Positions 1 through 16,915 of a stretch of 16,915 bases of DNA are shown piece after piece. Below the pieces are notes generated by a model. That model was not told the origin of the DNA. It saw only the letters and a program-made list of their open reading frames with translations, and made no database searches. The DNA is from a virus. Lineage: Duplodnaviria > Heunggongvirae > Uroviricota > Caudoviricetes. The position numbers were made by a program, and so were the translations under genes. The stretch lies in IMG/VR virus record IMGVR_UViG_2545824719_000009; one strand, given 5' to 3'. Positions within the stretch are counted from its first letter, which is position 1. Each line of letters begins with the position of its first letter.

Positions 1-123
1 GGCGATATCAAAGGCGCATGTGATCAGCTACGTCGCTGGACATATGCTGGCGGTAAGCAATGGAAAGGTCTCATGACTCGTCGTGAGATTGAGCGTGAAA
101 TCTGTTTGTGGGGTCAGCAATGA
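1..123 (+). CDS. Endolysin (phage lysozyme, RrrD / phage-21 R-like), C-terminal fragment; 5-prime end lies outside the window
   Basis: Frame 1 is open from the window edge and reads [40 protein letters not shown], ending at TGA 121-123, which overlaps the Rz ATG (ATGA). The tail matches, from memory, the C-terminus of E. coli prophage lysozymes of the RrrD type, and the position directly upstream of Rz/Rz1 is the canonical endolysin slot. Confidence 0.75.
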
Positions 124-578
124 ACAGAGTAACCGCGATTATCTCCGCTCTGGTTATCTGCATCATCGTCTGCCTGTCATGGGCTGTTAATCATTACCGT
201 GATAACGCAATCGCCTACAAAGAGCAGCGCGATAACAAGGCCAGTGAACTGGAGAAGGCGAACGCCACCATCGCTGACATGCGGAAGCGTCAACGTGATG
301 TAGCAGAACTCGACGCAAGATACACAAAGGAGCTTGCTGATGCTAACGCGACTATCGAAAGTCTCCGTGCTGATGTTTCTGCTGGGCGTAAGCGCCTGCA
401 AGTCGCCGCCACCTGTGCAAAGTCAACGACCGGAGCCAGCGGCATGGGCGATGGAGAAAGCCCAGGACTTACAGCAGATGCTGAACTCAATTATTACCGT
501 CTCCGAAGTGGAATCGACAGGATAACCGCGCAGGTTAACTACCTGCAGGAGTACATCAGGACGCAGTGCTTAAAATAA
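120..578 (+). CDS. Rz: Spanin inner-membrane subunit (i-spanin), Rz family
   Basis: ATG at 120 (the ORF track's 108 start is a GTG four codons upstream). [30 protein letters not shown]... has an N-terminal transmembrane helix followed by a charged coiled-coil region and aligns closely with recalled lambda Rz. Rz1 is embedded in the +1 frame, as in lambda. Confidence 0.9.
340..525 (+). CDS. Rz1: Spanin outer-membrane lipoprotein subunit (o-spanin), Rz1 family, nested inside Rz in another frame
   Basis: ATG at 340 is preceded by AAGGAG at 326-331. [20 protein letters not shown] carries a signal peptide with a lipobox (VSAC) and is followed by the proline-rich stretch [13 protein letters not shown] typical of Rz1. 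The gene lies entirely within Rz, matching the lambda Rz/Rz1 arrangement. Confidence 0.85.
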
Positions 579-615
579 TTTTAATTTCACTGAAATTTAA
601 CAAGTGACTTTCAGG

Positions 616-646
616 AAAATGCCTCGCAGATGCGGGGCATTTTTGT
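616..646. terminator. Candidate rho-independent terminator hairpin downstream of Rz
   Basis: Inverted repeat ATGCCTCGCA (619-628) / TGCGGGGCAT (631-640) gives a roughly 10-bp stem with one G-U pair, flanked by AAAA upstream and TTTTGT downstream. It sits in the 218-bp gap between Rz and the Rha-family gene. Confidence 0.5.
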
Positions 647-796
647 ACCGGTATTTCACCGCGCACCGCAGCGCACAATAAACACCGAACCTGACCCTTT
701 GGAATGGGCCTTTGAGGATACCAGTTAGTGCTGGCGAGCCTCGGTGGGCTGGTTTCCTGTGCGGCAAAGGTTCATTTCAAAGAAGCAGGCAACGCC

Positions 797-1345
797 ATGA
801 ATGAATTAATTGCGAATCATGACTTCGACTTTCGCCAGTTAGTTACCGCAGCAGAAGGTCAACCGGTAACTGACACCTTCCAGATTGCCAGGGCATTTGG
901 TAAACGCCATCAGCATGTGATTAGGGCTATTAAATGTTTGAGATGTTCTGAGGAATTCTCGACAACCCATTTTTGGGCCGTCGAGAAAATCAATGACTTA
1001 GGGATTTTTGACAAGAAACAGATTTACTACCGCATGGACTTTAGTGGCTTCGTTATGCTGGTTATGGGATTTAACGGAGCAAAAGCCGATGCTGTTAAAG
1101 AAGCCTATATCAATGCGTTTAACTGGATGTCAGCAGAACTCCGTAAGTACAGCGAAAGTTATGAAGCAGAACGTAACGCCGTAATGCTGGAGTACATGAA
1201 AGAGAAGGATGTCGCCAGCATGTCAGGCCGTCTGCTCAATCGCTGGGGGAGAACGAAAAAACCTCAATTGCTTGCAAAGCTGGAACGTCTGGAGAGACAG
1301 GGACAGTTTTTATTACCGGGATTCGATAAAGGTATTCAAGCCTGA
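797..1345 (+). CDS. Rha-family phage regulatory protein (phage_pRha domain)
   Basis: ATG at 797 is in frame with the 728 ORF, whose 728 start is a GTG. The stretch QPVTDTFQIARAFGKRHQHVIRAIKCL...FSGFVMLVMGFNGAKADAVKEAYINAFNWM matches the conserved Rha pattern (FGKRH.NVLR.I ... GF.G.KA...KEAYI.AFN.M). The C-terminal ~70 aa are not recognised. Confidence 0.8.
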   Translation: MNELIANHDFDFRQLVTAAEGQPVTDTFQIARAFGKRHQHVIRAIKCLRCSEEFSTTHFWAVEKINDLGIFDKKQIYYRMDFSGFVMLVMGFNGAKADAVKEAYINAFNWMSAELRKYSESYEAERNAVMLEYMKEKDVASMSGRLLNRWGRTKKPQLLAKLERLERQGQFLLPGFDKGIQA

Positions 1346-1662
1346 CACATTATGCGCTGTATCGTCGCCGTATTCCCGCATTAACCATGACCGTAGCCCG
1401 ACGGGGAACTCCTTCTGCGCGAGTGTGCGGGAATAATCAAAAACGATGCACACCGGGTTTTTACCGCGTTTATGGTTCGCGGGTTTGTCCCTCATGCTCG
1501 CCAGTCCCGTGCGGGGGTGGAAGAAACAGGACACTTACACAGATTCTTGTGGGCACGATGCTATGCCTTTCTGGATTATCCCGATGCCATTCATGCAAGG
1601 CGTTGTATCAGACGTTCGTCAGAGCTGTCAGGCTGACGGGTCCTCCCGGTGGGGTGGCCTGC

Positions 1663-1685
1663 CACGGGGCGGGAGCGTCGCGGAA
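1663..1685. other. Candidate cosN (terminase nicking site / cohesive-end site), lambda-like
   Basis: Sequence CACGGGGCGGGAGCGTCGCGG resembles recalled lambda cosN context ACGGGGCGGCGACCTCGCGGG. The putative 12-nt cohesive end GGGCGGGAGCGT is at 1667-1678 (lambda: GGGCGGCGACCT). It lies immediately upstream of the Nu1-like terminase small subunit gene, as in lambda. Confidence 0.55.
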
Positions 1686-1850
1686 AAAGGCTAGTTTTTG
1701 AAATTTCATTCGTCATCACCACTACTGTAATGTATTGATATTGCAGTGGTTTTATTTTTGTGGTGTCGATTTTGATTGTTTTTTGTTCATCACTAACACC
1801 GTTTGCCTAAAGTTGTTCGCAAGATGCATGTTTAAAACATTCTGGAGCGG
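1686..1850. promoter_or_regulatory. Candidate cosB (terminase small-subunit / IHF binding region) between cosN and the Nu1 start
   Basis: AT-rich non-coding stretch. It contains TTCATTCGTCATCACC...AATG, which resembles recalled lambda cosB sequence (CTTCTTCGTCATAACTTAATG), and a repeated TCATCAC motif near 1712 and 1787. Individual R boxes cannot be assigned with confidence. Confidence 0.4.
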
Positions 1851-1852
1851 GT

Positions 1853-2347
1853 ATGGATCGAGAGTTAAAAAATCTGACGCTGAATATCAGTCAACTGGCG
1901 GCACTGTCAGGTGTACATCGCCAGACTGCTGCGGCAAGGCTGCAAAATCTACCCGTTGCAGGGGGGCATGAAAGCAACCTCAAGCTTTATCGGGTGGTTG
2001 ATATTGTGTCGGCATTTCTGGCATTACCACCGCCGGTTGCAGAAGGCGAAATGGACGCGCATGAGCGCAAAGCCTGGTATCAGTCTGAACGTGAGCGTCT
2101 TAAGTTCGAACAGGAAACGGCACAACTCATTCCGGCCAGTGATGTCAGACGGGAGTTTGCCATCTGGGCAAAAGCGGTCGTGCAGGTGCTGGAGACATTA
2201 CCGGATATTCTTGAACGTGACTGCGGTCTGCAGCCTGCCGCTGTGAGCCGTGTTCAGTCCATTATTGATGATCTGCGCGATCAGATAGCCCTGCGGGTGA
2301 CCGAAGCAGGTGCGGATGATGAGGAGGAATTACAGCGGGAGGAGTAA
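1853..2347 (+). CDS. Nu1: Terminase small subunit, lambda Nu1 family (N-terminal HTH, cosB-binding)
   Basis: GGAG lies 7 nt upstream of the ATG. The N-terminus LNISQLAALSGVHRQTAAARLQNLPVAGG parallels the lambda Nu1 helix-turn-helix, and the overall layout follows Nu1. The TAA stop overlaps the large-subunit ATG (TAATG). Confidence 0.75.
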   Translation: MDRELKNLTLNISQLAALSGVHRQTAAARLQNLPVAGGHESNLKLYRVVDIVSAFLALPPPVAEGEMDAHERKAWYQSERERLKFEQETAQLIPASDVRREFAIWAKAVVQVLETLPDILERDCGLQPAAVSRVQSIIDDLRDQIALRVTEAGADDEEELQREE

Positions 2348-4449
2348 TGCTGAATCAGGAAACCGCAAAGGCAGCACGAACCGATTCAGGTTATATCCTT
2401 CGCGCACCGAGACGAATGCGGGTTGCTGATGCCGTTGCTCAGTATATGCGGGTGCCCATGGGGGCAGGGAACTCAGTCCCGTGGGATCCGCTGGTGGCAC
2501 CGTATGTTATTGAGCCGATGAACTGCCTGGCCTCGCGTGAATACGACGCAGTGATATTTGTTGGCCCGGCACGAACCGGCAAGACTATCGGCCTGATTGA
2601 CGGCTGGGTGATTTACAACGTGATTTGCGATCCTGCTGATATGCTGATCATACAGATGACGGAGGAAAAAGCCCGCGAACACTCCAAAAAACGACTCGCC
2701 AGAACGTTTCGCGTCAGCCCGGAAGTGGTCAGTCGCCTGAGTCCGAACAAAAATGACAACAACGTTTATGACAGAACATTCCTTGCTGGTAACTACCTGA
2801 AAATCGGCTGGCCGTCAGTCAATATCATGTCCTCATCAGATTATAAATGCGTCGCGCTGACGGATTATGACCGTTTTCCGGAAGATATTGATGGCGAGGG
2901 GGATGCCTTCTCTCTTGCCTCAAAACGTACCACCACATTTATGTCCAGTGGTATGACGCTGGTGGAGAGTTCCCCCGGCAGGGATGTGAAGGATGTGAAA
3001 TGGCGACGGACTTCACCGCATGAGGCTCCACCAACCACGGGGATACTGTCGCTCTATAACCGTGGCGATCGCCGTCGCTGGTACTGGCCCTGTCCACACT
3101 GTGGTGAGTATTTTCAGCCCTGCGGCGATGTGGTTGCTGGTTTCCGTGATATTGCCGATCCCGTGCTGGCAAGTGAGGCGGCTTATATTCAGTGTCCTTC
3201 CTGTTCAGGACGGATTATGCCTGAACAAAAACGTGAGCTGAACGGACGTGGGGTCTGGTTGCGGGATGGTGAATCCATCAATGCGGATGGCAGTCGTTAT
3301 GGTGATCCCCGACGCTCACGTATTGCGTCATTCTGGATGGAGGGTCCGGCAGCTGCTTACCAGACACTCTCGCAACTCGTTTACAAACTGCTTACTGCAG
3401 AACAGGAATACGAGACAACCGGAAGTGAAGAAACACTCAAGACGGTTATCAATACCGACTGGGGATTACCTTATCTTCCCCGTGCCAGCATGGAGCAACG
3501 AAAAAGTGAACTGCTTGAGCAGCGGGCAGAGCCAGTTCCTTCCCGCAGTGTGCCGGATGGCGTTAATTTCCTGGTGGCGACAGTGGATGTGCAGGCGGGA
3601 CGTCATCGCCGTTTTGTGGTTCAGGTAACGGGCTATGGCAGCCGTGGCGAACGCTGGATTATTGATCGTTACAACATCACGCAGTCATTGCGCGGTGACA
3701 GCGACGGGGAGAGCCAGCGAATTGATCCGGCCAGCTATCCGGAAGACTGGGATGTCCTGCTGACGGATGTTTTTCATAAAAGCTGGCCGCTGGCCTCCGA
3801 TCCTTCTCAACAAATGCGACTGATGGCAATGGCGGTGGACTCCGGCGGTGAAGACGGGGTCACTGATAATGCCTATAAATTCTGGCGTCGTTGCCGTCGT
3901 GATGGCCTTGGTAAACGTATTTACCTGTTTAAGGGCGACAGCATCCGGCGCGCAAAACTGATCACCCGTACATTCCCTGATAACACCGGACGAACGGGCC
4001 GACGGGCGCAGGCCGCAGGTGATGTGCCGCTCTGGCTTCTTCAGACGGATGCCCTGAAAGACCGGGTGAATAACGCGTTATGGCGTGACTCGCCAGGTCC
4101 CGGCTATGTGCATTTCCCTGACTGGCTGGGGAGCTGGTTTTACGACGAACTGACGTATGAAGAGCGGAGTAGTGACGGGAAATGGAGTAAGCCGGGTCGC
4201 GGTGCCAACGAAGCTTTTGACCTGATGGTGTATGCCGAGGCTCTGGTCATTCTGCATGGATACGAAAAGATCCGCTGGCCGGATGCACCGGAGTGGGCGA
4301 GCCGGGAAACCTGGCTGGAGTGTGTCCCGGACAGTACCGAACCGTCACCCTCACCGGAACCGGTATCCACGCCTGTTAAAAAACAAAAACGGAAGAAAAC
4401 AGTAACTGACGATGTTAACCCCTGGCTGACTTCCGGAGGATGGTTATGA
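2347..4449 (+). CDS. A: Terminase large subunit, lambda gpA family
   Basis: 700 aa, with GGGAGGAG upstream. Contains the ATPase P-loop-like GPARTGKT and the motif WYWPCPHCGEYFQ, which parallels lambda gpA ACPHCGEEQYLKFG. Size and position match gpA. Confidence 0.9.
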   Translation: MLNQETAKAARTDSGYILRAPRRMRVADAVAQYMRVPMGAGNSVPWDPLVAPYVIEPMNCLASREYDAVIFVGPARTGKTIGLIDGWVIYNVICDPADMLIIQMTEEKAREHSKKRLARTFRVSPEVVSRLSPNKNDNNVYDRTFLAGNYLKIGWPSVNIMSSSDYKCVALTDYDRFPEDIDGEGDAFSLASKRTTTFMSSGMTLVESSPGRDVKDVKWRRTSPHEAPPTTGILSLYNRGDRRRWYWPCPHCGEYFQPCGDVVAGFRDIADPVLASEAAYIQCPSCSGRIMPEQKRELNGRGVWLRDGESINADGSRYGDPRRSRIASFWMEGPAAAYQTLSQLVYKLLTAEQEYETTGSEETLKTVINTDWGLPYLPRASMEQRKSELLEQRAEPVPSRSVPDGVNFLVATVDVQAGRHRRFVVQVTGYGSRGERWIIDRYNITQSLRGDSDGESQRIDPASYPEDWDVLLTDVFHKSWPLASDPSQQMRLMAMAVDSGGEDGVTDNAYKFWRRCRRDGLGKRIYLFKGDSIRRAKLITRTFPDNTGRTGRRAQAAGDVPLWLLQTDALKDRVNNALWRDSPGPGYVHFPDWLGSWFYDELTYEERSSDGKWSKPGRGANEAFDLMVYAEALVILHGYEKIRWPDAPEWASRETWLECVPDSTEPSPSPEPVSTPVKKQKRKKTVTDDVNPWLTSGGWL

Positions 4450-4658
4450 ACCAGAATGATATCGAAGCCATGATTCAGCGTTATACGGAAGCTGAAATGG
4501 CGGTGCTGGACGGAAAATCCGTCACTTTTAATGGTCAGCAGATGACCATGGAAAACTTATCTGAGATCCGGCAGGGGCGGCAGGAGTGGGAGCGCCGCCT
4601 TGCGGCTCTGATTACACGACGACGGGGGCATCCCGGGTACCGGCTGGCGAGGTTCTGA
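4446..4658 (+). CDS. W: Head-tail connector / head completion protein gpW
   Basis: 70 aa: MNQNDIEAMIQRYTEAEMAVLDGKSVTFNGQQMTMENLSEIRQGRQEWERRLAALITRRRG. Size, the position between terminase and portal, and the C-terminal RRRG motif match lambda gpW. GGAGGA lies 5 nt upstream of ATG 4446; an in-frame ATG at 4440 is the alternative start. Confidence 0.8.
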   Translation: MNQNDIEAMIQRYTEAEMAVLDGKSVTFNGQQMTMENLSEIRQGRQEWERRLAALITRRRGHPGYRLARF

Positions 4659-6166
4659 TGGCAATTCTTGATGATGTGATTGGCGTTTTTTCACCAGGAT
4701 GGAAAGCGGCAAGGCTGCGTTCCCGTGCGGTGATCCAGGCTTATGAGGCCGTAAAAACGACGCGGACACACAAAGCCCGACGGGAGAACAGAACTGCCGA
4801 CCAGTTAAGCCAGTACGGGGCCGTGTCGTTACGTGAGCAGGCCCGTTACCTTGATAACAACCACGATCTGGTTATTGGTGTATTTGACAAGCTGGAAGAA
4901 CGGGTGGTGGGGAAAAACGGGATTATTGTCGAGCCACATCCGGTATTACGCAATGGGGCCATTGCCCGTGATCTGGCAGCGGAGATTCGCACCCGATGGA
5001 GTGAATGGTCTGTCAGTCCGGAGGTCACCGGGCAGTTTACCCGTCCGATGCTGGAACGTCTGATGCTGCGTACCTGGCTGCGCGATGGTGAGGTGTTTGC
5101 CCAGATGGTTTCCGGGCGCATAAACAGCCTGACGCCTTCTGCCGGTGTTCATTTCTGGCTGGAGGCGCTCGAGCCGGACTTTATTCCCATGACCAGTGAT
5201 GAGAGCAACAGGCTGAATCAGGGCGTGTTTGTTGATGACTGGGGGCGTCCCGAAAAATATCTGGTGTATAAAAGCCGTCCCGTATCCGGACGGCAGATGG
5301 AAACCAAAGAAGTGGATGCAGAGCGAATGCTGCATCTTAAATTTGTTCGCCGTCTGCACCAGATGCGCGGGACGTCTTTGTTGTCCGGTGTGCTGATCCG
5401 CCTCAGTGCCCTGAAAGATTATGAAGATTATGAGCTGACTGCAGCAAGGATCGCCGCTGCTCTGGGGATGTACATCCGCAAAGGCGACGGGCAGAGCTAT
5501 GAACCGGATGGTAATGGCAGCAAGGATAAGGAACGCGAGCTTACCATTCAGCCAGGCATTATTTACGATGATCTGAAACCCGGCGAAGAAATCGGAATGG
5601 TGAAGTCGGATCGCCCCAATCCTAACCTTGAAACTTTTCGTAATGGTCAGTTGCGTGCCGTGGCGGCGGGCAGTCGTCTGAGTTTTTCCAGTACAGCGCG
5701 CAACTATAACGGCACTTACAGCGCCCAGCGTCAGGAGCTGGTTGAATCCACTGATGGCTACCTGATCCTGCAGGACTGGTTTATTGGTGCCGTCACCCGC
5801 CCGATGTATCGTGCATGGCTGAAACAGGCTGTGGCATCCGGTGTTATCAGGCTACCCCGCGATCTTGACCGTTCTTCACTGTATACCGCGGTGTATTCCG
5901 GACCAGTGATGCCGTGGATTGACCCTGTTAAGGAGGCTGAGGCCTGGAAAATCCAGATTCGTGGTGGAGCGGCGACAGAATCAGACTGGGTACGTGCTGG
6001 TGGTCGTAATCCGGATGATGTCAAACGTCGGCGCAAGGCCGAAATTGATGAAAACCGCAAGCTGGATCTGGTATTTGATACCGATCCGGCCAGTGATAAA
6101 GGAGGCAGTAGTGCCGCAACGAAACGACAGGAGCCGCAGCACACCGACGACCAGTCCGAAGATTAA
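4658..6166 (+). CDS. B: Portal protein, lambda gpB family
   Basis: ATG at 4658 overlaps the gpW stop (TGATG). The ORF track's earlier start at 4586 would run back through the W gene. About 500 aa with a lambda gpB-like architecture, in the position immediately after W. Confidence 0.85.
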   Translation: MAILDDVIGVFSPGWKAARLRSRAVIQAYEAVKTTRTHKARRENRTADQLSQYGAVSLREQARYLDNNHDLVIGVFDKLEERVVGKNGIIVEPHPVLRNGAIARDLAAEIRTRWSEWSVSPEVTGQFTRPMLERLMLRTWLRDGEVFAQMVSGRINSLTPSAGVHFWLEALEPDFIPMTSDESNRLNQGVFVDDWGRPEKYLVYKSRPVSGRQMETKEVDAERMLHLKFVRRLHQMRGTSLLSGVLIRLSALKDYEDYELTAARIAAALGMYIRKGDGQSYEPDGNGSKDKERELTIQPGIIYDDLKPGEEIGMVKSDRPNPNLETFRNGQLRAVAAGSRLSFSSTARNYNGTYSAQRQELVESTDGYLILQDWFIGAVTRPMYRAWLKQAVASGVIRLPRDLDRSSLYTAVYSGPVMPWIDPVKEAEAWKIQIRGGAATESDWVRAGGRNPDDVKRRRKAEIDENRKLDLVFDTDPASDKGGSSAATKRQEPQHTDDQSED

Positions 6167-8138
6167 TTCCTGGTTCAGGATGCAGGCTGGTCACCAGAGT
6201 GACGCGGATATTTATATTTATGACGAGATTGGTTTCTGGGGTGTTACAGCGAAGCAGTTTATCAGTGATCTGAATGCACTGGGCGATATCACCCACATTA
6301 ATCTCCATATTAATTCACCGGGTGGCGATGTCTTTGAAGGCATCGCCATTTTTAATGCGCTGAAAACACATGGTGCGTCCATTACCGTTTATGTCGACGG
6401 TGTGGCGGCGTCAATGGCGTCGGTCATTGCGATGGTGGGAAACCCGGTCATTATGCCGGAAAACACCTTCATGATGATTCATAAACCATTTGGCTTTACG
6501 GGCGGTGATGCGGAGGACATGCGCACCTATGCCGACCTGCTCGATAAGGTTGAGGCGGTTCTGTTACCCGCTTATGCACAGAAAACCGGGAAAACCACCG
6601 ATGAAATTGCTGCCATGCTGGCGGATGAGACCTGGATGTCCGGTGCCGAATGTCTGGCACAGGGATTTGCTGATCAGGTGACGCCAGCCGTTAAGGCAAT
6701 GGCATGTATTCAGTCAAAACGTACAGAGGAATTTAAAAAGATGCCGGAATCCATTCGAAACATGATTACTCCGCCACGCAACAGTGCTCCACGCGTACAG
6801 GATGATGAACCTGCAGCCTCCCGGACGCCAGTGCAGGCAGCAGCACCCGTGGTGGATGAAAACAGTATCCGTGCGCAGGTACTGGCAGAGCAAAAAGCGC
6901 GTGTAAACGGTATTAATGATCTGTTTGCCATGTTTGGCGGGCGTTATCAGACGCTGCAGGCTCAGTGTCTTGCCGATCCTGAATGTTCGCTGGAGCAGGC
7001 CCGCGAAAAGCTGTTGAACGAGATGGGGCGCGAGTCCACGCCATCCAATAAAAATACCCCGGCTCATATTTATGCCGGTAACGGTAATTTTGTGGGGGAC
7101 GGGATCCGCCAGGCGCTGATGGCGCGTGCCGGATTTGAAAAAACCGAACGTGATAATGTCTACAACGGGATGACCCTGCGTGAATATGCCCGTATGTCAC
7201 TGACTGAACGGGGTATTGGGGTTTCCAGTTATAACCCGATGCAGATGGTCGGTGCGGCGTTCACACACAGTACGTCTGACTTCGGTAATATTCTGCTGGA
7301 TGTTGCGAACAAAGCCATTCTGCAGGGCTGGGAAGATGCCCCTGAAACCTATGAACAGTGGACGCGGAAAGGTCAGTTGTCTGATTTTAAAATTGCCCAT
7401 CGTGTGGGTATGGGGGGCTTCAGTGCTCTGCGTCAGGTGCGTGAAGGGGCGGAATATAAATACGTCACCACCGGAGATAAACAGGCCACTATTGCACTGG
7501 CGACCTATGGCGAGCTGTTCAGTATCACCCGTCAGGCCATTATCAATGATGATCTGAATATGCTGACCGATGTCCCGATGAAGCTGGGCCGTGCGGCGAA
7601 ATCCACTATTGCCGATCTGGTTTATGCCATTCTGACGTCTAACCCGAAAATCTCCACAGATAATGTAAGTCTGTTCGATAAAGCGAAACATGCAAACGTA
7701 CTGGAGAGCGCTGCAATGGACGTGGCATCGCTGGATAAAGCCCGCCAGTTGATGCGCGTTCAGAAAGAGGGGGAGCGTCATCTGAATATTCGTCCTGCGT
7801 TCGTACTGGTACCGACGGCGATGGAGTCTGTTGCTAACCAGGTCATTCGCTCCTCAAGTGTCAAGGGGGCTGACATTAACGCCGGTATTATTAACCCGGT
7901 GAAAGATTTTGCGACCGTTATTGCAGAGCCTCGTCTTGATGATAACAGCCTGACCACCTTCTACCTGGCTGCGTCAAAAGGCTCCGATACGATTGAAGTG
8001 GCTTATCTCAACGGTGTGGATACGCCATATATTGATCAGATGGAGGGCTTCAGTGTGGATGGCGTGACAACGAAAGTGCGTATTGACGCCGGTGTCGCGC
8101 CAGTTGATCACCGCGGTCTGGTGAAATGTACGGCGTAA
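6111..8138 (+). CDS. Prohead maturation protease (ClpP/S14-like) fused to scaffold-like linker and major capsid protein
   Basis: One continuous ORF. The N-terminal domain ADIYIYDEIGFWG...INSPGGDVFEGIAIFNAL...GVAASMASVIA...MMIHKP is ClpP-like with candidate Ser/His catalytic residues. A Pro/Ala/Gln-rich linker follows, then a ~330-aa domain called major capsid protein from its size and position. Start is uncertain: GTG 6111 has AAAGGAGG 5 nt upstream and overlaps the portal 3-prime end; ATG 6180 is the alternative. Confidence 0.7.
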   Translation: MPQRNDRSRSTPTTSPKINSWFRMQAGHQSDADIYIYDEIGFWGVTAKQFISDLNALGDITHINLHINSPGGDVFEGIAIFNALKTHGASITVYVDGVAASMASVIAMVGNPVIMPENTFMMIHKPFGFTGGDAEDMRTYADLLDKVEAVLLPAYAQKTGKTTDEIAAMLADETWMSGAECLAQGFADQVTPAVKAMACIQSKRTEEFKKMPESIRNMITPPRNSAPRVQDDEPAASRTPVQAAAPVVDENSIRAQVLAEQKARVNGINDLFAMFGGRYQTLQAQCLADPECSLEQAREKLLNEMGRESTPSNKNTPAHIYAGNGNFVGDGIRQALMARAGFEKTERDNVYNGMTLREYARMSLTERGIGVSSYNPMQMVGAAFTHSTSDFGNILLDVANKAILQGWEDAPETYEQWTRKGQLSDFKIAHRVGMGGFSALRQVREGAEYKYVTTGDKQATIALATYGELFSITRQAIINDDLNMLTDVPMKLGRAAKSTIADLVYAILTSNPKISTDNVSLFDKAKHANVLESAAMDVASLDKARQLMRVQKEGERHLNIRPAFVLVPTAMESVANQVIRSSSVKGADINAGIINPVKDFATVIAEPRLDDNSLTTFYLAASKGSDTIEVAYLNGVDTPYIDQMEGFSVDGVTTKVRIDAGVAPVDHRGLVKCTA

Positions 8139-8162
8139 ACGTCGCAGACAACAACTCTGATG

Positions 8163-8181
8163 GCCCGTAAGGGCTTTTTTT
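8163..8181. terminator. Weak terminator-like hairpin plus T7 run after the capsid gene
   Basis: GCCC-GTAA-GGGC followed by TTTTTTT, 25 nt after the capsid stop. A second hairpin CAGCCCC-TGAAC-GGGGCTG sits at 8193-8211 with no T-run. Confidence 0.3.
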
Positions 8182-8224
8182 GTACCTGAAATCAGCCCCT
8201 GAACGGGGCTGTGCGGAGACAGTT

Positions 8225-8548
8225 ATGGCAAAGAATTTTGTAGAAGAAGGAAAAACGGTGGCGATTGTTGCCAGTGCAGCCATCAGCAGCGGAGATCTGG
8301 TGCAGGTGGGTGATGTTTTTGCGGTGGCGCTGACCGATATTCCACAGGGTGAAACAGGCGACGGCATGACCGAAGGTGTGTTTATGCTGCCTAAGCTGAA
8401 AACGGATGACATGAAAACGGGTAAGAAGGTTTATCTGAAGTCCGGAAAAGTTCAGCTGACTAACAGCGGCTCTGATCCGCTGGTCGGGGTTGTCTGGGCA
8501 GATGCCGGAACCAGTGCAGAAGAAGTGCCGGTAAAACTCAATGTCTGA
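8225..8548 (+). CDS. Small head protein, probable head decoration / cement protein (DUF2190-like)
   Basis: 107 aa beginning MAKNFVEEGKTVAIVA..., with GGAG 7 nt upstream. It sits immediately after the major capsid gene. The family assignment is from pattern memory and position only. Confidence 0.45.
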   Translation: MAKNFVEEGKTVAIVASAAISSGDLVQVGDVFAVALTDIPQGETGDGMTEGVFMLPKLKTDDMKTGKKVYLKSGKVQLTNSGSDPLVGVVWADAGTSAEEVPVKLNV

Positions 8549-8816
8549 TCCCTTTTCCCGGCTGGCAGCGCGTATGGATGCGATCACGGTCAGAAAGATG
8601 GGAAAGACAGCCTCGATTAATGATGCCGATATGACTGTGATCCCGGGAGAAACACTGGCAGAGCTGAATGCTCTGTCCGGACCTGCGGTATCTCTGGTGG
8701 TGTTTTCTTCGGGATACCGCCCACGGCGCGGGGATCGCGTTGTTTATGACGGACAACAATGGACGGTCACACGGCATGAACGCTTTAACGGTAAGCCAAT
8801 GATCTTTATTGAGTAA
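8541..8816 (+). CDS. Head-tail joining protein, gpFII-like
   Basis: 91 aa. MSDPFSRLAARMDAITVRKMG...RPRRGDRVVYDGQQWTV parallels lambda gpFII (FDNLFDAAIARADETIRGYMG...RRGDTLTIGEENFWV). The start overlaps the stop of the preceding gene. Confidence 0.5.
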   Translation: MSDPFSRLAARMDAITVRKMGKTASINDADMTVIPGETLAELNALSGPAVSLVVFSSGYRPRRGDRVVYDGQQWTVTRHERFNGKPMIFIE

Positions 8817-8827
8817 AGAGGTGTGGG

Positions 8828-9414
8828 ATGAAGGGGCTTGAGAATGCCATCCGTAATCTGAACAGCCTTGATACCCGTATGGTGCCACAGGCCAGCGCAT
8901 GGGCGATAAACCGTGTGGCACAGAAAGCGGTCTCGGTTGCCACCCGGCAGGTTGCCGGGAATACCGTTGCGGGAGATAACCAGGTGAAAGGGATCCCCCT
9001 GAAACTGGTACGTCAGCGTGTCCGGGTGTTTAAAGCCAGTCCGTCAGGAAAAATGACGGCCAGGATCCGCGTTAACCGGGGCAATCTGCCCACCATCAAG
9101 CTGAACACAACACGGCGGCGTGCTGGTGAAGGATTGAGAGTGGGAAAATACTTTTTCCGGGGGGCATTTATTCAGCAACTGGCGGGCAAATAGCATGTTC
9201 TGAGGCGTCTTCCAGAAACGCGTATGGTCGCTGGCATGTGATGCGGCGTATTGATGGCAAAAATCGTTACCCCATTGATGTAGTGAAAATCCCGCTGTCC
9301 GGACCGCTGACACAAGCATTTGAAGATGCCCGCGACCGCATTATTGCTGCGGAAATGCCGAAACAGCTGGGGTATGCACTGAAACAACAACTGAGGTTAT
9401 GGCTGACCCGATGA
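8828..9414 (+). pseudogene. Z: Minor tail protein gpZ homolog, interrupted by a frame break
   Basis: Frame A (8828-9193) reads MKGLENAIRNLNSL...RVNRGNLPTIKL...GAFIQQLAGK then stop, matching the lambda gpZ N-terminal two-thirds. The gpZ C-terminus GRWHVMRRIDGKNRYPIDVVKIP...LGYALKQQLR continues in a different frame from about 9226 to the stop at 9412-9414. Lambda has only KN between FIQQL and GRWHV, whereas here 44 nt intervene. Confidence 0.6.
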
Positions 9415-9812
9415 ACCGACATACACAAATCCGCCAGGCCGTACTAGCACGCCTTCGGAAACAGTGTGGAGACAGCGCCACGTTTTTTGACGGGCTTCCG
9501 GCATTTGTTGATGCGCAGGAACTGCCTGCCGTGGCAGTGTGGCTGAGTGATGCTCAGTACACCGGAAAAATGACGGATGAAGATGACTGGCAGGCTGTTC
9601 TGCATATTGCTGTCTTCATCCGGGCACAGGCACCGGATTCAGAGCTGGATATGTGGATGGAGAGCACCATTTTCCCGGCTCTGAATGATATACCGGCACT
9701 TTCCGGACTCATCGACACCCTGATCCCTCTCGGTTTTAACTATCAACGTGATAATGAGATGGCCACCTGGGCGATGGCGGAAATCACGTACCAGATCACG
9801 TACACGAATTAA
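9399..9812 (+). CDS. U: Tail terminator protein gpU
   Basis: ATFFDGLPAFVDAQELPAVAVWLSDAQYTG...PDSELDMWMESTIFPALNDIPALSGLIDTL aligns closely with recalled lambda gpU (ATFFDGRPAVFDEADFPAVAVYLTGAEYTG...PDSELDAWMESRIYPVMSDIPALSDLI). Start is either ATG 9399 (GAGG 4 nt upstream) or ATG 9411, which fits the lambda N-terminus better. Confidence 0.85.
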   Translation: MADPMNRHTQIRQAVLARLRKQCGDSATFFDGLPAFVDAQELPAVAVWLSDAQYTGKMTDEDDWQAVLHIAVFIRAQAPDSELDMWMESTIFPALNDIPALSGLIDTLIPLGFNYQRDNEMATWAMAEITYQITYTN

Positions 9813-9823
9813 AGGAGGTGGCA

Positions 9824-10567
9824 ATGACCACACCAAATCCACTGGCAAAAACGAAAGGTGCGGGAACGACGTTCTGGATGTACACCGGCAAGGGCGATGC
9901 GTTTGCGAACCCTTTATCGGACACTGACTGGCTGCGTCTTGCGATGGTGAAGGATCTGCAACCTGGCGAAATGACCGCTGATGCAGAAGATGACACTTAT
10001 CTCGATGATGAAGATGCAGACTGGAAAACGACAACCCAGGGGCAGAAATCCGTCGGTGATACTTCGGCGACGCTGGCCTGGCGTCCGGGTGACAGCGGGC
10101 AGAAAAAACTGGTTCAGTTGTTCGACTCCGGTGAAGTCTGCGCGTTTCGTATCAAATATCCCAACGGTACTGTTGATGTTTTCCGTGGCTGGCTGAGTTC
10201 ACTGGGTAAAACCATTGCCTCAAAAGACGTGATGACCCGCACAGTGAAAATCAGCGGTGTGGGGCGTCCGCATCTGGCAGAGGAAGGCACTGAAACAGTG
10301 AGCGTTACCGGGCTGACGGTGGCACCGGCATCTGCCAGTGTAAAAGTGGGAGCAACCACCACGCTGACCTTTACAGTAAAACCTGACGGAGCCAGTGACA
10401 AAGCGATCAGTGTGCATTCGACAGATCCACAGACTGCCACGGTGACCCTGAACGGGCTTGTGGCCACGGTGAAAGGCGTGAAGCAGGGCAGTGTCAGCAT
10501 TGTGGGCATGACTTCTGACGGCGATTTTGTGGCCGTGGCTGCGGTGGCTGTCAGCGCCGCAGGTTAA
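9824..10567 (+). CDS. V: Major tail protein gpV, with C-terminal Ig-like domain
   Basis: AGGAGG lies 5 nt upstream of ATG 9824. KGAGTTFWMYTGKGDAFANPLSDTDW...YLDDEDADW...NGTVDVFRGWLSS is highly similar to recalled lambda gpV. The C-terminal ~90 aa (VSVTGLTVAPASASVKVGATTTLTFTV...) is Ig-like, as in lambda. Confidence 0.9.
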   Translation: MTTPNPLAKTKGAGTTFWMYTGKGDAFANPLSDTDWLRLAMVKDLQPGEMTADAEDDTYLDDEDADWKTTTQGQKSVGDTSATLAWRPGDSGQKKLVQLFDSGEVCAFRIKYPNGTVDVFRGWLSSLGKTIASKDVMTRTVKISGVGRPHLAEEGTETVSVTGLTVAPASASVKVGATTTLTFTVKPDGASDKAISVHSTDPQTATVTLNGLVATVKGVKQGSVSIVGMTSDGDFVAVAAVAVSAAG

Positions 10568-10587
10568 CAGGACGATACTCATCATTT

Positions 10588-10611
10588 GCCCCGGTTATCC
10601 GGGGCTTTTTT
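10588..10611 (+). terminator. Rho-independent terminator between V and G
   Basis: GCCCCGG-TTAT-CCGGGGC is a 7-bp GC-rich stem followed by TTTTTT, 20 nt after the V stop. Confidence 0.55.
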
Positions 10612-10624
10612 GCAGGTGGAGAAC

Positions 10625-11014
10625 ATGATGTTTCTGAAACAGGGCTCGTTTAATTATGAAAAGCAGTCCGTGGTGCTCAGTGAGCTGTCCGGGCTGCAGA
10701 GAATTGAATATCTGGCGTTTGTTCAGCAGCGAACGGCAAAGTTTGATGCCGGGGAGGGAGAACTGCCGGAGGCTGAACGACAGATTGCTTTTCTGCGGAT
10801 GGGGATGGATATCAATGCCTGGCTGGTTTCCCGCTCACTGTGGAATGCGGAACAGTCTCAGGATGTTGAGACGCTTTGCGCATCCGTTATTACAACATGG
10901 TCGTATGATGCCCTGGGTGCGGGGGCGGAGATGGTTCTGTCGCTGAGCGGTATGGGGGCCATTGATAATGCCGGGGATGATGAGCATGAGGCGCTGACGC
11001 CGGAAAAGTCCTGA
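10625..11014 (+). CDS. G: Tail assembly chaperone gpG
   Basis: MMFLKQGSFNYEKQSVVLSELSGLQRIEYLAF parallels lambda gpG MFLKTESFEHNGVTVTLSELSALQRIEHLAL. GGTGGAG lies 4 nt upstream. Confidence 0.85.
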   Translation: MMFLKQGSFNYEKQSVVLSELSGLQRIEYLAFVQQRTAKFDAGEGELPEAERQIAFLRMGMDINAWLVSRSLWNAEQSQDVETLCASVITTWSYDALGAGAEMVLSLSGMGAIDNAGDDEHEALTPEKS

Positions 11015-11352
11015 CGCGGGAAATGCAGTTTGTCATGCGGCTTGCCCGGGAGTTCCGGCGGGCAGACTGGCGGCGGATGCTGTCGGAAATGTCGGCCACT
11101 GAGCTTGGTGAGTGGGGCGATTATTTCCGGATGCAGAGCTTCAGTGATGTGTGGATGGATGCGCAGTTTGCCTCGCTGAAGGCATTGATCGTGAGAATGG
11201 TGTCCGGCAGCAGTGATGCTGCGGTGGCTGATTTCAGCCTTTTACCGGAAGAGAACGGGATACCGGAGCGAACGGACGAAGAACTGATGCATCTTGGAGA
11301 AGGTATTTCCGGAGGTGTGCGTTATGGACCAGATAGCCAACCTGGTCATTGA
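10625..11352 (+). CDS. Tail assembly chaperone gpGT, made by a -1 translational frameshift near the 3-prime end of G
   Basis: The -1 frame is open from 10990 through 11352 and overlaps the last codons of G. The only slippery-like heptamer in the overlap is GGAAAAG at 11002-11008. The T-frame ORF has no ribosome-binding site of its own, and the G/T geometry is as in lambda. Confidence 0.65.
11002..11008 (+). promoter_or_regulatory. Candidate -1 frameshift slippery heptamer (G GAA AAG)
   Basis: Located 4 nt before the G stop codon and inside the window where the -1 frame is open. Compare lambda G GGA AAG. Confidence 0.45.
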
Positions 11353-14300
11353 TTTGGGGATTGATGCGGCAGAGTTTAAAAATGAAATTCCCCGTATCAA
11401 AAACCTTCTGAATGGTGCAGCCAGCGATGCAGAACGGTCTTCTGCCCGTATGCAGCGTTTTATGGAGCGTCAGACTCAGGCCGCCCGGCAGACAACGCAG
11501 GCAGCTTCTTCGGCTGCAACAGCCGCCTCCGTCCATGCGCAGACGGTGGAGAAGAACGCACAGGCTCATGAACGCATGGCCCGCGAGGTGGAGAAAACCC
11601 GCCAGCGCATGGAGGCGCTGAGCCAGAAAATGCGCGATGAACAGGCGCAGGCCATGGCTCTGGCAGAGGCTCAGGATAAAGCGGCTGCTGCGTTTTATCG
11701 TCAGATTGACAGTGTGAAACAGGCCAGTGCGGGGCTGCAGGAATTACAGCGTATTCAGCAGCAGATCCGACAGGCCAGAAACAGTGGCGGGATTGGTCAG
11801 CAGGATTATCTGGCGCTGATTTCTGAGGTTACGGCGAAAACCCGTGTTCTTACACAGGCTGAGGAAGAGGCTACCCGACAGAAAGTGGCGTTTATCCGTC
11901 AGCTTAAAGAGCAGGCAACCCGCCAGAATCTTTCTTCTTCTGAGTTGCTTCGTGCTAAGGCTGCCCAGCTGGGGGTAAGCAGTGCTGCAGAAGTGTATAT
12001 CCGCAAAATGGAGCAGGCAGGAAAAGCAACGCATTCGCTGGGTCTGAAAAGTGCAGCGGCCCGTCAGGAGATAGGCGTTCTGATAGGTGAACTGGCCCGC
12101 GGCAATTTAGGTGCGCTGAGGGGATCCGGAATAACGCTGGCTAACCGTGCCGGGTGGATAGACACATTGATGTCACCGAAAGGCATGATGCTTGGCGGGG
12201 TTATTGGCGGTATTGCCGCGGCTGTCTATGGTCTGGGTAAAGCCTGGTATGACGGTCAGAAGGAGGGGGAAGAATTTAACCGCCAGTTGTCGCTGACGGG
12301 GCATTATGCCGGAGTCACTGCCGGGCAGCTGTGGACGCTCAGTCGTGCTATTTCCGGGAATGGTATCACGCAACATGCTGCAGCCGGTGCGCTGGCTCAG
12401 GTGGTGGGGAGTGGTGCATTTCGTGGAAACGATATCGGTATGGTGGCGAGAGCTGCCGCACAGATGGAGCGATCGGTTGGCCAGTCGGTCAGCGATACCA
12501 TAAGTCAGTTTAAGCGGCTGAAGGATGATCCTGTAAATGCCGCGAAGGCTCTGGACAATGAGCTGCATTTTCTTACTGCCACTCAGCTTGAGCAGATACG
12601 CGTCCTTGGGGAACAGGGGCGGTCCAGTGATGCGGCACGGATAGCCATGTCTGCACTGGCAGAGGAAACCGGTCGGCGTACTGCGGATATTGATAATAAC
12701 CTCAATGCGCTTGGCAGTACGCTGAAGTATCTGTCTGATTTGTGGAGTCGTTTCTGGGATGCGGCCATGAATATTGGTCGTGAAGACTCGCTGGATGAAC
12801 AGATTTCCGCTTTACAGGAGAAAGTGTCGCGGGCGAAAAGACTCCCCTGGACGGCATCATCTTCTCAGGTTGAATACGATCAGCAGCGTCTTAACGATCT
12901 TCAGGAGAAAAAACGCCAGAAGGATTTGCAGGATGCAAAAGAGCAGGCAGAGCGGAATTATCAGGAGCAACAGAAACGCCGTAATGCTGAAAATGCTGCA
13001 CTGAACCGGATGAATGAAACGGAAGCAGCACGACATCAGCGTGAAATTGCGCGTATTAATGCCATGCAGTACGCCGATCAGGCTGTCAGGGATGCGGCGA
13101 TACAACGTGAAAATGAACGTTACGAGAAAGCCCTGGCATCCGGTAAGAAAAAAACACGCGAAACCCGTAATGATGAGGCCACCCGGTTATTGCTGCAGTA
13201 CAGTCAGCAACAGGCACAGGTGGAAGGACAGATTGCTGCTGCCAGACAGTCAGCAGGCATTGCCACGGAAAGGATGACAGAAGCGCATAAACAGCTTCTG
13301 GCTCTGCAGCAGCGCATCAGCGACCTGGACGGGAAAAAACTGACGGCAGATGAAAAGAGTGTGCTGGCCCGTAAAGATGAACTGATTCAGGCACTGACGC
13401 TGCTGGATGTAAAACAGCAGGAGCTTCAGAAACAGACGGCACTCAACGAGCTGAAGAAAAAAACAATTCAGCTGACCAGTCAACTGGCTGAAGAAGAGCG
13501 CGCTCAGCGCCAGCAACATGACCTGGATATCGCCACGGTGGGTATGGGTGATCAGCAGCGACAGCGATATCAGGTACAACTGAGTCTTCGCCAGAAATAC
13601 CAGCAACAGCTGGAGCAGTTGAGGCGGGATAGTGAGCAGAAAGGGACATATAACACGGATGACTACAGAAAGGCCGAGCAGGCGCTGACGGAGAGCCTGA
13701 ACCGACAACTGAATGAGAATCGCCGTTATTGGCAACAGCTTGAAATTGCTCAGGGTGACTGGAAAAACGGAGTCCTGCGTGCACTCCAGAATGTCACTGA
13801 GAAAGCGGATAACACGGCAGAAACAGCAGAACAGGTGTTCTCGTCAGCCTTCAGTAGCATGAGTGACTGGCTGGCGACATTCTGTACTACAGGCAAACTC
13901 AATTTCAAATCCTTCACCTCTTCTGTGCTGTCAGATATGGCGAAAATCCTGGCGCAGGCAACCATGATGAAATCGATAAAAGGGATTGGCAGTGTACTGG
14001 GATTTGATCTCAGCAGCCTTTCCCTGAATGCCAATGGGGGGATTTATCAGTCTGCTGATTTGAGTCGTTACAGTGGCACGGTGGTTAACCGTCCGACGTT
14101 TTTTGCTTTTGCAAAAGGCGCGGGTGTGATGGGGGAAGCTGGACCTGAAGCCATTCTGCCATTGCGTCGTGGTGCTGACGGTAAGCTGGGGGTTGTGGCG
14201 GATATTGGGGGGTCAGGTATGGCGATGTTTTCCCCGCAGTACAACATCGAGATCAATAACGATGGCACGAACGGGCAGATAGGTCCGGCTGCCCTGAAGG

Positions 14301-14389
14301 TGGTTTATGACCTTGGGAAAAAAGCGGCAGCGGACTTTATGCAACAGCAGGCCCGTGATGGTGGTCGGTTAAGTGGAGCATATCGGTAA
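11324..14389 (+). CDS. H: Tail tape measure protein gpH
   Basis: 1021 aa, with GGAGG 8 nt upstream of the ATG. The N-terminus MDQIANLVIDLGIDAAEF matches lambda H MAEPVGDLVVDLSLDAARF, and the C-terminus INNDGTNGQIGPAALKVVYD...RDGG matches lambda H NNDGTNGQIGPAALKAVYD...RDGG. The central part is long and Gln/Ala/Arg-rich, consistent with coiled coil. Confidence 0.9.
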   Translation: MDQIANLVIDLGIDAAEFKNEIPRIKNLLNGAASDAERSSARMQRFMERQTQAARQTTQAASSAATAASVHAQTVEKNAQAHERMAREVEKTRQRMEALSQKMRDEQAQAMALAEAQDKAAAAFYRQIDSVKQASAGLQELQRIQQQIRQARNSGGIGQQDYLALISEVTAKTRVLTQAEEEATRQKVAFIRQLKEQATRQNLSSSELLRAKAAQLGVSSAAEVYIRKMEQAGKATHSLGLKSAAARQEIGVLIGELARGNLGALRGSGITLANRAGWIDTLMSPKGMMLGGVIGGIAAAVYGLGKAWYDGQKEGEEFNRQLSLTGHYAGVTAGQLWTLSRAISGNGITQHAAAGALAQVVGSGAFRGNDIGMVARAAAQMERSVGQSVSDTISQFKRLKDDPVNAAKALDNELHFLTATQLEQIRVLGEQGRSSDAARIAMSALAEETGRRTADIDNNLNALGSTLKYLSDLWSRFWDAAMNIGREDSLDEQISALQEKVSRAKRLPWTASSSQVEYDQQRLNDLQEKKRQKDLQDAKEQAERNYQEQQKRRNAENAALNRMNETEAARHQREIARINAMQYADQAVRDAAIQRENERYEKALASGKKKTRETRNDEATRLLLQYSQQQAQVEGQIAAARQSAGIATERMTEAHKQLLALQQRISDLDGKKLTADEKSVLARKDELIQALTLLDVKQQELQKQTALNELKKKTIQLTSQLAEEERAQRQQHDLDIATVGMGDQQRQRYQVQLSLRQKYQQQLEQLRRDSEQKGTYNTDDYRKAEQALTESLNRQLNENRRYWQQLEIAQGDWKNGVLRALQNVTEKADNTAETAEQVFSSAFSSMSDWLATFCTTGKLNFKSFTSSVLSDMAKILAQATMMKSIKGIGSVLGFDLSSLSLNANGGIYQSADLSRYSGTVVNRPTFFAFAKGAGVMGEAGPEAILPLRRGADGKLGVVADIGGSGMAMFSPQYNIEINNDGTNGQIGPAALKVVYDLGKKAAADFMQQQARDGGRLSGAYR

Positions 14390-14718
14390 TGGAGACGTTT
14401 CACTGGAAAGTGCGCCCGGATATGAATGTGGTATCAGAGCCGAAAGTGGTGACAGTGAAGCTGGGCGATGGTTATGAACAGCGTCGTGCGGCGGGACTGA
14501 ATAACCAGTTGTCGACTTACAGCGTGACGATACGTGTTCGTAAATGTGACCACCCATCTTTAAAAGCCTTTCTGGAACGGCACGGTGGCGTCCGTGCATT
14601 TCAGTGGACGCCACCTTATGACTGGAAACCGATCAGGGTGGTTTGTCGTAAATGGTCGGCAAGCGTGGGGGCGCTGTGGGTAACCATAACGGCAGATTTT
14701 GAACAGGTCGTGGCATAG
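14389..14718 (+). CDS. M: Minor tail protein gpM
   Basis: 109 aa. METFHWKVRPDMNVVSEPKVV...GDGYEQRRAAGLN...WTPPYDWKPIRV...ADFEQVVA parallels lambda gpM, which is the same length. The start overlaps the H stop (TAATG). Confidence 0.9.
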   Translation: METFHWKVRPDMNVVSEPKVVTVKLGDGYEQRRAAGLNNQLSTYSVTIRVRKCDHPSLKAFLERHGGVRAFQWTPPYDWKPIRVVCRKWSASVGALWVTITADFEQVVA

Positions 14719-14727
14719 GAGGCTCTG

Positions 14728-15426
14728 ATGCAGGATATTCCACAGGAAACACATCATGAGACGACACGCCTTACTCAGTCAGCCCAGGTGGTGCTCTGGG
14801 AAATCGATCTGACAGAGGTCGGTGGTGAACGTTATTTTTTCTGTAATGAGCAGAACGAAAAAGGTGAGCCGGTCACCTGGCAGGGGCGGCAGTATCAGGC
14901 ATACCCCATTCAGGGGACGGGATTTGAACTGAACGGTAAGGGCAGTGCTGCCCGTCCGACACTGACGGTCTCTAACCTGCACGGCATGGTCACCGGGATG
15001 GCGGAAGACCTGCAGAGTCTGGTCGGCGGAACGGTGGTCAGGCGTAAGGTTTACGCCCGTTTTCTGGATGCGGTGAACTTCGTCAACGGAAACAGCGACG
15101 CCGATCCGGAGCAGGAGGTGATCAGCCGCTGGCGCATCGAGCAGTGTAGCGAACTGAGTGCGGTCAGTGCCTCCTTTGTGCTCTCCACACCGACGGAAAC
15201 GGATGGTGCTGTTTTTCCGGGGCGCATCATGCTGGCCAACACCTGCACCTGGACCTATCGCGGTGATGAGTGCGGTTATCACGGTCCGGCTGTCGCTGAT
15301 GAATATGACCAGCCGACGTCCGATATCACGAAGGATAAATGCAGCAAATGCCTGAGTGGCTGTAAGTTTCGCAATAACGTCGGCAACTTTGGCGGCTTCC
15401 TTTCCATTAACAAACTTTCGCAGTAA
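14728..15426 (+). CDS. L: Minor tail protein gpL
   Basis: 232 aa, essentially co-linear and near-identical to recalled lambda gpL (VVLWEIDLTEVGGERYFFCNEQNEKGEPVTWQGRQYQ...KCSKCLSGCKFRNNVGNFGGFLSINKLSQ). GGAGG lies upstream. Confidence 0.95.
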   Translation: MQDIPQETHHETTRLTQSAQVVLWEIDLTEVGGERYFFCNEQNEKGEPVTWQGRQYQAYPIQGTGFELNGKGSAARPTLTVSNLHGMVTGMAEDLQSLVGGTVVRRKVYARFLDAVNFVNGNSDADPEQEVISRWRIEQCSELSAVSASFVLSTPTETDGAVFPGRIMLANTCTWTYRGDECGYHGPAVADEYDQPTSDITKDKCSKCLSGCKFRNNVGNFGGFLSINKLSQ

Positions 15427-15430
15427 TCCC

Positions 15431-16174
15431 ATGACACAGACAGAATCAGCGATTCTGGCGCACGCCCGGCGATGTGCGCCAGCGGAATCGTGCGGCTTCG
15501 TGGTGAGAACGCCGGAGGGGGAAAGATATTTTCCCTGCGTGAATATCTCCGGTGAGCCGGAGGCGTATTTCCGGATGTCGCCGGAGGACTGGCTGCAGGC
15601 AGAGATGCAGGGTGAGATTGTGGCACTGGTCCACAGTCATCCCGGTGGTCTGCCCTGGCTGAGTGAGGCTGACCGGCGGCTGCAGGTGCAGAGTGATTTG
15701 CCGTGGTGGCTGGTCTGCCGGGGGGCGATTCACAAGTTCCGCTGTGTGCCGCATCTCACCGGGCGGCGCTTTGAGCACGGGGTGACGGACTGTTACACGC
15801 TGTTCCGGGATGCTTATCATCTGGCGGGGATTGAGATGCCGGATTTTCATCGCGGGGATGACTGGTGGCGTAACGGTCAGAATCTCTATCTGGATAATCT
15901 GGAGGCCACAGGGCTGTATCAGGTGGCGTTGTCATCAGCACAACCGGGCGATGTGCTGCTGTGCTGTTTTGGTTCATCGGTGCCGAATCATGCCGCCATT
16001 TACTGCGGCGACGGTGAGCTGCTGCACCATATTCCTGAACAACTGAGTAAACGAGAGAGGTATACCGACAAATGGCAGCGACGCACACACTCCCTCTGGC
16101 GTCACCGGGCATGGCACGCATCTGCCTTTACGGGGATTTACAACGATTTGGCCGCCGCATCGACCTTCGAGTGA
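15431..16174 (+). CDS. K: Tail tip assembly protein gpK (JAB/MPN metallopeptidase-like plus NlpC/P60-like domains)
   Basis: MTQTESAILAHARRCAPAESCGFVV...ALVHSHPGGLPWLSEAD carries the JAMM-type motif H-x-H-x7-S-x2-D with an upstream Glu, and GVTDCYTLF...NHAAIY is NlpC/P60-like. The 3-prime 103 nt overlap gene I in another frame. An in-frame ATG at 15575 corresponds to the shorter lambda K annotation as I recall it. Confidence 0.85.
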   Translation: MTQTESAILAHARRCAPAESCGFVVRTPEGERYFPCVNISGEPEAYFRMSPEDWLQAEMQGEIVALVHSHPGGLPWLSEADRRLQVQSDLPWWLVCRGAIHKFRCVPHLTGRRFEHGVTDCYTLFRDAYHLAGIEMPDFHRGDDWWRNGQNLYLDNLEATGLYQVALSSAQPGDVLLCCFGSSVPNHAAIYCGDGELLHHIPEQLSKRERYTDKWQRRTHSLWRHRAWHASAFTGIYNDLAAASTFE

Positions 16175-16719
16175 AAACGGGGTCTGAAGCCATCCGGGCG
16201 CTGGCCATGCAGATCCCGGCGTTTCGTCAGAAACTGAGCGACGGCTGGTACCAGGTACGCATTGCCGGGCGTGATGCAGGTGAAACCGAATTGTCTGCCC
16301 GTCTTAATGAGCCGCTGGCAAATGGTGCCGTGATCCACATCGTGCCGCGTCTGGCGGGAGCTAAAAGTGGCGGTGTGTTTCAGGTGGTGCTGGGGGCGGC
16401 GCTGATTGCGGTGGCATGGTGGAACCCTGTGGGCTGGCTGGGTGCCGCGGCTGTATCGGGCATGTATGCGGCAGGGGCCAGTATGATCCTGGGCGGAGTG
16501 GCGCAGATGCTGGCACCGAAAGCCAGGACGCCCACGGCAGCAAGTACAGATAACGGCAAACAGAACACCTATTTCTCCTCACTGGATAACATGGTTGCCC
16601 AGGGCAATGTTCTGCCGGTTCTGTACGGTGAAATGCGCGTGGGGTCACGCGTGGTTTCTCAGGAAATCAGCACGGCAGACGAAGGGGATGGTGGGCAGGT
16701 TGTGGTGATTGGTCGCTGA
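16072..16719 (+). CDS. I: Tail tip assembly protein gpI
   Basis: The N-terminus MAATHTLPLASPGMARICLYGDLQRFGRRIDLRVKTG and C-terminus NGKQNTYFSSLDNMVAQGNVLPVLYGEMRVGSRVVSQEISTADEGDGGQVVVIGR match recalled lambda gpI. The central hydrophobic segment differs from lambda. Confidence 0.9.
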   Translation: MAATHTLPLASPGMARICLYGDLQRFGRRIDLRVKTGSEAIRALAMQIPAFRQKLSDGWYQVRIAGRDAGETELSARLNEPLANGAVIHIVPRLAGAKSGGVFQVVLGAALIAVAWWNPVGWLGAAAVSGMYAAGASMILGGVAQMLAPKARTPTAASTDNGKQNTYFSSLDNMVAQGNVLPVLYGEMRVGSRVVSQEISTADEGDGGQVVVIGR

Positions 16720-16737
16720 TACAAAATGTTTTATGTG

Positions 16738-16757
16738 AAACCGCCTCCGGGCGGTTT
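16738..16757. terminator. Stem-loop (possible terminator or attenuator) between I and J
   Basis: AAACCGCC-TCCG-GGCGGTTT is a perfect 8-bp stem with a 4-nt loop, followed by the T-rich TTATCGTTT. Confidence 0.4.
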
Positions 16758-16779
16758 TATCGTTTATGGAGCATGACGA

Positions 16780-16915
16780 ATGGGTAAAGGCAGCAGTAAG
16801 GGGCATACCCCGCGCGAAGCAAAGGACAACCTGAAGTCCACGCAGTTGCTGAGTGTGATCGATGCCATCAGCGAAGGGCCGGTTGAAGGTCCGGTGGATG
16901 GATTAAAAAGCGTGC
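16780..16915 (+). CDS. J: Tail tip / host-specificity protein gpJ, N-terminal 45 codons; 3-prime end lies outside the window
   Basis: MGKGSSKGHTPREAKDNLKSTQLLSVIDAISEGPVEGPVDGLKSV is near-identical to the recalled lambda gpJ N-terminus. GGAG lies 9 nt upstream. Confidence 0.9.
   Translation, partial: MGKGSSKGHTPREAKDNLKSTQLLSVIDAISEGPVEGPVDGLKSV

Follow-up and report, generated by a model that had tools for sequence, protein, structure and literature searches.

A conserved, structured RNA leader precedes the rha cargo gene between the lysis genes and cos of a lambda-like phage

The rha gene was reportedly described between 1989 and 1995, the 1995 paper being that of Henthorn and Friedman. 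In P22 the gene order is gene 15/Rz1, rha and gene 3; in phi80 it is Rz/Rz1, terminator, rha and cosQ; and gp79 of ES18 is rha in the same slot. The phi80 and ES18 records both annotate a terminator upstream of rha, and notes in these records also tie the gene to IHF-, the phi80 annotation reading 'DNA synthesis inhibition in IHF- hosts'. Deregulated Rha stops phage growth in IHF-deficient hosts (PMC4936722). In a 2026 report, an 89-nt RNA named P22F was confirmed by RT-PCR in P22-infected cells and is listed as having 'No known function'; the passages that deal with it suggest only an analogy to IsrK and describe no structure (PMC13397905). Published work on Stx-phage ant, IbfA, anti-sRNAs and Pas sRNAs was found to have no bearing on the rha locus.

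The DNA analysed here (the window, 16,915 nt from a member of the Caudoviricetes, IMG/VR record IMGVR_UViG_2545824719_000009) contains the following features around its rha gene.

570-1324, + strand: dispensable rha cassette, consisting of terminator, leader and nearly all of rha, delimited by comparison with rha-less relatives
616-646, + strand: intrinsic-terminator-like hairpin after Rz, AAAAUGCCUCGC AGAU GCGGGGCAUUUU followed by UGU, from fold energy and comparison with P22
797-1345, + strand: rha coding sequence, 182 aa, ortholog of P22 rha/ORF201
869-1132, + strand: Rha domain, residues 25-112, Pfam PF09669, E 5.4e-21
1157-1318, + strand: ORF11CD3 domain, residues 121-174, Pfam PF10549, the best-conserved portion of the protein
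1636-1678, + strand: cos region, with cosQ-like ACGGGTCCTCCCGGTG at 1636-1651 and cosN-like GGGCGGGAGCGT at 1667-1678, from alignment to the lambda and N15 ends

The open reading frame runs from ATG 797 to TGA 1345. The initial annotation had read its product as a 182-aa Rha-family protein on the late strand, and profile searches confirmed this: Phage_pRha scored 75.4 bits against a Pfam cut-off of 29.9, TIGR02681 73.3 bits against an NCBIfam cut-off of 45.95 (E 1.5e-20), and PHROG 518, 'Rha-like transcriptional regulator', matched with an E value of 4.5e-87. The C-terminal ~70 aa, previously called unassigned, instead match ORF11CD3 over the full profile (1-54 of 54; E 3.6e-23, 82 bits, cut-off 25). 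Among 46 homologues, the most distant only ~50% identical overall to the window protein, residues 123-158 are nearly invariant, and one database source names a homologue 'Bacteriophage P22 Orf201 C-term...'. The window protein and P22 Rha share 85% amino acid identity (170 of 199 residues), window 564-1248 is 91% identical to P22 DNA, and the stretch from Rz through terminator and leader to rha runs collinear with that of P22, the DNA being 91-97% identical. With this high full-length identity and a position after gene 15/Rz, 797-1345 is the ortholog of P22 rha; in its product, a Rha domain at the N-terminus is followed by ORF11CD3 at the C-terminus. As a gene it is routine, sequence family and slot both being already known.

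An AlphaFold2 model of the Rha domain has mixed helix/strand structure with pLDDT of about 84-93. A sequence search of solved structures revealed no relative at E up to 1, structure searches returned nothing significant, and a homologue search with the C-terminal 71 aa recovered almost only fragments and no new architectures. Among the PADLOC anti-phage defence models, 0 families matched the protein. The term 'anti-repressor' is, for Rha, a database label only (PHROG; RefSeq P22), and Pfam detected neither an ANT nor a P22_AR domain in the window protein. The protein belongs to the 'Bro network', a set of phage regulators that shuffle domains and in part carry the anti-repressor label. From the 85% identity to P22 Rha, we infer that the window copy would likewise inhibit phage growth in IHF-deficient (himA/hip) hosts.

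Upstream of rha lies the Rz spanin gene (108-578; Pfam Phage_lysis, E 3e-39). Downstream come the cos region, where the window's cosN-like sequence aligned opposite lambda GGGCGGCGACCT, a DUF1441-type small terminase gene (1853-2347) and a gpA-type large terminase gene (2347-4449). When window 1-2400 was compared by blastn with a 97.5%-identical prophage that carries no rha (L122), homology was found only at 1-569 and 1325-2400, the rha-less relative keeping the last 21 nt of the gene. Because relatives that are 97.5% identical elsewhere are without 570-1324, rha constitutes dispensable cargo, and because the other window genes are all virion genes (RefSeq annotation of the 97.5%-identical relative), it is the sole non-structural cargo in the window. 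As an insertion in the late operon, the cassette separates the lysis genes from cos; its terminator, leader and gene travel together. The build of a moron (its own promoter upstream, a terminator downstream and expression in the prophage) was not found; the presence/absence polymorphism of morons was. In its broad outline the initial annotation holds: gene, slot between Rz/Rz1 and cos, terminator-like hairpin, and accessory, sole non-structural cargo are all as it described. Its view of Rha as an unusual occupant of the slot falls with P22, phi80 and ES18, which all carry rha there, as do its unassigned C-terminus and, as described below, its inert leader.

The hairpin at 616-646 has a G+C-rich stem of 12-13 bp, a loop of 4 nt and a T-run, and its fold of -22.4 kcal/mol (z = -3.7) was equalled by 0 of 200 shuffles; a simple scan did not pick it up. 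The P22 copy differs only in a single A-to-G exchange, which leaves a wobble pair in place. A terminator-like hairpin is present in 51 of 55 distinct loci, where it mostly ends ~145-160 nt before the ATG (126-239 overall), and the stem sequences differ among the 51. No sigma-70-like promoter was predicted on the + strand anywhere in 1-2400, including 647-796. A conserved GCGCA-TNTNAA, considered as a -10 element, was rejected by eye, its last position not being T and no -35 element accompanying it. Because no promoter is visible and a terminator stands directly upstream, transcription of rha would depend largely on Q-modified polymerase that resists the terminator, at late times of infection, in agreement with the literature.

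Between the terminator and the ATG lie 150 nt (647-796). The length and the ATG-797 start given for this leader in the initial annotation were upheld, but it is not the inert spacer it was taken for: it is a conserved, structured RNA, with the following parts.

661-674, + strand: hairpin P0, GCGC / loop ACCGCA (665-670) / GCGC, a conserved inverted repeat
690-789, + strand: long imperfect hairpin of ~100 nt, from an MFE fold of -46.8 kcal/mol and covariation
690-693/786-789, 697-714/765-782 and 715-718/755-758, + strand: foot, lower stem and mid stem of the long hairpin, from the fold
720-726/747-753 and 730-734/741-745, + strand: upper stem and weak apical stem of the long hairpin, from the fold
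732-736, + strand: apical UGGCG, complementary to CGCCA at 793-797
759-764, + strand: bulge of 6 conserved nt in the 3' strand of the hairpin, GUGCGG (consensus of the family GUGCGA), the third base being G in 50 of 52
785-789, + strand: Shine-Dalgarno-like GCAGG, 7 nt upstream of the ATG and base-paired to CCUG (690-693) in the hairpin foot
793-797, + strand: CGCCA, the last 4 spacer nt plus the A of AUG, the putative target of the apical loop

Across ~55 distinct loci, in which Rha identity extends down to ~41%, the terminator, P0, the ~100-nt hairpin and two long-range pairings are conserved. The P0 pattern GCGC-N4-9-GCGC was found in 42 of the 55, and variants such as GCGCC..GGCGC and UGCC..GGCA indicate that it is an inverted, not a direct, repeat. 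Independent single-sequence folds of all diverged loci yielded the same hairpin architecture. RNAalifold on a plain MAFFT alignment gave the inner stem only; single-sequence folds projected onto the alignment, together with a covariance model, were used instead. In a sequence-only alignment, 79% of cells were paired relative to 68% when shuffled (0 of 500 shuffles as high), with 198 double-change cells relative to 70; the model-fitted alignment gave 85.5% relative to 69.5%, and 262 double-change cells relative to 86. Sliding the register reduced pairing to 39-61%, compared with 79-86% in the true register. Both marks of a structured RNA, covariation above controls and new instances recovered by a model (described later), were thus found for the leader, whose structure has apparently not been described before. 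The AGG core of the Shine-Dalgarno sequence has an unpaired probability of 0.003 in the window and a median of 0.24 over 54 leaders, being below 0.5 in 85% of them; in one subfamily, the Shine-Dalgarno sequence lies just beyond the stem and is only about half paired.

Inverted repeats might also act as DNA, (i) as sites for IHF or another protein, (ii) as a cruciform, or (iii) as a recombination hotspot that moves the cassette. Published genetics does tie rha control to IHF, and the leader stands before many unrelated genes, as expected of a recombination module. However, in 43 of 54 leaders folding is better for the sense strand than for its complement, and G-U pairs are numerous, indicating that the structure is that of an RNA on the rha strand; further, complementarity between loop and bulge, or between loop and AUG, would be meaningless in duplex DNA, and 600-800 contains no exact IHF consensus, the only two in the window lying at 988-1000 and 1728-1740. 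We therefore give a DNA-level role very little credence.

The two long-range pairings, P0 loop with bulge (666-670/760-764) and apical loop with the bases at the AUG (732-736/793-797), both covary. For the apical loop and the bases before the AUG, duplex energies were -6.0 kcal/mol between cognate partners vs -3.9 kcal/mol between non-cognate ones, and for the P0 region and the bulge -9.6 vs -8.1 kcal/mol, with 0 of 5000 permutations as low in either case. When 20 representatives sharing less than 72% leader identity were used, 0 of 20000 permutations reached the observed value for both pairings, although such tests keep some effect of shared ancestry, which the choice of representatives lessens and does not abolish. 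These duplex-energy permutations were used in place of a mutual-information scan, for which the apical region was poorly aligned in the model alignment, and a column-wise count for P0 and the bulge was dropped because of MAFFT register shifts between subfamilies. Example pairs are AUAGCGAU/AUCGCUAU, UGAUGCU/AGCAUCA, UCUCAC/GUGAGA, CCGCAAUG/CAUUGCGG and UUCUCC/GGAGAA. The short second phi80 copy is without the apical/AUG complementarity. Pairing of the bulge with the CGC before the AUG was also considered and was rejected, phi80 having no such complementarity. The apical loop and the AUG lie at opposite ends of a helix of ~35 bp and could meet in cis only if the RNA bent sharply where bulge and P0 join, which is plausible because the two arms are similar in length. 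The leader follows a C4-like logic, in which loops of an upstream co-transcribed RNA are complementary to a downstream ribosome-binding region and covary with it.

The covariance model gave the window leader 104 bits and recovered nine matches outside its training set, each ending at an ATG. These included phi80 rha (103 bits) and phi80 gene 66 (42 bits), a Rha+ANT gene, an ANT gene, 933W ant, ES18 gp79, and a KilA-N+ORF11CD3 gene and an HNH gene of ECP1; by this model, the leader also precedes late accessory genes of other kinds (ANT, KilA-N, P22_AR_N and HNH). No match was obtained in ~111 kb of lambda, N15 and the rha-less relative L122; gp59 of N15 has a terminator and a ~110-nt leader, yet was not matched by the model. 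Rfam 15 contained no match to the leader at curated or permissive thresholds, and its C4 and isrK models gave none at the gathering score, none at E up to 5 in window 540-1900, and none at E up to 1 in six diverse loci. The window's own leader variant occurs in 840 of 5426 complete E. coli genomes, in up to 5 copies per genome, and in 78 phage records; its carriers include P22, ES18 and several Stx2-converting phages.

The annotated start of the gene, in RefSeq as in the P22 record, is GTG 728 (205 aa; ORF201 of P22, 201 aa), and if this database start were the true one, most of the 'leader' would be coding sequence and not RNA structure. From GTG 728 the frame is indeed open, with GAGGA 9 nt upstream, in both the window and P22. 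Yet in 27 of 33 diverged genome loci this frame does not extend upstream past the conserved ATG, the longest possible ORF opening at the equivalent of ATG 797; homologues are typically 177-183 aa long; the PHROG and Pfam profiles begin with the ATG-797 form; the region exhibits base-pair covariation and no codon-like conservation; and matches to the covariance model always terminate at the conserved ATG. On these comparisons ATG 797 is the better supported start, GTG 728 not being conserved, and we regard the annotated one as highly improbable. The annotation needs correction, as GTG 728, the ORF201 start of P22 and the phi80 start at 43739 all fall inside the hairpin.

We consider it more likely than not that the leader locks the translation of a Q-dependent late gene in cis, covering the ribosome-binding site and keeping Rha output low. 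The leader would fold into P0 and the ~100-nt hairpin, the P0 loop binding the mid-hairpin bulge; the Shine-Dalgarno sequence would pair with the 5' foot of the hairpin, and the pre-AUG bases and the A of AUG with the apical loop, as the covariation of these elements supports. Together, such pairings would mask the ribosome-binding site, and little Rha would be made. P22F corresponds, with one base difference, to window 703-791, that is, to the body of the long hairpin plus the Shine-Dalgarno sequence, and a nuclease-resistant core of the leader plausibly builds up as this RNA in P22 infection. Tight control fits with the block to phage growth by deregulated Rha in IHF-deficient hosts; the lock model gives no account of how IHF, a DNA-binding protein, controls rha.

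The same fragment can be read in two other ways. The hairpin might be chiefly a trans-acting antisense RNA, like C4 RNA of P1/P7 or the P4 CI RNA, cut from the late transcript as P22F, with loops that bind the ribosome-binding region of rha/ant-type messages sharing its 'specificity', messages from co-resident or superinfecting phages among them; on this view, the loops that covary would determine specificity. A stable 89-nt RNA over the hairpin accumulates in P22 infection, there are many distinct classes of loop and target sequence, one phage (L092) has two cassettes with different loop/target pairs, and E. coli genomes hold up to 5 copies of the leader variant. The logic matches that of C4 and icd-ant, in which an RNA made in the same transcript covers the binding site of the anti-repressor operon (compare PMC10111431). 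We nonetheless think this unlikely. With no promoter and a terminator upstream, expression in the lysogen is not obvious; both targets are in the same molecule, 10 to 100 nt away, where cis folding should win kinetically; cis pairing alone would be expected to produce the covariation; and neither C4 nor isrK of Rfam matched even at E up to 1-5. P22F itself stops before the CGCCA target and keeps the Shine-Dalgarno sequence, which fits a processed cis element equally well.

Alternatively, the hairpin might be mainly an element of RNA processing or stability, for example an RNase III site comparable to those in the early messages of T7 or in the leader of lambda N. It would part the rha message from the lysis message, with any effect on translation secondary. 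Some leaders, such as that of L073, do form a near-perfect duplex of 22-26 bp with a one-sided bulge, which resembles RNase III substrates, and a discrete RNA fragment accumulates. On the other hand, this explanation leaves unaccounted for both the P0/bulge pairing and the covarying complementarity of the Shine-Dalgarno sequence to the foot and of the AUG-proximal bases to the apical loop. In addition, the ends of P22F, 703 and 791, are no 2-nt-staggered pair across the stem and do not fit a simple double-strand cut. We judge a primary role in processing improbable, and return to the cis-acting lock as the reading we prefer.

If the lock exists, phages keep dosage-sensitive DNA-binding and nuclease accessory genes nearly silent within a strongly transcribed late operon, P22F gains a function, and concrete mutations become available with which to revisit the lethality of Rha to phage in IHF-deficient hosts. 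A wider proposal, which we hold to be doubtful, is that the leader is an uncatalogued, modular, pseudoknotted RNA 'lock', borne by late accessory genes of many kinds in the lambdoid and P22-like phages of Enterobacterales and Gilliamella. Two programmable loop pairings would lend each cassette a private specificity, and the processed form would also act in trans on matching cassettes of co-resident prophages. Were modular locks with trans action real, they would amount to RNA-level immunity for late anti-repressor-type genes, and possibly to a missing link in the 30-year-old Rha/IHF phenotype. The value of the locus is its leader; rha alone matters little.

Among described systems, the rha genes of P22, phi80 and ES18 are the closest: they belong to the same family, with a Rha domain, follow Rz/Rz1 and precede the packaging genes or cos, and have the same upstream terminator and leader as the window. 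P22 Rha shares the ORF11CD3 C-terminus, whereas the middle of the Rha domain (~window 890-985) has diverged from P22, and phi80 Rha is only 37% identical and without ORF11CD3. The phages also differ: the window comes from a cos siphovirus of lambda-like type, whose terminase is DUF1441/gpA, and P22 is a pac podovirus. P22F has the same hairpin body as the window leader, the fold, covariation and spread of which were determined here. Lambda bor sits in the same Rz-cos slot, and its presence likewise varies between close relatives; however, bor is on the opposite strand, with its own promoter and expression in the lysogen, while the rha cassette has late-operon orientation, no promoter that we could see, and its terminator upstream rather than downstream. 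C4 of P1/P7 (immI: c4-icd-ant), the P4 CI RNA and Salmonella IsrK resemble the window leader in being structured RNAs co-transcribed just upstream of an anti-repressor-type gene, with loops that complement the ribosome-binding region of that gene and pairs that covary between phages (compare PMC10111431). In contrast to them, the window leader lies in a late operon behind a terminator, is without its own promoter and has no match to C4 or isrK of Rfam; its targets are adjacent, so that it probably acts in cis, and the pairing of P0 loop and bulge is internal to it. Finally, leaders of other phage messages sequester the Shine-Dalgarno sequence too, such as the lambda cIII structure or that of lambda N with an RNase III site, and there as well a hairpin covers the site where ribosomes bind the message of a dosage-sensitive regulator; the window leader is much larger than these (150 nt), has two extra covarying tertiary pairings, and is a module common to unrelated genes.

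The ORF at 797-1345 (+) is intact and encodes a 182-aa protein that matches Phage_pRha (Pfam; residues 25-112, E 5.4e-21), with TIGR02681 (NCBIfam) and PHROG 518 concurring on the Rha assignment proposed in the initial annotation for this late-strand ORF. It is flanked by the following features:

108-578, Rz spanin, upstream of rha
616-646, intrinsic terminator hairpin (-22.4 kcal/mol, z -3.7, T-run after the stem)
1636-1678, cos region by alignment with lambda cosQ/cosN, downstream of rha
1853-2347, DUF1441-type small terminase, downstream of rha
2347-4449, gpA-type large terminase, downstream of rha

By its predicted fold, the hairpin makes a convincing intrinsic terminator. RefSeq annotates all genes past the terminase of a 97.5%-identical prophage as virion genes, in agreement with the proposal that rha is the sole non-structural cargo. 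Since the ORF, domains, neighbours, hairpin and cos were all found, the observation of a rha gene between the lysis genes and cos, behind a terminator-like hairpin, was confirmed in full. The C-terminal part had been called unassigned, which is wrong: ORF11CD3 (Pfam) covers residues 121-174 (E 3.6e-23). Within the rha-to-cos interval, an ORF at 1387-1701 (+), with a weak phrog_6954 'Rz-like spanin' match over its first 26 residues only (E 8e-8), and a 60-aa RefSeq hypothetical protein at 1313-1495 (-), overlapping the end of rha, appear to be spurious or relic genes. Past the cosN-like site and ahead of the small terminase gene, the position of cosB/I1 in lambda, comes an AT-rich inverted repeat of 13 bp with a T-run after it (1721-1750); it contains an exact match to the IHF consensus on the minus strand (1728-1740).

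In an alignment of 46 homologues, the N-terminal half of Rha is highly variable and overall identity falls to ~50%, whereas residues 123-158, within ORF11CD3, show almost no variation. This segment (...E.ERNA.MLEYMKEKDVASMSGRLLNRWGR.KKP.L...; window 1163-1270) is near-invariant between genera. It differs synonymously from P22, indicating that the constraint acts on the protein, and its invariance suggests a conserved partner. One homologue bears the source name 'Bacteriophage P22 Orf201 C-term...'. No solved-structure relative of the protein was found, its AlphaFold2 model (of moderate confidence) gave no significant fold match, and it matched no defence system.

The gene and its order recur in P22, phi80 and ES18, and both rha and its slot were thus already known. 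P22 is 91% identical to window 564-1248 in a DNA search, and the two Rha proteins are 85% identical; P22 rha (ORF201) directly follows gene 15/Rz1, ahead of the packaging genes, as in the window. The ends of the two genes are near-identical and the middle of the Rha domain (890-985) is strongly diverged, a mosaic within the gene. The order in phi80, the phage where rha was defined, is Rz/Rz1, annotated terminator, rha, further genes and cosQ, and its record notes 'DNA synthesis inhibition in IHF- hosts'. In ES18, Rz and an annotated terminator precede gp79, recorded as 'affects growth in host lacking IHF; similar to P22 Rha'. Classical work, as summarised in PMC4936722, describes rha as a late-operon gene whose product stops phage growth in IHF-defective hosts. 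The initial finding is therefore correct but ordinary: a known gene, in a known place, with a domain already named.

Judged by genome comparison, the rha cassette is dispensable: window 570-1324 is missing from the nearest full-length relatives, in which homology restarts within the last seven codons of rha. The final 21 nt of the gene (GATAAAGGTATTCAAGCCTGA; window 1325-1345, 845-865 in the rha-less prophage L122) are retained in the rha-less 97.5%-identical prophages, which places the right recombination junction inside the rha 3' end. There, the cassette is replaced by ~296 bp that include a hypothetical ORF of 50 aa and two hairpins resembling terminators. The E. coli Ec-U11 prophage (L001 3304-4899) matches window 560-1860 at 100%; it has lost most head and tail genes, and an annotated anti-phage dCTP deaminase adjoins its integrase.

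The 150-nt leader, previously described as a mere non-coding stretch, carries a conserved RNA structure with covariation. It is ~97% identical to that of P22, above the middle of the coding region, and window 647-810 folds into a long hairpin. We gathered rha loci from viral contigs and one genome per species, including Mixta, Erwinia, Rouxiella, Rosenbergiella, Providencia, Morganella, Pantoea, Xenorhabdus and Gilliamella, among which Rha identity falls to ~41%. Despite sequence differences, every leader folded singly shares one architecture:

CCUUU-type segment at the 5' side
lower stem, ~18 bp
4-bp mid stem, then a bulge of 6-7 nt confined to the 3' strand
upper stem and variable apex
Shine-Dalgarno (SD) AAGG at the 3' foot, 6-10 nt (mostly 7-10) before AUG

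When 50 distinct leaders were aligned by MAFFT alone, pairing was seen in 79% of cells, against 68% in shuffles and 39-61% in slid registers, with 198 double-sided changes against 70; none of 500 shuffles reached the observed values. A model-fitted alignment, itself leaning towards structure, gave 85.5% against 69.5% paired and 262 against 86 double-sided changes. Inverted repeats could instead mark a DNA-level site, but G-U pairs are many and the sense strand outfolds its complement in 43/54 leaders, which makes the structure RNA of the rha strand and leaves a DNA site very improbable. A conserved RNA element is well supported. Folding predicts a paired SD core (unpaired probability 0.003 in the window, median 0.24, below 0.5 in 85% of leaders), just half covered in one subfamily. 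A terminator-like hairpin of varying stem sequence is present in 51/55 distinct loci, ending mostly ~145-160 nt ahead of the ATG; no promoter was predicted for rha.

A small hairpin, P0 (661-674), separates the terminator from the long hairpin; its variants GCGCC/GGCGC and UGCC/GGCA identify it as a hairpin rather than a direct repeat. From the terminator tail to P0 (window 647-660 and equivalents), leaders carry YGCAGUAAAC (phi80 type) or AUUUCAC (window/P22 type), alternative conserved single-stranded motifs. The long-hairpin bulge and the P0 loop are complementary, with partners changing jointly, and a second complementarity joins the apical region to the 5-8 nt directly ahead of and running into AUG:

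P0 loop/bulge, window: CCGCA/UGCGG
P0 loop/bulge, phi80: UCUCAC/GUGAGA
P0 loop/bulge, Gilliamella: UCACAC/GUGUGA
P0 loop/bulge, further loci: UGCCC/GGGCA; CCGCAAUG/CAUUGCGG; UUCUCC/GGAGAA; UUCGUAC/GUACGAA
apical/AUG region, window: UGGCG/CGCCA
apical/AUG region, further loci: AUAGCGAU/AUCGCUAU; UAUCGCU/AGCGAUA; UGAUGCU/AGCAUCA; AUGGUGU/ACACCAU; UCGGAG/CUCCGA

In duplex-energy permutation tests, cognate partners were better than non-cognate ones in 5000/5000 permutations for both pairings, and in 20000/20000 when the set was cut to 20 representatives sharing less than 72% leader identity.

Databases start rha at GTG 728, which would give a 205-aa product and make much of the leader coding. This start is probably wrong, as in 27/33 diverged genome loci no ORF reaches 5' of the counterpart of ATG 797 and homologues are typically 177-183 aa; we give the longer ORF hardly any weight. 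It is ATG 797, equivalent to phi80 L118:5776, that is conserved as the start. Annotated starts inside the leader hairpin comprise GTG 728 (RefSeq E. coli), the P22 ORF201 start and phi80 record position 43739, the start-to-ATG stretches being window 728-796, P22 L002 3165-3233 and phi80 L118 5740-5775. The 1995 rha paper reportedly described two possible starts with IHF consensus sites around them; window 600-800 contains no exact IHF consensus.

A covariance model built from the gathered leaders found copies outside its training set, every one ending exactly at a start codon:

phi80 rha, 103 bits, annotated start 36 nt inside the hairpin
phi80 gene 66 (leader at L118 7251-7355), 42 bits, N15 gp59-like, just before cosQ
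Rha+ANT gene (Rosenbergiella prophage L092), 92.5 bits
ANT gene (locus L073), 70.3 bits
933W 'ant' (P22_AR_N + ORF11CD3), 86.6 bits
ECP1 KilA-N + ORF11CD3 gene, 99.3 bits
ECP1 HNH endonuclease (leader at L123 3394-3511), 69.3 bits, adjoining the ECP1 terminase
ES18 gp79, 98.7 bits

The model matched nothing in lambda, N15 or the rha-less relative. Because the leader precedes varied late accessory genes, it is a shared module rather than rha-specific. Phi80 gene 66 and the ECP1 HNH endonuclease bear the leader but are not Bro-network regulators, and the short gene 66 copy is without the apical/AUG complementarity. Ahead of its lysis genes (L092 12-230), the L092 prophage, with two leader-bearing cassettes, also has tRNA genes and an abiF RNA (Rfam RF03085, 59 bits). 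By blastn, the window variant alone occurs in 78 phage records and 840/5426 complete E. coli genomes. The element is widespread and apparently uncatalogued, Rfam 15 giving no match to the leader at curated or permissive thresholds, the antisense families C4 and isrK included; a C4-like RNA acting in trans seems unlikely.

As the likeliest mechanism we propose that Q-modified polymerase passing the terminator would transcribe rha, and that the leader would fold before the ribosome-binding site is synthesised. The hairpin foot could then capture the SD and the apical loop the AUG region, so that translation would yield little Rha even though the late message is abundant. Contact between the apical loop and AUG in cis requires the helix to fold back on itself at the bulge/P0 junction, which is plausible since the two arms are similar in length. 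The compact leader core may persist as P22F, an 89-nt RNA in P22-infected cells that its authors list under 'No known function' (PMC13397905, 2026); as listed there, P22F corresponds to window 703-791, its 3' end 6 nt ahead of the rha ATG. Such an RNA would also suit a leader serving purely in processing or stability, which we consider doubtful; masking of the ribosome-binding site in cis accounts for the full set of pairings better than any rival. The leader, rather than the rha gene alone, carries the main interest of the locus. A leader that masks a ribosome-binding site, with C4-like logic, is of a familiar kind, but unlike its familiar counterparts the rha leader has a modular, double-kissing and unusual design.

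Follow-up and report, generated by a model that had tools for sequence, protein, structure and literature searches.

The window, the whole stretch of DNA analysed here, comprises all 16,915 bp of contig APZZ01000035.1 from the draft genome of E. coli p0305293.14 (GCA_000357485.2). It carries the late region (lysis, head and tail genes) of an mEp460/cdtI-like lambdoid prophage that is 97–98% identical to known phages, and modules of this kind match a median of 4 places per complete E. coli genome. A single Z ORF of ~180–200 aa belongs in the interval from the head-tail joining gene to U; here that interval holds a homologue of lambda gpZ (Pfam Minor_tail_Z) that is split at 9191–9226 and occupies two reading frames, frame A being closed by a TAG at 9191–9193. 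The features at this locus are as follows.

8828–9193, + strand: Z frame A ORF, 121 aa, ending ...GAFIQQLAGK, phase 1
GRW from 9226, end 9414, + strand: Z frame B continuation, ...YGRWHVMRRIDGKNRYPIDVVKIP..., phase 0, a −1 shift
9411–9812, + strand: U (tail terminator), 133 aa, its exact product found on three contigs among ~15 billion proteins

The region from the lysis genes to the small terminase gene (586–1324) also included a 205-aa pRha/ORF11CD3-family gene at 728–1345 that is absent from mEp460, PhiR47_1, SA186 and A21005. This gene is very common elsewhere (8,416 index blocks), in several lambdoid backgrounds, and its protein is too widespread to single out further sister isolates.

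Anatomy of the broken Z gene

The Minor_tail_Z profile (PF06763) matched the N-terminal fragment over profile positions 1–127 (E 1.4e-34) and the frame-B piece over positions 127–190 (E 2.3e-23), such that the two fragments jointly spanned the family profile over its full length (1–190), the same span that was matched by the intact Z of a sister contig (E 3.7e-76). In the −1 frame, the conserved frame-B continuation, GRWHVMRRIDGKNRYPIDVVKIP..., picks up at 9226 and ends at 9414. The distance from GCG (Ala, ending at 9184) to GGT (Gly, 9226) is 41 nt, whereas the intact alleles most similar to this gene have 3 nt there (AAT, Asn), and since the 38 extra nucleotides are no multiple of three, the reading frame is shifted. 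The initial annotation had described two gpZ halves in different frames, with frame A ending in GAFIQQLAGK at TAG 9191–9193 and the conserved sequence resuming at about 9226, and this description was borne out by the ORF phases (1 and 0) and the Pfam matches. It was also right that lambda has only KN as a spacer (FIQQL-KN-GRWHVM), that the spacing in the window is not divisible by three, and that the other structural genes are whole, the lengths of the remaining genes matching those of phage mEp460 and of prophages in complete genomes. A difference of 1–2 nt had been expected at the break; alignment to intact alleles instead gave an in-frame TAG together with the 38 additional nucleotides.

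Common natural Z alleles were of two types, here called M and T, which are separated by two indels. The M type has 192 aa, is found in phage mEp460 and reads QQLANGRWHVMRRIDGKNRY, whereas the T type has 196 aa, is found in phage Tritos, phage PhiR47_1 and strain 120899, and reads QQLANGRWHVLRRLPEARFATGHDHQGRPRKNRLPVEVV. The T type contains GCGAATGGCCGCTGGCATGTTCTGAGG...GCGCGTTTTGCAACAGGGCATGACC and the M type GCGAATGGTCGCTGGCATGTGATGCGG. T-type Z has a 14-aa insert after GRWHVLRR, and the break in the window is located at the site where T and M alleles differ by this 42-nt indel.

Across window positions 9080–9290 and their homologues in mEp460/cdtI-like prophages, the length classes of Z were set by two indel-variable stretches, namely a 10-aa difference around NTTRRRAGEG vs GTARVRLARRGGKLQYRGSV and a 14–16 aa insertion after GRWHV(L/M)RR, and recombinants between the classes occur (182, 192, 196, 198 and 206 aa). 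The idea that the T-type insert is a diverged copy of the FIQQLANGRWH unit, derived from an ancient tandem duplication, was dropped because T-type alleles of 198 aa (P0064, P0066) show a plain 14–16 aa insertion after HV(L/M)RR. One full-length Z of 197 aa from outside the window (WP_074536178.1, P0014) contains at this position a tandem duplication of 15 aa that is a T/M hybrid (QQLANGR, then YLVRDASIQKLANGRWHVMRR), which could be a real product of unequal crossover or another assembly chimera.

A mosaic alignment against two references, the T allele from strain 120899 and the undamaged M allele from the sister isolate p0305293.7, divided the Z gene of the window into three segments.

8828–9184, + strand: Z 5' part (frame A), T-type, corresponding to T 1–357 (alignments, mosaic alignment with 2 mismatches, PF06763 1–127)
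9185–9223, + strand: anomalous 39-nt segment corresponding to T 361–399, a remnant of the T-specific insert (HVLRRLPE.R) (alignments, mosaic alignment)
9224–9414, + strand: Z 3' part (frame B), M-type, corresponding to M 389–579 (mosaic alignment, PF06763 127–190)

The 5' part differed from the Z of strain 120899 (WP_001398416.1 type, 196 aa) solely at 8848 and 8854, where the window has M-haplotype bases, and the 3' part differed from the intact Z of p0305293.7 solely at 9282 and 9289, where it has T-haplotype bases. Between them, the 39-nt segment had lost 3 nt (AAT) and acquired six private substitutions (9188, 9189, 9190, 9192, 9214 and 9218), every one of them to A, and the substitution at 9192 converted TGG to the TAG at 9191–9193. 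The M-type sequence restarts just after QQLA, such that NGRWHV is encoded twice with a net gain of 38 nt, and there is no homology at the T/M join. The lesion is therefore a premature in-frame TAG combined with a 38-nt chimeric partial duplication. Over 3300–16915, the segment at 9186–9223 was the sole indel private to the window relative to five relatives.

A column-wise blend of T-type sequence with a shifted M- or T-type register was considered as a source of the six changes to A, and no single register was convincing; the best registers accounted for 5 of the 6 changes but were merely A-rich. The six changes fitted no single misalignment register that was tried.

Search for the lesion in other sequence collections

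No sequence among 5,426 complete E. coli genomes covered ≥80% of 9140–9270, and nothing nearer than 89.7% to 9140–9223 was found in the same genomes; for 9080–9330 the best full-length match was 85%. The junction strings CTGGCGGGCAAATAGCATG and GAAACGCGTATGGTCGC had no exact match in viral, metagenome or GTDB contig collections. The 121-aa Z product occurred on one contig only (GenBank ENE16726.1). We found no split Z among homologues, as the listed complete members of 794 homologous protein clusters were single ORFs of ~170–206 aa; intact homologues sharing the break, which the initial annotation had named as a possible finding, did not appear among them.

These results bear on whether the split gene is functional, producing either two polypeptides (121 aa and ~57 aa) or a single protein through a programmed −1 frameshift, which we consider exceedingly improbable. 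A canonical G_GGA_AAA heptamer, the only slippery one, is present in frame A at 9142, frame B is open from 9130, which gives a 64-nt overlap of the two frames, and both fragments retain strong Pfam matches. However, the same heptamer is present in intact T-type alleles that need no shift, and a shift at 9142 would exchange the conserved KYFFRGAFIQQLA block (FIQQLA) for unrelated residues. There was also no slippery site near the TAG, the candidate frame-B starts at 9238 and 9241 had no Shine-Dalgarno-like sequence, and the same break was seen in no homologue. For an artefactual sequence, moreover, a functional split would be moot. Programmed frameshifting at 9142, which the slippery-heptamer test did not support, and re-initiation at 9238 or 9241 were accordingly rejected as candidates. 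The heptamer at 9142–9148 occurred in all T-type Z alleles with no sign of use.

Source strain and sister contigs

The isolate comes from a study that covered more than one ETEC colony from each patient and in which genomes were sequenced with Illumina reads at >200x coverage and assembled with Celera Assembler (PMC4462620). The main text of that study names only P0299917 and P0299438 as non-clonal subjects, and P0305293 is not named there (PMC4462620). Considered with the U allele described below, this list suggests that the p0305293 colonies are clonal.

The exact U protein of the window was carried by three contigs, i.e. the window itself (p0305293.14), AQCC01000098.1 (p0305293.7) and AQBX01000005.1, the last presumably from a further colony of the same patient, and this unique allele ties the window to the other two. 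In both of these, the Z gene beside the unique U was M-type and intact (192 aa), and it encodes a natural allele that is widespread. A third sister contig, AQBU01000050.1 from p0305293.11, had a 193-aa T/M chimera with two non-homologous joins (given as M/T/M or T/M/T/M), and its T stretch (T 342–409) matched the T type perfectly, without damage, over exactly the segment garbled in the window. Both allele types are thus represented in the sequence data of the strain, whose T allele does not itself carry the lesions seen in the window. The junction and the six substitutions were found in 0 of the 3 sister assemblies; across these presumably clonal isolates the lesion was therefore not reproduced, with Z being intact in two contigs and differently chimeric in the third.

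The U allele itself (9411–9812) has 120899-like bases at 9446, 9459 and 9536, yet it differs from the U of strain 120899. It could represent either a genuine allele particular to the strain or a hybrid that the consensus reproducibly generates.

It is highly improbable that the contig followed, at this point, a third and degenerate prophage with a really damaged Z. The number of matching modules in E. coli genomes leaves room for such an element, and the six private substitutions are not accounted for by the T or M proxies. Traces of it would nevertheless be expected in the sister assemblies, none of which had the junction or any of the six substitutions, and the 5,426 complete genomes contained no allele closer than 89.7%.

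Haplotype mosaics and probable consensus errors

Pairwise differences among the four contigs were 0.7–3% with 9–69 gap openings, and 207 biallelic sites displayed all 7 possible sharing patterns, interleaved along the contig. Diagnostic sites (n = 175) were defined by comparing a 120899-type prophage with three concordant M-type references, the 120899 prophage standing in for the T haplotype of p0305293 itself. At these sites the four contigs were four distinct T/M mosaics with 15–29 switches; each of them mixed T and M, i.e. both repeat haplotypes were present within single contigs of the strain, as collapsed paralogues would show. The pattern in the window outside Z was as follows.

3450–14800, no strand assigned: rest of contig, T/M patchwork with 68 T and 107 M states at 175 sites and 23 switches

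In the tape-measure gene H, T/M blocks of 34–69 nt alternated over 13745–13891 (in a region to 14068), and the sister contigs were patterned otherwise there. The tape-measure protein of the window (1021 aa) is itself probably a consensus chimera, as its exact sequence was unique in the protein collection. Prophage L026, of like architecture, was rejected as the true haplotype as it was only 98% identical. In strain 120899 (NZ_CP025916.1, 155581–158196), the large terminase gene was interrupted by an IS66-family element (ISCro1-like), such that the best T-type proxy is itself a defective prophage in a closed, complete genome.

Short deletions in the three sister contigs fell on T/M polymorphic columns in 16/29, 8/9 and 22/47 cases compared to a background of 2.4% (p = 7e-19, 1e-12 and 3e-23, respectively), and at the 5' end of V five SNP sites were each read as a missing base. 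The set of broken genes accordingly differed from assembly to assembly.

p0305293.7: capsid, V, M, K
AQBX01000005.1: V, H
p0305293.11: portal, U, V, H, L
Window: Z only

Replicate assemblies of isolates that appear to be clonal thus disagreed with one another, and their errors were concentrated at polymorphic sites. The frame breaks of the sister contigs (capsid fusion, V, U, H, M, L, K and portal) arise from single-base deletions at haplotype SNP columns, and truncated or chimeric deposits from these contigs, such as ENG52089.1, ENH54054.1 and ENH54058.1, are likely artefacts. In the window there were no deletions of 1–2 nt and all genes besides Z were intact, which indicates a better consensus than that of the sister contigs.

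Prophages of E. coli commonly recombine with one another. A real pseudogene private to colony p0305293.14, produced by illegitimate recombination or gene conversion between co-resident prophages, would draw on this established process, and the natural Z alleles are themselves mosaic here, with the 197-aa P0014 allele having its T/M hybrid duplication at the same place. The sequence was moreover deposited at >200x coverage, on a contig that is otherwise without the frame breaks and 1–2 nt deletions seen in its sisters. We nonetheless consider such a pseudogene unlikely. Recombination would not be expected to leave a 3-nt deletion and six private substitutions packed into 35 nt at a join that lacks homology, and the junction was found nowhere else. 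Furthermore, Z was differently aberrant in p0305293.11 and intact in two contigs with the same unique U, and the haplotype patches of 34–69 nt were shorter than the assumed read length of ~100 nt and patterned unlike those of the sisters. Should the pseudogene be real, the prophage would form Z-less tails of low infectivity, and the pseudogene would capture a moment of prophage decay within the host, in one colony of the patient's ETEC population.

Origin of the frame break

The frame break in Z is in all likelihood an assembly artefact that arose when two near-identical prophages were merged by short-read assembly. ETEC strain p0305293 would carry at least two mEp460/cdtI-type lambdoid prophages that are ~97–98% identical over the head-tail module, one with a T-type Z (196 aa) and the other with an M-type Z (192 aa). 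Celera Assembler, which uses an overlap-consensus approach, may have merged Illumina reads of both into one contig, with a consensus that would hop between haplotypes and, at SNPs, would pick one base or, as in the sister assemblies, drop it. At the 42-nt indel in Z, misalignment of the mixed pile-up would have produced a chimera that is T-type through most of the insert, continues with garbled bases that include the false TAG, and then becomes M-type 38 nt out of register. This explanation is favoured by the intact Z beside the same unique U in two contigs, the differing chimera in p0305293.11, the absence of the junction from all other collections searched and the collapsed-consensus signature in the sister contigs, and we infer that the merging process which left this signature also made the window's own Z junction. 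Two observations speak against it: outside Z the window is a clean contig, and the six changes to A fit none of the misalignment registers tried. The initial annotation had left the choice between a recent inactivating indel and an assembly error open; for the reasons given, the evidence favours the latter.

An intact M-type Z, found whole in two sister contigs, is most likely present in the strain, probably together with an intact T-type Z that is visible in pieces only. Nothing here therefore argues against tail building by the prophages of this strain, and the earlier suggestion that this prophage might be unable to make infectious particles is unsupported, as the break reads as an assembly error. 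Two database entries, ENE16726.1 (the 121-aa Z fragment) and ENG52089.1 (a 193-aa chimeric Z), are probably artefactual. The biological importance of the Z break is small. As a general matter, prophage decay should not be deduced from a gene that is frame-broken on a short draft contig, and caution should be greatest where a genome contains several near-identical lambdoid prophages and the break is located at the site of an indel between alleles.

Comparison with known systems

The Z gene of the window belongs to the lambda gpZ family and is ordinary within it. Its break is very probably no real biological feature, and the collapse of near-identical prophages in short-read drafts is well known. 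In its family (PF06763) and gene order (Gifsy-2-like head-tail protein, Z, U, V, G, T, H) the locus resembles lambda gpZ and its relatives in mEp460/cdtI-like phages. Compared to intact gpZ genes, its 5' part resembles the 196-aa 120899 allele and its 3' part the 192-aa mEp460-like allele, and unlike other PF06763 members the ORF is cut by a TAG and by a partial duplication of 38 nt that breaks the frame. A G_GGA_AAA heptamer at 9142 with an open −1 frame downstream recalls the G/GT frameshift of lambda (G_GGA_AAG); unlike G/GT, however, the heptamer is found in intact alleles, a shift would destroy conserved residues, and the break is not conserved. A further likeness is to collapsed-repeat errors in short-read drafts of genomes with several lambdoid prophages, in which two haplotypes share one contig and switch over sub-read distances, clonal isolates yield differing mosaics, sister assemblies drop bases at polymorphic columns, and contigs stop at the borders of shared modules. 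Compared to its sister assemblies, the window is distinguished by having no single-base deletions and by a sole structural error at the one large inter-haplotype indel.

What the first reader, a model, noticed from the sequence alone, without database searches (positions are those of the whole stretch)
10990..11352. G-T frameshift is conserved but uses a variant slippery heptamer
The T segment is open only in the -1 frame relative to G, starting at 10990 and overlapping the last eight codons of G, with no start signals of its own. That is the conserved tail-chaperone frameshift arrangement. The only slippery-like sequence in the overlap is G GAA AAG at 11002-11008, not lambda's G GGA AAG. The P-site Glu tRNA would have to re-pair on GGA with a middle-position mismatch, so efficiency may depend mostly on the A-site Lys tRNA slipping from AAG to AAA, as in dnaX.
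Basis: partly seen in the sequence, partly recalled or inferred. Interest (0 to 1): 0.45.

Follow-up and report, generated by a model that had tools for sequence, protein, structure and literature searches.

The report
Known variant G-T tail frameshift site
This is the usual lambda-type tail-chaperone G/GT -1 frameshift in an E. coli prophage, and its G GAA AAG slip site is the commonest form in this gene family and is already annotated in phages N15, phi80 and LLS, so the finding is real but ordinary.

Summary
G runs 10625-11014. The -1 frame opens at 10990, just after a TGA, and closes at 11352. G GAA AAG at 11002-11008 is the only slip-capable sequence in the 22-nt overlap. It aligns base for base with lambda's G GGA AAG.

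It is not an oddity. Of 54 distinct G/T junctions from Enterobacterales and Vibrio phages and prophages, 44 carry GGAAAAG in the same register. T identity in that set goes down to about 31-40%. GenBank already marks this heptamer as the -1 slippery site in N15, phi80 and LLS.

Comparative data support function:
- The sites that are synonymous in the G reading frame are fixed or nearly so.
- Heptamer base 1 always equals base 2 (G-G, A-A or C-C).
- The position of the least-conserved codon base switches from the G frame to the T frame at the heptamer.
- 29 of 54 junctions have no start codon for T.

One correction: T does have in-frame ATGs, at 11023 and 11035. All public annotation of this lineage calls T from 11023 as a standalone 109-aa protein. 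That ATG is not conserved and has a poor Shine-Dalgarno sequence.

The P-site "mismatch" is a G·U wobble, so tandem slippage is plausible. I found no conserved stimulatory element. Verdict: already known, low interest. Efficiency on this heptamer is not reported in the literature I could reach.

The parts
9824..10567 (+). Major tail tube gene (lambda V-like, with a C-terminal Big_2 domain), immediately upstream of G
   Evidence: Pfam Phage_TTP_12 9e-67 and Big_2 1.9e-11. The ATG at 9824 follows AAAGGAGGTG. It matches the RefSeq and mEp460 'major tail protein' CDS.
10588..10613 (+). Intrinsic terminator-like hairpin plus T-run between V and G
   Evidence: Stem of 7 G-C pairs, GCCCCGG-TTAT-CCGGGGC, followed by TTTTTT. 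Annotated as a terminator at the same place in mEp460, Ayreon and N15.
10625..11014 (+). Gene G, the tail assembly chaperone and zero-frame product (129 aa from ATG 10625; RefSeq uses ATG 10628)
   Evidence: Pfam Phage_TAC_2 2.4e-39. Translation. Shine-Dalgarno AGGTGGAG lies upstream.
11002..11008 (+). Slip site G GAA AAG. tRNA-Glu (GAA to GGA, G·U wobble in the middle) and tRNA-Lys (AAG to AAA) re-pair one base back.
   Evidence: Aligns base for base with lambda G GGA AAG. Same heptamer and register in 44 of 54 distinct junctions. Annotated as the -1 slippery sequence in N15, phi80 and LLS. It is an island of conservation amid variable flanks.
10990..11352 (+). T segment: the -1 frame ORF, open from just after TGA 10987-10989 to TGA 11350-11352. 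Only the part from 11008 onward is expected to be translated, as the C-terminal half of GT.
   Evidence: Pfam Phage_tail_T 5.1e-15. T-frame codon periodicity and residue conservation start directly after the heptamer.
10625..11352 (+). Predicted GT fusion coding region: 10625-11008 in frame 0, then 11008-11352 in frame -1. Product is 242 aa with junction ...ALTPEK-VLTREMQF...
   Evidence: Constructed. It is homologous to the joined G-T CDS of phi80 and LLS. This exact fusion is absent from the 15-billion-protein collection.
11023..11025 (+). In-frame ATG that all public annotation uses as the start of a standalone 109-aa T. It is probably just an internal Met of GT.
   Evidence: Anti-Shine-Dalgarno duplex is only -4.3 kcal/mol with 0-nt spacing, against -10.8 for H. 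The ATG is absent in relatives below about 70% identity, where it is CTG or another codon.
11324..14389 (+). Tape-measure gene (lambda H-like, 1021 aa), overlapping the end of T by 29 nt
   Evidence: Pfam TMP_2 2.3e-49, Tape_meas_lam_C 1.2e-22 and TMP_4. Strong Shine-Dalgarno GGAGGTG 6 nt upstream.

Best explanation
Genes G and T of this lambda-like E. coli prophage (mEp460/cdtI type) are expressed as in phage lambda. Most ribosomes translate G (129 aa) and stop at 11012-11014. A small fraction slip back one base on G GAA AAG (11002-11008) and continue in the T frame. This makes a 242-aa GT fusion (...ALTPEK-VLTREMQF...).

The slip is most likely a tandem one. The A-site tRNA-Lys (mnm5s2UUU) moves from AAG to the cognate AAA. 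The P-site tRNA-Glu (mnm5s2UUC) moves from GAA to GGA. It keeps G:C at position 1 and A:U at position 3, and forms a G·U wobble at position 2.

By analogy with lambda, G coats the tape-measure protein and the T domain of GT recruits the tail tube protein. No conserved mRNA stimulator is evident, so a low percent-level efficiency is expected, and that is the level this system is known to need.

Shown here: the gene anatomy, the homology, the conservation and register of the heptamer, and the frame switch in codon periodicity. Inferred: that the fusion protein is made, how the two tRNAs behave, the efficiency, and the chaperone roles.
For: 1. Anatomy. G (Phage_TAC_2) and the -1 frame T (Phage_tail_T) lie between a V-like and an H-like gene.

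2. Homologous position. The heptamer aligns base for base with lambda's proven G GGA AAG site.

3. Conservation.
- 44 of 54 distinct junctions carry GGAAAAG in the same register. They come from Escherichia, Citrobacter, Kluyvera, Kosakonia, Klebsiella, Enterobacter, Providencia, Sodalis, Rahnella and others, plus named phages. T identity goes down to about 40% among the genomic loci and about 31% among the named phages.
- The other ten carry GGGAAAG (4), AAAAAAG (2), GGCAAAA (2), GGGAAAA (1) and CCCAAAA (1) at the same place.

4. Selection at the nucleotide level (G-frame synonymous sites).
- Heptamer base 1 is G after CCG, GCG, CTG, GTG, TTG, ATG and ACG, and it always equals base 2 (54 of 54).
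- The Glu codon is always GAA (44 of 44), against 58% GAA elsewhere in the same G genes.
- The Lys codon is AAG in 50 of 54, against 45% elsewhere.

5. Frame switch. The least-conserved codon phase changes from the G-frame third position upstream (0.17 bits, against 0.66 and 0.67 for the other two phases) to the T-frame third position downstream (0.56, against 1.04 and 1.17), exactly at the heptamer.

6. Narrow overlaps. In two loci (L123 with GGGAAAG, L126 with GGAAAAG) the overlap is only 13 nt, which pins the shift to the heptamer.

7. No independent start in many relatives. 29 of 54 junctions have no ATG, GTG or TTG in the T frame before the conserved LAREF motif.

8. Existing annotation. 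N15, phi80 and LLS records mark GGAAAAG as the -1 slippery site. phi80 and LLS carry joined G-T CDSs.

9. Close relatives. All 83 and all 120 from the free-heptamer pattern scan keep GGAAAAG.
Against: - No protein-level evidence for GT in this lineage. The fusion sequence is in no database.
- In a reconstituted E. coli system G GAA AAG was used as the 'less slippery' control and gave mainly zero-frame product (Peng et al. 2019, PMC6924986).
- A_AAG tetramers without a stimulator are near background in vivo, about 0.15% against 0.11%. Even GGGAAAG gave only 0.28% without stimulators in that reporter (Sharma et al. 2014, PMC4066793).
- I found no conserved stimulator.
- This lineage has an ATG 8 nt after the G stop that could in principle give free T.
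- Gene Z in this window is split, so the prophage copy may be defective.
Confidence: 0.85

Rival explanations
1. T is made as a free 109-aa protein from ATG 11023, as every public record of this lineage annotates it. This could happen by termination-reinitiation after the G stop 8 nt upstream. On this view the heptamer is irrelevant.
For: - The ATG at 11023 is in frame and lies 8 nt after TGA 11012-11014.
- It is present in all close relatives.
- RefSeq/PGAP, mEp460 and others call T from it. The 109-aa cluster has 1148 member sequences and was seen on at least 1000 contigs.
Against: - Anti-Shine-Dalgarno pairing is only -4.3 kcal/mol with zero spacing.
- The ATG is replaced by CTG and other codons in relatives of 66% identity or less. 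34 of 54 junctions have no ATG before LAREF, and 29 of 54 have no start codon at all.
- Residues and T-frame codon periodicity are conserved upstream of the ATG, right up to the heptamer.
- This view does not explain why the heptamer's synonymous sites are fixed.
- From my own recollection of Xu, Hendrix and Duda (2013, 2014), which I could not read here: in lambda the T domain works as part of GT, tethered to the tape measure through G.
Confidence: 0.07
2. Frameshifting does occur here, but only through tRNA-Lys slipping on A_AAG. This could be A-site slippage, or P-site slippage while UCC or the nearby UGA is decoded slowly. tRNA-Glu re-pairing would contribute nothing.
For: - A_AAG is the most shift-prone tetramer in E. 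coli (Sharma et al. 2014).
- AAA[G/A] is invariant at heptamer positions 4-7 across the family.
- The GGCAAAA variants (L093, L095) cannot re-pair the P-site tRNA-Ala beyond the first base, and their stop codon follows the heptamer directly.
- Peng et al. [quoted passage not shown]
Against: - Heptamer base 1 is a G-frame third codon position with no T-frame coding role. It is nevertheless invariant, and always equal to base 2, behind seven different codons. Only P-site re-pairing explains that.
- Tetramers need a strong stimulator, and none is conserved here.
- GGA pairs with the tRNA-Glu anticodon through a G·U wobble and is not a true mismatch. The PRFect authors raise the same re-pairing (PMC10885494).
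Confidence: 0.25
3. The site is a decayed, non-functional remnant in a defective prophage. A G-to-A mutation of an ancestral GGGAAAG would have inactivated GT production.
For: - Gene Z in this window is split by indels.
- G GAA AAG is 'less slippery' in vitro.
Against: - The same heptamer is found in plaque-forming phages: mEp460, N15, phi80, LLS, HK225 and mEp043.
- It is conserved in 44 of 54 divergent junctions.
- T stays an intact ORF under purifying selection.
Confidence: 0.02
4. The shift is made on the mRNA, by RNA polymerase slipping on the A-run, and not by the ribosome.
For: The heptamer contains a run of four A.
Against: - From my own knowledge: productive transcriptional slippage in bacteria needs homopolymer runs of roughly 8 or more.
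- The run here is always exactly AAAA, flanked by a conserved GG and G. That fits codon-anticodon re-pairing rules and not a length requirement.
Confidence: 0.01

Closest known systems
Phage lambda G/GT -1 programmed frameshift (Levin, Hendrix and Casjens 1993; Xu, Hendrix and Duda 2004, 2013, 2014)
   Same: - Same gene order, V-G-T-H.
- Same Pfam families (Phage_TAC_2, Phage_tail_T).
- Slip site at the exactly homologous nucleotides.
- Same Lys AAG-to-AAA A-site slip.
- T runs into the start of H.
- No conserved mRNA stimulator found here; from memory, lambda's site needs none either.
   Different: - The heptamer is G GAA AAG, not G GGA AAG.
- The P-site tRNA is Glu, re-pairing through a G·U wobble, where lambda has Gly re-pairing through standard pairs (wobble position only).
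- G stops one codon after the heptamer, where lambda has five.
- T is 114 aa after the slip, against 144.
- This lineage has an in-frame ATG five codons after the slip.
N15 genes 14/15, phi80 G/G-T, phage LLS genes 11/12, HK225, mEp043
   Same: Identical heptamer GGAAAAG in the identical register. GenBank annotates it as the 'slippery sequence for -1 translational frameshift' or 'minus-one programmed translational frameshift site GGAAAAG'. phi80 and LLS carry joined CDSs.
   Different: - T is only about 42-45% identical to the window's T.
- G stops five codons after the heptamer (GAGCTGA).
- The mEp460/cdtI lineage of this window is annotated without the join.
E. coli dnaX A AAA AAG frameshift
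   Same: tRNA-Lys (mnm5s2UUU) slips from the weakly read AAG to AAA. The product ratio is set by slippage.
   Different: - dnaX has a fully cognate tandem site, an upstream Shine-Dalgarno-like element and a downstream hairpin. These give roughly 50% efficiency.
- Here the upstream anti-Shine-Dalgarno pairing is unremarkable (-5.8 kcal/mol; 22% of coding windows do as well).
- No downstream structure is conserved here.
Z_ZZN tetramer sites (A_AAG) in IS1/IS3 elements, and B. subtilis cdd CGA AAG (cdd recalled from memory, Mejlhede et al. 1999)
   Same: Only the A-site Lys codon allows fully cognate re-pairing. The P-site codon is not of the X_XXY form.
   Different: - Those sites depend on strong stimulators, either a pseudoknot or a Shine-Dalgarno element (Sharma et al. 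2014).
- Here none is conserved, and the P-site codon still re-pairs with two Watson-Crick pairs and one G·U pair.

Membership tests
Lambda-type G/GT tail assembly chaperone with conserved -1 frameshift (Xu et al. 2004 class) | Two overlapping ORFs located between the major tail gene and the tape-measure gene | tested here: met
   V 9824-10567, G 10625-11014, T frame 10990-11352, H 11324-14389.
Lambda-type G/GT tail assembly chaperone with conserved -1 frameshift (Xu et al. 2004 class) | Upstream ORF homologous to gpG | tested here: met
   Pfam PF06894 Phage_TAC_2, E = 2.4e-39, covering profile positions 1-123 of 126.
Lambda-type G/GT tail assembly chaperone with conserved -1 frameshift (Xu et al. 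2004 class) | Downstream ORF in the -1 frame, homologous to gpT | tested here: met
   PF06223 Phage_tail_T, E = 5.1e-15. 36-38% identical to lambda T. The frame relation is verified.
Lambda-type G/GT tail assembly chaperone with conserved -1 frameshift (Xu et al. 2004 class) | A slippery sequence inside the overlap, at the conserved position | tested here: met
   G GAA AAG at 11002-11008 aligns with lambda's G GGA AAG. It is conserved in 44 of 54 junctions.
Lambda-type G/GT tail assembly chaperone with conserved -1 frameshift (Xu et al. 2004 class) | Downstream ORF lacks its own translation start | tested here: inconclusive
   In-frame ATGs lie at 11023 and 11035 with weak Shine-Dalgarno pairing (-4.3 kcal/mol, poor spacing). 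Across the family 29 of 54 junctions have no start codon there.
Lambda-type G/GT tail assembly chaperone with conserved -1 frameshift (Xu et al. 2004 class) | Two products, G and GT, made at a high G:GT ratio and both required for tail assembly | not testable with these tools
   Needs a western blot, mass spectrometry or genetics. The GT fusion sequence is absent from the protein collection.
Canonical X_XXY_YYZ tandem-slippage heptamer | Bases 1-3 identical and bases 4-6 identical | tested here: not met
   Bases 1-3 are G, G, A. Bases 4-6 are A, A, A and comply. The departure allows G·U re-pairing at the middle position, so the site works like the canonical kind without fitting the strict pattern.
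dnaX-type stimulated A_AAG frameshift | Upstream Shine-Dalgarno-like stimulator about 10 nt 5' of the site | tested here: not met
   GAGG at 10988-10991 gives -5.8 kcal/mol, and 22% of 25-nt coding windows in this sequence do as well. It is not conserved in relatives.
dnaX-type stimulated A_AAG frameshift | Downstream stimulatory hairpin or pseudoknot 5-9 nt 3' of the site | tested here: not met
   The single-sequence fold has a z-score of -1.87, and the predicted stem abuts the heptamer. The RNAalifold consensus over 20 diverse junctions is -3.2 kcal/mol with no covariation.

The most novel reading that the evidence does not exclude
G GAA AAG is treated in ribosome biophysics as a non-slippery control. 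It may in fact be the preferred natural programmed -1 site of a large family of enterobacterial siphophage tails. It would work by near-cognate (G·U, middle position) re-pairing of tRNA-Glu.

Both slipping tRNAs carry mnm5s2U34, so the G:GT ratio would be doubly tuned by the host 2-thiouridine pathway. There may also be an unrecognised stimulator. One candidate is the conserved nascent peptide E-P-V-T-x-E-K, or the invariant GA 13-14 nt upstream of the heptamer.
Probability: 0.2. Interest if true: 0.4.

Novelty: already known. Interest (0 to 1): 0.15.

Why it matters
There are two practical points and one modest scientific one.

- **Annotation.** About a third of the complete E. coli genomes searched (1846 of 5426) carry this module. 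There T is annotated as a free 109-aa protein, when it is most likely the C-terminal half of a 242-aa GT fusion. Pipelines that look only for strict X_XXY_YYZ motifs will miss it.
- **Sequence rules.** The family gives a natural data set for a near-cognate P-site slip: GG-N-AAA-R with base 1 equal to base 2. This could refine frameshift predictors.
- **Open measurement.** The in vivo efficiency of G GAA AAG is not reported in the literature I could reach, and in vitro work classes it as poorly slippery. Measuring it in its native context would show how little slippage a tail chaperone system needs, or whether a hidden stimulator exists.

Tried and rejected
- **Downstream RNA stimulator.** The single-sequence fold is unremarkable (z = -1.87). 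The RNAalifold consensus over 20 diverse junctions is -3.2 kcal/mol with no covariation. Rejected.
- **Upstream Shine-Dalgarno-like stimulator.** GAGG lies 10 nt upstream, but the pairing is no stronger than in 22% of coding windows and is not conserved. Rejected as a general feature. 54 of the 83 close relatives have the stronger GAGGTG, so a lineage-specific boost is not excluded.
- **Heptamer count as evidence.** GGAAAAG occurs 4 times in the window against 2.5 expected. This is uninformative by itself.
- **Variation within the lineage.** All 83 close relatives, and all 120 hits of a scan that left the heptamer free, keep GGAAAAG. At 98-99% identity this adds little.
- **Literature.** Xu et al. 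2004, Xu et al. 2013, and Tsuchihashi and Brown 1992 are not held. I could not check whether GGAAAAG was measured there. Full-text searches for GGAAAAG with phage or tail terms found only Peng et al. 2019. The PRFect supplement has no matching entry.
- **Annotated GT fusion for this lineage.** An exact look-up found none.
- **Link between heptamer type and tape-measure length.** Considered and dropped. N15 (about 838 aa) and phi80 (1045 aa) both use GGAAAAG, and lambda (853 aa) uses GGGAAAG.

Full report
**What the window is.** The 16,915-bp window is the late-gene region of a lambda-like E. coli prophage.
- It carries Rz, a Rha-like regulator, the small and large terminase subunits (gpA type), a lambda-family portal, a ClpP protease-capsid fusion, a cement protein, and tail genes Z, U, V, G, T, H, M, L, K and I.
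- The G protein sequence is identical to ENE16730.1 of E. coli p0305293.14. The longest contig on record for it is 16,915 bp, so the window is probably that whole draft contig.
- The G-T region is 98-99% identical to phages mEp460, cdtI, Tritos, Ayreon and others. It occurs in 1846 of 5426 complete E. coli genomes.

**Checking the observation.**
- G reads from ATG 10625 (RefSeq uses ATG 10628) to TGA 11012-11014 and ends ...EHEALTPEKS*.
- The -1 frame has TGA at 10987-10989. It is therefore open from 10990 and closes at TGA 11350-11352.
- The overlap with G is 22 nt, which is eight G codons. The +1 frame is full of stops.
- G GAA AAG lies at 11002-11008, with GAA and AAG as zero-frame codons. 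No other X_XXY_YYZ or Z_ZZN motif lies in the overlap.
- G is Phage_TAC_2 (2.4e-39) and T is Phage_tail_T (5.1e-15). They are flanked by a lambda-type tube gene and a tape-measure gene whose ATG (11324) follows a strong GGAGGTG.
First, the T frame does have in-frame ATGs at 11023 and 11035. Second, the predicted junction is ...TPEK-VLTREMQF and not ...TPEK/GKVL....

**Comparison with lambda.** Lambda's ...tctgc GGGAAAG tgttcgacggtgagctga... and the window's ...acgcc GGAAAAG tcctgacgcggg... align without gaps. The products are ...SAGK-VFDGELSFALKLAREM... and ...TPEK-VLTREMQFVMRLAREF.... The two heptamers occupy the same seven nucleotides and differ at base 3 only.

**The heptamer is not rare.** I collected 45 loci from one-genome-per-species bacterial assemblies and a set of named phages. 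Together with the window and lambda they give 54 distinct junctions. T identity to the window is 40-100% for the genomic loci and about 31-45% for the more distant named phages.
- 44 carry GGAAAAG in the same register.
- 4 carry GGGAAAG. These are lambda, lambda-like Stx2a and PhiR12_5 phages, and an Edwardsiella prophage.
- 2 carry AAAAAAG (Stx phages).
- 2 carry GGCAAAA followed by TAG.
- 1 carries GGGAAAA followed by TAG.
- 1 carries CCCAAAA (a Vibrio phage).

The sampling patterns favoured AREF-type T proteins, so the 44 of 54 is not an unbiased census. It does show that GGAAAAG is a major form and not an aberration.

GenBank already annotates exactly this heptamer as the slip site:
- N15 (NC_001901, misc_feature 10027-10033, 'slippery sequence for -1 translational frameshift').
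- phi80 (FN582354, with a joined gpG-T CDS).
- Phage LLS (PQ299149, 'minus-one programmed translational frameshift site GGAAAAG', joined CDS).

**Evidence that the site is functional.**
1. In an ungapped comparison anchored on the heptamer, heptamer positions 1-7 form an island of conservation. In the first 48 junctions five of the seven bases are invariant (2.0 bits), while nearby G-frame third-codon positions fall to 0.08-0.18 bits.
2. The sites that are synonymous in the G frame are fixed or nearly so.
   - Base 1 is the third base of the preceding G codon. It is G behind CCG, GCG, CTG, GTG, TTG, ATG and ACG. Across all 54 junctions it always equals base 2 (51 G-G, 2 A-A, 1 C-C).
   - The Glu codon is GAA in 44 of 44, against 58% GAA elsewhere in these G genes.
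   - The Lys codon is AAG in 50 of 54, against 45% elsewhere.
   - Base 1 has no coding role in the T frame if the slip happens here. Its conservation is what P-site re-pairing predicts.
3. The least-conserved codon phase switches at the heptamer. Upstream it is the G-frame third position (mean 0.17 bits, against 0.66 and 0.67). Downstream it is the T-frame third position (0.56 against 1.04 and 1.17, then 0.75 against 1.41 and 1.59).
4. The overlap is as short as 13 nt in two loci (L123, L126), leaving room for little beyond the heptamer.
5. 29 of 54 junctions have no ATG, GTG or TTG in the T frame before the conserved LAREF motif, so T cannot start on its own there.

**The standalone-T rival.** Every public record of the mEp460 lineage annotates T from ATG 11023 as a 109-aa protein. 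That cluster has 1148 member sequences and was seen on at least 1000 contigs. The 242-aa fusion is in no database.

The ATG lies 8 nt after the G stop, so reinitiation is conceivable. Three points count against it as the main route:
- Anti-Shine-Dalgarno pairing is -4.3 kcal/mol with zero spacing, against -10.8 for H.
- The ATG is not conserved beyond close relatives. It is CTG in the 66%-identical Citrobacter locus.
- Residues between the heptamer and the ATG ([V/A]-[L/F]-x-x-E) are conserved as T-frame codons.

I rate standalone T as the main route at about 0.07. Some free T alongside GT is not excluded.

**Mechanism.** The A-site tRNA-Lys (anticodon mnm5s2UUU) moves from AAG to the cognate AAA, as in lambda and dnaX. 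The P-site tRNA-Glu (mnm5s2UUC) moves from GAA to GGA. Codon base 1 is still G:C, base 3 is still A:U, and base 2 becomes G·U. So the 'middle mismatch' is a wobble pair.
- The PRFect authors noted the same tRNA-Glu-on-GGA re-pairing for other phage motifs (PMC10885494).
- The rule that base 1 equals base 2 supports a tandem slip.
- The two GGCAAAA junctions show that the family tolerates weaker P-site re-pairing when a stop codon directly follows the heptamer.

I found no conserved stimulator:
- The window's downstream fold is unremarkable (z = -1.87), and the predicted stem abuts the heptamer.
- The consensus fold of 20 diverse junctions is -3.2 kcal/mol with no covariation.
- The upstream GAGG, 10 nt away, pairs no better than 22% of coding windows.

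Experimental benchmarks caution that efficiency may be low:
- G GAA AAG served as the 'less slippery' control in a reconstituted system and gave mainly zero-frame product (PMC6924986).
- A_AAG tetramers without a stimulator are near background. Even GGGAAAG gave 0.28% without stimulators in a lacZ reporter (PMC4066793).
- Lambda itself needs only about 4% slippage, a G:GT ratio of about 30:1 (PMC3296357; PMC5009743). A low-efficiency site therefore suits the biology.

One inference follows. Both slipping tRNAs here carry the 2-thiouridine modification that Maynard et al. showed modulates lambda's G:GT ratio. This variant may therefore be more sensitive to that host pathway.

**Verdict.** The arrangement is a member of the lambda G/GT frameshift class. 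All sequence-testable defining features are met except strict X_XXY_YYZ form and, inconclusively, the lack of a T start codon. The 'variant' heptamer is already annotated in N15, phi80 and LLS and is the prevailing form in the family.
- Novelty: already known.
- Still open: a direct measurement of efficiency on G GAA AAG in its native context, and correction of the widespread standalone-T annotation.
- Interest: 0.15.

Noticed in passing
window 8828-9414: Tail gene Z (Minor_tail_Z) is split into two ORFs in different frames: 8828-9193 (121 aa) and 9238-9414 (58 aa). Against mEp460 the middle, about 9090-9260, is diverged, with indels of -12, -18 and +38 nt and an in-frame TAG. No complete E. 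coli genome among 5426 carries this stretch at full length (best match 74% coverage at 94.6% identity). It is either a pseudogenised Z, which would make the prophage defective, or a draft-assembly error.
   Followed up: partly
window 10588-10613: An intrinsic terminator-like hairpin (7 G-C pairs, loop TTAT, then TTTTTT) sits between the major tail gene V and G. The same feature is annotated in mEp460, Ayreon and N15. It may attenuate expression of G, T and H relative to V.
   Followed up: partly
window 11023-11352, and thousands of public records: RefSeq/PGAP and most phage records annotate T of this lineage as a standalone 109-aa protein starting at ATG 11023. The joined 242-aa GT product is absent from a 15-billion-protein collection. 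This is probably a systematic annotation gap that affects about a third of the complete E. coli genomes searched.
   Followed up: yes
window 10988-10990; related loci L085-L139, 13-14 nt upstream of the heptamer: A GA dinucleotide 13-14 nt upstream of the heptamer is 96-98% conserved. It is the first two bases of a Glu codon in the G tail motif E-P-V-T-x-[E/G/K]-K. The motif is shared by family members with canonical heptamers too, so it is probably a protein-level or nascent-peptide feature and not a Shine-Dalgarno element. Its role is unknown.
   Followed up: partly
window 5919-8138: A single 739-aa ORF combines a ClpP-type prohead protease domain (residues 109-255) with a major capsid domain (residues 441-736). 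This is a protease-scaffold-capsid fusion arrangement.
   Followed up: no
close relatives L005-L084, equivalent to window 10988-10993: 54 of 83 near-identical relatives have GAGGTG where the window has GAGGCG, 10 nt upstream of the heptamer. It is not conserved outside this lineage.
   Followed up: no
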